A stretch of 38,321 bases of DNA from positions 1 to 38,321 of the forward strand of contig JAJRDA010000001.1 in NCBI GenBank assembly GCA_028678665.1. Direction: 5' to 3'. The notes beneath the pieces are model-generated. The model worked only from the letters and a program-made list of their open reading frames with translations. It was not told the DNA's origin and made no database searches. The DNA comes from Methanomicrobiales archaeon. GTDB lineage: Archaea > Halobacteriota > Methanomicrobia > Methanomicrobiales > JACTUA01. Below, one piece after another: positions 1-38,321 of the stretch. Position numbers and translations under genes: made by a program. Within the stretch, counting starts at the first letter, position 1; every line of letters starts with the position of its first letter.

Positions 1-1
1 C

Positions 2-1894
2 ACGAGCACGGACACGGACCGGAAGACGGCCAGGAGGGGCGACATGGTCAACGTGAGCATCCGGCTGATCGCAGGGGAAGCATCGCCCATGGACGGCATG
101 ATCCTGCTTGACCGGAGCGGCGACTCCATGTACAGCTGCATGAAATCTGTCGACGGTTCCTGCCAGTACAACCGCTGGGACCTGGCCAAGGAGGGGGCGC
201 TCGCCCTGGTGGGTAATGCGTCGGCGAACAGTGGGATGGGCGTCTCCTGGTTCGCGACCCGGGGGGGTATCGAGCACACCCTGGACAACAGCCCGGTCCA
301 GGTGGCCAATGATATCATGGCCCTGGATTACGTCCCGTACGGGTACACACCGGATCCGTATACCGGCCCGGGCACGGGTGGCATTGCCGGCATGTCCAAC
401 CTGCGGGATGGCCTGTACAAGACCATCGATTACCTGGAGGGAGTTCCGCATGAGAACCTCAGGACAAAGGCGGTGATCGTCTTCACCGACGGGCTGTACA
501 ACTGGTACGGCAACCCCATCGCCAACGGGCGGGGTACTGCCCTGAAGAGCAAGGCCGCCTATGTCACGTGCTTCAGCGGGATCTGCACAGGTGCGGGTTT
601 GAATCCCTACAATCCGGCGCTTGTGAACACCTATGTCGAAGATGCCATGTGGTGGGAGGGCTCCGATTGCCAGGACGGATCCTGCTACATCCCCACCCAG
701 GATTACACGTTCTACAACGAGGTCCAGGAGAACCACCCGAACGGAGGGTGGCTGAACTTCACGGGCCTGAAGTGGAACGGCATGGACCACGCGGGCGACC
801 CGGCCCACATCGCCTACCCGACCTACACCGGGAATGGGGAGAGCTATTACGGATTCTGGCCTGCCAGGTACGGCTGTACCGGCTGTGCCCAGTGCGGCTA
901 CATCCACTGCGATGAGAATATCAACCCCGCCCAGTACCAGCTGGACGTCTGTGCCCCCGAATGGCCGTATATCGATGCCAGTGGAGTATCCCACGGGGAC
1001 TGCGAGCAGACCAAGCAGAACATGACCATCTTTGCCCGGGACTCCAGTATCCGCCTCTATACGGTGGTCCTCCGGACCGATGCGGATCCCGACCTGTCAA
1101 TGCCCACGAGCTATGCCAACGCCGACGACATGATGAAGATCCTGGCCTACAAGACCGGCGGCAAGTACTACCCGGTACACGACAGGGCGGACCTGTACGC
1201 GGCCATTGACGACATCACCCGCGATCTCTCCTCTGCGGCAACGCAGGACCTCACCATGGAGATCGAGGACACCTCGGTGGACCTGAACTCGCTCCTGACC
1301 GTGAATACCAACAACGAGGTCTTCACCCACCACCACTTTGACGGTATCTCAACCACCACCCAGTCATGGGACCAGAATGGAAATCCCATCCAGGGGATTA
1401 CCACCATTTCGGAGGCGCAGGACTGGCTCGCCACCCACCGGCTCAACTACTTCGTGGATGACCTCGATGTGGGTGACACCTTCCAGATGAACTACACCGT
1501 CCAGGTAAACGCCAGGGGCCGGATCAATGCGATCGGACCGGACTCGAAAGTGACCTTCAAGGACGGGTACGAGCTGTCCCTGCCCCCCACGTACATCGAC
1601 GTGGAGAACAACCCCCCGGTCTTTGACGAGGTGGGGGAGCAGACCGTGGACCGGGTGGAGACCCTGACCTTCACCGTCTCAGCCACGGATGCGGATAATG
1701 ATCCCCTGACCTATGGATACGTCAGCCTCCCGCTGGGTGCTGCCTTTGATATCGACACCCTGACATTCGAATGGACACCCGAGGACAAGGGCTTCTACGA
1801 GGCCACCTTCTCGGTGACCGACGGGATGGCCACCGTCACCCAGACCGTTCCCATCACCGTGACGGACCTCAGGCCCAAGATCATCCTCCGGTGA
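2..1894 (+). CDS. Secreted vWA-domain protein, 5'-truncated by the window edge; paralogue of 2166..5555; C-terminal cadherin-like (He_PIG/dystroglycan-type) Ig domain
   Basis: The frame is open from nt 2, with no stop before the listed ATG at 44. The blocks LLDRSGDSM (MIDAS-like), VIVFTDGLYNWYG, IRLYTVVL and TGGKYYPVHDRADLYAAIDDI align one-to-one with the vWA core of the next gene. NNPPVFDEVGEQTV...FTVSATDADNDPLTY...FEWTPEDKGFYEATFSVTDG is a cadherin-like repeat. The protein ends PKIILR-TGA. Confidence 0.8.
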   Translation, partial: TSTDTDRKTARRGDMVNVSIRLIAGEASPMDGMILLDRSGDSMYSCMKSVDGSCQYNRWDLAKEGALALVGNASANSGMGVSWFATRGGIEHTLDNSPVQVANDIMALDYVPYGYTPDPYTGPGTGGIAGMSNLRDGLYKTIDYLEGVPHENLRTKAVIVFTDGLYNWYGNPIANGRGTALKSKAAYVTCFSGICTGAGLNPYNPALVNTYVEDAMWWEGSDCQDGSCYIPTQDYTFYNEVQENHPNGGWLNFTGLKWNGMDHAGDPAHIAYPTYTGNGESYYGFWPARYGCTGCAQCGYIHCDENINPAQYQLDVCAPEWPYIDASGVSHGDCEQTKQNMTIFARDSSIRLYTVVLRTDADPDLSMPTSYANADDMMKILAYKTGGKYYPVHDRADLYAAIDDITRDLSSAATQDLTMEIEDTSVDLNSLLTVNTNNEVFTHHHFDGISTTTQSWDQNGNPIQGITTISEAQDWLATHRLNYFVDDLDVGDTFQMNYTVQVNARGRINAIGPDSKVTFKDGYELSLPPTYIDVENNPPVFDEVGEQTVDRVETLTFTVSATDADNDPLTYGYVSLPLGAAFDIDTLTFEWTPEDKGFYEATFSVTDGMATVTQTVPITVTDLRPKIILR

Positions 1895-1905
1895 TCCCAC
1901 GGCTA

Positions 1906-1945
1906 TTCCCCGGGGAGATGGGTTCTCCTGTCCTCCCCCGGGGAA
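1906..1945 (+). other. GC-rich inverted repeat (hairpin) just downstream of the first vWA gene
   Basis: TTCCCCGGGGAG (1906-1917) and CTCCCCCGGGGAA (1933-1945) are near-perfect reverse complements with a 15-nt spacer, starting 12 nt after the TGA. No strong oligo-T follows. Confidence 0.35.
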
Positions 1946-2029
1946 ATCAGCTGGTTCTGTTTGACCCGGCGGCGTTCCGGGGATGAAGAGGCAGGAACCA
2001 ACCACCTTCCAGAAACGTCCCTTTCAGAG

Positions 2030-2165
2030 AAATAAACGTTTTACATGGCCATTATTCCAAAAAGGGAGATAAATAGAAATTATTTAAATATATATGCAAT
2101 ATTCTTGACACACACGATTTGCCAATATTTATATACAATGGGCATCTAATAACTCCCAAACGAGT
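2030..2165 (+). promoter_or_regulatory. Very AT-rich promoter island with several TATA-like boxes upstream of the second vWA gene
   Basis: The stretch aaataaacgttttacatggccattattccaaaaagggagataaatagaaattatttaaatatatatgcaatattcttgac...aatatttatatacaatggg is far more AT-rich than the flanks. The archaeal TATA-like words TTTAAATATATA and TATTTATATA lie about 30-90 nt upstream of the start. Confidence 0.5.
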
Positions 2166-5100
2166 GTGGTCGAGATGATACTCTCACGCCTGTGCTGTAT
2201 CCTGGCAGCCCTGGTACTGCTCACCAGTGCCGGAACAGCGCTTCAACTGGACATCGCGGGCGAGAAGGAGTGGCTGGTGGCCGGCGGAGACACCGCCGGG
2301 CTCAGCCTGGTGATCAGCGGAGGGAGCAGCCCCTTCACCATCACCGCGACAGTCCCCCCTGATGGCCTGTGCACAGTGACCCCCGCCTCATTCACCACCT
2401 CCTCCATTCGACCCGACCCGATGCAGGTCAAGAGCAAGGAGAAGAGTGGCGTCTGCCTGATTGACATCAAGGTAACCGATGCGGGTGGTAATTCCGTCAC
2501 CCAGCAGTTCTCGCAGAAGATCGACCACACCACACCGGGGTATGCGGGCGGAATCGCACCCCAGGGAGCCACCGTAGGCACCGTTGTTCCGGTGAAGGTA
2601 TGGCTCCAGGACCGGTACCATAACATCGTGGATAACCGGAATATCGTCGAGACGGTGGGTTTCACCACCTATGGCAGTTCCGGTTTTGTGGACGGCCCCT
2701 CCACAAATCCAGACCTCATGGTGCAGACGACCACAGCACCGGTGAATATGGATGGAGTTGTGGAAATCCAGTACTATGTGGGAGAATATGTCTCCAAAAA
2801 CTATATCACCTTCACACCTCCCGCCCCTCTGGTGCCCGGTATCCTGATCCTCGATGGGATCCCGAATGGGGTGCCAGCCTCTATAGTCACCTATATTGTC
2901 CCCGATGCCGCCACACCCCCCTGGGTGTATGCGGATGGGAGCAGCAAATTCACCATCACCTACTCGGTCTCTGACACCAACGGATTTCCTGTCCAGGCGG
3001 CCGGGATCACGGGTTTCACCAGCGAGGGGAAGTCCTTCTCGCTTGTGACGAATGAGAACGGCCAGGCCAGCTACTACTACGGTCCCTTCTCCATGGCAGG
3101 GCAGCACACCATCACCGCTTCGCTGGATGCGAACTCCGCCGTGCGGGTGGTCGACCGGGTGGAGATCATCTCCATGGCGCCGGAACACCTGCTGGCCACG
3201 GGAAATCCCATCTCCATGCCCAGCCTTGATGTCAGCCCCGGCAGCACCTCCACCATCACAGGCAGGGTCAGTGACCCCAAGGGGAACCCGGTCTCCGGCC
3301 AGACGGTGACCTTCGAGATCACATCCGTTACCGCATCCACGAAAATGAAGAAGGATCCCTACCTCACCAGCCAGGGGAAGATCTACGCCGAGAAGAAGTC
3401 GGTGACCCTGGTCACAAACAACGACGGGATTGCCACCCTGCAGTTCATTCCGGGCGAGTTTGCGAAATCCAGGACGGATCCGGACTTTGACCCCTCGGCT
3501 GAAGGCACGGCCACCATCACGGCCACCTGGGGGTCCAAGACCGAGCCGATCACGCTCACCTTCAAGCGGACAGCCTACCTCTCCCTGGAGACCAAGGTCG
3601 AGCCCCTCCAGGTGCCGGTGGGAGGGACCTTTGATGTCACGGTGAACGTGACGGGGGACGGGTCGATGATGACCAGTTACCCCATCGAAGTGATGCTCGT
3701 CACCGACCGTTCCGGTTCCATGGAAATGAGCATGGGTGGACAGACCCGGTTCTACTGGGTGAAGCAGGCGTCGCATGCCTTCCTGGATGCCCTGAACCCG
3801 GGGAAGGACAGGGTGGGGCTCGTCTCCTACCACACCTGGGCCACCAAGGATCACGACCTCACCTCGGACTTCACCAGCCTGGGGACCACCATTGACACGC
3901 TGACGATACCCCGTGCCAACGACTGGATTCCCAACAAGGGCCCGGTGCGGCTCACGAACATGCGGGACGGGATCTTCAATGCCACCACCTACCTGAAGAT
4001 CTATGGCAGCAAGAGTGACAAGGTCAACAAGGCCATCGTGGTCCTCACTGATGGCGTCTGGAACTGGGGTGGCACCCCCCTGGCCAAAGGGAGGGGCTAT
4101 GCCGAGAAAACCCGCACGGTCGTCTGGGAAGACACCTACTTCGGGGCCAACTGCGCGTCAGGGTCGGCATGCCTCCAGAAGTATCGCACAGACAGTTTCT
4201 ACTGGCCGGGCGCCGTGTCCTTCTCCATGTACACCTACTACAACCAGGAGCTGTACAAGGATCCACAGGGCAACCCCGTCATGACGGATCCCGGCCCGCT
4301 GGCCTACAGCGGGGCAGGGCTTGGCCCGGCACACCGGTTCGACGGGCGGGATGGGAGCAACGGCTACCTCTGTCATCCCATCGTCCCCCTGAATAAGGAC
4401 CCGGGAGGACCGGCGTGGGACCCCAATATGTGCGTCAAGAATACCGGCATGTGCAACAGCGACATCGGATGCTATAGCAACGATAAATACCGGGTGGACG
4501 TCTGTGATAAAACCTATACCGGCACGGATTGCTCATCTTCCGAGCAGAACATGGCTGTCTTTGCCAAGAACAACCACATCCGGATCTATACCATCACCTA
4601 TGCAGAGAACTATGACCAGAATACCTTTGATGCGCCCTACAAGGACGTCGCGGCAGCCCTGACGGAACTCTCCGAGTCCACCGGTGGCAAGTACTACCAT
4701 GCGGCCACCGGAGCTGATCTGGAGAAGGTGTATGAGGACATCGCCGCCGACCTGATCACCTCCGCCGGCGTGGATACCGACGTCATGGCTGAATATGATA
4801 CCAAGTTCGCCAACCTCCTGCCAGGAGGATCGAAAGATAAAAAGGGATCAGAGGTCTTCGAGTACGTCGCCTCGGGGCCCGTTCCCGCTATCTCGACCGT
4901 GACCTGGAAGTGGGACAAGGCCAAGAAGCTGATCGAGGGTCCCACCTGGAAGAGCCAGCAACCCGAATGGAACATGAACCACCAGCTCTCGTACGACATC
5001 GGGTCCATCGAGATCGGGCAGAAGTGGTCGATGAAATACCGGATGCAGGCGAAGCAGGCAGGCACCTACGATGTCTTCGGGAGCGGATCCCTGCTCCAGT

Positions 5101-5555
5101 GGACGGACTGGGACGGTGTCGCCCAGTCGCTCGGCTTCCCGGAGACCCCGGTCACCGTGCTCGAACCCGGGACCCTGCCGATCGATGTCCGGCTCATCCT
5201 CTCGAACCTGCACACCGTGAACTCCGCGGGGGAGGTCACCGATCTGATCAAGGAGAACGAGCCCTTCACGTTCGTCTGGTCGCTGTACTTCACCAATACC
5301 GATCCCAACGGGAAGGCCAACCTGAAGATCCAGGTCACCAAAGATGATAACGGCTATGACGTGTCGGAGAACCTCGCCGATGCCAGGCAGCCCAAGAATG
5401 AATGGCAGGAGATCTCAAAGCCCTGGGATGGGCTCCCTATCGGCACATATACCGTGACCGTGTACGCACAGGGTGATGGCAACAACGCGGAACCGTTGCC
5501 TTTCACCTTCCACGTGGTGGCTGATCCCAAGGGCCCGAAGATCATCCTCCGCTGA
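2166..5555 (+). CDS. Large secreted cell-surface protein: signal peptide, Big_1-like Ig repeats, vWA domain with Cys-rich insertion, C-terminal beta-rich domains
   Basis: The N-terminus MVEMILSRLCCILAALVLLTSAGTA looks like a Sec signal; an alternative ATG lies at 2175. Invasin/Big_1-like repeats include YADGSSKFTITYSVSDTNGFPV, GRVSDPKGNPVSGQTVTFEI and NNDGIATLQFIPGE...GTATITATWGS. vWA motifs are VMLVTDRSGSM (DxSxS), VGLVSYHT, LTNMRDGI, IVVLTDGVWNWGG, IRIYTITYAE and TGGKYYHAATGADLEKVYEDIAADL. The protein ends PKIILR-TGA. Confidence 0.85.
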   Translation: MVEMILSRLCCILAALVLLTSAGTALQLDIAGEKEWLVAGGDTAGLSLVISGGSSPFTITATVPPDGLCTVTPASFTTSSIRPDPMQVKSKEKSGVCLIDIKVTDAGGNSVTQQFSQKIDHTTPGYAGGIAPQGATVGTVVPVKVWLQDRYHNIVDNRNIVETVGFTTYGSSGFVDGPSTNPDLMVQTTTAPVNMDGVVEIQYYVGEYVSKNYITFTPPAPLVPGILILDGIPNGVPASIVTYIVPDAATPPWVYADGSSKFTITYSVSDTNGFPVQAAGITGFTSEGKSFSLVTNENGQASYYYGPFSMAGQHTITASLDANSAVRVVDRVEIISMAPEHLLATGNPISMPSLDVSPGSTSTITGRVSDPKGNPVSGQTVTFEITSVTASTKMKKDPYLTSQGKIYAEKKSVTLVTNNDGIATLQFIPGEFAKSRTDPDFDPSAEGTATITATWGSKTEPITLTFKRTAYLSLETKVEPLQVPVGGTFDVTVNVTGDGSMMTSYPIEVMLVTDRSGSMEMSMGGQTRFYWVKQASHAFLDALNPGKDRVGLVSYHTWATKDHDLTSDFTSLGTTIDTLTIPRANDWIPNKGPVRLTNMRDGIFNATTYLKIYGSKSDKVNKAIVVLTDGVWNWGGTPLAKGRGYAEKTRTVVWEDTYFGANCASGSACLQKYRTDSFYWPGAVSFSMYTYYNQELYKDPQGNPVMTDPGPLAYSGAGLGPAHRFDGRDGSNGYLCHPIVPLNKDPGGPAWDPNMCVKNTGMCNSDIGCYSNDKYRVDVCDKTYTGTDCSSSEQNMAVFAKNNHIRIYTITYAENYDQNTFDAPYKDVAAALTELSESTGGKYYHAATGADLEKVYEDIAADLITSAGVDTDVMAEYDTKFANLLPGGSKDKKGSEVFEYVASGPVPAISTVTWKWDKAKKLIEGPTWKSQQPEWNMNHQLSYDIGSIEIGQKWSMKYRMQAKQAGTYDVFGSGSLLQWTDWDGVAQSLGFPETPVTVLEPGTLPIDVRLILSNLHTVNSAGEVTDLIKENEPFTFVWSLYFTNTDPNGKANLKIQVTKDDNGYDVSENLADARQPKNEWQEISKPWDGLPIGTYTVTVYAQGDGNNAEPLPFTFHVVADPKGPKIILR

Positions 5556-5582
5556 TCCTTTTTTTCCCTTTTCTCCCTTTCC
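5556..5582 (+). terminator. Oligo-T archaeal terminator after the vWA gene
   Basis: TCCTTTTTTTCCCTTTTCTCCCTTTCC follows the TGA immediately, with a T7 run at 5559-5565. Confidence 0.5.
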
Positions 5583-5605
5583 GACACCGCCCCGCCCTGA
5601 ACCCT

Positions 5606-6259
5606 TCACTCCAGCAGTACCAGCCCCACCGTGTGGATATCCCCGTGGAGGATCTTCCCATACTCCAGGTCCTTGCACGGGATGGTGGAGAGGTCCCAGC
5701 CCACCTTCTTCGCCGTGGCAAAGACATCCATCCCCACCGCCTCCATGGAGGGGCGGACCAGGTCCTTGTGCCGGCAGAGGCGCCGCACGGACTCGTCCAC
5801 GATCCCCTCCATCTCCTCGGCCACGCAGTGCTCGTGCTCGCAGAAGATGCAGGGATAGGCCCCGAACCCGAAGGCCTTGTAGAACCCGTCATAGAAGGCC
5901 GTCTTCTCCAGCAGGTGGGTGGTCGTGTGGCTCCAGAGGATCAGGTCCCGGTAGAACGGGTGGAAATCCACGGGGATCTCCTCGGGTTTCAGGTCCGGGT
6001 GGCCCGGGATACCGTCAAAGCGGAGCAGGATCCCGGTCCCGTACTCCGCCACCATCCTCCGGGTCTCCGAAGGGGTGGGGGTATAGGGCGGGCACGAGAG
6101 GTGTTTGCCATAGCCCTTGCACCCGAACCGGCACTTGAACCGGACCCATTCCGCGACCACGATCTCTCCTGCCGGGATCCGGGCTGCCACCACACCCTTC
6201 CCTGCGGCGAGCCGTGCCAGTTTCCCGATCTCCTCATCCAGTGCGGGTCTCTTCGCCAT
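5606..6259 (-). CDS. DUF2284-family predicted metal-binding protein
   Basis: FKCRFGCKGYGKHLSCPPYTP plus the later CIFCEHEHC and CRH cysteine clusters match my recollection of the DUF2284 signature. The ORF is compact with an ATG start. Confidence 0.8.
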   Translation of the reverse strand: MAKRPALDEEIGKLARLAAGKGVVAARIPAGEIVVAEWVRFKCRFGCKGYGKHLSCPPYTPTPSETRRMVAEYGTGILLRFDGIPGHPDLKPEEIPVDFHPFYRDLILWSHTTTHLLEKTAFYDGFYKAFGFGAYPCIFCEHEHCVAEEMEGIVDESVRRLCRHKDLVRPSMEAVGMDVFATAKKVGWDLSTIPCKDLEYGKILHGDIHTVGLVLLE

Positions 6260-6360
6260 ACGGCCTCATGAAGGGATGGTGCACAGGCTAGAAAAGGGTT
6301 CCGGGCCCCGCCCGCACCTTCCAGAAGGATTCCAGGGGTTGCCCGGGTGAACCGGATTTC

Positions 6361-6786
6361 TCATTCCCGGGTGCGCATCTCCAGGATCCGCTCGACGATC
6401 TGCCGGGAGCTGCAGATAGGATCACCCCGGTACTCGCCGATCCTGACCACGCGAGCCCGGATCCCCCGCTCTGCCAGCGCCGCCACAAGCCGGGACTCCT
6501 CGAAATGCTGGTTGAACCCCAGCGTGATCACGGCAGGCCTGATCTCTTCGATGGGCCGGAACATGTCCACCGGGTCCCCCAGCCGTGCATGGTCCACGAT
6601 CCGCAGCGCCGAGACCACCCGCAGCCGCTGAGCCTCGGGGATCACGGGCGGCGGTTTATGACGGACATTGGCGTCCCGGGCCACGATGACATGGAGCTCG
6701 TCCCCCAGTTTCCGCGACTCCTCCAGGTAATAGATGTGTCCCGGGTGCAGGAGGTCAAAGGTGCCCGTGGCCACCACCCGCTTCAC
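6361..6786 (-). CDS. ribL: FAD synthase, archaeal RibL type (cytidylyltransferase fold)
   Basis: VVATGTFDLLHPGHIYYLEESRKLGDELHVIVARDANV carries the nucleotidyltransferase (H/T)xGH motif and is the RibL size. I place the start at GTG 6786, which forms a GTGA overlap with the upstream stop. The 20 codons upstream of it in the listed ORF look non-coding-like. Confidence 0.85.
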   Translation of the reverse strand: MKRVVATGTFDLLHPGHIYYLEESRKLGDELHVIVARDANVRHKPPPVIPEAQRLRVVSALRIVDHARLGDPVDMFRPIEEIRPAVITLGFNQHFEESRLVAALAERGIRARVVRIGEYRGDPICSSRQIVERILEMRTRE

Positions 6787-7160
6787 GGGACCACCTCCAG
6801 CGGGAAGGGATCCCCGTCTGCGGTGAAGCACCGCCAGCTCCTGCAATCGTAGGGCGGCCCCAGGATCAGGTGATACCTCCCGATGGAGGGGAAGAACCGG
6901 AGGTCGGCACTGGAGGGTTCCAGCACGCCGTTCGGGTGGGAGTGGACGGAGCCGGCGATGTGGGTATCCAGCGGCATCAGCTCGAAGTGGAGAGAGGCGG
7001 ATTCGGGGGTGCTCTCAAAGGGCAGAAAGGTGAACTCCCGGATCACCCCGTCCTCCTCGCGGAGGACAGCAACGAACTCCCTGCCATGGGAAGCGTCCAC
7101 CTCCTTCGCCGTCGCAAGGAGCCCCAGGAGCAGATCCTCCGCGATACCCCGGATCTTCAT
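6783..7160 (-). CDS. JAMM/MPN+ family metalloprotease (stand-alone)
   Basis: GSVHSHPNGVLEPSSADL matches HxHx7Sx2D exactly, and upstream Glu residues occur in VAVLREEDG. The start is taken at MKIRGIAEDLL (ATG 7160) rather than the longer listed ORF. Confidence 0.8.
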   Translation of the reverse strand: MKIRGIAEDLLLGLLATAKEVDASHGREFVAVLREEDGVIREFTFLPFESTPESASLHFELMPLDTHIAGSVHSHPNGVLEPSSADLRFFPSIGRYHLILGPPYDCRSWRCFTADGDPFPLEVVP

Positions 7161-7250
7161 CCCCCGGGTATTGGATTGGGAATGTGATGAAGGATTCCAT
7201 GGGGGCAGGCACCACGTCACCTTGATCGGTTCCCATCCACGTGTACGCAC

Positions 7251-7300
7251 AGGATGACGGGAGGGGGAGACCCCCTCCCGGCCCCTCCCCCAATGAGGAT
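7251..7300. repeat. GC-rich palindromic intergenic repeat, copy A
   Basis: AGGATGACGGGAGGGGGAGACCCCCTCCCGGCCCCTCCCCCAATGAGGAT has a core stem GGGAGGGGG/CCCCCTCCC with a 3-nt loop. It is related to the copies at 15422, 15596 and 25030. Confidence 0.65.
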
Positions 7301-7368
7301 AATCGATCCTTTGGGAAGTGTGACCGCGGGAATCTCATGTCCCCGGAAAACCGAGGGGGGATGCCCAC

Positions 7369-7422
7369 GCGGCGGGGGCGGAGCCCCCAAGAGCGTACCA
7401 GTAATAGTACTCGAATGGAAGA
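7369..7422. repeat. Direct repeat unit 1 (about 54 nt, 91-bp period)
   Basis: GCGGCGGGGGCGGAGCCCCCAAGAGCGTACCAGTAATAGTACTCGAATGGAAGA aligns with 7460-7512. Confidence 0.6.
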
Positions 7423-7459
7423 TACCGCCACGTTTCTACCATTCAACACCTCAGGTGCT

Positions 7460-7512
7460 GCGGTGGGGGCGGGATCCCCAGAAAAGCGTCCCAGTAATAA
7501 GCGAATGAAAAA
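7460..7512. repeat. Direct repeat unit 2
   Basis: GCGGTGGGGGCGGGATCCCCAGAAAAGCGTCCCAGTAATAAGCGAATGAAAAA matches unit 1 at most positions (not counted), allowing small indels. Confidence 0.6.
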
Positions 7513-7525
7513 GTAACCTTCAGCA

Positions 7526-8947
7526 TCAGAAGTCGCCGTCCTGTTCGAAGGAGCGCCCGAACCGGATGGCGAGACCGGCCCGGTACAGCTCCATGCCCAG
7601 GTACGCGGCATGGTCCAGCCGTGAGACCCGCCCATCGACAATCAGGGTGTGGAGGATGTCCTGCCACCGCTTTCCCCGGAAGGCGATACCCTGGTGGACG
7701 GCCACGATCTCGTCCCCCTCGATCCCGATCCGGAAGTTCCCGCAGGGGTCGTACTCGATCTCCCGGGGCATGGGGAGGGCGGGTTCCTTCCCTGCATACG
7801 CGAGGGGCGGCTCCCTCCGGCGGCGCTTCTCCTTCAGGACCAGGAGCGAGATTCCCAGATCCTTGGGGTACGGCCGGTCTCCAAGGAGCGCCATCATCTC
7901 CGTGGCCCGCCGCATCTCGCCTACGGACCCCTGCGTCTTGTCCGAGTGCTCGCTCGTGAAGATCACTGCCGCCCCCGCTTCCTGCGCAAGGCCGGCCAGC
8001 ACGGCATTGGCCCCGATGGAGTCAGCGTCCAGGAGCTCCACCACGTTCCCTGCACCGAAGAAGAGGGGGACCCCGAGATCCCTCGCCTCCCGCACCGCCG
8101 CGAGGGACACGAGCAGCCCTGACCCGATGGGCTGGAGGAGGGGATCGGCGACCATGCAGGAGATCCCGGCCGACCGGGCGGCGGCCAGGTTCGCCCGGAG
8201 CCCTGCGGCGCCGGGGACCACCACCGCGGCAGCCCCGCTGGCTGCGACCCCGGCCCCCACCACCGGGATGTTCCCCTCGTGGAGGGAGAGGACCAGGTCC
8301 GCCCGGAAGAGGGCGGCCCGGATCAGGGTGGGATCCTGGGTGTCCACCGAGAGTGGCCCTTCAATGTCCTGGACCTCGCGGAAGCACCGGTCCACGTCCC
8401 CCGGCGTGGCATCGAACCCGAACCCCAGGTCCACGATGTCCGCCCCTCGGGCGAAGAAGTCCTCCACCCGGGCTCTCAGATCAGTGACCCGGTCGGCATC
8501 CATGATCTCGGCCAGCACCTTCATCCGTGAACAGCCTCCGACCTTCACCCCCCGGATCAGGAGGTCCGGTTCCGCCGCTTCCTCGCAGGCGCCGAGGCGG
8601 CGGGTGGCCTCCTCGGCCTTCCGGGCGGCCAGGAAGTCATCCGCCGGCACCGTCCGGGAGAGGGTCACTTCCGGAAGGAGCGGGAGGACGAGAGCCAGGT
8701 CCGCGGCGTGGCGGGGGCCCCGGTACACGGGGACACCGGTCTCCCGCTCGACGGCATCAAAGGACGCGGTGCACATACCCGAGACCAGCACCAGGTCATA
8801 CGATCCCTCCTTCACGAGGGCCAGGAGCTGGGAGGGGGTGAGGAACGAGGCGATCTCCCCGGTGACCGCCACCACCGCGTCGTGGCCTTCTGCGGCTTGT
8901 CGGACCGTTGCTGCGGTGGCGGTGCCGGTGGGGAGCAGGATTCGCAT
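7526..8947 (-). CDS. Dihydropteroate synthase-like pterin-binding protein with C-terminal DUF4346-like domain (methanopterin/folate-type pathway)
   Basis: The central TIM-barrel-like block is ADIVDLGFGFD...LSVDTQDP...VLSLHEGN...ADPLLQPIG. The C-terminal block is DPCGNFRI...RLDHAAYLGMELYRAGLA. This recalls the archaeal MJ0107-type DHPS-related family; the assignment is from memory. Confidence 0.7.
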   Translation of the reverse strand: MRILLPTGTATAATVRQAAEGHDAVVAVTGEIASFLTPSQLLALVKEGSYDLVLVSGMCTASFDAVERETGVPVYRGPRHAADLALVLPLLPEVTLSRTVPADDFLAARKAEEATRRLGACEEAAEPDLLIRGVKVGGCSRMKVLAEIMDADRVTDLRARVEDFFARGADIVDLGFGFDATPGDVDRCFREVQDIEGPLSVDTQDPTLIRAALFRADLVLSLHEGNIPVVGAGVAASGAAAVVVPGAAGLRANLAAARSAGISCMVADPLLQPIGSGLLVSLAAVREARDLGVPLFFGAGNVVELLDADSIGANAVLAGLAQEAGAAVIFTSEHSDKTQGSVGEMRRATEMMALLGDRPYPKDLGISLLVLKEKRRRREPPLAYAGKEPALPMPREIEYDPCGNFRIGIEGDEIVAVHQGIAFRGKRWQDILHTLIVDGRVSRLDHAAYLGMELYRAGLAIRFGRSFEQDGDF

Positions 8948-8991
8948 AGAGCTCCCTTAATATGCGGCAGAAGAAAAAATGATCTCACACC

Positions 8992-9657
8992 ATGCTCCGC
9001 TGCGATCTGCACGTCCACACGGACGCCTCCAGGGACGGCGAGAGCACCGTCGAGGATATCCTGAGGCGCGCCGAGGCCGCCGGCCTGGATGCCATCGCCA
9101 TCACGGACCACGATACGCTGGAAGGGGTGGCCCGGGCCCGGTCCACGGGGAGCCGGGTGCTCGTCATCCCCGGGATCGAGATCTCCACCCGGCATGGCCA
9201 CCTGATCGTCCTCGGGATCACGAAATCCATCCCCCCCGGGCTGGATGTGCTGGAGACCATTGCCCTGGCCCGGGACCAGGGGGCGGTGACGATCCTCCCC
9301 CACCCCTATCACATGTGGCGCCACGGTGCGGCCAGGCGGGCGCGGAAGGCCCCGCAGGCCGTCGACGCCATCGAGGTCTTCAACAGCCGCTACCTGGTGG
9401 GATCTGCCAACCGGAAGGCGGCCAGGGTCGCCCGGAAGTTCCGGAAGCCCTGTGTCGGGGGGAGCGATGCCCACAATGCCCGGTTCGTGGGATTCGGGTA
9501 CACGCTGGTCGCCGCCGAGCCCACGGTTCCGTCCATCCTGGCCGCCATCCGGGAGGGCCGGACCGCGGCCGGCGGGAAAATGACCCCGATCCGGACCTAT
9601 TCGCGCCAGTCGATCCGGAGCGCCTGGAAGAGGGTGAGGCGGCGCATCCGGCGATGA
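8992..9657 (+). CDS. PHP-domain metal-dependent phosphoesterase
   Basis: CDLHVHTDASRDGESTVEDILRRAEAAGLDAIAITDHDT, GIEIST, LPHP and GGSDAHN are the PHP histidine/aspartate motifs. Confidence 0.85.
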   Translation: MLRCDLHVHTDASRDGESTVEDILRRAEAAGLDAIAITDHDTLEGVARARSTGSRVLVIPGIEISTRHGHLIVLGITKSIPPGLDVLETIALARDQGAVTILPHPYHMWRHGAARRARKAPQAVDAIEVFNSRYLVGSANRKAARVARKFRKPCVGGSDAHNARFVGFGYTLVAAEPTVPSILAAIREGRTAAGGKMTPIRTYSRQSIRSAWKRVRRRIRR

Positions 9658-10448
9658 GGCTCGCCTTCCGGCTCTCCTACCTGGGTGACCGGTTCTTCGG
9701 GTCGCAGCAGCAGCCGGACCAGAGAACGGTGGAGGGCGAGGTGATCGGGGCCTGCCGGAGGCTGGATCTCTTCACCGACTGGAGGGAGGCCCGGTTCGCC
9801 CTCGCCGGGCGGACGGACCGGGGGGTCCATGCCCGGGGCCAGGTCTGCGCCTTTGATACCCCTGCCCAGGACCGGGCCCGGGAGGTGCTGAACCTCCAGC
9901 TCCCCCGGGATCTCTGGTGCACGGGGATCACCGAAGTCCCGCAGGAGTTCCACCCCCGCCACGATGCCCGATCCCGTACCTACCGCTACCTCTTTTCGGA
10001 TCCGGACCTGGACACCGATGCCATGGACCGGGCCTCCCGCTCCTTTGTGGGCCGGTTCGACTTCTCGCGCTTTGGCAGGGTGGAGGGGAAGAATCCCGAA
10101 CGGGTGGTGCGGGAAGCCCGGGTCTTCCGGGAGGCCGGCTTTCCGATCTTCGAGGTCACCGCATGGTCCTTCCTCTGGCAGATGGTCCGTTCCATGGCCG
10201 GGGTGCTGGAAGCGGTGGGGAAGGGCGAGGCCGGGGAGGGGCGCATCCGGGAGCTGCTGTCCGATCCGTCAGGACCGCGGATGCCACCCGCCCCCGCCGG
10301 GGGCCTGATCCTCTGGGACGTGGACTGCGGCATCACCTTCCAGGAGGTCCCGGTGGATCACCGGACTCTCGACTACCTGACCTTCTTCCGGCGGCACCAC
10401 GTCCTGATGGGCCGGATCTGCCACGTGCTCCAGGAGAGGGATGGTTAG
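9654..10448 (+). CDS. truA: tRNA pseudouridine(38-40) synthase TruA
   Basis: The catalytic motif is GRTDRGVHARGQV. The other blocks are RTYRYLF, FVGRFDFSRF, and the start MRLAFRLSYLGDRFFGSQQQP. The start ATG 9654 overlaps the PHP stop (ATGA). The listed 8979..10448 ORF is an out-of-frame upstream extension. Confidence 0.85.
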   Translation: MRLAFRLSYLGDRFFGSQQQPDQRTVEGEVIGACRRLDLFTDWREARFALAGRTDRGVHARGQVCAFDTPAQDRAREVLNLQLPRDLWCTGITEVPQEFHPRHDARSRTYRYLFSDPDLDTDAMDRASRSFVGRFDFSRFGRVEGKNPERVVREARVFREAGFPIFEVTAWSFLWQMVRSMAGVLEAVGKGEAGEGRIRELLSDPSGPRMPPAPAGGLILWDVDCGITFQEVPVDHRTLDYLTFFRRHHVLMGRICHVLQERDG

Positions 10449-11512
10449 GCCGGGACCAGCCCGCGGCTCCTCAGCCACCGGTACGTGCCCGGGCGATCGT
10501 GGAGATGCCGCACGATGTAGTTGGAGACCTCCACGTTCCGGTTGTGCTCGTCCACCCTACGGTTATAATCTGACACCAGCCGGTTGTATTCCGCAGGGTT
10601 GCCCCTGACCCTGTCCATCTCTGCCTTCTTTGCCGCCAGCTGCTGTTCCAGGGAATCCACTGCATCATCGGCTGCGACAAACGCGGTATGTATCGCCAGG
10701 GTCTCACCGCAGGCCCCATAGGCCGTGGTCCCGCTTCCCACGGGGATGATCAGCGGATCTGACGAGAGCGTGGCGATTGCCCCCTCTATCCTTTCCGGCG
10801 GGATCCCGACGAGAGACAGGTTGGTGGATTCCAGGAACGCAAAGGAGGTATTGCGGTACCCGCACCCGTCCGCGGTGATCCCCACCGCCATGTGGTCCTC
10901 TGCATCGAAGACGAGGAGCGAGACCCGGTACCCTTCCCGGGAGAGGAGCCCCGCAAGGAGCAGGCTCTTGTCATCGCAGTCGCCGGTTCGTTCTGCAAAG
11001 GTTTCCACCGCGAAATGGGGTGGACCCCCCTTCTCCCGGTAGGGGAGGGACTGGACCCCCACCGCCATCAGCTCCAGGTACCGGTCACTACCCAGCCGCT
11101 TCTCATCGCGGATCCTGCGGAACTGGGAGAGGAGGTCCTGGTAGAACCCGTCCTGGTGCGGGTCGGAGAGGAACGCCAGGTAATAGCCGGGAACCCAGTC
11201 CGCGTCGGGGGTTCCCCGGGGAACGGATGCATTCTTCACCGCCCTCTGTGCCCCGTAGAAGACGGAGCCGTTGATGGGCACGGTGAGGGTCACGGTGCCA
11301 CCCTCGAATGCATACGTGAAGGTGACGGGGTGGGACGGGGCACCCTCAATGGGTTCGATGGAGGGGTACACGATCTGCGGCCGGATGCCGGGGAATACAC
11401 CCGTGCAACCGGCCGCCAGCAGGAGAAAGACGGTGGCGAGGACCGTGGTGAGGGCGATGTACTGCCTGTGCCGGCGGGGGAGGGCCCGGCTCCCCCGGGG
11501 GAAAGGATGCAT
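10445..11512 (-). CDS. Membrane-anchored (lipobox-like) transglutaminase-like cysteine-protease-fold protein with C-terminal coiled coil
   Basis: The N-terminus has basic residues, then the hydrophobic stretch IALTTVLATVFLLLAAGC (LAAGC lipobox-like). TGDCDDKSLLLAGLLSREGYRVSLLVF...DHMAVGI resembles the Cys/His core of transglutaminase-like domains. The tail LEQQLAAKKAEMDRV...YNRLVSDYNRRVDEHNRNV is heptad-like. Confidence 0.65.
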   Translation of the reverse strand: MHPFPRGSRALPRRHRQYIALTTVLATVFLLLAAGCTGVFPGIRPQIVYPSIEPIEGAPSHPVTFTYAFEGGTVTLTVPINGSVFYGAQRAVKNASVPRGTPDADWVPGYYLAFLSDPHQDGFYQDLLSQFRRIRDEKRLGSDRYLELMAVGVQSLPYREKGGPPHFAVETFAERTGDCDDKSLLLAGLLSREGYRVSLLVFDAEDHMAVGITADGCGYRNTSFAFLESTNLSLVGIPPERIEGAIATLSSDPLIIPVGSGTTAYGACGETLAIHTAFVAADDAVDSLEQQLAAKKAEMDRVRGNPAEYNRLVSDYNRRVDEHNRNVEVSNYIVRHLHDRPGTYRWLRSRGLVPA

Positions 11513-11656
11513 CGGATCAGATCTTGGGTCCTTTCACCCATAAACTGGGCGGCCCCGGGGATAGCTATATCGAGCTGCCCGGAGAGACTCCCCGTGCACA
11601 GCCGGCCGCAGGACGATCCCGGGTCTGGAGTTCCCTGCGGGCCGGGAACCGGAGGA

Positions 11657-12187
11657 ATGAGAAGGGTGGATATCAGGGATATCCCCGGGGAGATGCGGTG
11701 GCAGATTGCCACCCGCCTTGTCTCCAGCTTCCCGGTGCTCTACGACGGGGCGTTCCGGGAGGCGATGGGCGACCGGTACGATGAACTCGAGTACAATGTC
11801 TGGATCGAGGCCGGGAAGGAGGCCCGGGCGGTGGCCGACGGATTCGGCTTCCCCACCGGCACGGCGAAGGAGATCGCCGAGTGCGTGCGGGTGGTCACCA
11901 CCCTCTTCTTTGGCCTGGATGTCCGGGAAGAGGTCCTGGACATCTCAGGTACCCGCGCAGTGATCCTGACGAAGGGCTGCCCTTTCATGGTGCGGGGTGC
12001 GGAGCTGGGCGGACGGCCTGCCCACCTCTTCCCCAAGTGCATGGCCTTCTCCATGGCCGCCGTGGAGAGCCTGAACCCGAAGTACACCACCCGGTTCGTC
12101 CGGGCCATGTGCATGGGGGACTACCGGAACTGCGAGCTCACGATCCTCACGCAGGAGGAGGCCGAGAAGGAGGACAAGAAGCAGTGA
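11657..12187 (+). CDS. Hypothetical Cys-containing protein (possibly ATC-hydrolase/V4R-like fold)
   Basis: ATG 11657 is preceded by GGAGGA. The composition looks like real coding sequence. Cys motifs are GCPFMV, FPKCMAF and MCMGDYRNCELTI. The listed 10892..12187 ORF is an artefactual upstream extension antisense to the neighbouring gene. Confidence 0.55.
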   Translation: MRRVDIRDIPGEMRWQIATRLVSSFPVLYDGAFREAMGDRYDELEYNVWIEAGKEARAVADGFGFPTGTAKEIAECVRVVTTLFFGLDVREEVLDISGTRAVILTKGCPFMVRGAELGGRPAHLFPKCMAFSMAAVESLNPKYTTRFVRAMCMGDYRNCELTILTQEEAEKEDKKQ

Positions 12188-12269
12188 GGGGATGGCCGAA
12201 CACCGGTGGAATGACCAGAATACCGGACGGACCACCCGGAAGGATGGTGCTCCCCTGTTGATGAGGGTC

Positions 12270-14099
12270 CTAGGAATTTTCCCCGGTGGGGATCGCACCT
12301 CCCTGCACCAGCACCGGAGTGAGGGCCAGCCGGGCCAGGGTGGCCGGGGTGGGCCGGCCCTCGCCATCCCAGCCCCGGACGGCGTAATAGGCATCCAGGA
12401 GAGGCTGGCGCTGCCAGACCTGTCCGCGGGCGGGCCCCGAGGTCACCGGCTCCTGCAGGAGCCGCGGGGGGAGCGTGTCATCCGCCTTCCCGATACCGGC
12501 ACGGAGGTTGAAGATCTTCTGCAGGTTCCAGCACCGTTCCCCGGCGAGGAGGAGGGACTCCTCCGTCACCGGCAGGCCGGTTGCAGCCGCTGTCATCCGG
12601 GCATGCAGGGCCGGTGAGAAGACTCTGAGGGTGAACATGCAGATCCCCAGTGAGTCGATGGCCGCCGCCTGGTCCTGCATCCACTTCGTCCACTCCGCCT
12701 TCCCCTCCTGCGTGAGGGGATCGAGCCGCACCGGAATGCCGTAGACTTCGGGGTACGCCATGTTCCCGTACACGTGGCAGGCACCCCGCACCGACGTGGC
12801 GTACTCCAGGCCCTGCCCCACCAGGCCCCGGGGATCATAGCCGGGGAGCTCCTGGCCCTTCACGCTTATGGAGAACTCCGGGTGGCCACACCGGAGGGCA
12901 AACCGGTACGACCCTTCTGCCATGGCATCCCCGATGCCTTCCCGGTACCCGATCTTCCGGACCAGGTCCACCACGGCATCCCGGTCTCCGAACCGGATCC
13001 GCTCCGGGAGGTGCGCCTGCTCCGAGAGCTCCATGGCGCAGGCGATGGTGGCACCGGTGGAAACGGAATCCAGTCCCAGCTCGTTGCAGAGGTGGTTGGC
13101 CCTCGCGATCGCCTCCAGGCTGGAGACGCCGCAATCCGGGCCGAAGGCCCAGATCGTCTCGTACTCCGGGCCATGGATGGCCTGGTTCCCCACCCGCACC
13201 TCCCGGCCGCAGGCAACGGCGCAGGAGTGGCACCCCGTTACCCGCTCCAGGATCGTCTCCGCCATCTTCTCCCCGGTGATCCCTTCAGCTTCCGGGAAGT
13301 GGGATTCCCGGAAGTTGCGGGTGGGCAGGAGATGGGCCTCGTTGATGAGCCGGACCAGGTTGGCGGTCCCGTAGCGGTGGAGGGAGCCCTTCGTGATCCC
13401 GCTCCTTTCCACGAGATCCCGCATCTCGTCCCGCACCTGCTGGAACTGCTCCGGGTCCGGCGGCTCCCGGGAGAAGCTGCCCTTCGCCGCCACGGCCTTC
13501 AGCAGCTTGGACCCCATCACCGCCCCCAGTCCCCCGCGTCCTGCCACCCGGCCATGGTCGCTCACGATGGCTGCCATCCGGGAGAGGCGTTCCCCGGCAG
13601 GGCCGATGCAGGCCACCCGGGCTTTCGGCCCGGCGAGATCTTCCCGGACGCGGGCCATGGCATCGGATGTGGTCATACCCCAGGAGGCCCCCGCGTCCCG
13701 GATCTCTGCGGTGCCGTCATGGATCCACAGCACCGACGGCCGGGAGGCACGGCCACGGATGACCACGGCATCGAATCCCGCCCGCTTCAGCTCGGGGCCG
13801 AAGAACCCGCCGCAGTTGGACGAGGCGAGGGTCCCGGAGAGGGGGGAACGGGAGATCACGCTGTAGCGGGAGCCGAGGGGCATCCCCGAGCCGGTGAGGG
13901 GGCCTGCCGCCAGCACCAGCGGGTTTTCGGGAGCAAGTGCATCGGAACGGGGACTCATCTGGGACGACAGGATGCCCACTCCCAGCCCCCGTCCGCCCAG
14001 GAAGAGATGCTTCCACTCACCGGGAAGATCGGCCGGGGTGCAGCTTCCGGCCGTGAGATCGACCCGGAGGATCCTGTCCATGTAGCCCGGCACAGCCAT
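12270..14099 (-). CDS. aor: Aldehyde:ferredoxin oxidoreductase family (tungstopterin) enzyme
   Basis: The N-terminus GYMDRILRVDLTAG...FLGGRGLG is typical of AOR. Other AOR-family blocks are ACIGPAGE, CxxC-type GCHSCAVACGR, and EYETIWAFGPDCG. The start is taken at ATG 14099, with the TATA-like TTTATT about 30 nt upstream. Confidence 0.9.
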   Translation of the reverse strand: MAVPGYMDRILRVDLTAGSCTPADLPGEWKHLFLGGRGLGVGILSSQMSPRSDALAPENPLVLAAGPLTGSGMPLGSRYSVISRSPLSGTLASSNCGGFFGPELKRAGFDAVVIRGRASRPSVLWIHDGTAEIRDAGASWGMTTSDAMARVREDLAGPKARVACIGPAGERLSRMAAIVSDHGRVAGRGGLGAVMGSKLLKAVAAKGSFSREPPDPEQFQQVRDEMRDLVERSGITKGSLHRYGTANLVRLINEAHLLPTRNFRESHFPEAEGITGEKMAETILERVTGCHSCAVACGREVRVGNQAIHGPEYETIWAFGPDCGVSSLEAIARANHLCNELGLDSVSTGATIACAMELSEQAHLPERIRFGDRDAVVDLVRKIGYREGIGDAMAEGSYRFALRCGHPEFSISVKGQELPGYDPRGLVGQGLEYATSVRGACHVYGNMAYPEVYGIPVRLDPLTQEGKAEWTKWMQDQAAAIDSLGICMFTLRVFSPALHARMTAAATGLPVTEESLLLAGERCWNLQKIFNLRAGIGKADDTLPPRLLQEPVTSGPARGQVWQRQPLLDAYYAVRGWDGEGRPTPATLARLALTPVLVQGGAIPTGENS

Positions 14100-14202
14100 G
14101 CGACCCGTACCTTGCCCGAAGACGGGAATAAAGGTATCTCCTCTCCCGTAAGGAGGCCCGGGCGATACCCCTTTATAGCAGCGGGGTGGAGAGTTGAGGC
14201 AG

Positions 14203-15399
14203 ATGGCGTCCGTCACGATCTACTCGACCCCGCAGTGCCCGTACTGCCGGATGGTGAAGGCGTTCCTGGACCGCAAGGGCGTGCCGTACCAGGATATCAA
14301 CGTCGCCGAGGACCGGAAGGCGGCGGAGGAGGTGGTCCGGATCTCGGGGCAGCTGGGTGTCCCGGTCACTGTCGTGGACGGCGAGGTGATCGTGGGCTTT
14401 GATGCCCAGCGGCTGAACGAGCTCTTCGGTGCTCCGAAGGAGGAGGACGTCTATGACGTCATGATCCTGGGAGCAGGGCCCGCCGGCCTCACCGCGTCCG
14501 TGTACACGGCGAGGAAGGGGCAGGAGACCCTGGTCATCTCCCAGAACATCGGTGGCCAGGCGCTGGAGTCGTGGGCCATCGAGAACTACATGGGGTTCCG
14601 GATGGTGAAAGGCGAGGACCTCATGAAGAAGTTCGAGGAGCAGGTGAGGGATCTCCACATCCATCTGGAGCTGGACGGGGCCCTTTCACTCGCGGGAGAG
14701 GATGGCCGGTTCGTGGTGAAGACCGTCACCGGGCGGACCTTCCTCGCGAGAAGCGTGATCGTGGCGACCGGAAAACACCCCCGTTCTCTCGGTGTCGCGG
14801 ACGAGGAACGCTTCATCGGGCGGGGCCTCTCCATCTGTTCCACCTGCGACGGCCCGCTCTTCCGGGGGAAGACCGTTGCTGTCGTCGGGGGAGGCAACTC
14901 TGCGCTGCAGACGGCAATCGAGATGAGCGGGATCGCAAAGACCGTGTACCTGATCGTCAGGTCCACCATCCGGGCCGACGACGCCTACCTGGACCTCTAC
15001 CGGACGAAGAAGAACATCATCACGTTCTCGGACGTCGAGATCTCACGGCTCGTCGGCGAGAAGTTCCTGACCGGGATCACGCTGAAGGACCGGACTTCCG
15101 GCGAGGAGCGGGAGATCTCCCTGGACGGGCTCTTCGCCGAGATCGGCTGGCTCCCCAACACCGGCTTCCTGGGCGACCTGATCACCCTGAACCAGGAGAA
15201 GGAGGTAATCGTGGACGTGAACTGTCATACGAACGTGCCCGGCATCTTTGCGGCCGGGGACGTGACCTCGGTCAAGGGGAAGCAGATCATCATCGCTGCC
15301 GGGGAGGGGGCGAAGGCGGCGCTGGAGGCCTACGAGTGGCTGATGCGGAGGAGCGGGGCGGGAGGGGAGTCGAAGGGAGCCCTTCCGCCGACGGTGTAA
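14203..15399 (+). CDS. Glutaredoxin-like domain fused to a thioredoxin-reductase-like flavoprotein
   Basis: The N-terminus VTIYSTPQCPYCRMVKAFLDRKG...GVPVTVVDGEVIVGFD is a Grx/NrdH fold with CPYC. It is followed by DVMILGAGPAGLTASVY (FAD GxGxxG), the redox motif CSTCDG, GGGNSALQTAIE, and GIFAAGDV. ATG 14203 lies about 29 nt after the TATA-like CTTTATAG; the track lists a TTG at 14194. Confidence 0.85.
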   Translation: MASVTIYSTPQCPYCRMVKAFLDRKGVPYQDINVAEDRKAAEEVVRISGQLGVPVTVVDGEVIVGFDAQRLNELFGAPKEEDVYDVMILGAGPAGLTASVYTARKGQETLVISQNIGGQALESWAIENYMGFRMVKGEDLMKKFEEQVRDLHIHLELDGALSLAGEDGRFVVKTVTGRTFLARSVIVATGKHPRSLGVADEERFIGRGLSICSTCDGPLFRGKTVAVVGGGNSALQTAIEMSGIAKTVYLIVRSTIRADDAYLDLYRTKKNIITFSDVEISRLVGEKFLTGITLKDRTSGEEREISLDGLFAEIGWLPNTGFLGDLITLNQEKEVIVDVNCHTNVPGIFAAGDVTSVKGKQIIIAAGEGAKAALEAYEWLMRRSGAGGESKGALPPTV

Positions 15400-15421
15400 G
15401 GATTTCGGTCCAACCGGGTAT

Positions 15422-15477
15422 GGATTGACGGGAGGGGGGGGCCGGCCCTCCTCCCGGTCCCACCCCCGCGAGGATGG
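15422..15477. repeat. GC-rich palindromic intergenic repeat, copy D (partial)
   Basis: GGATTGACGGGAGGGGGGGGCCGGCCCTCCTCCCGGTCCCACCCCCGCGAGGATGG. Its right arm GGTCCCACCCCCGCGAGGATGG matches the right arm of copy C. Confidence 0.6.
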
Positions 15478-15595
15478 CCTCTTGTCTCGGTTTCTTGTTG
15501 TTGCACCAGTGCCCGGATAGGTGGTGCGATTCAGGGCAAGAATACGCCACTATCCGGTCAAATTTGCTGGGGATGATCCCCTGCTGGACGGTTCA

Positions 15596-15666
15596 CCCCA
15601 TCCTCACCGGGGGAGGGCTGACGGGAGGGGGCAGCGCCCCCTCCCTGTGCTACCGTGTAAGGACGG
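15596..15666. repeat. GC-rich palindromic intergenic repeat, copy B
   Basis: CCCCATCCTCACCGGGGGAGGGCTGACGGGAGGGGGCAGCGCCCCCTCCCTGTGC... has a perfect 10-bp stem GGGAGGGGGC/GCCCCCTCCC. Its left 40 nt are almost identical to copy C. Confidence 0.7.
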
Positions 15667-15700
15667 TCTCCTTTCTCAGGTTTTGTTATGGGGAGAACGC

Positions 15701-15714
15701 AATTAAAAAAAGTT
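15701..15714 (-). terminator. Oligo-T terminator downstream of tfrB
   Basis: The minus strand reads CGAACTTTTTTTAATTGCG, starting about 12 nt after the tfrB stop. Confidence 0.45.
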
Positions 15715-15725
15715 CGAAGGGAACC

Positions 15726-17177
15726 TCACGCCTTCCCCTCGTCCTTCTTCCGGTACCCCTCCAGGAGGAGCGTGGTCACGTTCTTCACCGGCGTCTTCGA
15801 GAACGTCCCGATGTGGAACTCACAGAAGGGGCAGCTGGAGATGACGCAGTCGGCGCCGGTCTTTATGATCTCCTCATCACGTTTGAGCGCCAAAGCCTTC
15901 GACACTTCCGGTGCTCCGGACCGGGTCCCGCCGCCGGCCCCGCAGCACTTCACGACCGCCATCTCCCTGAGGTCGGCCACCCGCCGGATCAGGGCCCGGG
16001 GCTGGTCCCGGATCCCCTGCCCCCGGAGGAGGTGGCAGGGGTCATGGTAGGTGACGGTGAGGGGCAGGCGGGCCGGCGGCTCGATCCCCACCTCAGTGAG
16101 GATCTCATTCACGTCCTTCACCGTGAACGGGGTGCGGTAATCGTTCTTCAGGGTCGACCCGCAGCCAGCGCACATGGTCATCACCGTGTCGATGTTCCGG
16201 GAGGTGAAGCACTCGATGTTTTTCTGCTGGAGCGTGGGGAGGTACTCCAGCTGGCCGGTACGGATCAGGGGGGATCCGCAGCAGACCTGCTCGTGGGGGA
16301 TGATGACCCGGACCCCGTTCCGCTTCAGCACCTGGATGGCGTCAAGAGCGGTCTTCGGGAGGCGCAGGTTGTACATGCACCCCACGAAGAAACCGACGGT
16401 GGCCTTCACCGGCCCCGCGGGCTCGATCACCTCGTCCACCTGCTCCAGGAACGAAGTCTCGGTCCGGGGAACCGTCCGGCCGGTCTCCTTCACGAGCTCC
16501 GCCACCTCAAGGTGGCGGGGGAGGGTGAGTCCCTCCCGGTTGGCCAGAGCCCGCAGCTTCTCGATGGCCTTCCCCGGGATCTCGATCTTCTTCGGGCAGA
16601 CCTTCCAGCAGGCCTGGCAGGTGGTGCAGGTGAAGAGGCCGGCCTTGATGGCCTCCGGGATCCGGCCACCGGCATCCCGGGGGTCCAGGGCCAGGCGCAT
16701 CTCCTGCCGCATGGCCGCGGGGCCGGTGAACTCCGCCACCTCCATGGCCGGGCAGACGGAGACGCAGGCCAGGCACTCGATGCACTCGCGGAGGGGTTTT
16801 ATCGCCGCGATCTGCTCCGGTGCCGGGCACTCTGCCTGGCCCTTCGGGAGCAGCGGGGCGATCTGTGCGAGAGCCGGCTCCATCTCCACCACCAGGTCCT
16901 TCCGGACCGGGAGGTTCAGGGGCTCGACGGTCATCCCGTCCCGGGCCTCGGTCATGCAGGCCAGCTTCGGCTCGCCGTCCACCTGGACGGCGCAGGAGCC
17001 GCACTGGCCGGTGCCGCAGCAGTAGCGATAGGAGAGGGTTTGGTCCTCGGCGTGGATCGCGTGGAGGACGTGGAGCACCCGTGCCCCTTCCTGCACCTCC
17101 ACGTGGTAGGTGCGGAACTTCCCCTCCTTCTCCCTGGCCGGGTTCCAGCGGAAGACCCGCACTGCCATCTCCTTCAC
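15726..17177 (-). CDS. tfrB: Thiol:fumarate reductase subunit B (Fe-S subunit fused to an HdrD-like CCG domain)
   Basis: CCGTGQCGSCAV is a 2Fe-2S motif. CIECLACVSVCP and CTTCQACWKVCP are 4Fe-4S motifs. Two CCG-type motifs are present: VGCMYN...VCCGSPL, and DPCHLL...KCCGAGGG...SCPFCEFH. The start is either GTG 17177 (GTGA overlap with the tfrA stop) or ATG 17168. Confidence 0.85.
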   Translation of the reverse strand: MKEMAVRVFRWNPAREKEGKFRTYHVEVQEGARVLHVLHAIHAEDQTLSYRYCCGTGQCGSCAVQVDGEPKLACMTEARDGMTVEPLNLPVRKDLVVEMEPALAQIAPLLPKGQAECPAPEQIAAIKPLRECIECLACVSVCPAMEVAEFTGPAAMRQEMRLALDPRDAGGRIPEAIKAGLFTCTTCQACWKVCPKKIEIPGKAIEKLRALANREGLTLPRHLEVAELVKETGRTVPRTETSFLEQVDEVIEPAGPVKATVGFFVGCMYNLRLPKTALDAIQVLKRNGVRVIIPHEQVCCGSPLIRTGQLEYLPTLQQKNIECFTSRNIDTVMTMCAGCGSTLKNDYRTPFTVKDVNEILTEVGIEPPARLPLTVTYHDPCHLLRGQGIRDQPRALIRRVADLREMAVVKCCGAGGGTRSGAPEVSKALALKRDEEIIKTGADCVISSCPFCEFHIGTFSKTPVKNVTTLLLEGYRKKDEGKA

Positions 17178-18802
17178 GGGGATCCCCCCTTCATCTCGAT
17201 CCCGGACCGGTGCTGCGAGAGATAGGTGTGGCCGAACGGCGAATTGGCAGCATCATGGGCCTGGGTGAGGTCGGTCCGGACATGGGCCCCCCGGGACTCC
17301 GGCCGCAGGAGCGCCGACTTCACGACAAGCATGGCGGTGGTACAGAGGTGGTGCACGGTCATGCACTCCGCCAGGTTCAGCTTCGACGGGGCATGGAGTC
17401 TCTTCCGGCCCAGTTTCTCGACTTCCATGAGCGTCTGCGTGAGCTCAGGGCCGGTCCGGAAGATACCGGCACCCTTCCACATGGCCAGCTGCAGCTTCCG
17501 CTCCACCATCACCGGGTTCACCATGCCGGAGAGGAATCCCTCCAGCCGGCGCTCGATCAGGTCCAGCTGCCGTGGCTCGGGGCGCTGCCCCCGGGAGGGG
17601 GCACGTCCCGCTGCCTCGCCGGCCCTCTTCCCGAAGACCTGGGTCTCGGCCAGCGAGTTGCCGCCCAGCCGGTTGGCCCCGTGGACCCCGCCCGCCACCT
17701 CGCCGCAGGCAAAGAGCCCCGGGACAGTGGTCTGGCCGGTGGGGGTGATCCGCAGGCCGCCCATGAAATGGTGGGCACTGGGGGCCACCTCCATCGGCTC
17801 CTTCCGGATGTCCACGCCGTAGGCCAGGAACTGCTCCAGCATGACGGGGAGCCGCCCCTCGATCTGCGCCGCAGGAAGGTGGGTGACGTCCAGGTACACC
17901 CCGCCCCGGGGCGTGCCCCGGCCCTCCAGGATCTCGCGGGCGATAGCCCTGGCCACCACGTCCCGGGTGGAGAGCTCCATCCGCTCGGGATCGTACCGGG
18001 ACATGAACCGTTCGCCCTTTGCGTTCCTGAGGATCCCACCTTCGCCCCGGACCGCCTCGGTGACGAGCCGTCCCCGGGCATCGTAGGGGTAGACCGCCCC
18101 GGTGGGGTGGAACTGCACCATCTCCATGTCGATCAGTTCAGCCCCGGCCCCGTAGCCCAGGGAGTAGCCGTCGCCGGTCCCGGTGGCAGAGTTGGTGGAG
18201 ACGTCGTACACCCGGCTCCCGCCGCCAGTGGCAAGGACGGTGCTGTCGGCACGGATCACCTCCAGCCTCCCGGTGCGATCCAGCACCGCGGCACCCACCA
18301 CCGCCCCTTCCCTGGTCAGGAGATCGGTCACCGTCACCTCCTGGAGCACCTCCACGTTGCTGGCCCGGAGTTGCTCGAGGAGCGTCATCATCATCTCATG
18401 GCCGGTCCGGTCCCCTGCGTAGCAGGTCCGGGGGAACCGCTGCCCGCCGAAAGAGCGCTGGGCCACCTCGCAGGTCTCGGTGACATCGAAGACCGCCCCC
18501 CACCGGACCAGATCCCGGAGCCGGTCCGGCGCCTCGTTCACGAGCACCTTCACGAGTTCCAGATCGTTTAAGTACGCCCCGCCCTTCAGCGTGTCCTCCA
18601 GGTGGCCGACGCAGGAGTCGGCCTCCCGGAGGGCTGCATTGTACCCCCCCTCGGCCATGGGGGTGCACCCCCCTTTCCCGGCCACTGACTTGGTGACAAG
18701 GAGCGTCTCGCCGTGGCGGGAGGCCTCAAGAGCTGCCCGCACGCCTGCACCGCCGCTCCCGATTACGAGGACGTGGGCCTCGTGCGCCACATCTGCACGC
18801 AT
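17174..18802 (-). CDS. tfrA: Thiol:fumarate reductase subunit A (fumarate reductase/succinate dehydrogenase-type flavoprotein)
   Basis: HVLVIGSGGAGVRAALEA is the FAD dinucleotide fold. GGCTPMAEGGYNAA, HPTG, ATGDGY and RGAHVR are Frd/Sdh flavoprotein motifs. The start is taken at ATG 18802 (MRADVAHEAHVLVIG). Confidence 0.85.
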   Translation of the reverse strand: MRADVAHEAHVLVIGSGGAGVRAALEASRHGETLLVTKSVAGKGGCTPMAEGGYNAALREADSCVGHLEDTLKGGAYLNDLELVKVLVNEAPDRLRDLVRWGAVFDVTETCEVAQRSFGGQRFPRTCYAGDRTGHEMMMTLLEQLRASNVEVLQEVTVTDLLTREGAVVGAAVLDRTGRLEVIRADSTVLATGGGSRVYDVSTNSATGTGDGYSLGYGAGAELIDMEMVQFHPTGAVYPYDARGRLVTEAVRGEGGILRNAKGERFMSRYDPERMELSTRDVVARAIAREILEGRGTPRGGVYLDVTHLPAAQIEGRLPVMLEQFLAYGVDIRKEPMEVAPSAHHFMGGLRITPTGQTTVPGLFACGEVAGGVHGANRLGGNSLAETQVFGKRAGEAAGRAPSRGQRPEPRQLDLIERRLEGFLSGMVNPVMVERKLQLAMWKGAGIFRTGPELTQTLMEVEKLGRKRLHAPSKLNLAECMTVHHLCTTAMLVVKSALLRPESRGAHVRTDLTQAHDAANSPFGHTYLSQHRSGIEMKGGSP

Positions 18803-18864
18803 CTTATTATGATCTGGGTGGTATAGTGAGATAAAAGAACTGTCAGGCGATGGGTGAGGGAGCA

Positions 18865-20265
18865 ATGCGGCTTGTCATGAAATTCGGCGGCACCTCCGTC
18901 GGCGACGGCCAGCGGATCCGGCAGGTGGTGGAGATCCTGGAACCGTTCCATGCGCAGGGGCATGAAATCGCGGTGGTCGTCTCGGCCATGTCCGGGGTGA
19001 CCGGCCAGCTGATCGACATGGCCACCGAGTCGGTCCGGTCCCGGGAGAAGCCTGCCATCGAGGAGTTCATCGAGAACCTGAGGGGAAGGCACCGTTCGGC
19101 CCTCGAGACCGTTGCTCCCGACTACGTGGACGAGGTGGGGAGGATCCTGGATGCCCGCCTGGCCGACCTCCAGGCCATGCTCTTCGGCCTCCACATCCTC
19201 CGGGAACTCTCACCACGGTCGAAGGATTACATCATCTCCTTCGGCGAGCGCCTCTCCGCCCCGGTGGTCCGGGCCGCGCTCCGCCAGAAGGGTGTCCCCT
19301 CGGTGGTGCTGGACGGGTGCGAGGCAGGCCTCATCACCACCGGGCAGCACGGGGACGCCATCGTGATGCCCGAGAGCGATGCCAGGATCCGGAGCCGCAT
19401 CCTCCCCCTCCTCTCCGACTCGGTCCCGGTGATCATGGGCTACATGGGCTGTACCCCCAAGGGTGTGGTGACCACGCTGGGCCGCAGCGGGTCCGATTAC
19501 TCGGCAACCGTCGTCGGTACCGCGTTAGGTGCCGACGAGGTCTGGATCTGGACCGACGTGGACGGGATCATGACCACCGATCCCCGGCTGATCCGCGACG
19601 CCCGGGTGCTGCCCTCGGTCTCGTACCTGGAGGCCATGGAGCTCTCCTACTTCGGTGCCAAGGTGATGCATCCCCGTTCCATCGAGCCGGCGATGAGGAA
19701 GAACATCCCGATCCGGGTCAAGAACTCCTTCAACCCGTCCCACCCCGGCACCTGCATTGTCCGGGACTCGAAACGGGATCGCCGGGTGGTAAAGGCTCTC
19801 ACCCATTTCACCGGGGTGGCACTCGTGAACATCACCGGAGCCCAGATGATCGGGCGGCCTGGTGTCGCCCGCACGATCTTCACGGCCCTCGCAGAGAAGG
19901 AGATCAACATCATGATGATCTCCCAGGGGTCCTCGGAGGCCAACATCTCCCTCCTCGTCGATGCCGCCCAGCTGGACCTGGCGGTCGCTGCCCTCTCCGA
20001 CATGGTGAAGCAGGGGATCGTCCGGGAAGTGACGGCCAACCCGGACGTGGCCGCCGTCGCGGTGGTGGGTGCCGGCATGGCAGGGACACCGGGCATCTCG
20101 GGCCGGATCTTCACGGCCATGGGCCTCGCCGGCATCAACGTGATCATGATCTCCCAGGGGTCCTCGGAGGTGAACGTCTCCTTCGTCGTGAAGGAGAGCG
20201 ACGGGCCAAAGGCGGTCCGGGTCCTCCACGACGAGTTCCGGCTCTCGGAGGAACCGGATGAGTAG
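18865..20265 (+). CDS. lysC: Aspartate kinase with two C-terminal ACT domains
   Basis: MRLVMKFGGTSVGD, VVVSAMSGVT, LGRSGSDYSA and WTDVDGIMTTDPR are present, with duplicated ACT-like blocks (INIMMISQGSSEANISLLV and INVIMISQGSSEVNVSFVV). The TATA-like GATAAAAG centred near 18832 favours ATG 18865 over 18850. Confidence 0.9.
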   Translation: MRLVMKFGGTSVGDGQRIRQVVEILEPFHAQGHEIAVVVSAMSGVTGQLIDMATESVRSREKPAIEEFIENLRGRHRSALETVAPDYVDEVGRILDARLADLQAMLFGLHILRELSPRSKDYIISFGERLSAPVVRAALRQKGVPSVVLDGCEAGLITTGQHGDAIVMPESDARIRSRILPLLSDSVPVIMGYMGCTPKGVVTTLGRSGSDYSATVVGTALGADEVWIWTDVDGIMTTDPRLIRDARVLPSVSYLEAMELSYFGAKVMHPRSIEPAMRKNIPIRVKNSFNPSHPGTCIVRDSKRDRRVVKALTHFTGVALVNITGAQMIGRPGVARTIFTALAEKEINIMMISQGSSEANISLLVDAAQLDLAVAALSDMVKQGIVREVTANPDVAAVAVVGAGMAGTPGISGRIFTAMGLAGINVIMISQGSSEVNVSFVVKESDGPKAVRVLHDEFRLSEEPDE

Positions 20266-21250
20266 GGAGACCTACCGTGCGTCCGGGGTGGACATCGACC
20301 TCGCCCGGGAGGCGATCCGGGCCCTGGTGGGAAGGATCACCTACCGGCGGAAAGGACATATCCGCATGGCCGGTGCCGTGGGGCACTATGCCGGCCTCAT
20401 GGAGTTCGGCGACCATGTGCTGGCCCTCACGACGGATGGTGTGGGCACGAAGATGATGGTCGCCGACCGGCTGAAGAACTGGCGGACTGTCGGCATCGAC
20501 TGCATCGCCATGAACGTGAACGACCTCTTCGTCATGAACGTGGAGCCCGTGGCCTTCGTGGACTATATCGCCGCGGAACGGCTCTCCGTCGAGACGATGC
20601 GGCAGATCGGGGAGGGGCTCAACGAGGGGGCCCGCCTGGCCGACATCGATATCGTCGGAGGAGAGACGGCCCAGCTCCGGGACCAGGTCCACGGCCTGGA
20701 CCTGGCCGGCACCTGCCTGGGGGTCCAGGAGAAGGCCCGGGTGGTCACGGGCGGGAAGATCGTCCCCGGCGACCGGATCATCGGGGTTCCCTCCAGCGGG
20801 ATCCACAGCAACGGCCTCTCCCTGGCCCGCCGGATCGTGGAGGCCCATGCCTCCTACGACACCCGGCTCCCGAACGGGAAGACTGCGGGCGAGGAACTCC
20901 TGGTGCCCACCCGTATCTACCGGGAAGCCCTGGACGTCTGCCGTACCGCCGAGGTGCACGGCATGTGCCATGTCACGGGCGGGGGCCTGCTGAACTTCAC
21001 CCGTCTCACCGGCCACGGGTTCGAGTTCCGCACACCCCTTCCGGTACCTCCCATCTTCACCTGGCTCCAGGAGGAGGGGAACGTGGATCCTGTCGAGATG
21101 TACCGGACCTTCAACATGGGGATGGGCTATGCCTACGTCGTGCCACCGGCCTCGGTGGAGACCGTGCTCCGCATGGTCCCGGGCGCTGCCGTTGTCGGGG
21201 AGATCGTCAGCGGATCCGGTGTGCGGGTGCAGGGGCGGGAGATCCGTTAG
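20258..21250 (+). CDS. purM: Phosphoribosylformylglycinamidine cyclo-ligase (AIR synthase)
   Basis: YRASGVDIDLA, LTTDGVGTKMMVA, DCIAMNVNDL, GGETAQL and GIHSNGLSLARR are present. The gene overlaps the lysC end by 8 nt. Confidence 0.9.
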   Translation: MSRETYRASGVDIDLAREAIRALVGRITYRRKGHIRMAGAVGHYAGLMEFGDHVLALTTDGVGTKMMVADRLKNWRTVGIDCIAMNVNDLFVMNVEPVAFVDYIAAERLSVETMRQIGEGLNEGARLADIDIVGGETAQLRDQVHGLDLAGTCLGVQEKARVVTGGKIVPGDRIIGVPSSGIHSNGLSLARRIVEAHASYDTRLPNGKTAGEELLVPTRIYREALDVCRTAEVHGMCHVTGGGLLNFTRLTGHGFEFRTPLPVPPIFTWLQEEGNVDPVEMYRTFNMGMGYAYVVPPASVETVLRMVPGAAVVGEIVSGSGVRVQGREIR

Positions 21251-21269
21251 GGCCCTGTCGCTGCCTGTG

Positions 21270-21791
21270 CTAGGTCTCCTCTGGCGGGAGCGGGATCTTC
21301 TCGGCTTTCTCTGAGACGATGGCCGAGTTGCCGCAGGGATCCTCGATGACCAGGGTAACCGGGACCATCCCTTCCCGGACCTCTCCGATCCGGTCCAGGA
21401 AGGCCACGGCATTCTCCTTTTCGCTCCCTTCGAGCCCGGGCAGCAGCTGCTCCACCACCTGGCTCACCCGGAGGAGGATCCCTTCCACGTTGGAGATGAA
21501 GGCCTCGCACGCGGGTCCGGGGTCAATCCGCACCCCCAGGTCCGGGATCTCGATGATCCCGGAGGAGCCCCGGACGACCCGGATCGAGAGGTCCTGCGGC
21601 GATGAGACCCGGAGCTGCCACCGGGCCGGTTCCCCGCCCGAGATGAGCAGGGTATCGCAGTAGTGGAAGCCGCAGGGGCACGACGAGGAGATGATCAGCA
21701 CGTCAGAAAAGTGGGGGATGGTTTCGGTCTGGTATCGATATTCGATGTCGTGATCACAGAGGGGACAGCGGCCGGGGAAGACACTCCGCAC
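21270..21791 (-). CDS. ZPR1-type zinc-finger protein
   Basis: CPLCDHD...SSSCPCGFHYCD is a C4 zinc finger, followed by a ZPR1-like beta domain (LSIRVVRGSSGIIEIPDLGVRIDPG). The GTG start shares one nucleotide with the sepF stop (TAGTG). Confidence 0.7.
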   Translation of the reverse strand: MRSVFPGRCPLCDHDIEYRYQTETIPHFSDVLIISSSCPCGFHYCDTLLISGGEPARWQLRVSSPQDLSIRVVRGSSGIIEIPDLGVRIDPGPACEAFISNVEGILLRVSQVVEQLLPGLEGSEKENAVAFLDRIGEVREGMVPVTLVIEDPCGNSAIVSEKAEKIPLPPEET

Positions 21792-22168
21792 TAGAGGCCC
21801 CCGCCGCCCAGCTTCTCGCGGGCGATCTTGACCGACATGGGAGTGACCACCACGTAACGCTGGTCGCCAAGGCCGACGATGTCCCCGTTCACGTCCCGGG
21901 CCACGTCTTTCAGGTCCTTCAGCACCCGCTCGTAGGTGATCTTGTCCATCTTGAGCCTGCCGATGTCGATGATGACGATGTTCCCGTTGTACACCTCCTC
22001 CTTCACCCGGGGGGTGTCCTTGAGATCACCGATGGAGGCGACCTTCACGTACATGCTGGCGGGCTGATCCGACATGGTGCCCTCGAAAGCGGCCAGGTCC
22101 AGCTCCATATAATCGTCCTGGCCGGTGGGCGGGCTTCGTCCGATAATGCTGTCGAGTAATTTGCTCAT
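21791..22168 (-). CDS. sepF: Archaeal SepF-like cell-division protein (DUF552)
   Basis: A short amphipathic N-terminus MSKLLDSIIGR is followed by a linker and then the SepF core YVKVASIGDLKDTPRVKEEVYNGNIVIIDIGRL...DVNGDIVGLGDQRYVVVTPMSVKI. Confidence 0.75.
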   Translation of the reverse strand: MSKLLDSIIGRSPPTGQDDYMELDLAAFEGTMSDQPASMYVKVASIGDLKDTPRVKEEVYNGNIVIIDIGRLKMDKITYERVLKDLKDVARDVNGDIVGLGDQRYVVVTPMSVKIAREKLGGGGL

Positions 22169-22228
22169 AAAAGGGTTGTTGAACAGGAGTTACTTAATAG
22201 TATCTCCGGGCCGATCCCAAAACGGGCG

Positions 22229-22726
22229 CTACAGCTCCAGGTTCCAGACAGGGTCGCCGACATAATGCACGGTTTTCGCCATCTTGCCTTTCTCCTGTTC
22301 CCGGATGGCCTGCGCATCGAAGTGGGCGATCGCGATGGCCAGCGGCTTCCCGTGGCGCTCGTCGGCAACGACCGCAGGGAATCCCGCCTTCACGTCATCG
22401 GTGACAGAGACGATCCCCGGCCGCATCACATCGGCACCCTTCACAAGGAAGGGCACCGCCCCCATGTCCACCACGATCCTCCGCTGGGGGAACGGCCGCT
22501 CGATGGCCCCCCGTATCGTGGGAAAGACCCAGGCTTCGGTCTCAAAGAGCAGGAGCTTGCGGTCCACGACGTAGAGCTGAAACGGGGCATCCGCCTCCGC
22601 GATCTCGATCCGCTCCGATGCGAAGAGGCCAGCCCCCTCCCCGATCTGTTCCCGCAGGCGGGCGTGGAGGGCCGCCGCCTGGTCCTTCCGGATCGTGTGG
22701 CGTTTTTTGATGGTGAGTGCGCCCAT
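22229..22726 (-). CDS. PUA-domain RNA-binding protein (Tma20/MCT-1-like, COG2016 type)
   Basis: The C-terminal PUA block is [24 protein letters not shown]...[22 protein letters not shown]. The ORF is compact with an ATG start. Confidence 0.7.
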
Positions 22727-22847
22727 GGCTGCTATTCCCTTCTCGTTCCCGGCACATCAAGGGTACGGTGACGGCAGACCGCGTTACCTTTATCTCGCTT
22801 CTCCACGCATACAGCTGTACTCCAGAGCGATTGTACAGGGTATTTTT

Positions 22848-23075
22848 ATGACCAGGCGTCCCATGGAGATTCTGGATCAGGTGCTCAACCGCCAGCCCGT
22901 GATCGTCTCGCTGAAAGGGAACCGCGAGATCCGGGGGATCCTGCAGGGGTACGATGTGCACATGAACCTCGTGCTGGACCGTGCAGAAGAGATGGTGGAA
23001 GGCGCGATGCAGAAGAGGGGCACGCTGATCGTCCGTGGGGACAACGTCATCTATATCTCGCCACTGGTGGGGTAA
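22848..23075 (+). CDS. Sm-like archaeal protein (LSm/SmAP)
   Basis: Sm1/Sm2 motifs are present: [32 protein letters not shown]...[15 protein letters not shown]. It sits immediately upstream of L37e, an Sm-L37e pairing I recall from memory as common in archaea. Confidence 0.85.
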
Positions 23076-23090
23076 TTTCGGGAGGGACAC

Positions 23091-23273
23091 ATGTCAAAGG
23101 GAACGCCATCGATGGGGAAACGCCGGAAGAGGACGCATATCGCATGCCGGCGGTGCGGTCACATCTCGTACCATGTAACGCATAAGGTCTGCTCATCCTG
23201 CGGTTTCGGCAGAAGCTCGCGGATGAGGAGCTACCGCTGGATCAACAAGAAACCGAAGATCCCCACGCATTGA
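23091..23273 (+). CDS. rpl37e: 50S ribosomal protein L37e (eL37)
   Basis: [28 protein letters not shown]...CSSCGFG is the C4 zinc ribbon and basic N-terminus typical of L37e. Confidence 0.9.
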
Positions 23274-23288
23274 GAGTTCCGGGAGAGC

Positions 23289-24746
23289 ATGTGCGGAATC
23301 GTTGGCATCGCGGATGCTGGCGGTGTATCCTTTTCTCTGTACCACGCGCTGTATGCGCTCCAGCACCGGGGCCAGGAGAGCGCCGGTATCTCCACCTATT
23401 CTGAAGGCTGTTTCTACAAGCACAAGGACCAGGGGCTCGTGGGCGAGGTTTTTGACGAGGCCACCCTGCAGGGCCTAAAGGGGAACGTGGGGGTGGGCCA
23501 CGTCCGGTATCCCACGACGGGGGCCAACCTCCCGGAGAATATCCAGCCCTTCAACTTCCGGTTCAGGGACCACTTCTTTGCCCTGGCCCACAACGGCAAC
23601 CTGGTGAACGCTGCCCAGCTCCGGGCAGAATATGAGCAGGCCGGAGAGATCTACTCCACCACCACGGATACCGAAGTGATCGCCTCGGTGATCGTGGACG
23701 AGTACCGGAAAGGGCACAGCATCCAGGACGCCATCGTATTCTGCATGCACAAGCTCCGGGGTTCCTACTCCGTTGTGCTCATGGTGGACGACGAGCTCTA
23801 CGCCTTCCGGGATCCCCTGGGGATCAAGCCGCTCTGCTTCGGTACCACCCCCCGGGGCCACATCGTGGCCTCCGAGTCGGTGGCCATCGACGTGCAGGGC
23901 GGAACCCTGATCCGGGAGGTACGGCCCGGCGAGATGCTCCGCCTCACCCCTGACGGGTATGAATCGCTGCAGATTACCATGGCTGACCGGCCGGCCCACT
24001 GCATCTTCGAGTTCATCTACTTCGCCCGGGCCGATGCCGTCATCGAGGACCAGCTGGTCTACGATGTGCGGAGGAAGATCGGGGCATCCCTCTACGACGA
24101 GGCACCCGCAAAGGCGGACCTCGTCTCCCCGGTGCCGGACTCCGGCACCTCCATTGCCATCGGGTTTGCCCACCACTCGGGGATCCCGTACCTGGAGGGC
24201 CTCATGAAGAACCGGTACATGGGCCGGACGTTCATCAAGCCGTCCCAGAAGGAGCGGGAGTTGGCTGTCCGGATCAAGCTGAACCCCATCACCGGTCATA
24301 TCTGCGGGAAGTCCGTGGTCCTGGTCGACGACTCCATTGTCCGGGGCACCACCTCACGCCATATCGTGGACCTGATGAAGGAGTCCGGGGCCGAAGAGGT
24401 GCACGTCCGGATCGGCTCCCCGCCCATCAAGGCCCCCTGCTACCTGGGGGTGGACATGCCCACCCGGGAGGAGCTGATCGCGAGCGACAAGGAGACGCAG
24501 CAGGTCAGGGAGTCCATCAACGCCACCTCGCTCCACCACATCACCCTGGATGCGCTGGTGCAGGCCATCGGCCTCCCGAAAGAGCACCTCTGCACTGGCT
24601 GCCTCACCGGCGGTTACCCGGTCCCCATCGAGGGCGAGGCCTGCCTGGCCCGGATCGTGGACTTCGTCGGGGGCACCTACCAGACGAAGCTGGGGACACT
24701 GTGGGAGAAGGGGAAGACCAAGAAACGCCCGTCCCGTCGGAAATAG
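23289..24746 (+). CDS. purF: Amidophosphoribosyltransferase
   Basis: The N-terminal nucleophile is MCGIVGI. Also present are LQHRGQESAGI, HVRYPTTG, the PRPP-binding motif VVLVDDSIVRGTT, and C-terminal Cys residues for the Fe-S cluster. Confidence 0.9.
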   Translation: MCGIVGIADAGGVSFSLYHALYALQHRGQESAGISTYSEGCFYKHKDQGLVGEVFDEATLQGLKGNVGVGHVRYPTTGANLPENIQPFNFRFRDHFFALAHNGNLVNAAQLRAEYEQAGEIYSTTTDTEVIASVIVDEYRKGHSIQDAIVFCMHKLRGSYSVVLMVDDELYAFRDPLGIKPLCFGTTPRGHIVASESVAIDVQGGTLIREVRPGEMLRLTPDGYESLQITMADRPAHCIFEFIYFARADAVIEDQLVYDVRRKIGASLYDEAPAKADLVSPVPDSGTSIAIGFAHHSGIPYLEGLMKNRYMGRTFIKPSQKERELAVRIKLNPITGHICGKSVVLVDDSIVRGTTSRHIVDLMKESGAEEVHVRIGSPPIKAPCYLGVDMPTREELIASDKETQQVRESINATSLHHITLDALVQAIGLPKEHLCTGCLTGGYPVPIEGEACLARIVDFVGGTYQTKLGTLWEKGKTKKRPSRRK

Positions 24747-24826
24747 CAATAAGGGGTTCACTGTTTTTTCTAACCCTCATCAAAGGGAATAGAAGTGACT
24801 CGGGAGAAAAAACTGGAAAACCGCAT

Positions 24827-24901
24827 AGCGAGGGATGGATTTGAACCATCGATCTACGGGTTATGAGCCCGTCGGGATATCCTGACTACCCCACCTCGCT
24901 C
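24827..24901 (-). tRNA. tRNA-Met (CAT), initiator type
   Basis: The reverse complement reads AGCGAGGTGGGGTAGTCAGGATATCCCGACGGGCTCATAACCCGTAGATCGATGGTTCAAATCCATCCCTCGCTA. The acceptor stem is AGCGAGG/CCTCGCT, and the anticodon stem ACGGG/CCCGT carries the loop CTCATAA. The T arm is GATGG-TTCAAAT-CCATC. A1:U72 and three G:C pairs closing the anticodon stem are initiator hallmarks. No CCA is encoded. The T-rich stretch TTTTCCAGTTTTTTCTCCC follows the 3' end. Confidence 0.85.
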
Positions 24902-25029
24902 CCCGGGCATCATACTATTCTTTGGGGAACGGGATATAGTTTTTGGGAAAACCGGCGGAGCGGGACCGCTTTTTCCCCGGCCCCATCATAAAAAGATCAT
25001 CAAAACGGCAGGACACCGACGTGGAGCAG

Positions 25030-25100
25030 CCATCCTCACCGGGGGAGGGCGACGGGAGGGGGCAGAGCCCACTCCCGGTCCCACCCCACGAGAAGATAGG
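25030..25100. repeat. GC-rich palindromic intergenic repeat, copy C (most complete long hairpin)
   Basis: CCATCCTCACCGGGGGAGGGCGACGGGAGGGGGCAGAGCCCACTCCCGGTCCCACCCCACGAGAAGATAGG. The left and right halves are imperfect reverse complements over about 33 nt. Confidence 0.7.
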
Positions 25101-25168
25101 CGGATCCATCCCAATCCGCCGATGGTGATACCCCCAGTACCTGCCCACCGATCCCCCGTCCATCACTG

Positions 25169-25176
25169 ATAAATAT
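25169..25176 (+). promoter_or_regulatory. TATA box of the thioredoxin gene (near-leaderless mRNA)
   Basis: ATAAATAT lies 24-31 nt upstream of ATG 25200, with no SD-like sequence between them. Confidence 0.45.
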
Positions 25177-25199
25177 CCGGGAAAACCACATTCCTCACC

Positions 25200-25631
25200 A
25201 TGGAAGACGAGGAGCTCCGGAAGATCCGGGAGAAGAAGCTGGAGGAGATGCAGCACCGCATCGAGCAGGCCCACCAGCCCCCACCGCCCGTGCAGAAGCC
25301 GGCCGGGGTCATCGTACTGGACGAACGGTCCTTTGAGCGGGCGCTGCGGGAGAACCCCCGGCTCGTCATCGACCTCTGGGCCGAGTGGTGCGGCCCCTGC
25401 AAGATGCTCTCACCTACCGTGGAGTCCCTGGCAGGGGAGTTCACCGGGAAGATCACCTTCGCCAAGGTGAACACCGACCAGAACCCGGGGATCGCGATGC
25501 GCTTCGGCATCTCCGCCATCCCGACACTGCTCCTCTTCTCCGGAGGGAGACTCATCGATACCGTCGTGGGTGCCTACCCCCGGGACCCCCTCCGGGCACG
25601 GCTCATGAAGTCCTTCGGTATCGGGTCCTAG
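25200..25631 (+). CDS. Thioredoxin with about 35-aa charged/Pro-rich N-terminal extension
   Basis: The active site is WAEWCGPCKMLSP, followed by FAKVNTDQNPGIAMRFGISAIPTLLLF. Confidence 0.85.
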   Translation: MEDEELRKIREKKLEEMQHRIEQAHQPPPPVQKPAGVIVLDERSFERALRENPRLVIDLWAEWCGPCKMLSPTVESLAGEFTGKITFAKVNTDQNPGIAMRFGISAIPTLLLFSGGRLIDTVVGAYPRDPLRARLMKSFGIGS

Positions 25632-25972
25632 GCCTGGTGCCCCTTCTCCTTCGCCATTTTCGAGACCCTGGCGGCCATGATGAAGTCGTTCCCCGTGAGG
25701 CCGCCCGCGGGATGGGTGTACCAGGAGATGGTCACGTACCGGTGCTCGGTAATGGCGACGTCCGGGTAGTGGCCCTCGTCGGCGGCGACCATTGCCACCT
25801 GGGTGAGAAACTTCACCGCCTCAATGAAGGTGGGGAAGGTGTACTTCCGGACCAGCCGGCCCGACTCCATCACCCAGCCGGGCACGAGGGGCAGGAGCTC
25901 CCGGATCTCGGGCCGGGTCAGGGGCTGGGTCCCCTCCTCCCACGGCGTGCACTTCATGGCGATAAGGTCCAT
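25628..25972 (-). CDS. Pterin-4-alpha-carbinolamine dehydratase (PCD/DCoH family)
   Basis: GW...LVRKYTFPTFIEAVKFLTQVAMVAADEGHYPDVAI...VTISWYTHPAGGLTGNDFIMAARV matches the PCD core as I recall it. The gene is about 114 aa. Confidence 0.75.
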   Translation of the reverse strand: MDLIAMKCTPWEEGTQPLTRPEIRELLPLVPGWVMESGRLVRKYTFPTFIEAVKFLTQVAMVAADEGHYPDVAITEHRYVTISWYTHPAGGLTGNDFIMAARVSKMAKEKGHQA

Positions 25973-26024
25973 GCCTCAGGCTTCTCCCCGCGGGAAAAAA
26001 AGGGTTTCTTTCCAGAGCCGTCCT

Positions 26025-26363
26025 TCACCCGGTTTGCACCGATGGTGCCCGCTGCCGGAACCTCAGGACCACGAGCAGGGCGACGACGGACATCGGGAGC
26101 GCGATCACCAGCAGGTCGATGACGTTCCAGGGGTAGCCCAGGAGTGCAGGTGTCCCGAAGAGGAGCTGCGAGAGACCGATCACGGATGATTCCGCCCTGT
26201 GGACAAAGGCCGTCCAGAGGAACCAGACCACGGCCCCCGTGAGCAGGCTCACCGTCGCCGCCGTGAGCCCCGCCGCTTCGATGACCCGTGCGCACTCCTG
26301 GAGGACCTGCATCGTGTTGCCCTGGATCCGCGGGCTCCCCGAGAGGAGGAGGACCCGGTTCAT
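26025..26363 (-). CDS. Small hypothetical membrane protein; its N-terminal about 33 aa look like the start of a flavodoxin-like NAD(P)H-dependent FMN reductase (chimeric or remnant ORF)
   Basis: MNRVLLLSGSPRIQGNTMQVLQECARVIEAAG is the typical SGSPRxxGNT N-terminus. It is followed directly by hydrophobic segments (LLTGAVVWFLWTAF and VIDLLVIALPMSVVALLVVL). The start ATG overlaps the upstream stop (ATGA). Confidence 0.45.
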   Translation of the reverse strand: MNRVLLLSGSPRIQGNTMQVLQECARVIEAAGLTAATVSLLTGAVVWFLWTAFVHRAESSVIGLSQLLFGTPALLGYPWNVIDLLVIALPMSVVALLVVLRFRQRAPSVQTG

Positions 26364-27541
26364 CCTTTGCCCCCCTCCAGCCGGACCAGCCGGTAGGTGC
26401 GGGATCCCATGCCCAGGTGCTCGGCATAGCGGAGCTGCTGCTCCCCGTCGGTATGGGGCCAGATCCCCCGGAACTTGTCCCCGCCCCTGTCATGGCCATG
26501 GCGGAGGAGGGTCCGGGGGAGACCGATCCCGCTGTTCACGAGATCCAGGCTCGCGGCATCGATGGCCACCGGGTCGGTGGAGGCGAGGATGCCGATGTCG
26601 GGGACGATGGGGGCATCGCTCCAGGGAACGCAGTCGCAGTCCGGCGTGACGGAGAGGAGGAGGTTGTAGAACCCGATCCTCCCCTTCTTGCCCTGGAATG
26701 CCCCCAGGGCATACTCCATCATCCGCTCGATGAAGGGCGGCAGGTCCACCTCCCAGTCAAACTCGAGGGTTCCATCCGGGCAGACGGTCATGCATTCCCC
26801 GCACCCGATGCACCGGTCCCGGTCCACCGCCATCGTCCCAGCGGTGAGCGAGAGGGCTCCCGACGGGCAGACCGCGATACAGGTGCCGCACCCCTGGCAC
26901 TCCGCCTCCGCCGCCATGGCCTTTGCCGCGTGCATCTCCCGCTTCCCGGCGGCCGGTGCACACCCCATGGCCAGGTTCTTGAGGGCCCCGCCGAAGCCGG
27001 TGAGATTATGGCCCTTGTAGTGGGAGATGACGATCATGCTGTCGGCCGCGGCGATGTCACCGGCCACGAGGACCCGGGAGAAGTGCCTTCCCTGCACCGG
27101 CACCTCCACGACATGGGTGGAGCGCAGGCCGTCGGCGATGATCACCGGTGCCCCTGCCACCGAGTAGTCAAAGCCGTGGAGAACGGCAGTGGTGAGGTGG
27201 TCCACCGCGTTGCTCCGGCTCCCCGAGTACAGGGTGGCGGTATCGGTGAGGAAGGGACGGCCTCCTGCCTCACGGATCCGGTCCACGACAGCCCGCACCA
27301 GTACCGGGCTCACGAACGTGTCCATCCCCCGCTCCCCGAAATGCAGCTTCACCGCGGTCAGGTCCCGTTCCCGGATGAGCTGCGGGAACCCGGCCTCGGA
27401 GAAGAGCCGGCGCAACCGGGTCACCTTGTTCTCTGCCTCGCTCCGTGCCCTGAGATCCGAGAAGAATACCTCTGCCACCACGGGAACCCCACCTGTCTCT
27501 TCCGCAGCCGGAACACTCTCTCCGGTATGGGATATAATCAT
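26360..27541 (-). CDS. DUF362-domain protein with inserted 2x[4Fe-4S] ferredoxin-type domain
   Basis: VFFSDLRA...VKLHFGE...FLTDTATLYSGSRSNAVDHL...VIIADG is the DUF362 core. The two ferredoxin motifs are CQGCGTCIAVCP and CIGCGECMTVCP. The start is taken at ATG 27541, though GTG codons about 60 nt downstream are also possible. The upstream 117 codons of the listed ORF run through the ORB and AT-rich intergenic DNA. Confidence 0.8.
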   Translation of the reverse strand: MIISHTGESVPAAEETGGVPVVAEVFFSDLRARSEAENKVTRLRRLFSEAGFPQLIRERDLTAVKLHFGERGMDTFVSPVLVRAVVDRIREAGGRPFLTDTATLYSGSRSNAVDHLTTAVLHGFDYSVAGAPVIIADGLRSTHVVEVPVQGRHFSRVLVAGDIAAADSMIVISHYKGHNLTGFGGALKNLAMGCAPAAGKREMHAAKAMAAEAECQGCGTCIAVCPSGALSLTAGTMAVDRDRCIGCGECMTVCPDGTLEFDWEVDLPPFIERMMEYALGAFQGKKGRIGFYNLLLSVTPDCDCVPWSDAPIVPDIGILASTDPVAIDAASLDLVNSGIGLPRTLLRHGHDRGGDKFRGIWPHTDGEQQLRYAEHLGMGSRTYRLVRLEGGKG

Positions 27542-27567
27542 CTCTCCCGGAGAGTTTCTGCACGGTC

Positions 27568-27584
27568 TTCCAGAGGAACCAGGG
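27568..27584 (+). promoter_or_regulatory. Degenerate ORB-like box
   Basis: TTCCAGAGGAACCAGGG compares with the cdc6-proximal TTCCAGTGGAAGCCAGGGGGT. Confidence 0.35.
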
Positions 27585-27715
27585 CCGCCTGGGGCCCGGT
27601 GCCCTGGAATCTCTGACCGGAATGGAGGGATGGGAAGGATACGCCCGCCGATGTCACCGCTTCGTCCGGGGATTCCTGCGTGCCCCGTGCAGGGAACCGG
27701 GAGCATTGCATGCCC

Positions 27716-27736
27716 CTCCAGTGGAAACAAAGGGGT
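27716..27736 (+). promoter_or_regulatory. Origin recognition box (ORB), full length with G-string
   Basis: CTCCAGTGGAAACAAAGGGGT has the dyad TCCAGTGGA and a GGGGT string, matching the archaeal Orc1/Cdc6 ORB consensus. Confidence 0.8.
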
Positions 27737-27998
27737 GGAAGCGGCTTTTTCCCAGATCAGTATATAAATATATCGGTAATCCGATGCCGCCTGAACCGGG
27801 GAATTTTGCGTTTTTTCCAGGGAATCTCCCCGCTTATCAGTTCCTGCCCGCATCCTCCTGCGGAGCGGGCCGCCCCCGCCATCCTTCACCACCCGGGCCC
27901 GCAGGGAAATTGCCCCCCCCGCATCCCACCCCGGTCCCGAGGGCAGAGAAATATTGTACCTGCGTGCCCTGTACGCGAAACCCGCGAGCGTCCATGCC

Positions 27999-28019
27999 CT
28001 CCAGTGGAAATAAAGGGGT
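27999..28019 (+). promoter_or_regulatory. Origin recognition box (ORB), full length with G-string
   Basis: CTCCAGTGGAAATAAAGGGGT is 20/21 identical to 27716-27736 and in the same orientation. Confidence 0.8.
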
Positions 28020-28057
28020 TTTCGGGGTTTTTTCTCTGCCCGACATATAAACCTTCC

Positions 28058-28075
28058 GTTTAATAAAAAATGATG
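28058..28075 (-). terminator. Possible oligo-T terminator of the cdc6-lrp-aminotransferase operon
   Basis: The minus strand reads ATCATCATTTTTTATTAAACGG about 40 nt after the aminotransferase stop. Confidence 0.4.
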
Positions 28076-28108
28076 ATTATTGGTGGAAAAGTGGTTTTCT
28101 GCGCCAGT

Positions 28109-29275
28109 TCATGCCTGCTTCAGGCCGGAGAGGAATTCGCCGATCCGCTGCAGCGCCCGGCCCAGGTCCTCCCGGGAGACCGCGTAGGCGCACCGGAGGT
28201 GACCGGTGCCGGAGGCCCCGAAGACCGAGCCCGGGACCACCGCCACCCGCTGCTCCGTGAGGAGGCCCTCGGCAAACTCCTGGTCCGAGAGGCCGGTGGA
28301 GGCCACCGACGGGAATGCATAGAAGGCCCCCCGGGGCACGTGGCAGGTGAGGCCCAGCCGGTTCAGGCCTTCCACAAAGTAGTTCCGGCGGACGCGGTAC
28401 TCCCGCACCATCCGGTTCTTGTCCTCCTCCGCGTTCTTCAGGGCTTCCACTGCAGCCAGCTGGCCCATGGTGGGGGCACAGAGCATCACGTACTGGTGGA
28501 TCTTCAGGGCCAGGTCACAGAGGGGCTGTGGAGCGCAGAGATAGCCTACCCGCCAGCCGGTCATGGAGTAGGCCTTGGAGAACCCGTTCAGGGTGATGGT
28601 CCGCTCACGCAGGCCATCCACGGAGGCCACCGCCACGTGGCGGCTCTCATAGGTCAGCTCCGCGTAGACCTCGTCGCTGATCACCAGCAGGTCGTGGTCC
28701 TGCACCACGTCTGCCACCGCCCGCCACTCCTCCCGTTCCATCACGGCACCCGTGGGATTGTTGGGGAAGTTGGCGACCAGGACCCGGGTCCTGGGGGTCA
28801 CCCTCTCCATCATCACATCGGCCGTGAGCCGGAATTCCTCCTTCTCAGGGCACGGCACAGGCACCGGGACCCCGCCGGCCAGGGTGACGCAGGGGGCGTA
28901 GGAGACGTAGCAGGGTTCTGCCACCAGTACCTCGTCCCCCGGGTCCACGACGGCCCGGAGGGCGATATCCTGCGCTTCGGAGACGCCGGTAGTGATCAGG
29001 ATCTCCGTCTCCGGGTCATAGGGAGTGCCATAGCGCCGCTCCAGGTCCCGGCTCACCGCCTGGCAGAGCGCCGGGAGGCCCCGGTTGGAGGTGTAGGAGG
29101 TGTGACCCTGCTCGATGGCATAGATCCCGGCCATCGAGACATTCCAGGGCGTGTTGAAGTCGGGCTCCCCCACCCCCAGGGAGATCACGTCCTCCATCTC
29201 CTGGAGGAGGTCAAAGAATTTCCGGATCCCTGACGGCGGAATCTCCTGTGCACGCCGTGAGCCGAATTGCCGCAT
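28109..29275 (-). CDS. Class I/II PLP-dependent aminotransferase (aspartate/aromatic aminotransferase-like)
   Basis: PPSGIRKFFDL, ISLGVGEPDF, YTSNRG, VISDEVYAEL, and the PLP-lysine region LNGFSKAYSMTGWRVGY are present. ATG 29275 is preceded by the SD-like GGGTGGA. Confidence 0.85.
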   Translation of the reverse strand: MRQFGSRRAQEIPPSGIRKFFDLLQEMEDVISLGVGEPDFNTPWNVSMAGIYAIEQGHTSYTSNRGLPALCQAVSRDLERRYGTPYDPETEILITTGVSEAQDIALRAVVDPGDEVLVAEPCYVSYAPCVTLAGGVPVPVPCPEKEEFRLTADVMMERVTPRTRVLVANFPNNPTGAVMEREEWRAVADVVQDHDLLVISDEVYAELTYESRHVAVASVDGLRERTITLNGFSKAYSMTGWRVGYLCAPQPLCDLALKIHQYVMLCAPTMGQLAAVEALKNAEEDKNRMVREYRVRRNYFVEGLNRLGLTCHVPRGAFYAFPSVASTGLSDQEFAEGLLTEQRVAVVPGSVFGASGTGHLRCAYAVSREDLGRALQRIGEFLSGLKQA

Positions 29276-29288
29276 CGCGTTTCCACCC

Positions 29289-29780
29289 CTAGAAGGAGAA
29301 GGGCAGGCGCTCCGCACCCTCTCGCTCGACAAAGAGGGTGCCGTTCTCCTTGTAGATCTTCATGATCAGGTGGGTGGCCGTCTCCCGGATGTGGTCCATG
29401 GGAGCGATCTGCTCGGAGACGAACCGGGCCACCTCCTGCATGGTCCTCCCGGCCACCAGGAGCTGGAGATCGTACATGCCGGTGACGAGGCGGAGGGCCC
29501 TGACCTGGTGGAAACGGGCGATCCGCTCGGCGATCCGCTCGTAGCCGAAGTCCCGCTCCGGGGTCACCTTCAGGTCGATGATGGCGAGCACCTCCCCGTT
29601 CCCTGCCCGCTCCCAGTCCACCACCGTGGAGTAGCCCCGGATGATCCGCGCGTCCTCCATCCCCGCTATCCGTGCCCTCACATCGTCCTCGGAGAGCTCC
29701 GTCATCGTGGCCAGATCAGCGGTCGGGATCCTGCTGTTCTCCTCCAGGAGCTGCAGGATCTGGAGGTCCTTCTCGTCCAT
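29289..29780 (-). CDS. Lrp/AsnC-family transcriptional regulator
   Basis: MDEKDLQILQLLEENSRIPTADLATMTELSEDDVRARI is the HTH_AsnC region, followed by a RAM/ACT-like C-terminal domain. Confidence 0.85.
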   Translation of the reverse strand: MDEKDLQILQLLEENSRIPTADLATMTELSEDDVRARIAGMEDARIIRGYSTVVDWERAGNGEVLAIIDLKVTPERDFGYERIAERIARFHQVRALRLVTGMYDLQLLVAGRTMQEVARFVSEQIAPMDHIRETATHLIMKIYKENGTLFVEREGAERLPFSF

Positions 29781-29784
29781 GGGA

Positions 29785-31065
29785 TCACCGGAAGATTGTC
29801 TTCAACCGGTTGGCATCCATCCGCTTCAAGGTTTCCTGCTCCAGGCGCTGGTCCTTCGCGAGCGTCTCCCAGATCCGCTGGGTTGTCGTGTCGAACCACA
29901 TCTCCTTGGTCCTGCCGTACCGCCCCTTGGAGACGACGCGGGTGTTGATGACCCCCAGCATGTTCAGCTCGGAGACGAGGTCCGTGATCCGCCGGTTGGT
30001 GAGGATGTCCAGGGAGAGGTCCTTCGCCACCTCCCGGTACACGTTCAGCACCTCGCCGCTCGTGAAGAGCTTCTTGCCGTTCTGGTCCAGGACCAGCATG
30101 GAATAGAGTACCACCTTGGACTGGGTGGGCAGGGTGGAGACGCACTCGATCATGCTGTCCGTATCGATCTTCTCCTGTGCCTGCCGGACATGCTTCTCGG
30201 TTACCCGCTCGGTGTTCTCCCGCTCGGCCAGTTCGCCGGAGACCCGCAGGAGGTCCAGCGCCCGCCGTGCGTCCCCGTGCTCGGTGGCTGCGAGGGCAGC
30301 GCAGACGGGGATGACGTTCTCCTCCAGCACCCCTTCGTTGAAGGCTGCCTGGGCCCGCTGGGTCAGGATATCGGTCAGCTGGTGGGCGTTGTAGGGGGGA
30401 AAGACGATCTCCTCCTCCGAGAGGGACGAGAGGACGCGGGGGTCCAGGAAGTCGGTGAACCGGAGGTCATTGGAGATCCCGATGATGGCCACCTTGGCAA
30501 TTCGGAGGTCCGAGTTGATCCGGGTCAGGTTGTACAGGGTCTCGTCCCCGCTCTTCTTCACCAGCTTGTCGATCTCGTCCAGGACGATCACCATGACGCC
30601 GCCGATGGTGTCCAGATGGTTCTTCAGCTCCATGTACACCTGGTCCGTGGGCCAGCCGGTGAAGGGGATGTTGGTGCGCTGGCTGTCGCTGGGCCGCTCG
30701 TCATGCCCCTCCAGGGTCTTTGCGATCTGGGCGAGCACCCGGTACTGGGTGTCGATCACCTCGCAGTTCAGGTGGATGACGTGGCAGGGGATGGACGTCT
30801 CCCGGCTGGCATTCTCCAGCTCCGCCCCCACGTACCGGACGCAGGCGGTCTTCCCTGTACCGGTCTTCCCGTAGATCAGGATATTAGATGGGGTCTCGCC
30901 CTTCAGGGATGCGGCAAGGATGGAGGCTACCCCCTCTATCTCCGGCTCGCGGTGGGGGAGCACCTGGGGGCGGTAGGAGTGGCGGAGCACCTCGCGGTTC
31001 CTGAAGATATTTTTATTGCCCAGGTACTTCTTGAAGAGGCCCATGGACGTGGTGTCTTCTTCCAT
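29785..31065 (-). CDS. cdc6: Orc1/Cdc6 replication initiator
   Basis: Walker A is ILIYGKTGTGKTA and Walker B is VIVLDEID. Sensor regions and a C-terminal winged helix are present. YRPQVLPHREPEI is the typical N-terminal block. The start is taken at ATG 31065 (31044 is also possible). The listed ATG at 31137 sits inside the TATA box. Confidence 0.9.
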   Translation of the reverse strand: MEEDTTSMGLFKKYLGNKNIFRNREVLRHSYRPQVLPHREPEIEGVASILAASLKGETPSNILIYGKTGTGKTACVRYVGAELENASRETSIPCHVIHLNCEVIDTQYRVLAQIAKTLEGHDERPSDSQRTNIPFTGWPTDQVYMELKNHLDTIGGVMVIVLDEIDKLVKKSGDETLYNLTRINSDLRIAKVAIIGISNDLRFTDFLDPRVLSSLSEEEIVFPPYNAHQLTDILTQRAQAAFNEGVLEENVIPVCAALAATEHGDARRALDLLRVSGELAERENTERVTEKHVRQAQEKIDTDSMIECVSTLPTQSKVVLYSMLVLDQNGKKLFTSGEVLNVYREVAKDLSLDILTNRRITDLVSELNMLGVINTRVVSKGRYGRTKEMWFDTTTQRIWETLAKDQRLEQETLKRMDANRLKTIFR

Positions 31066-31136
31066 CGAGTGCACTCCGAAGGATTGGTGCCGGTCATATC
31101 GGACCGTCCGATGATAAACACATCGATCTGAGCCCA

Positions 31137-31144
31137 TTTATAAC
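31137..31144 (-). promoter_or_regulatory. Probable TATA box of cdc6, abutting an ORB
   Basis: The minus strand reads ...GCCAGGGGGTTATAAATGGG. TTATAAAT lies about 70 nt upstream of ATG 31065. Confidence 0.5.
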
Positions 31145-31164
31145 CCCCTGGCTTCCACTGGAAT
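31143..31164 (-). promoter_or_regulatory. Origin recognition box (ORB) with G-string, inverted relative to the 27.7/28.0 kb boxes
   Basis: The reverse complement reads ATTCCAGTGGAAGCCAGGGGGT. Confidence 0.75.
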
Positions 31165-31364
31165 CTCTGGGATATTGCGTTATTAATGCGAATATTCCAA
31201 TATATTTGCCCCTTTCCACGGTCGGTTTCCACCGGGTGTGTCCCTTCGGGAATGCACCCTGCAGGGGATTTATCCGGGATGCGGAATCTTCCCTCCGGAC
31301 CGAGGATAAGAATTTCAGCCCCGGAAGCCTGCGCAGGGATCCCAGACCCCACCCACCCCATGGT

Positions 31365-31376
31365 TTCCAGTGGAAC
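31365..31376 (+). promoter_or_regulatory. Mini-ORB
   Basis: TTCCAGTGGAAC has the same dyad as the full ORBs but no G-string. Confidence 0.55.
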
Positions 31377-31615
31377 CGGAAAACTATTTCCTTGGTGGAA
31401 ATTCCCTCAGTGAAAACAGCCGGTGGTATTTCTCCCTTTCAAACTATAAAAATGATATGAAACAATGCGGGAAGAAAATCCACATGCAGCAGGAATCGGA
31501 GGGACACCTCCCCGGAGACCTGCAATGGAAGCCATGGGGTCCCCCATGCCAGTCCCGATTACAGGCCGGGCACCACCTTTAAACAGTCATTGGGAGAACA
31601 TACTTCCTGATCTGC

Positions 31616-32113
31616 ATGCACCCCCCCCATATCCGGGACATGGTGGTCACCGCAGCGGTAATCACGGTCTCTACCACGAGGACCCCGGAGACCGATGAAA
31701 GCGGGAAGGCCATCCAGGACCTCCTGGCAGGGGCCGGGATCGAAGTCACCTATTATGCCCTGGTGCCGGACCGCATTCCCCTGATCCGCACCGCACTCCT
31801 CACCGCGCTGGAGCATGCCGGCTGTGTCATCCTCACGGGGGGGACCGGTCTCACCCCGGACGACTGCACCATCGAGGCGGTCCGACCACTCCTGGAGAAG
31901 ACCATGGACGGGTTCGGGGAGCTCTTCCGCTGGAAATCCTTCCAGGAGATCGGGACCTCGGCCTACCTCTCACGGGCTCTCGCCGGGATCATGGATGGCA
32001 AGGCGGTCTTCTGCCTGCCGGGATCGCTTCCCGCGGTGACCCTGGCCACCCGGGACCTGATCCTGCCTGAGATCCGGCATATCCTGAGCCATAGCTCCCT
32101 CTCCCATCCCTGA
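31616..32113 (+). CDS. moaB: Molybdenum cofactor biosynthesis protein B (MoaB/MogA family)
   Basis: AAVITVSTTRTPETDESGKAI, VILTGGTGLTPDD, and GKAVFCLPGS are the family blocks. An alternative start is ATG 31640. Confidence 0.85.
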   Translation: MHPPHIRDMVVTAAVITVSTTRTPETDESGKAIQDLLAGAGIEVTYYALVPDRIPLIRTALLTALEHAGCVILTGGTGLTPDDCTIEAVRPLLEKTMDGFGELFRWKSFQEIGTSAYLSRALAGIMDGKAVFCLPGSLPAVTLATRDLILPEIRHILSHSSLSHP

Positions 32114-32307
32114 GGGATCCGGCGAAGGTCAGTATCAGGTGCTCGGCCCCCCCGTTCCGCGGATGTACCTTTCTTCAAGTACTTTCGCCTTGATACCGTG
32201 CGCCGCGTGCCGGCCTTCAGCAGCCTTCGTGACACACCGGGCAGCAGCTTTCACCCGGCTCCGTTACACACCGGTGCCGGCATGTATCCGGCTCCGTGAT
32301 CCTCCGG

Positions 32308-32817
32308 TCACCGCGAGACGTCCAGGAGTGCCACCCGCTCCAGCACCAGGTCACGGAACCTCTCCCTGCCCACCGCGGCCAGCTCCTCCTCCGTGATGGC
32401 AAAGGCCTCCGCGAGCCCCCGCCGCTTCCCAGCGGTGAGCCGGTCCCAGTCCTGTTTCACGAACTCCATGCAGCCGGCGAGAGCGACCCAGGCCACCTCC
32501 ACCGGCGGTGCCAGGATGACATAGGACCGGTTGGGTCCGCCATGGATCCCGAACCGGGTGGCGAGACTGCACTGGCGGGAGCCGGCCGCGTACAGGAGGG
32601 CCTCCATCTCCAGGGTGTTCGCGATGGGGTTCCCGCCTGCCACCGACCGGAGGGCTCCCCGAATGGCCGCTTCGGCATGGGCCCGTCCTGCCAGCCGGTC
32701 CGCGTCCAGGCAGATGATCCGGGTCCGGTACCGCTCCCCCAGCCGGCGGATACGTTCCAGGAACCGGGCCGGATCCGCAACCGTGAACACCGCCTGCCGG
32801 ATCCCGAAGGCCTCCAT
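32308..32817 (-). CDS. cgi121: KEOPS complex subunit Cgi121-like
   Basis: IICLDADRLAG...NTLEMEALLYAAGSRQ resembles the Cgi121 core. The protein is about 169 aa. Its start lies 1 nt after the hel308 stop. Confidence 0.65.
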   Translation of the reverse strand: MEAFGIRQAVFTVADPARFLERIRRLGERYRTRIICLDADRLAGRAHAEAAIRGALRSVAGGNPIANTLEMEALLYAAGSRQCSLATRFGIHGGPNRSYVILAPPVEVAWVALAGCMEFVKQDWDRLTAGKRRGLAEAFAITEEELAAVGRERFRDLVLERVALLDVSR

Positions 32818-32818
32818 C

Positions 32819-34990
32819 TCAGCCGCCCCCCGGTAACCGGGTCTGGGGATCGGCGGGCGGCGGGGGCGCCTCCCCGCCGGCCCCCCCGCGTCTCCTGCCG
32901 CGCGCGGCGATATCGGAGAGGACCTGCGCGGCCACCGCCCGGCCCAGGAGGGGTGTCAGCACATCCAGCCCGGCGTCTGCCACCGCCTGCGGCGAGGTGA
33001 TCCCCTGGTTGAAGAGGCGCCGTGCCCGAACCCTCCCGATGCCCCGCAGCGATACGAGAGGCAGGAGCTCCGGTTTCACGCCGTACTTCATCCGGGTCTC
33101 CATGGCAGCGACCGCTGCAGCATGGACGGGGACAAAGGCCCGGGAGATGCGGGCTGACGCGTGGAGGAGCCACCCCACTCCTTCCGTGAGGCCATAGATG
33201 TCGCCGGGGTTGATCCCGTACCGCTCGCAGATCGTGGCCTCCCCCACCTCGGCCGCCCAGTCCTGCAGGACGAGGGCCGTCTTCAGGCTCCGGTAGAACC
33301 CCATGAAGGCCTCCTCGTCATCCAGCGGGACGTCCACCCAGAGATCCTCCCCGTGCTCCCCCACGAACCGGTCCAGGAGCGGGATGTCCCCCTGCCGGAC
33401 GTAGAGGGTGAGCATGTCCGGCGTGCTGCAGACCAGCTGGAGGAGGCCGGTATCTGAGTACTCGGTGACGCAGGAGAGTGCCTGCAGGATCATGTCGGCG
33501 CTCCGGGGGTCCAGGTAGAGGCGGGAGACAAGGGACCCGTACTCAGTGGCCGACAGGTGGCCGGGGAGGATCGTGAGCATCTCCACTTCCGCGAGCCACG
33601 TGAGAATCCGGTCCACGTGCCGCTCCAGCGGGCCCCGCGACTTCTTCTGGTAGGCAAGCAGGGTGCGGTCCATGAACCGGAGGATCTCCTCCCGGCTGGA
33701 GGCAAAGCCGGTGGCCACCAGCGAGAGGACGTGGGTGCAGAGGGCGGCACGGCTGGTGCAGCGGGATGTCACTTCCTCCGGCGGGGAGTTCACGTAGTGC
33801 TCGGCCAGGGACTGGAGGGCCAGGGCGTCCTTTGCGATCAGCACCGCCTCGCCGTAGGGGTCCAGGCCGGGCCGCCCTGCCCTCCCTGCCATCTGGTGGT
33901 ACTCCCGGACCGGGATCGGCACCATCCCCTCGCCGGTCTGGTAACGGAGGTAGTCCCGGATGATCACCCGGCGGGCCGGGAGGTTCAGACCGGCGGCAAG
34001 GGTGGGGGTGGAGGCGATGCACCGGATCTTCCCGGACCGGAATCCCCGTTCGACGATGGCCCGCTGCTCCCTGCGGAGGCCGGCGTGGTGGAAGGCCGCA
34101 CCCTGCGCGACGCATGCAGCCAGCGTCCGGTCCATCTCGGTCTCGGCCAGGCTTCCCAGCTCCCGGGACGCCGTGTCCAGCTCCGGCTCATGGCACGCGA
34201 GGGCACCGGCGGCACGCTTCGCGAATGCCTCCGCGTTCCTCCGGGATGACACAAAGACGAGGCACTGCCCGCCCTCGGCCACCGTGTCCAGGCAGAGGTT
34301 CAGGTCATCGAACCGGGAGACACCTTCCACCCGGCGCGGCCCCTCCGGGAAATGGATGGCGCCCCGGTGGAAGACCCCTTCCCGGAGCACCACCGGCCGC
34401 CAGGTGCCGGTCACCACCTCGGCGTCCAGCCACCCGGCCAGCTCCTTCGGGTTGCCGATGGTGGCCGAGAGGGCCAGCACCTGCATGGCAGGGTTCCGGG
34501 CCCGGAGCTTTGTCACCACCATCTCCAGGGTGGGGCCCCGGCCCTCGTCGTCCAGCAGGTGCACCTCGTCCACGACGAGGAGCGTGATCTCCGAGAGCCA
34601 GGGGGTGCGGTTCCGGAGCAGCGAGTCCACCTTCTCGCTCGTTGCCACAATGATGTGGCAGCGCCCGAGCGCCTCTTCCCTCCGGTCGTAATCGCCGGTG
34701 GCGATGCCGGTGACAGGCCCCTTGCGGCGGAACTCCTCGAACTTCTCGCTGGCGAGGGCTTTTAACGGCACGATGTACAGGCACCGCCCCCCCCGGGCGA
34801 TGTGGTGGTGCATCGCCATCTCGGCGACGAGCGTCTTCCCGCTCGCAGTCGGGATGGCCACGAGCAGGTTCCTGCCGTCGAAGATCCCCTTCCGGACGCA
34901 CTCCTCCTGCGGGGGATACAGGGAAGTGATCCCGGACCGGATATAGTGCTCCTTGAGACCCTCAGGGATGGGCAGCGCGGCGATCTCCAT
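32819..34990 (-). CDS. hel308: Ski2-like DNA helicase Hel308
   Basis: LYPPQEE (Q motif), AIPTASGKT (motif I), DEVH (motif II), SAT (III), HHAGL, TPTLAAGLNLPARRVI and QMAGRAGRPG (VI) are present. The winged-helix/ratchet domains and the C-terminal HLH GIGRVRARRL follow. Confidence 0.9.
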   Translation of the reverse strand: MEIAALPIPEGLKEHYIRSGITSLYPPQEECVRKGIFDGRNLLVAIPTASGKTLVAEMAMHHHIARGGRCLYIVPLKALASEKFEEFRRKGPVTGIATGDYDRREEALGRCHIIVATSEKVDSLLRNRTPWLSEITLLVVDEVHLLDDEGRGPTLEMVVTKLRARNPAMQVLALSATIGNPKELAGWLDAEVVTGTWRPVVLREGVFHRGAIHFPEGPRRVEGVSRFDDLNLCLDTVAEGGQCLVFVSSRRNAEAFAKRAAGALACHEPELDTASRELGSLAETEMDRTLAACVAQGAAFHHAGLRREQRAIVERGFRSGKIRCIASTPTLAAGLNLPARRVIIRDYLRYQTGEGMVPIPVREYHQMAGRAGRPGLDPYGEAVLIAKDALALQSLAEHYVNSPPEEVTSRCTSRAALCTHVLSLVATGFASSREEILRFMDRTLLAYQKKSRGPLERHVDRILTWLAEVEMLTILPGHLSATEYGSLVSRLYLDPRSADMILQALSCVTEYSDTGLLQLVCSTPDMLTLYVRQGDIPLLDRFVGEHGEDLWVDVPLDDEEAFMGFYRSLKTALVLQDWAAEVGEATICERYGINPGDIYGLTEGVGWLLHASARISRAFVPVHAAAVAAMETRMKYGVKPELLPLVSLRGIGRVRARRLFNQGITSPQAVADAGLDVLTPLLGRAVAAQVLSDIAARGRRRGGAGGEAPPPPADPQTRLPGGG

Positions 34991-35053
34991 CGTCAGGTCC
35001 CGGAACGCCGATTATCCGGGTCCATCCCGTAACCGGCGTCCATGCCCCGTCCG

Positions 35054-35596
35054 TCAGTAATAGGTACCCAGCAGGTCCTGGGCCGTCTCGCGCTTCTTCT
35101 TGTCCAGGAAGGAGAAGACCGTCTCGTGGGGGACGCCGTTTATGAGCATCTCGATGGCCGTGCGGGCGGTCTTCAGCTGCTCGTGGCCCCCGATCATGGC
35201 CACGGACTTGCCGAAGACCGAGATCTGCGTCCCCGTCATCTCCTCGATCTGCTCCCGGGACCGGCCATCCCGTCCGATGATCCGGCCCCGGATCCGCTCC
35301 AGTTGTGCGGTGGTCTCGGCGATGCCCGTGAGGTCGATGAGGTCCAGCATGGCGTCATCATCCCGGAGGAGCAGGAAAGCCCGCTCGGGCGAGAAACCGC
35401 GGCTGATGGCCCGGATCACCTCCACCGCCGTGATCACCCCCTCCGCATTCTCGCCCTCCACGATGGCGAGGCCCTCCTTGCTGTCCACGCGGATCACGGC
35501 GCCCGTCTTCTCCTCCAGTTCCCGTTTCGTGGCCCCACCTTTGCCGATGAGGGCCCCCACCCGGTCCCCCCCGATCCGCACCTCTTCCCGTGTCAT
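35054..35596 (-). CDS. KH-domain RNA-binding protein (archaeal Dim2/Pno1-like)
   Basis: There are two KH GXXG motifs: GALIGKGGATKRELEE and GRIIGRDGRSREQIEE. The position directly downstream of rio1 is conserved. The start is ATG 35596, or a TTG at 35623 overlapping the rio1 stop. Confidence 0.8.
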   Translation of the reverse strand: MTREEVRIGGDRVGALIGKGGATKRELEEKTGAVIRVDSKEGLAIVEGENAEGVITAVEVIRAISRGFSPERAFLLLRDDDAMLDLIDLTGIAETTAQLERIRGRIIGRDGRSREQIEEMTGTQISVFGKSVAMIGGHEQLKTARTAIEMLINGVPHETVFSFLDKKKRETAQDLLGTYY

Positions 35597-35619
35597 GGCC
35601 GATGCCCTGGTTGATCCGA

Positions 35620-36399
35620 TCAAGGCCCTTCGAACCGTTCGCCGGCGATGCGGCGCAGCAGGACCTCGTCTCCTATGGTTTCGCAGTGCTGCGAGAAAAA
35701 CCTGTTCACGTTCCGGATATCCCGCAACAGAAACGGGATCGCCCGGGGATGATCGCGCGTCACGGCCTGTCCCATGTCGATCAGGAATGCGTGGCCCCCT
35801 GAGAAGAGGATGTTGAACTCGGAGAGGTCCCCGTGGACCAGCTTCGCCTCCTTATAGAGCCGGTCCATCGCATCCACGACCTCGGTATAGACGGCCGCGG
35901 GGTCCTCTAACTCCACCAGCCGGATCTGGGGATAGGGGACCCCCTCTTCCCCCAGGAACTCCATCAGCAGGATGTTGCGGTCAAAGGCGTAGGGTTCCGG
36001 GACCCGGAGGCCGGCAGAGCGTGCCCGCTTCAGGTTCGAGAACTCTTTCCGCGTCCATGCAAAGATGATCTCCTTCCTCGTGCGCCGGACGTTTCTGAAC
36101 CGGGGATCGCCATCCAGGTACTCGGTCATGGCCTTGAAGTTGGCGGTGCGCATCATGTAGATCTTGATGGCCACGCCCTTCCCGTCCCGTTTGCCGTAGA
36201 AGACGTTCCCCTCCTTCCCCGTGGCGACTACACCGCCAATCTCCGAGAAGATCTTCTTGTGGGCGAGTTTGTACAGGGCGAGGAGGGTTACCTCGTCGAA
36301 GACATCCCCCCGGACCTTTAACTGGTCCGCATCCTTGACCCGGATCCCCAGCTCCTCCAGCCGGCGATCGAAGTCCCTGCGGAGGGTTTCCGGGTCCAT
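35620..36399 (-). CDS. rio1: RIO-type serine/threonine protein kinase Rio1
   Basis: GGVVATGKEGNVFYG, VAIKIY, LVHGDLSEFNIL and FLIDMGQAV are the RIO kinase motifs. Confidence 0.9.
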   Translation of the reverse strand: MDPETLRRDFDRRLEELGIRVKDADQLKVRGDVFDEVTLLALYKLAHKKIFSEIGGVVATGKEGNVFYGKRDGKGVAIKIYMMRTANFKAMTEYLDGDPRFRNVRRTRKEIIFAWTRKEFSNLKRARSAGLRVPEPYAFDRNILLMEFLGEEGVPYPQIRLVELEDPAAVYTEVVDAMDRLYKEAKLVHGDLSEFNILFSGGHAFLIDMGQAVTRDHPRAIPFLLRDIRNVNRFFSQHCETIGDEVLLRRIAGERFEGP

Positions 36400-36411
36400 G
36401 GTCAGCCCCGG

Positions 36412-37353
36412 TCACCCCAGCCGGTCCCTGACCGGGGCCAGCACCTCGGCCAGGGAGGCGGCGGTGGCGGTCTTCAGGTCCATGGGATGGACCTGACCGC
36501 TCCCGTACGCGTCTTCCAGATCCTGGTAACCGGAGAAGGTCCGGTCCCCGCCAAACTTCGCCGGGCGCTTGACGGTGACGCTCCCCAAGCGAGGGAAGAC
36601 GTGGTGCTGGAGGATCTGGAGGACCGGGTTGTCCGCGATGCCCGGCGGGCAGAACGCCTTCCCGATCTTCTTCTTGATCGCCTCCTCGCTGTCGGCCACC
36701 GAGATGTAGTTCCCTTTCGACGACGACATCTTCTCCCCGTCCAGCCCCAGCAGGATGGGGGTGTGGATGCACGCGGGGGCCGGGTAGCCGACGGACGGCA
36801 GGTGCTCCCGGGCCAGCATGTGGATCTTGCGCTGGTCGATGCCCCCCACCGCGGCGTCCACCCGGAGACGGGCGATATCCACCATCTGCATGATGGGGTA
36901 GATCATCTGGGAGACGGTGGGGTGCTCCATCTGCCTCCCCACCTCGTCCATGGACCGGTGGGCCCGGGAGAGGGTAATCTCCTGGGCCAGGCGCAGCACC
37001 AGCAGCTCGTACTCGGGGTTCAGCTGGAGATCGGACCCGGTCACGTACTCCACGTTCCCCAGGCCCAGCGCCTCGAAGCAGGCGCGGTTGTACCGGGCCA
37101 GCTCCCCCACCTCTTCCAGGGTTCCCTTCCGGTTCAGGAACGCGTGGAGGTCGGCGAGGAGCACCACCACGTCGAAGCCTGCTTCCTTCAGGTCCACGAG
37201 CTTGTTCACCGTCACCAGGTGGCCCAGGTGGATCTCTCCGCTGGGCTCGTAGCCGGCATAGACCCGTTTCTTCGGCTGTGCAAGCACCCTCCGGAGATCC
37301 TCGTCGGTGATGACCTCCACCGTGTTGCGCGTCGCGAGGCTGTAGGGGTCCAT
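36412..37353 (-). CDS. tyrS: Tyrosine--tRNA ligase (archaeal type)
   Basis: GYEPSGEIHLGH is the HIGH motif and KMSSSKGN is the KMSKS motif. The protein is about 313 aa, with no C-terminal S4 domain. Confidence 0.9.
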   Translation of the reverse strand: MDPYSLATRNTVEVITDEDLRRVLAQPKKRVYAGYEPSGEIHLGHLVTVNKLVDLKEAGFDVVVLLADLHAFLNRKGTLEEVGELARYNRACFEALGLGNVEYVTGSDLQLNPEYELLVLRLAQEITLSRAHRSMDEVGRQMEHPTVSQMIYPIMQMVDIARLRVDAAVGGIDQRKIHMLAREHLPSVGYPAPACIHTPILLGLDGEKMSSSKGNYISVADSEEAIKKKIGKAFCPPGIADNPVLQILQHHVFPRLGSVTVKRPAKFGGDRTFSGYQDLEDAYGSGQVHPMDLKTATAASLAEVLAPVRDRLG

Positions 37354-37391
37354 CCGTAAACCGTGGGAACCGTTCGGTGTTAAGCCTTCTT

Positions 37392-38321
37392 CTAGAGGGC
37401 CGTGAACTTCATGGCCGCGTTGGTCATCCGGACCGACTCGGCAGGGTCCTTCACCGATCCCACCATGGCGCGGATGGCGTCCACGTTCTCCACGACGATG
37501 TCCGCTTCCTGGTGGATCGCCTGGAAGAAGTACACCTCCGACCCGATCACCCCGATGGAGTCAGCAAAGACGCAGCTCTCCCACAGGTCGCCCCGGGGAC
37601 GTCCCAGGTCCATCGCGTACTCCTTCAGCTCCGCGGTGGACTTGATGCCAGTCCCCCCGCGCACCAGGCCGATCCGCGGGTGGGCCTCGATCAGCTTCAG
37701 GATCCCTTCCTTTGTCGCCGGCTTCTTCAGGTCCATCTGCACAGCATGCATGTGCATGAAGGTGGTGGGCACGATCATCGCCATCGTGGTGATGTCGATA
37801 TGGGGGAGCACCGTCTGGACATCGGGACCGTGATGACTCGGTATGGTGACCGGGTCCAGGACCACCGCGTCCACCGGACCCTTCTTCACCTCGCCCGGAT
37901 CCGATGCCCGTCGGACCATGGTAGCCCGGACCTTGGCAACGCCGTATGCCTTATCGAGCGTATTGATGATCCGGCAGAGCCCGGTCGTGTTGCAGGAGAC
38001 CACCCGGACGAACTGGCGGCCGATCGCGTCCCGGTAGTTACAGTCCGAGCAGAAGGAGAAGCCCGCCACCTCGTGATCCTCACCCCCCTGGAAGATCGCC
38101 TTCTTCCCCAGCTTCTTATAAAGCGGCAGGTTCTCCTTACCGACGCCGCCGGGTGTGGCATCCACGATCACGTCAGCCCGCTTGAGCATATCCTCGACGG
38201 AACCTGCAACGTCAAGGCCCAGCTTCTCGAATGCACCCTTCTTTGCGAGATCTGCGATGTAGAGCGGGAATCCCCTCTCCTTCGCCACGTAGGCCTCGAA
38301 CGAGGGCCGGGTCTTGGAGAC
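37392..38321 (-). CDS. gap: Archaeal (type II) glyceraldehyde-3-phosphate dehydrogenase, N-terminus beyond the window edge
   Basis: The frame stays open to nt 38321 (VSKTRPSFEAYVAKERGFPLY...). The catalytic region is VVSCNTTGLCR. Also present are VRRASDPGEVKKGP and IPSHHGPDVQTV. Confidence 0.9.
   Translation of the reverse strand, partial: VSKTRPSFEAYVAKERGFPLYIADLAKKGAFEKLGLDVAGSVEDMLKRADVIVDATPGGVGKENLPLYKKLGKKAIFQGGEDHEVAGFSFCSDCNYRDAIGRQFVRVVSCNTTGLCRIINTLDKAYGVAKVRATMVRRASDPGEVKKGPVDAVVLDPVTIPSHHGPDVQTVLPHIDITTMAMIVPTTFMHMHAVQMDLKKPATKEGILKLIEAHPRIGLVRGGTGIKSTAELKEYAMDLGRPRGDLWESCVFADSIGVIGSEVYFFQAIHQEADIVVENVDAIRAMVGSVKDPAESVRMTNAAMKFTAL

Follow-up and report, generated by a model that had tools for sequence, protein, structure and literature searches.

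The window, as we call the whole stretch of 38,321 nucleotides that was analysed, opens with two genes encoding secreted proteins with a vWA domain, ORF A and ORF B (Table 1). ORF A lacks its 5' end, however, a full-length paralogue of 801 amino acids with 77% identity is encoded on contig C13. ORF B exceeds the Pfam thresholds for the Big_1/Invasin_D3 domains PF02369 (48.5 bits, cutoff 34.9) and PF09134 (33.5 bits, cutoff 33), and its matches to PF13519 and PF00092 indicate a Rossmann-like vWA fold with the MIDAS motif DxSxS...T...D. The MIDAS residues listed in Table 1 are conserved at 82-95% among 141 homologues, and A-type proteins carry the variant DRSGDS. The vWA domain of B contains a long Cys-rich insertion (residues ~640-790) of low model confidence, the Big_1/invasin-like domain string includes the conserved motif QKIDHxxP, and conservation is poor in the last Ig-like domain, where the commonest residue has a mean frequency of 0.25. 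A and B share 26% identity and can be aligned over the vWA and post-vWA region only. An earlier reading of the same DNA (the sequence-only reading) had described a vWA core common to both proteins, a cadherin-like repeat in A, and Big_1-like repeats together with additional C-terminal beta domains in B, and had both proteins ending in PKIILR directly before TGA. These descriptions hold: A combines a vWA-like core with a He_PIG/Big_9 cadherin-like Ig domain, and in B the Big_1 repeats are joined by a vWA domain and other beta domains. The shared ends were confirmed from the translations of 2-1894 and 2166-5555.

Table 1 Coordinates of the two vWA genes of the window and of their parts
Feature	Position	Strand	Remarks
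ORF A	2..1894	+	5'-truncated by the contig start; 630 aa visible; secreted vWA protein, PKD/He_PIG-type subfamily
He_PIG/Big_9 cadherin-like Ig domain	1607..1864	+	Last folded domain of A; PF05345, E=1e-6, residues 538-621
Tail of A, P-K-I-I-L-R	1874..1891	+	TGA at 1892-1894 immediately after
ORF B	2166..5555	+	1129 aa; secreted, Big_1/vWA type
Sec-type signal peptide of B	2166..2243	+	Sole hydrophobic segment in B; helix 6-20 in the AlphaFold2 model
Big_1/invasin-like Ig domain string of B	2244..3665	+	Residues ~27-500
vWA domain of B	3684..4763	+	MIDAS residues D514, S516, S518, T597, D629
Post-vWA beta-sandwich of B	4767..5165	+	With the vWA domain, the only module common to A and B
Last Ig-like domain of B	5193..5519	+	Final strand 1111-1118
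Tail of B, P-K-I-I-L-R	5535..5552	+	TGA at 5553-5555

A five-residue tail shared across the family

PKIILR is a local variant of a tail of five residues at the end of nearly all proteins of the family, a large, multi-copy group of Sec-secreted, anchor-less, adhesin-like proteins made of Ig-like domains and a vWA domain in the methanogen order Methanomicrobiales. All four paralogues in the genome of the window end in KII(L/I)(R/S), the two besides A and B in KIIIR and KIIIS, and the motif terminates all 51 intact non-redundant family ORFs from about 30 genomes of relatives. Among 173 diverged representatives (clusters at 50% identity), 158 end in [IMVL]-x-[ILMV]-x-COOH, the exceptions being mostly fragments or proteins with 1-20 extra residues. 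The consensus is K/R-x-(Y/F/K)-I-(K/R)-(L/I)-(E/R/Q), or more broadly K/R-x-(Y/F/K)-I-(K/R/I/L/V)-(L/I)-x-COOH, and the sequence preceding the tail reads as a strand followed by a polar or Pro/Gly loop of 3-6 residues. In a sequence logo of 210 sequences, position -4 (I in 190 of 210) reaches 3.3 bits and position -2 reaches 2.6 bits, while positions -16 to -6 mostly stay below 0.6 bits. The Ile at -4, I1126 of B, is kept in 132 of 141 sequences (94%), a degree of conservation comparable to that of the MIDAS residues. The tail, whose strong conservation the sequence-only reading had pointed out, is under strong selection. Orthologues and paralogues throughout Methanomicrobiales have the motif, so that one objection foreseen in that reading, a lack of the tail in orthologues of related species, does not apply. 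PKIILR itself, which had been taken as the conserved unit, turned out to be a lineage variant of the wider (Y/F/K)-I-(K/R/I/L/V)-(L/I)-x-COOH.

The tail goes with the vWA core and not with the terminal domain. Two architectures, the Big_1 type and the PKD/He_PIG type, carry it on last domains that are unrelated; the PKD/He_PIG subfamily (P0175-P0186, 38-79% identity) ends in [KR]I[IVRL][IVL]R, and He_PIG proteins unrelated to the family have no tail, hence the tail does not belong to any single type of last domain. All family members in the sample searched came from Methanomicrobiales, and the family is present in nearly every genome sampled of this order, often in 3-12 copies. Neither the family nor its tail was found described in our literature searches.

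Predicted structure of the tail

Two single-chain AlphaFold2 models of B were built from alignments of 24 and 70 sequences (pLDDT 77 and 84). Residues 1119-1129 are coil in both (pLDDT below 50 and about 60), beside a confidently modelled last domain, so that the tail of B forms a terminal extension unpaired in the monomer models, as in the subunits of donor-strand-exchange fibres. An unpaired end of five residues in AlphaFold2 is weak negative evidence on pairing. Judged by the secondary structure of the model, all domains of B are modelled as closed sandwiches with no open groove evident. Covariation of the tail columns with all others, calculated as mutual information with average-product correction, is weak and scattered (maximum Z 2-4).

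The models suggest that the tail strand is not part of the fold of the protein itself. Alternatively, AlphaFold2 may have misplaced what is in fact the last edge strand of the C-terminal domain, or a hairpin with its final strand, kept because it serves folding or stability. The order of strand, short loop and tail would suit a hairpin, and there is a faint hint of covariation between position 1127 and positions 1036/1038/1040 in a strand of the last domain. We consider such a structural element in cis unlikely, however, as the same kind of tail is carried by unrelated last domains (He_PIG vs B-type), its conservation is far above that of any core residue of the last domains, and both models, including the one that is confident overall, leave it unpaired at low pLDDT.

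Proposed docking in trans and its alternatives

The gene immediately upstream of the ancestral family gene encodes, in most lineages, a PEGA-repeat anchor. This is a protein of about 470 amino acids; besides a signal peptide and about five CarboxypepD_reg/PEGA domains, it has a membrane helix at the C-terminus and a basic tail. Of the 10 single- or double-copy family loci, 9 have the anchor gene immediately upstream in the same orientation, as do a Methanoculleus record and the genus to which the window belongs. The assembly of the window's genome has no anchor gene, its contig breaking exactly where this gene is expected. Genus g3 (10 genomes, one of them 98% complete) has no anchor, yet it has 4-5 tailed genes, and in G023 and G039 the anchor is present and the family gene was not detected. 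These exceptions rule out the anchor as an obligatory receptor. An S-layer-like DUF3821/PGF-CTERM protein, which matches PF18204, is encoded in the same conserved neighbourhood. The other conserved neighbours (AMP phosphorylase, dCTP deaminase, NrpR-like and the convergently oriented CetZ) are housekeeping genes, and were discarded as partners since they reflect conserved synteny only; because the neighbour is CetZ, the FtsZl1-vWA association (PMC2875224) is inapplicable here.

We propose that the tail is an exposed terminal strand which clips the proteins non-covalently to a partner, a reading to which we assign a slightly less than even chance. A short amphipathic beta-strand is suggested by two hydrophobic residues, I at -4 and L/I at -2, that would both face inward, and by their constant spacing from the free C-terminus. 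It would add as an edge strand to the partner in trans, and the docking could keep or assemble the proteins on the cell surface with no need of a covalent or lipid anchor. The candidates for the partner are (i) the membrane-anchored PEGA-repeat protein described above, which most lineages encode immediately upstream; (ii) the S-layer-like DUF3821/PGF-CTERM protein; and (iii) another copy of the family. The weak covariation of the tail, the lack of the PEGA-repeat anchor in genus g3 and in the assembly of the window's genome, and the anchor without a detected family gene in G023 and G039 were counted against docking in trans. More specifically, the pentapeptide might be a surface-retention clip by which vWA adhesins are inserted into the PEGA-repeat stalk, or into the S-layer where the stalk has been lost, the result being a two-component display in which the paralogue arrays supply exchangeable heads; we regard this version as rather unlikely. 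With the same reserve, such a clip would be a new kind of archaeal surface-retention signal, and the display system would be specific to Methanomicrobiales.

A special case of docking in trans is self-assembly, in which the tail binds another family member, leading to fibres or a lattice of vWA proteins. The tail could be inserted as a donor strand in an Ig-like domain or a post-vWA domain of the neighbour, whose MIDAS metal could otherwise be ligated by the terminal carboxylate or Glu. Self-assembly would agree with a tail that is exclusive to the family, with tandem arrays of 3-6 paralogues, with the largely intact MIDAS, with a last residue that is Glu in 43% of the sequences and a free carboxylate always placed one residue past L/I, and with the terminal donor strands known from archaeal threads, tafi and cannulae (PMC9715654, PMC11821415, PMC12518558). 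On the other hand, neither an incomplete fold nor an open groove is evident in the models, the MIDAS is degenerate in some tailed members, the last residue varies even among orthologues, and many genomes hold a single copy, thus ordered hetero-assembly is not needed. On balance, self-assembly seems distinctly unlikely.

We think it quite unlikely that the tail is a signal read by an enzyme, that is, that a dedicated protease, transpeptidase or secretion factor recognizes the C-terminal pentapeptide in the manner of sortase or archaeosortase signals and then cleaves or attaches the protein. The strictly kept spacing to the free C-terminus would fit such a signal, as would the lack of any other anchor in the family proteins (in a hydropathy scan, 50 of 52 members were free of membrane-spanning segments) and the PGF-CTERM protein encoded nearby, which implies that C-terminal sorting systems exist in these organisms. 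However, all archaeal C-terminal sorting signals known to us combine a motif, a membrane helix and a basic cluster, and the tail has no such combination. No LPXTG-like motif with hydrophobic helix and positive tail was seen in the sequence ends and the hydropathy scan. The archaeosortase (PGF-/PEF-CTERM) signature is likewise absent, as the sequence-only reading had stated: there is no hydrophobic segment besides the signal peptide, and among the NCBIfam and Pfam models no CTERM model matches and no curated model covers the tail. The tail is also missing from other protein families. In a pattern search of the window's genome the family provided the only four carriers, the 7 other matches comparing with a chance expectation of about 5. 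A degenerate DNA pattern gave 21 matches in 41 relatives; 15 of them were family gene ends, and the other 6 were fewer than the 12 obtained in a reversed control. The enrichment on other kinds of secreted proteins that the earlier reading had suggested looking for is therefore not seen in these genomes. This argues against a general sorting tag that is read by an enzyme and shared by several cargo families, and favours a docking or assembly strand intrinsic to the family. Besides, no conserved enzyme candidate adjoins the family genes in the neighbourhoods examined.

Chance identity, or a recent gene conversion restricted to the 3' ends of both genes, can practically be dismissed: 20 of 21 bases match between A and B from the Lys codon through TGATCC, but the match does not extend beyond the motif in either direction, the genome prefers these very codons, and the motif also ends diverged homologues by the hundred from other genera and families. 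A codon alignment confines the identity to AAG ATC ATC CTC CG(G/C) TGA TCC; in the 13 codons upstream 14 of 39 bases are alike, and downstream of TCC the sequences are unrelated. AAG accounts for 74% of the Lys codons in this genome, ATC for 82% of Ile and CTC for 45% of Leu, hence there is no gene-conversion tract, and the conservation of the DNA adds nothing to the identity of the peptides. The near-identical DNA strings described earlier do exist, at 1872-1897 and 5532-5558 instead of the quoted 1871-1896 and 5533-5559; since codon bias explains them, they are not independent evidence.

Significance and comparison with known systems

Adhesin retention on methanogens bears on syntrophic aggregation, on flocculation and on the formation of granules in anaerobic digesters and, to our knowledge, is largely uncharted beyond the PGF-CTERM/archaeosortase route. 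A determinant of five residues that is conserved like the metal-binding site of the same proteins offers a concrete experimental handle for finding its receptor, and if it is indeed a retention or assembly signal, the tail would be a very small surface-display tag for methanogens. In a Methanoculleus-type methanogen, a transcriptome study reports upregulation of the operon of the family under mechanical disturbance (PMC12008871).

The archaeosortase signals (PGF-CTERM, PEF-CTERM and VPXXXP-CTERM) are, like the tail, C-terminal determinants on archaeal surface proteins; they are, however, tripartite (motif, membrane helix and basic cluster), and the tail has none of these parts. The sortase-assembled pilus-tip vWA adhesins of Gram-positive bacteria, RrgA, GBS104 and PitA, consist, like the family, of Ig-like domains with an inserted vWA/MIDAS domain that bears extra arms; their attachment relies on an LPXTG signal, a membrane helix and covalent linkage by sortase. 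The best multi-domain solved relative, both by sequence (E=1.7e-18 and 8.5e-17) and by fold (6to1, TM 0.38 on target), is Mfa5 of Porphyromonas gingivalis (type V pilus tip; PDB 6tnj, 6to1), which was the only informative match in a whole-model fold search that returned mainly generic strings of Ig or macroglobulin-type domains. Similarly to the family, Mfa5 is a large secreted Ig-domain adhesin with an inserted vWA/MIDAS domain bearing extra arms, but it is attached via a T9SS C-terminal domain of about 80 amino acids, whereas the family has only its five-residue tail. In contrast to Mfa5 and the sortase systems, the family operates in an archaeal host without sortase or T9SS, and its proteins have no membrane helix.

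The proposed docking in trans by a terminal strand would resemble the archaeal donor-strand filaments, in which a short terminal beta-strand, free in the monomer, completes the sheet of a neighbour (PMC9715654, PMC11821415, PMC12518558). In Sulfolobus threads, Mth60 fimbriae, haloarchaeal tafi and Pyrodictium cannulae the strands are likewise short, terminal and unpaired in the monomer, but they are N-terminal, longer, and belong to small subunits of a single domain whose Ig fold is visibly incomplete; in the family, a C-terminal strand of five residues is carried by proteins of about 1000 amino acids, with no open groove evident in the models. The Sulfolobus proteins SlaA and SlaB, an example of two-component envelope display, are not related in sequence to the family, which is of a multi-copy adhesin type and not a lattice protein, and the pairing of family and anchor is not universal across Methanomicrobiales. 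SlaA is held by the membrane-anchored stalk SlaB, and in both cases an outer protein without an anchor is encoded beside a C-terminally membrane-anchored stalk of beta-sandwich repeats.

The shared ending of ORFs A and B

ORFs A and B, the two vWA proteins encoded in the window, both end in PKIILR followed by TGA, as the sequence-only reading had described, and the domain make-up it gave for them agrees with Pfam. ORF A carries a vWA-like core and a He_PIG/Big_9 Ig domain, ORF B Big_1/invasin-type repeats, a vWA domain and further beta domains, and the 26% identity between them is limited to the vWA and post-vWA region. The near-identical DNA strings reported at the two 3' ends are present, at coordinates shifted by one base. 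Codon-by-codon alignment gives the identical codons as AAG ATC ATC CTC CG(G/C) TGA TCC; in the 13 codons 5' of these, 14 of 39 bases are in common, and the DNA 3' of TCC is unrelated. Since codon usage in this genome (64% GC) favours AAG (74%), ATC (82%) and CTC (45%), the DNA identity follows from that of the peptide. Gene conversion was rejected: there is no conversion tract, the identity stopping at the motif codons, which are preferred ones. The stop context TGATCC, found in three of the four family genes of the genome, is also the commonest among family genes of relatives (5 of ~50), probably by chance.

Coordinates of the features discussed (C, contigs of the window's genome; L, loci from relatives)
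Feature	Location	Strand	Remarks
ORF A	window 2..1894	+	5' end runs off contig start
ORF B	window 2166..5555	+	1129 aa; Sec-type signal peptide at N-terminus
Near-identical 3' DNA, A and B	window 1872-1897, 5532-5558
TGATCC stop contexts	window 1892-1897, 5553-5558; C13:19581-19586
Cys-rich vWA insertion	window 4071-4577		B residues ~640-790; pLDDT 36-55 in both AlphaFold2 models
Third family member	C65:3-3026		1007 aa; ends KIIIR
Fourth family member	C13:17178-19583		801 aa, 77% identical to A; signal peptide, PKD, vWA, He_PIG; ends PKIIIS
Weak anchor-like ORFs	C42:11215-12384, C4:26219-27541, C145:607-2031		390-470 aa; E 1e-20 to 1e-26
PEGA-repeat anchors	L013-L032, L040, e.g. L040:3664-5058; L028:846-2243		most Methanomicrobiales lineages
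Large DUF3821 protein with PGF-CTERM signal	L033:44-2599, L034:932-3802 + 10093-13077, L035:3-2381, L040:1-523		two genes upstream of anchor
Split array member	L020:5531-8794 (G018:C4)		C-terminal piece ends AQIRIQ
Locus of distant member P0012	L042:12235-17853		tail TFIRLN

Conservation of the tail within the vWA family

The window's genome (1.74-Mb assembly, 185 contigs, 91% complete) encodes two further members of this family of secreted vWA proteins. A related tail is borne by every full-length homologue retrieved with ORF B, as (K/Q/V)II(I/L)R in close homologues and (Y/F)I(K/R/T)L(E/Q/K/N/A), ILIR or IVIR in distant ones. The family, most members of which derive from metagenome-assembled genomes, is present in 35 of 41 related genomes; each of the 35 has 2-12 matches, and the genes often form tandem arrays of 3-6. 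Twenty family regions were drawn from these genomes for inspection. Among the loci collected, all 51 intact non-redundant family ORFs end in x-I/M-x-I/L/M-x-stop; the sole further exception is an N-terminal fragment, from a gene that two in-frame TGA codons interrupt. The array member at L020, split by two in-frame TGA codons and thus likely a pseudogene, still keeps the tail on its C-terminal piece. An exhaustive profile search yielded 1017 clusters (E<1e-30); [IMVL]x[ILMV]x-COOH ends 158 of the 173 cluster representatives examined, the other 15 being mostly fragments or carrying a recognisable tail plus 1-20 extra residues.

In 210 non-redundant sequences numbered back from the last residue, positional information reaches 3.3 bits at -4 (I, 190/210) and 2.6 bits at -2 (L/I, 197/210), with 1.91 bits at -3 (K/R/L/I), 1.79 at -5 (Y/K/F), 1.67 at -1 (E/R/Q) and 1.06 at -7 (K/R); positions -16 to -8 and -6 are variable (<0.6 bits each). 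I1126, the -4 residue of ORF B, is kept in 94% of a 141-sequence alignment in which the mean commonest-residue frequency of the last domain of B is 0.25. The tail is under strong selection, lies at the very C-terminus and belongs to secreted proteins that lack an anchor. This family-wide retention bears out the earlier claim of strong conservation between drifting paralogues; tailless orthologues or 3' gene conversion had been named as grounds against it, and the relatives do carry the tail.

In the arrays of genus g3 (L016-L020, L025) the first family gene, with tail KIKI-x, adjoins the AMP phosphorylase gene, and dcd and nrpR-like genes separate it from three more paralogues, whose tails are QI(L/R)IQ; EIVI(R/H) or KIFIH; and I(L/V)IR. 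Tail class tracks array position across species.

As judged from sequence comparison, the tail accompanies the vWA core only. Proteins P0175-P0186 of the PKD/He_PIG subfamily, which share 38-79% identity with the C13 protein, all end in [KR]I[IVRL][IVL]R, and unrelated bacterial He_PIG proteins bear no such tail. A relaxed tail pattern occurs in the window's genome on the four family members and seven other ORFs, about five being expected by chance. A degenerate DNA pattern for Y-I-(K/R)-(I/L/M/F)-E-stop gave 21 matches in the 41 relatives, 15 of them family gene ends; the remaining six are fewer than the 12 matches of a reversed-pattern control. The expectation that other secreted proteins would carry the tail holds for family paralogues and orthologues and fails for non-family ORFs, in which matches stay near chance level. 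The C-terminal third of ORF B has relatives in 18 genomes of Methanomicrobiales and, outside that order, one weak match in a 151-genome phylum sample. The gene of P0012 is convergent to genes for small DUF7287, DUF7288 and DUF7289 proteins and a 971-aa PKD protein, a surface-protein context different from the ancestral family locus.

Gene neighbourhood and the PEGA-repeat anchor

Of 10 loci that carry one or two family genes, 9 have a co-directional gene of ~470 aa immediately upstream of these, the PEGA-repeat anchor. Its product combines a signal peptide and about five CarboxypepD_reg/PEGA domains with a C-terminal membrane helix plus basic tail. The ancestral order is DUF3821/PGF-CTERM protein (probably an S-layer-type archaeosortase target), AMP phosphorylase, anchor, vWA family gene(s), dCTP deaminase, NrpR-like regulator and, on the opposite strand, CetZ. 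A Methanoculleus record (L040) keeps this order, and mer and mtd lie close by; this agrees with an operon joining a VWA-protein gene to mer, mtd and CetZ, which is reported to be upregulated under mechanical disturbance (PMC12008871).

Twenty-five of the 41 relatives have one copy of the anchor gene. Members of the window's genus are among them, and there the gene immediately precedes the C65 orthologue (70% identity). No anchor gene was found in the window's assembly, in which the contig breaks exactly at its expected site. The weak anchor-like ORFs on C42, C4 and C145 terminate with a linker rich in Pro and Thr, then a hydrophobic helix and a short basic stretch, and are therefore other membrane-anchored beta-sandwich repeat proteins. 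The case for the anchor as receptor is weakened by its absence from all 10 genomes of g3, which retain 4-5 tailed genes, and by its presence in two genomes (G023, G039) with no detectable family gene.

Possible roles of the tail and comparison with known systems

In 50 of 52 family members the N-terminal signal peptide is the sole hydrophobic segment, which confirms the reported lack of a hydrophobic C-terminal anchor. Nor is the tail of the PGF-/PEF-CTERM kind: no hydrophobic segment follows it, and no C-terminal sorting model of NCBIfam or Pfam matches the family. AlphaFold2 was run on ORF B with 24 and 70 sequences (mean pLDDT 77 and 84); both models show a string of confident beta-sandwiches and a vWA domain with a low-confidence Cys-rich insertion, which ORF A also has. 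The final strand stops at 1118 in both, and 1119-1129 are coil (pLDDT <50 and ~60).

We tentatively propose that the tail is an exposed strand docking in trans, which would hold or assemble the proteins at the envelope; it could bind the PEGA-repeat anchor, the S-layer-like protein with the PGF-CTERM signal, or another member of the family. The alternation of the tail is beta-strand-like, and the models place it outside the fold. The tail columns covary weakly with other positions of the protein, and a faint hint points to strand 1034-1042. That the tail is instead a structural strand in cis seems doubtful. Self-assembly, a special case of trans docking that includes contact of the carboxylate with the MIDAS (residues kept at 83-95% in the 141-sequence alignment), is improbable. 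The position at the exact C-terminus would also suit a sorting signal read by an enzyme, which we consider quite improbable, no known sorting model being matched. Chance or gene conversion, which the matching 3' DNA might suggest, is practically excluded by family-wide retention of the tail.

The literature searched and the curated family libraries yielded no description of this tail, and in that literature no five-residue C-terminal determinant of such a sort is described in archaea; its function here is putative. Non-covalent display of surface proteins without an anchor is already a known kind. Among solved proteins, BatA/BatB-like vWA domains and Mfa5, a tip protein of type V pili, come closest in sequence, and Mfa5 alone gave an informative match by fold.

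Follow-up and report, generated by a model that had tools for sequence, protein, structure and literature searches.

Introduction

What do two full origin recognition boxes (ORBs) do in an intergenic gap some 3 kb from cdc6, when the gap beside that gene already holds a complete origin? The control of replication initiation in archaea is poorly understood beyond a few haloarchaea and Sulfolobales, and a full-text literature search found nothing specific on the origins of Methanomicrobiales. In this study, the question was addressed in a stretch of 38,321 nucleotides from a Methanomicrobiales archaeon (contig JAJRDA010000001.1, positions 1 to 38,321; hereafter the window), in which the ORB pair occupies the gap at 27542-28108.

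Results

The gap is flanked by a DUF362/4Fe-4S protein gene and a class I/II aminotransferase gene, both on the minus strand. The preliminary description had given 567 bp between co-directional genes; the shared direction was correct, and the gap is probably somewhat longer because the ATG at 27541 was not conserved in relatives and the likely start of the DUF362 gene is the GTG at 27481. The lrp and aminotransferase genes lie between the ORB pair and cdc6 (29785-31137; identified by the Pfam domains Cdc6_lid and Cdc6_C), the start of which is ~3.1 kb off, and the pair does not directly adjoin the initiator gene as an oriC does. The probable terminator of the cdc6-lrp-aminotransferase unit (Table 1) was the sole T run of at least 5 on the minus strand of the gap, and a T5 or T6 run was also present at this position in L001, L002 and L170, three related loci. 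In the related loci L004-L009, which come from peat and wetland samples, the TATA boxes of the DUF362 gene (ATTTATGA, GTTTAATA, ATTTATTG and GTTTATTG) were located ~70 nt ahead of the conserved codons for the N-terminal motif (V)FF(A/S)(G/D)LRAR and some 50-60 nt before the closest start codon.

Table 1. Coordinates of the features of the ORB-containing gap and of the primary origin in the window.
Feature	Position	Strand	Sequence and remarks
ORB1, full ORB	27999-28019	+	CTCCAGTGGAAATAAAGGGGT; dyad TCCAGTGGAAA and G-string GGGGT; copy closest to the aminotransferase gene
ORB2, full ORB	27716-27736	+	CTCCAGTGGAAACAAAGGGGT; same orientation as ORB1, 283 bp away
Module 1 TATA-like box	28044-28051	-	TTTATATG on the minus strand, CATATAAA on the plus strand; preceded by GGAAGG (28052-28057) on the minus strand
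Module 2 TATA-like box	27761-27768	-	TTTATATA on the minus strand
T6 run between ORB1 and box	28028-28033	+	A-run at about -14 to -9 of the putative minus-strand promoter; present in relatives
T5 run between ORB2 and box	27746-27750	+	from reading and alignment
Dyad-side block, module 1	27959-27998	+	CCTGCGTGCCCTGTACGCGAAACCCG...CATGCCC; common to module 2
Dyad-side block, module 2	27675-27715	+	CCTGCGTGCCCCGTGCAGGGAACCGGGAGC...CATGCCCC; common to module 1
Conserved block	27800-27833	+	GGAATTTTGCGTTTTTTCCAGGGAATCTCCCC; T6 run at 27811-27816; includes the word at 27815
Probable terminator of the cdc6-lrp-aminotransferase unit	28065-28070	-	T6 run 39 nt past the aminotransferase stop
TATA box of the DUF362 gene, separate from the modules	27531-27538	-	ATTATATC on the minus strand; conserved in four genomes
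Dyad-only ORB-like palindrome, candidate mini-ORB	27568-27579		TTCCAGAGGAAC / TTCCTCTGGAAG; ~29 nt from the DUF362 TATA box
cdc6-proximal ORB, primary origin	31143-31163	-	28.8 bits; G-string abuts the cdc6 TATA box GGGGGTTATAAAT
Second ORB, primary origin	31355-31375	-	26.8 bits
Weak inverted ORB, primary origin	31520-31540	+	TGCAATGGAAGCCATGGGGT; 13.7 bits

The archaeal ORB consensus is CTTCCAGTGGAAACGAAAGGGGT (PMC4153887). Both ORB1 and ORB2 matched CTCCAGTGGAAAYAAAGGGGT exactly and consisted of the dyad element TCCA-N-TGGAAA followed by the G-string, a motif common to the three ORBs of the cdc6-adjacent gap (31138-31615). The earlier claim of two near-identical, co-oriented full ORBs 283 bp apart was exact in coordinates and sequences. 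On a weight matrix derived from 181 distinct ORBs of related loci, ORB1 was an exact consensus and the top-scoring ORB of the window (38.2 bits) and ORB2 scored 33.9 bits; these were the two best matches of the window, above all three primary-origin ORBs. Only five sites of at least 8 bits were found in the 38 kb, namely this pair and the three at the cdc6-proximal origin, and none was found in Markov-shuffled copies of the window. Moreover, ORB1 and ORB2 were the only occurrences in the window of the 21-mer with up to 3 mismatches, for which 0.01 was expected by chance, and two matches occurred in 0/100 shuffles. The weaker ORB-like words that had been noted at 27568, 27602 and 27815 did not hold up, all scoring below 0 bits on the full matrix. 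The word at 27568-27579 was marginal on a dyad-only matrix (10.3 bits) and moderately conserved in relatives, its counterpart in L002 being TTCCACCGGAAA. The 12-mer CTGGAATCTCTG, reported as shared by the two gaps, was indeed present at 27604-27615 and 31158-31169; its first site was not conserved in relatives, and by a rough estimate one 12-mer common to both gaps has a chance expectation of a few per cent.

Each ORB was embedded in a longer repeat, as had been proposed, with a length of ~95 nt instead of ~60 nt. The repeat ran from CCTGCGTGCCC (27675 / 27959) through a T-run to ATATAAA, which began at +46 from the ORB start in both copies as described (27762-27768 and 28045-28051), and the column identity of the two repeats was ~75% over an aligned stretch of 150 nt. 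Read on the minus strand, both boxes, TTTATATG (28051 to 28044) and TTTATATA (27768 to 27761), were close to TTTAWATA and were conserved in relatives; the module 2 box was invariant across the window, L002, L170 and L083, and the module 1 box in L001, L002 and L170 was GTTATATA or ATTAAATA, each with ATG or AAGG immediately before it. The gap between ORB and box was exactly 24 nt in both modules of the window, counted in module 1 from the A that pairs with the final base of ORB1. The T-run and the TATA box were jointly present or jointly absent in most copies, and both were missing from most ORB copies that abut the aminotransferase stop. The dyad-side block of module 1 was nearly invariant in the window, L001 and L002 and largely kept in L170; no further copies of this block (CCTGCGTGCCCYGTRC) above chance were found elsewhere in the window. 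The block at 27800-27833, which scored below 0 bits as an ORB, was largely conserved in four genomes with an invariant T6 run; the sequence between the modules was not conserved.

A matrix scan of the 1 kb past the aminotransferase gene revealed an ORB in 0/28 scorable Methanoregulaceae-like loci and in 34/34 scorable Methanoculleus-like loci, 29 of which carried a minus-strand ORB at about +130 and a plus-strand ORB at about +329 (many of the loci compared are related, and these counts and those below are not of independent events). In the window's clade, 1 to 5 ORBs were present in all nine scorable genome loci and in 16 metagenome contigs among the matches listed, several of which were near-identical, and at least two (2 to 5) wherever at least 350 nt of flank were present. 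The spacing was regular, at 274-283 bp or ~180 bp, and every array ORB had the same orientation in all 25 scorable loci and contigs among the matches listed. ORB1 kept its position 112-117 nt past the aminotransferase stop in L001, L002 and L170; ORB2 was conserved in L002, L083 and L170; and the ORB closest to the aminotransferase gene was conserved out to Methanoculleus. The ORBs are therefore real and full, and form a second cluster conserved in the Methanoculleus-like clade and that of the window. The preliminary description had called for comparing the module spacing in relatives, and had set beforehand that absence or lack of conservation of the repeat at the syntenic position would speak against the module; the comparison found the unit of ORB, T-run and TATA-like box there in all window-clade relatives examined. 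The next gene differs by clade. It is DUF362 in the window's clade and another ORF in the four Methanoculleus-like loci checked, for which the sequence suggests an adenylosuccinate-synthetase-like N-terminus, and each has its own close promoter. The ORBs therefore track the cdc6 unit, not the gene that follows.

The coupling of ORB and box was general in the window's clade. A TATA-like 8-mer was found 19-29 nt past the G-string in 19 of the 20 ORB copies classed as not stop-abutting, and the sole exception, which had a truncated aminotransferase alignment, proved to be stop-adjacent. The corresponding numbers were 0/20 on the dyad side, 0/5 in stop-abutting copies and 6/14 in primary-origin ORBs (Fisher p = 3e-10 and 0.001 for the coupling contrasts). 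With the metagenome data included, at least 32 distinct modules showed the coupling. The Methanoculleus-like cluster was without it; thus, the promoter part is lineage-specific and cannot explain the wider conservation.

Transcripts on the plus strand, starting ~25 nt past the boxes, had been implied. This was not borne out by the sequence, as a T6 run at 27811-27816, kept in the four aligned genomes, follows the module 2 start (near 27792) by ~20 nt and a T4 run at 28094-28097 follows the module 1 start (near 28075) at the same distance, which would leave RNAs of ~20-25 nt. Furthermore, the opposite strand offers canonical boxes with the ORB at the start site. The minus-strand boxes resembled the clade's own cdc6 and DUF362 promoters (GGGGTTTATATG and GAGGATTTATGA). 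In the larger family of relatives, a purine-only tract of at least 9 nt (GAAAGAAGAAAG) stood immediately upstream of the box in the minus-strand reading; a purine-rich BRE, the element that gives a promoter its direction, was clear in that family and in module 1 (GGAAGG) and weak in module 2 (CGATATA), and a short purine tract was found in the first module of each array. T runs of at least 5 inside the arrays numbered 13 on the minus strand vs 34 on the plus strand (17 loci). The polarity of the TATA boxes alone failed to give a direction in the larger family, the boxes being nearly symmetric: the score was split 8 minus vs 9 plus, and 10 minus vs 9 plus when the window's family was included. 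The predicted minus-strand starts are 27736 +/- 2 and 28019 +/- 2, and the ORBs probably lie at +1 to +21 of minus-strand BRE/TATA promoters.

Several other candidates were examined in the same region. A search of both strands of 27300-28300 against Rfam, at E up to 1, found no known RNA family. The putative leader (27738 to 27478) gave no support for a conserved RNA structure, as the RNAalifold covariation term over four genomes was unfavourable (+4.88) and only three pairs were kept through changes on both sides. As small proteins, the 57-aa ORF at 27538-27711 on the minus strand differed from L002 mostly by non-synonymous changes, the ORF from the ATG at 27995 lost its frame through indels in L001 and L002, and peptides from an ATG after the ORB in the larger family were not conserved, the ATG itself not always being present. 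The 387-aa ORF at 28070-29233 on the plus strand was an antisense shadow of the aminotransferase gene with a start that was not conserved. A scan for bacterial-type promoters and terminators, uninformative for an archaeon, returned 0 promoters and one chance-level hairpin.

By itself, the cdc6-proximal gap forms a complete classical origin in all clades. At the primary origins the ORBs were laid out as minus, minus / plus, plus, with the AT-rich element on their dyad side; in the window this element was the 144-bp stretch 31376-31519 between the second and the weak inverted ORB, with a GC content of 0.46 and a lowest 40-nt window of 0.225. Because of this layout, an AT-rich element belongs on the dyad side of the ORBs in these genomes. 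In the second gap, no inverted ORB site of at least 0 bits was found with the full matrix, and an unwinding element was absent from the dyad side of ORB1 and ORB2, where the flanks were GC-rich (0.61-0.63); the single window of GC 0.30 between them was module 2's own TATA stretch. The 89 bp from ORB1 to the aminotransferase stop had a GC content of 0.38 and a lowest 40-nt window of 0.225, equal to that of the primary unwinding element, and this AT-rich stretch, which flanks the G-string of ORB1, is made up of the aminotransferase terminator and the TATA box. In the Methanoculleus-like loci, the stretch between the ORBs of the second cluster had a GC content of 0.55 and a lowest 40-nt window of 0.41, against 0.50 and 0.26 at the primary origin of the same loci. 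These data agree with the earlier statement that the layout is unlike the classic arrangement of inverted ORBs around an unwinding element.

Discussion

The reading that fits these data best is that the ORBs form an accessory, non-initiating Orc1/Cdc6-binding array at the far end of the cdc6-lrp-aminotransferase unit and not a second origin, and on the sequence we would give it about an even chance. The closest precedent is oriC2D of Haloarcula hispanica, a non-origin cluster of 11 ORBs within 722 bp on the downstream side of cdc6E. It was without ARS activity and reduced the activity of the origin, probably through titration of Cdc6E (Wu et al. 2014, PMC3936714). The authors state that downstream ORBs are common in haloarchaea (PMC3936714), and ORBs on both sides of orc1/cdc6 have been recorded in haloarchaea (PMC3528665) and in Ca. 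Methanomethylophilus alvus (PMC4153887). Like the array, oriC2D is a separate cluster of full ORBs that is not origin-like, and in both cases the initiator gene lies between the cluster and the true origin; the binding of the cognate Cdc6 proposed for oriC2D is also proposed here for the array. The array is likewise a downstream-side cluster of cognate ORBs, with two genes intervening: oriC2D directly follows cdc6E, whereas the array is 3 kb off with lrp and the aminotransferase gene between. The array is also far less dense (2 ORBs in 567 bp and, in relatives, as many as 5 in ~900 bp), and its ORBs share one strict orientation and an even spacing, each with a TATA-like box at a fixed distance, a coupling of which the available part of the oriC2D report makes no mention. 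Genetic evidence exists for oriC2D; the array is described here from sequence. With only two ORBs in the gap, the array would titrate little initiator compared with oriC2D.

We propose that in this lineage one module, repeated in tandem, makes up the array. On the minus strand, the direction of all neighbouring genes, its order would be a short purine tract, the TATA box, 24 nt with an A-run, the ORB and the conserved GC-rich block, and this spacing would put the ORB at about +1 to +21 of the transcript. Archaeal repressors usually bind at such start-site positions, where they block the recruitment of RNA polymerase. The ORB of the array likewise begins at the predicted start, 24 nt past the TATA box, and a bound initiator would therefore shut these promoters, a role suggested by geometry; free sites would permit transcription across the array toward the DUF362 gene. 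The whole array would keep initiator from reaching the origin 3 kb upstream, an effect like that suggested for oriC2D. We infer from the arrangement that Orc1 would occupy the ORBs, that the promoters would be active in this direction, and that repression and a titration effect would follow. The ORB in the cdc6 promoter (31143-31163), which has an autoregulation layout, also faces a TATA box with its G-string as in the modules; there, however, box and G-string are in direct contact and the box is read away from the ORB, whereas the module box is 24 nt off and most likely reads toward it. The minus-strand model has no terminator after the modules, and its transcripts would be without a defined end or product.

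Of the three options offered in the preliminary description, Orc1-controlled promoters fits best, and the two that involve initiation are unlikely. A second origin, or a distal part of an extended origin spanning the cdc6 unit, would have Orc1 load MCM while the AT-rich terminator/TATA stretch by ORB1 melts. The array shares the ORB consensus and the cdc6 neighbourhood with a classical archaeal origin, its ORBs are full, consensus and stronger than the cdc6-proximal ones, the 89 bp beside ORB1 are as AT-rich as the primary unwinding element, and the second cluster of the Methanoculleus-like loci is an inverted pair ~200 bp apart, minus then plus as at the primary origin. Initiation is nonetheless unlikely because inverted partners and an unwinding element are lacking and the cdc6-proximal gap, complete at 31.1-31.6 kb in all clades, remains the classical origin: the 2 to 5 ORBs of the window's clade were direct repeats in each of the 25 scorable loci and contigs among the matches listed, the AT-rich stretch lies to the G-string side here and to the dyad side at every primary origin of these genomes, and the Methanoculleus-like pair encloses a stretch of GC 0.55 without an unwinding element. 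In addition, the analogous haloarchaeal downstream cluster was without ARS activity (PMC3936714). We also regard it as rather doubtful that the boxes fire on the plus strand, away from the ORB, in which case Orc1 upstream of the BRE/TATA would be an activator or anti-activator and the products short RNAs, that of module 1 being antisense to the 3' end of the aminotransferase-lrp-cdc6 message. The geometry itself, an ORB G-string, 14-30 nt, a TATA box and then a gene, is real elsewhere: the MoCF box of L003-L009 lies ~26-29 nt past the G-string of an ORB and reads away from it, and at a beta-helix protein gene of a different lineage, among the matches listed, orthologues only 50% identical keep ORB and box. 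These two cases count against the preferred minus-strand reading, and the plus-strand T-runs after each ORB could be terminators of such units. Against plus-strand firing stand the very short RNAs that it would yield, the variable sequence upstream of the boxes, which is not purine-rich in that reading, and the boxes themselves, which read ATATAAA or ATATATAC where the confirmed promoters of the clade read TTTAT...; most stop-abutting ORB copies are also without the T-run, which in this model has to act as the terminator.

It is decidedly unlikely that the ORBs are merely operators of the next gene, DUF362, with no part in the control of replication. ORB2 and the candidate mini-ORB at 27568 do lie upstream of this gene, and the 250 nt from ORB2 to the gene are ~80% conserved in four genomes, far above the inter-module stretch. 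However, a conserved TATA box of its own precedes the DUF362 start by some 50-60 nt, with the last array ORB some 240-530 nt further upstream; the cluster stays after the aminotransferase gene where the next gene differs and is also kept in a lineage with a truncated DUF362; and the leader showed no conserved RNA structure, given the unfavourable covariation term and the lack of an Rfam match. Least probable of all, to a degree that we find hard to credit, is that the array is a non-functional remnant left by a duplicated origin or an integrated element. In favour of this, the modules occur as tandem duplicates and their copy number varies from 2 to 5 between relatives. Against it, genomes with cdc6 proteins only ~81% identical share the ORB cores, their orientation and spacing, and the TATA coupling, the inter-module sequence has been scrambled over the same evolutionary distance, and conservation of the ORB closest to the aminotransferase gene reaches as far as Methanoculleus.

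Beyond the accessory array, it is conceivable, with a small chance in our view, that the initiator's ORBs are wired as operators of a tandem promoter array, so that occupancy would be read out as transcription, which would in turn strip or reset the bound initiator. To our knowledge, such a transcription-coupled initiator buffer has no described archaeal counterpart. In Escherichia coli, datA is a DnaA-titrating box cluster, in which high-affinity initiator sites outside the origin lower initiator availability. Its likeness to the array is a functional analogy only, as the domain of life, the initiator and the mechanism differ and there is no homology; the same analogy is drawn in the oriC2D paper (PMC3936714). 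Promoter regulation by Orc1/Cdc6 paralogues has a precedent in Orc1-2 of Sulfolobales. This member of the family is reportedly a transcription factor, a non-initiator paralogue that recognizes a short motif unlike the ORB; in the array, by contrast, the site is the initiator's own full ORB beside its own gene cluster.

Should the ORBs be operators, the full origin box would let the main initiator serve also as a transcription factor, and, on the same reading, the isolated ORB-plus-promoter at an unrelated gene of another lineage would suggest a wider Orc1 regulon on full ORBs. If the array titrates the initiator, the haloarchaeal model would extend to methanogens. The locus offers a conserved and precisely defined test object, with a copy number of 2 to 5 in close relatives and absence from the sister family. 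As a practical warning, the strongest ORBs of a genome are not necessarily the markers of its origin.

Results

Both origin recognition boxes (ORBs; dyad plus G-string) of the second cluster, in the gap after the aminotransferase gene, were correct to the base in the preliminary description, as was the placing of this gap between two co-directional genes, both on the - strand. The two 21-mers are the sole matches in the 38 kb with 3 mismatches permitted (chance expectation 0.01), and a weight matrix from 181 distinct ORBs of related loci detected five sites in the window, whereas shuffled sequence gave none. The longer repeat around each ORB is real, although its unit measures about 95 nt instead of the claimed 60 or so, extending from CCTGCGTGCCC, 40 nt ahead of each ORB, through to the ATATAAA box. 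The weaker ORB-like words at 27568, 27602 and 27815 do not score as ORBs, only 27568-27579 giving a marginal, dyad-only match, and the 12-mer common to both gaps is present but not conserved in relatives. The gap length of 567 bp holds as bounded by ORFs (27542-28108). The ORF's ATG at 27541 is not kept in relatives (AGG, TGG or AGA there), and DUF362 homologues start a few residues ahead of VFF(A/S)(G/D)LRAR; translation probably begins at GTG 27481, which would lengthen the non-coding gap to about 627 bp.

Features of the cdc6 region and ORB matrix scores
Feature	Position	Strand	Remark
DUF362/4Fe-4S protein	26360-27541 (as ORF)	-	flanks gap 27542-28108
DUF362 TATA box	27531-27538		gene's own box
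ORB2 (module 2)	27716-27736	+	second cluster
ORB1 (module 1)	27999-28019	+	second cluster
Class I/II aminotransferase	28109-29332	-	other flank of gap 27542-28108
Lrp/AsnC regulator	29289-29780	-	upstream of aminotransferase
cdc6/orc1	29785-31137	-	upstream of Lrp/AsnC regulator gene
cdc6-proximal gap	31138-31615		then MoCF-domain gene (+), then Hel308-type helicase
Primary-origin ORB	31143-31163	-	
Primary-origin ORB	31355-31375	-	
Primary-origin ORB	31520-31540	+	weak
ORB scores, second cluster			33.9 and 38.2 bits
ORB scores, cdc6-proximal gap			28.8, 26.8 and 13.7 bits

A complete origin of classical type occupies the cdc6-proximal gap, in which the AT-rich stretch between ORBs 31355-31375 and 31520-31540 has a GC of 0.46 (lowest 40-nt window 0.225). 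Upstream of cdc6 in most loci, - ORBs, an AT-rich element and + ORBs follow one another with G-strings facing outwards, which gives a local rule: relative to the ORBs, the unwinding element is found on the side of the dyad. The ORB nearest to cdc6 has its G-string in contact with the cdc6 TATA box (31136-31163, GGGGGTTATAAAT) and thus overlaps the promoter's BRE position, a layout that likely serves autoregulation. A TATA box touching an ORB G-string (GGGGTTTATATG) also occurs about 70 nt ahead of cdc6 in Methanolinea-like loci (L043-L071). A palindromic dyad-like word, TTCCGCTGGAAA (31925-31936; 13.2 bits with the dyad-only matrix), occurs within the MoCF-domain gene at a distance of about 300 bp from the origin.

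Using the cdc6 protein as query, 80 Methanomicrobiales loci (L001-L080) were collected, and the order Hel308, MoCF, gap, cdc6, lrp, aminotransferase was found wherever sequence reaches far enough. The closest relatives are uncultured Methanomicrobiales MAGs (cdc6 identity 93-94%), followed by a second group (about 81%) and Methanoculleus (about 75%). In all 80 loci, cdc6, the Lrp/AsnC regulator gene and the class I/II aminotransferase gene are adjacent on the same strand, only a few nt apart; linkage between the initiator gene and genes of amino-acid metabolism is conserved across the Methanomicrobiales sampled.

The second cluster follows clade lines. A matrix scan of the 1 kb after the aminotransferase gene (cut-off at least 15 bits for genome loci and at least 10 bits for metagenome contigs) detected ORBs in 34 of 34 scorable Methanoculleus-like loci and in none of 28 scorable Methanoregulaceae-like loci. 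In the window's clade, 1 to 5 ORBs were present in 9/9 scorable genome loci and in 16 metagenome contigs (several near-identical), with at least two in every case where the flank reaches 350 nt or more. All are oriented as the window's two. The module spacing, proposed for comparison, is regular at the syntenic position: the window's own subgroup has 274-283 bp, the larger subgroup about 180 bp. The gene beyond the cluster varies: it is DUF362 in the window's clade, and an ORF whose N-terminus resembles adenylosuccinate synthetase, judged by reading the sequence, in the four Methanoculleus-like loci checked. Since the next gene differs by clade, each has its own TATA box close by, and one lineage keeps an intact cluster beside a truncated DUF362, the cluster goes with the cdc6 unit, not with the gene that follows it. 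In that lineage (the close relative L002, about 3990-4100; also L106, L127, L182), DUF362 ends after about 30 codons, unrelated sequence replaces the rest, and the array, the promoter and the gene's 5' end are kept.

Conservation among the closest relatives covers the ORBs, the boxes, a dyad-side block and a second block around 27800-27833, but does not extend to the sequence between modules. Beside most array ORBs of the larger family (L003-L009, L088-L175), a palindrome, CCGGAT-N6-ATCCGG, is conserved 25-45 nt away on the dyad side, where the window's family has CCTGCGTGCCCYGTRC; it could be a putative site for a second protein, e.g. the Lrp-type regulator encoded in the cdc6 unit. In the larger arrays (L004-L009, L088, L136, L137, L151, L152, L157, L175), the last ORB has a variant dyad, TCCACAGGAAA (TTCCACAGGAAATAATGGGGT); it is found about 590-915 nt past the aminotransferase stop and about 200 nt upstream of DUF362, without a TATA box beside it.

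The ORB is coupled to the TATA-like box. In ORB copies of the window's clade away from the aminotransferase stop, the G-string side carries a T-run (most copies) and then a TATA-like 8-mer. In ten genomes, the box lies 19-29 nt beyond the ORB in 19 of 20 such copies and at the corresponding distance on the dyad side in none of the 20; the single exception is a stop-adjacent copy misclassified owing to a truncated aminotransferase alignment. None of five copies abutting the stop has the box, and 6 of 14 primary-origin ORBs do. With metagenome contigs added, the coupling was seen in 32 distinct modules, and among the matches to an ORB-plus-box pattern listed on high-GC contigs of this clade, all with an identifiable neighbour adjoin an aminotransferase or DUF362 gene. 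In both window modules, exactly 24 nt separate the 8-mer from the base that faces the final ORB base.

Discussion

The best explanation for the second cluster, judged from sequence comparison, is an accessory initiator-binding array. The observation made in the preliminary description stood, and its interpretation was only partly supported. A second origin, or the distal half of one origin, is probably not what the cluster represents: as already remarked, its layout departs from the classic inverted-ORB/DUE one, with all ORBs co-oriented and no inverted partner in the gap or in the window's clade. Moreover, the dyad-side flanks are GC-rich (0.61-0.63), and the only AT-rich stretch, the aminotransferase terminator plus the module-1 box, is on the wrong side of ORB1. 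The Methanoculleus-like second cluster does form an inverted ORB pair ('-' at about +130 and '+' at about +329 in 29/34 loci), but the 200 bp enclosed have a GC of 0.55, falling to 0.41 in the lowest 40-nt window, against 0.50 and 0.26 for the primary origin of the same loci.

The module boxes are somewhat more credible as promoters on the - strand, the direction of all flanking genes, than otherwise. On that strand they read TTTATATG and TTTATATA; GGAAGG precedes the module 1 box, in the larger family at least 9 nt made up solely of purines lie directly upstream, and about -14 to -9 of the putative promoter is an A-run, an arrangement matching the clade's own cdc6 and DUF362 promoters. Transcription would then start at the ORB edge (27736 and 28019, +/-2 nt), placing the ORB at about +1 to +21. 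Promoters on the + strand, reading away from the ORB, would accord with the nearly symmetric boxes of the larger family, with the MoCF promoter of L003-L009, which reads away from the ORB about 26-29 nt beyond the G-string, and with the similarly directed promoter of a beta-helix protein gene in a different lineage. However, a + strand start about 24 nt past the module-2 box would meet a T6 run about 20 nt later, conserved in all four aligned genomes, and at module 1 a T4 run at a similar distance. Within arrays of 17 loci, T runs of at least 5 number 13 on the - strand versus 34 on the + strand. In most copies the T-run and the TATA box are jointly present or jointly absent, so one promoter fits better than a terminator with an unrelated promoter. 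As for products of the region, no Rfam family matched it, a structured RNA leader was rejected because covariation was absent in the putative leader, and a small protein because the gap holds no conserved small ORF.

A literature search on Methanomicrobiales origins returned nothing. The nearest known case is oriC2D of Haloarcula hispanica, for which its authors report a set of 11 ORBs within 722 bp immediately downstream of cdc6E, absence of ARS activity, deletion only together with or after that of oriC2, and a reduction of oriC2 activity, probably via Cdc6E titration (PMC3936714). Like oriC2D, the second cluster is a probable non-origin ORB cluster beyond the initiator gene; unlike it, it lacks that family's high ORB density. 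It also has strictly uniform ORB orientation, regular spacing and a promoter-like box linked at a fixed distance, three features that are not described for oriC2D there. Downstream ORBs are described at many haloarchaeal origins (PMC3936714; PMC3528665; PMC4010727), ORB pairs flanking orc1/cdc6 on both sides are listed for Methanomassiliicoccales, with isolated ORBs elsewhere (PMC4153887), and Orc1/Cdc6 paralogues act as transcription factors in Sulfolobales (PMC6061795). The array ORBs would most likely serve as operators where co-directional promoters start transcription, and the array might possibly buffer the initiator. It would be of moderate interest to the field of archaeal replication control.

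In another lineage (GC 0.45-0.56; L190 5960-6030, also L143, L086, L085, L096), one perfect ORB, TTTCCACTGGAAATAAAGGGGT, precedes TTAACTATAAAAG by 14-30 nt, and tblastn (E below 1e-8) detected no cdc6 homologue nearby, up to 4-12 kb on longer contigs. About 21-25 nt further on is an ATG; in the three contigs of sufficient reach, it is the start codon of a gene for a beta-helix protein of 677 aa whose N-terminus is hydrophobic. This ORB may be a promoter element remote from any origin; beta-helix orthologues at only 50% identity retain both the ORB and the box.

Follow-up and report, generated by a model that had tools for sequence, protein, structure and literature searches.

The window, a stretch of 38,321 nucleotides, is the whole of contig C1 of a Methanomicrobiales MAG (185 contigs, 1.735 Mb, 64% GC). 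The region described here separates the orc1/cdc6 initiator gene (cdc6; 29785-31065, minus strand) from a MoaB-like gene (moaB; 31616-32113, plus strand). On the cdc6 side follow, all on the minus strand, a gene for an Lrp/AsnC regulator (lrp; 29289-29780), a class I/II aminotransferase gene (28109-29275) and a DUF362/ferredoxin-domain gene (26360 to ~27541); on the other side, moaB is followed by a Hel308 gene on the minus strand (32819-34990). A TTTAAA sequence on the plus strand (31578-31583), located 33-38 nt before the moaB ATG at 31616 and kept in an alignment of the window with the related locus L001, is the probable moaB promoter box.

The cdc6 gene encodes a protein of 426 aa with the Pfam domains Cdc6_lid, Cdc6_C and AAA, scoring 605.6 bits against the NCBIfam equivalog for ORC1-type proteins (NF001625; cut-off 501). 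Among solved structures it is closest to Orc1-1 of Sulfolobus solfataricus (2QBY_A, E = 3e-104) and ORC1 of Aeropyrum pernix (2V1U, E = 7e-102), the proteins of the ORB-bound crystal structures, and the wing segment GRYGRTKE is retained. As judged from these matches, the product is an Orc1-1-type initiator, in agreement with a preliminary description of this DNA that had placed a replication origin next to orc1/cdc6. The closest orthologues, at 94-95% amino-acid identity, come from wetland Methanomicrobiales MAGs; Methanoculleus Cdc6 is ~75% identical to the protein of the window.

The start codon of cdc6 determines the extent of the non-coding gap. A longer ORF begins at an ATG at 31137; this start was rejected, as its ATG is not conserved and alignments with the relatives begin at the ATG at 31065. 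Relatives of 82% identity lack the upstream ATG, and 80 Cdc6 orthologues can be aligned with the 426-aa form from its residue 1-7 onward. The three closest species do not differ over the 36-41 nt that come directly after the promoter-proximal ORB (ORB-A, below), with no synonymous-type drift, and the differences found further on would be mostly non-synonymous if read as part of the long ORF. The sequences thus compared indicate that cdc6 most likely starts at 31065. With this start the non-coding gap covers 550 bp (31066-31615) and not the 478 bp given in the preliminary description. Small ORFs of 70-141 aa within the gap were rejected as genes: alignments with the related loci L001 and L002 contain 1-nt indels and show conservation at the nucleotide and not at the codon level. 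An RNA gene is likewise unsupported, as a permissive Rfam scan of 27400-31800 gave one chance-level snoRNA match, inside the aminotransferase gene.

The gap contains three full ORBs (A, B and C), mini-ORBs and two AT-rich tracts. Going outward from cdc6, a TATA-like box is followed by ORB-A, AT tract 1, two mini-ORBs, a conserved stretch bearing two palindromes and ORB-B with a G-rich extension; beyond ORB-B come plus-strand mini-ORB-like boxes (31386-31426), AT tract 2, ORB-C and the TTTAAA box of moaB. ORB-A (ATTCCAGTGGAAGCCAGGGGGT, 31143-31164, minus strand) lies proximal to the promoter, 78-97 nt upstream of the ATG at 31065, and had already been recognized as a full origin recognition box with dyad and G-string, exactly as found here. 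ORB-B (GTTCCACTGGAAACCATGGGGT, 31355-31376, minus strand) was identified by a repeat search. ORB-C (CCTGCAATGGAAGCCATGGGGT, 31519-31540, plus strand) is their inverted partner and has a degenerate dyad, a variant kept in identical form in L001. All three fit the pan-archaeal consensus CTTCCAGTGGAAACGAAAGGGGT quoted in PMC4153887, with a dyad TCCAGTGGAA plus the G-string GGGGT, and are one base shorter (22 versus 23 nt).

The two degenerate minus-strand boxes previously noted to the right of ORB-A were found as mini-ORB cores GTGGAAA at 31213-31219 and 31226-31232, 13 nt apart, in a stretch (CCCGGTGGAAAC) conserved in L001 and L002. Three further boxes had been listed as plus-strand boxes; their sequences are all present, each within one base of the position given. 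The first, TTCCAGTGGAAC at 31365-31376, belongs to ORB-B. Its proposed opposite orientation was not borne out: because its G-string (ACCCCATGG on the plus strand, 31355-31363) stands to its left, the box is minus-oriented like ORB-A. The second, CCTTGGTGGAAAT, occupies 31390-31402, starting at 31390 instead of 31389, and the third, CTCAGTGAAAACAGCCGGTGG, occupies 31406-31426. Together with ATTTCCTTGGTGGAAATTC, the latter makes up the plus-strand mini-ORB-like boxes, which are partly conserved in L001 and L002.

Two further features were noticed around ORB-B. Its conserved G-rich extension (GGGTGGGG, 31347-31354; GGGGTGGGTGGGGTC on the minus strand over 31343-31359) resembles the extended G-string of haloarchaeal ORBs. 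Between ORB-A and ORB-B lie two small palindromes, TCCCTTCGGGA and CCCTGCAGGG (31241-31266); TCCCTTCGGGA is kept in all three closest species and CCCTGCAGGG only partly in L002. These palindromes may be a site for another factor.

The specificity of these boxes was assessed against chance in the window, in the MAG and in two complete chromosomes. The 15-nt ORB half TGGAANCCANGGGGT has three exact matches on both strands of the 1.735-Mb MAG, and all are within the gap, corresponding to ORBs A, B and C. When a 20-nt ORB pattern was searched with at most one mismatch, seven matches were found in the MAG, five of them in positions 27000-32000 of contig C1, and none with the reversed pattern used as a control. 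The ORB word is thus not dispersed over dozens of loci, a distribution that would have spoken against the origin proposed earlier; five of the seven occurrences in the MAG are found within 5 kb of cdc6. GTGGAAA is present three times in the 550-bp gap where 0.05 occurrences are expected (P = 2e-5), and a scan of the window for the boxes gave 6 matches against 0.98 expected, a number reached in none of 100 shuffles. The complete genome of Methanoculleus palmolei has six of its eight ORB matches within 7 kb around cdc6, and in the chromosome OY969100 all four matches fall within 620 bp upstream of cdc6; the controls gave 0 in both.

The two AT-rich tracts announced in the preliminary description are both present. 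AT tract 1 (31166-31208) lies between the direct ORBs A and B; its 40-mer 31169-31208 is 70% AT and ranks as the 7th least stable of the window in a nearest-neighbour stability profile. AT tract 2 (31427-31475) is short (~49 bp) and nearly invariant in three species; in the same nearest-neighbour profile, only two 40-mers of the 38-kb window are less stable than its 40-mer 31427-31466, which has 78% AT in a genome of 64% GC. ORB-B on the minus strand and ORB-C on the plus strand are inverted around AT tract 2, with their dyads pointing inward and their G-strings outward. Because it is surrounded by this inverted pair, AT tract 2 is the best candidate for a DNA unwinding element, and the arrangement suggests that this tract, rather than AT tract 1 as first assumed, most likely serves as such. 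The idea of inverted ORBs flanking an AT-rich element therefore holds for the pair B and C; the inverted partner is ORB-C, which had gone unnoticed, and not the box at 31365. The least stable DNA of the window is found elsewhere, at 2025-2155 (40-mer 2067-2106, 88% AT), in a local dip of GC content at 2-3 kb.

This layout was compared across 81 loci, the window and 80 related loci, with positions taken relative to the cdc6 ATG. Between -400 and -60, 137 ORBs are plus-oriented and 2 are minus-oriented, whereas between -500 and -1700 the numbers are 12 and 79, respectively. In the relatives, ORB orientation thus switches between about -400 and -500, across the interval of the AT element. Spacing is conserved as well: ORBs A and B are separated by 212 nt in the window and 211 nt in L001, ORBs B and C by 164 nt and 166 nt, respectively. 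Methanoculleus-like loci (L010-L042) have a conserved variant ORB, TGCAGTGGAAATGAAGGGGT, on the far side of the genes next to cdc6, ~3.7-4.7 kb upstream of it; a scan of the window found no counterpart. In Methanoculleus loci (e.g. L013-L040), the promoter-proximal ORB has a perfect dyad, TCCACTGGAA, and the two ORBs beside the presumed unwinding element have a broken dyad (TCCAGTCGAA or TCCACACGAA), a difference that may reflect graded affinities.

A second ORB cluster is present on the other side of cdc6, 3.4 kb away and downstream of the cdc6-lrp-aminotransferase row. It consists of two direct full ORBs on the plus strand (27716-27736 and 27999-28019) in a 567-bp intergenic gap (27542-28108), each followed by an AT-rich tract containing ATATAAA; two of the window's least stable 40-mers (ranks 2 and 5) are found in this gap. 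Relatives have a matching cluster past the genes downstream of cdc6, at ~2.9-3.7 kb counted from the cdc6 start. This cluster would probably constitute an additional initiator-binding region, acting as a sink or as part of a larger nucleoprotein complex. The MAG also carries two orphan ORBs, at 8437-8457 of contig C4 (CTTCCAGTGGAAATAAAGGGGT) and at 4366-4385 of contig C97 (variant TCCATCGGAAATAAAGGGGT), both intergenic and away from any cdc6 gene or paralogue. Conversely, a Cdc6 paralogue of 25% identity is encoded on contig C19, and the pattern search of the MAG detected no ORBs near it. In M. palmolei, two ORBs are located in a ~238-bp tandemly duplicated module (1520129-1520386), ~5.5 kb from the gene for a second Cdc6 paralogue (23% identity; 1,525,677-1,526,792). 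This module at 1,520.1 kb may represent a second origin, or a site at which the initiator lands.

The preliminary description also predicted that an extremum of cumulative GC skew would fall at the locus. In the window, the gap has negative GC skew to its left and to its right, without a switch, and with only 7 kb on the right-hand side this observation has no power. As the contigs of the MAG cannot be ordered, nucleotide skew was sampled in two complete relatives, M. palmolei and OY969100, one 20-kb block being taken every 40 kb. For M. palmolei, the 700-720 kb block contains the locus, at about 715 kb, as well as the minimum of the detrended cumulative G-C curve and the maximum of MK; the maximum of A-T comes one sampled block later (720-740 kb). 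In a block-shuffle analysis the G-C walk is no larger than shuffled walks (P ~0.26), and the values for A-T and MK are ~0.02. In OY969100, the G-C minimum is in a broad trough at 1.72-1.86 Mb, ~150 kb from the ORBs at 1.711 Mb (shuffle ~0.04). The extrema are thus in or next to the block of the locus in M. palmolei, and OY969100 agrees only roughly with the prediction; skew in the two complete relatives weakly supports the origin reading.

Taken together, these features lead us to consider, with high confidence, that the gap is a genuine chromosomal replication origin of the oriC1 type in this uncultured Methanomicrobiales archaeon. The canonical archaeal oriC proposed at this locus is supported by the Orc1-1-type neighbour, the confinement of the ORBs and a layout kept across the Methanomicrobiales. 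The reading starts from the sequence of the boxes, their specificity and conservation and the type of initiator, and from these we infer binding, melting, helicase loading and repression. The Orc1-1-type initiator produced from the next-door gene would bind the three full ORBs and, cooperatively, the mini-ORBs, and duplex melting and MCM loading would then take place at the 49-bp AT-rich element (31427-31475) between ORB-B and ORB-C.

Two other explanations of the locus were weighed. It could be shaped like an origin and yet be dormant or dispensable, with replication starting elsewhere or by recombination. Such a situation has a precedent in Thermococcus kodakarensis, whose genome is described in PMC5663688 as replicating independently of Cdc6 and of the origin; it would also fit with the weak skew support, the second ORB pair near a Cdc6 paralogue in M. 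palmolei and the paralogue on contig C19 of the MAG. Against dormancy, ORB sequence, spacing and orientation as well as the AT element are conserved throughout the order, which argues for continuing selection, and the skew extrema of M. palmolei lie in or next to the block of the locus. We therefore regard a dormant origin as improbable. Alternatively, the ORB array might mainly provide transcriptional operators for the cdc6-lrp-aminotransferase row and for moaB, as could be suggested by the proximal ORB abutting a promoter-like box and by the orphan ORBs on C4 and C97. However, operators have no need of inverted ORBs around a conserved, easily melted AT element, and initiators of the type encoded beside the gap have been shown to work at oriC1 origins. 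As a main role this one seems more improbable still; operator and origin roles are in any case not exclusive.

The junction between ORB-A and the cdc6 promoter was analysed as well. ORB-A runs directly into the TATA-like box TTATAAAT (31136-31143, minus strand), the first T of which is the last base of the ORB. The box resembles those upstream of tRNA genes of the MAG. The segment 31066-31135 (minus strand) is the probable cdc6 5' leader and transcription-start region, with a predicted start at ~31110-31116, and GGAG is found 11-14 nt before the ATG. This segment includes the A/T-rich sequence TTTATCAT (31118-31111, minus strand), a candidate proximal promoter element or alternative TATA box. 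A plus-oriented ORB whose start lies 60-130 nt ahead of the cdc6 ATG is present at 79 of the 81 loci. At least five A/T among the 7 nt after GGGGT are found in 63 of these 79 proximal ORBs versus 43 of 297 other ORBs; at most of the 79 loci the sequence following GGGGT is TTATAAA, TTTATAA, TTTATAT or, in Methanoculleus, a weaker TTATCTG. Of 301 Methanomicrobiales genomes, 142 contain the composite word TGGAANNNANGGGGTT(N)AT, in most cases a single time, compared with ~6 genomes for the reversed control. Outside the order, it was found in 12 of 102 other genomes of the phylum, and one of the ten such sites inspected is upstream of a cdc6 orthologue, at a distance of ~255 nt. Because the sites outside the order are sporadic and, among the ten inspected, not tied to the cdc6 promoter, the ORB-TATA fusion looks specific to the order in this small sample. 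The fusion of an ORB with the cdc6 TATA box had been proposed before; the junction is confirmed as conserved in 79 of 81 loci, and its conservation supports a putative TATA role for the box. The proposal did not take into account that the ATG at 31137 lies within TTATAAAT: a box cannot serve an ATG inside it, and the TATA claim works only because the real cdc6 start is 72 nt further downstream.

The position of the junction suggests how cdc6 might be controlled. The G-string of an ORB is contacted by the AAA+ domain (PMC3936714), and the footprint of Sulfolobus Cdc6-1 on an ORB covers 36 bp (PMC1904270); an initiator bound to ORB-A should therefore cover the BRE slot and the 8-nt box. The G-string of ORB-A would occupy the archaeal BRE slot, directly against the TATA-like box, and an initiator on ORB-A would probably compete with TFB and TBP and thus damp cdc6 transcription. 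Self-repression of cdc6 via ORB-A is plausible on these grounds, and we are evenly divided as to whether it occurs. More tentatively, we propose for the Methanomicrobiales that the G-string of the proximal ORB replaces the BRE of cdc6, which would hard-wire origin occupancy to self-repression, and that the downstream ORB pair buffers free initiator. If true, the BRE-replacing ORB and the buffering pair would form an archaeal equivalent of dnaA autoregulation combined with titration by datA. The literature searched yielded nothing specific on an ORB-TATA fusion, on BRE-replacing feedback in this order or on Methanoculleus origins. Robinson et al. are said to have discussed, in 2004, ORBs near the cdc6-1 promoter in Sulfolobus.

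The assignment of the TATA box bears directly on this proposal. The origin may be genuine while the working TATA box is the second one, TTTATCAT (31118-31111); ORB-A, ~25-45 nt upstream, would then be neutral or serve as an activator site, and transcription leaving the origin might help to open it. In most lineages, a second conserved A/T-rich box is indeed found 25-32 nt downstream of the first, preceded by a conserved word similar to AAACGATC, and in Methanoculleus the first box is weak (TTATCTG). The tRNA promoters of the MAG contain degenerate boxes resembling both candidates (e.g. TTTATCGG and CTTATCAA) and are too degenerate to choose between the two. On the other hand, relatives resembling Methanoregula and Methanolinea have TTTATAA or TTTATAT, close to the consensus, straight after GGGGT. 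Moreover, the second box, which can be taken either as a TATA box or as a proximal element or start region belonging to the first, falls where the proximal promoter element and start site are expected if the first box is the TATA box, and the A-rich word does not adjoin the second box as a BRE would. A second-box promoter thus appears somewhat unlikely, and TTATAAAT is retained as the putative cdc6 TATA box.

The locus is of a well-known kind, as expected beside cdc6, and the ORB-TATA junction is its one detail of wider interest. It gives a fixed point for the replication origin in a lineage of uncultured wetland methanogens, and its boxes, presumed unwinding element and promoter are mapped precisely, in an arrangement valid throughout the Methanomicrobiales, an order for which the literature searched apparently includes no experimentally mapped origin. 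How archaea control initiation is poorly understood, and the order-wide junction is a simple case in which self-control by an initiator can be put to the test.

The gap shares with S. solfataricus oriC1 and A. pernix oriC1 an adjacent initiator of the same type, ORBs made of a dyad and a G-string, and inverted ORBs flanking an AT-rich element. Unlike these origins, the gap belongs to a GC-rich genome, so that its AT element is short; its ORB core has 22 nt as against the 23-nt pan-archaeal consensus, and its function is a predicted one. The oriC of Pyrococcus and other Thermococcales includes a second ORB cluster, situated in dp1, and in vivo Cdc6 is bound at the two clusters alike (Matsunaga et al. 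2007, PMC1904270). Here too, cdc6 lies between two ORB clusters and full ORBs are mixed with mini-ORBs, but the second cluster is intergenic, beyond lrp and the aminotransferase gene, and not inside dp1. In Haloarcula hispanica, G-strings are essential parts of the ORBs of oriC1 and oriC2/oriC2D (Wu et al. 2014, PMC3936714), and the ORB-rich oriC2D, downstream of cdc6, is a negative regulator, probably by titrating the initiator (PMC3936714). The window resembles this system in having ORBs with G-strings, a conserved G-rich extension at ORB-B and ORBs downstream of cdc6; it differs in that the downstream ORBs number two, compared with 11 in oriC2D, and are described from sequence.

The predicted ORBs of the Methanomassiliicoccales are also of a 22-nt form, one base under the consensus (Borrel et al. 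2014, PMC4153887), and are located upstream and downstream of orc1/cdc6.1, with a few orphan ORBs elsewhere (PMC4153887). The same ORB length, the presence of ORBs on both sides of cdc6 and the small number of orphans are found in our MAG, which belongs to a different order; no TATA fusion is described in that study. A parallel in logic comes from bacteria: DnaA boxes in the dnaA promoter underlie initiator autoregulation, as mentioned in the background to PMC3936714. The logic proposed for cdc6 is that of dnaA, with a site for the initiator in the promoter of its own gene, beside the origin. The protein and the promoter machinery are unrelated, and repression of cdc6 is predicted from the position of ORB-A against its TATA-like box.
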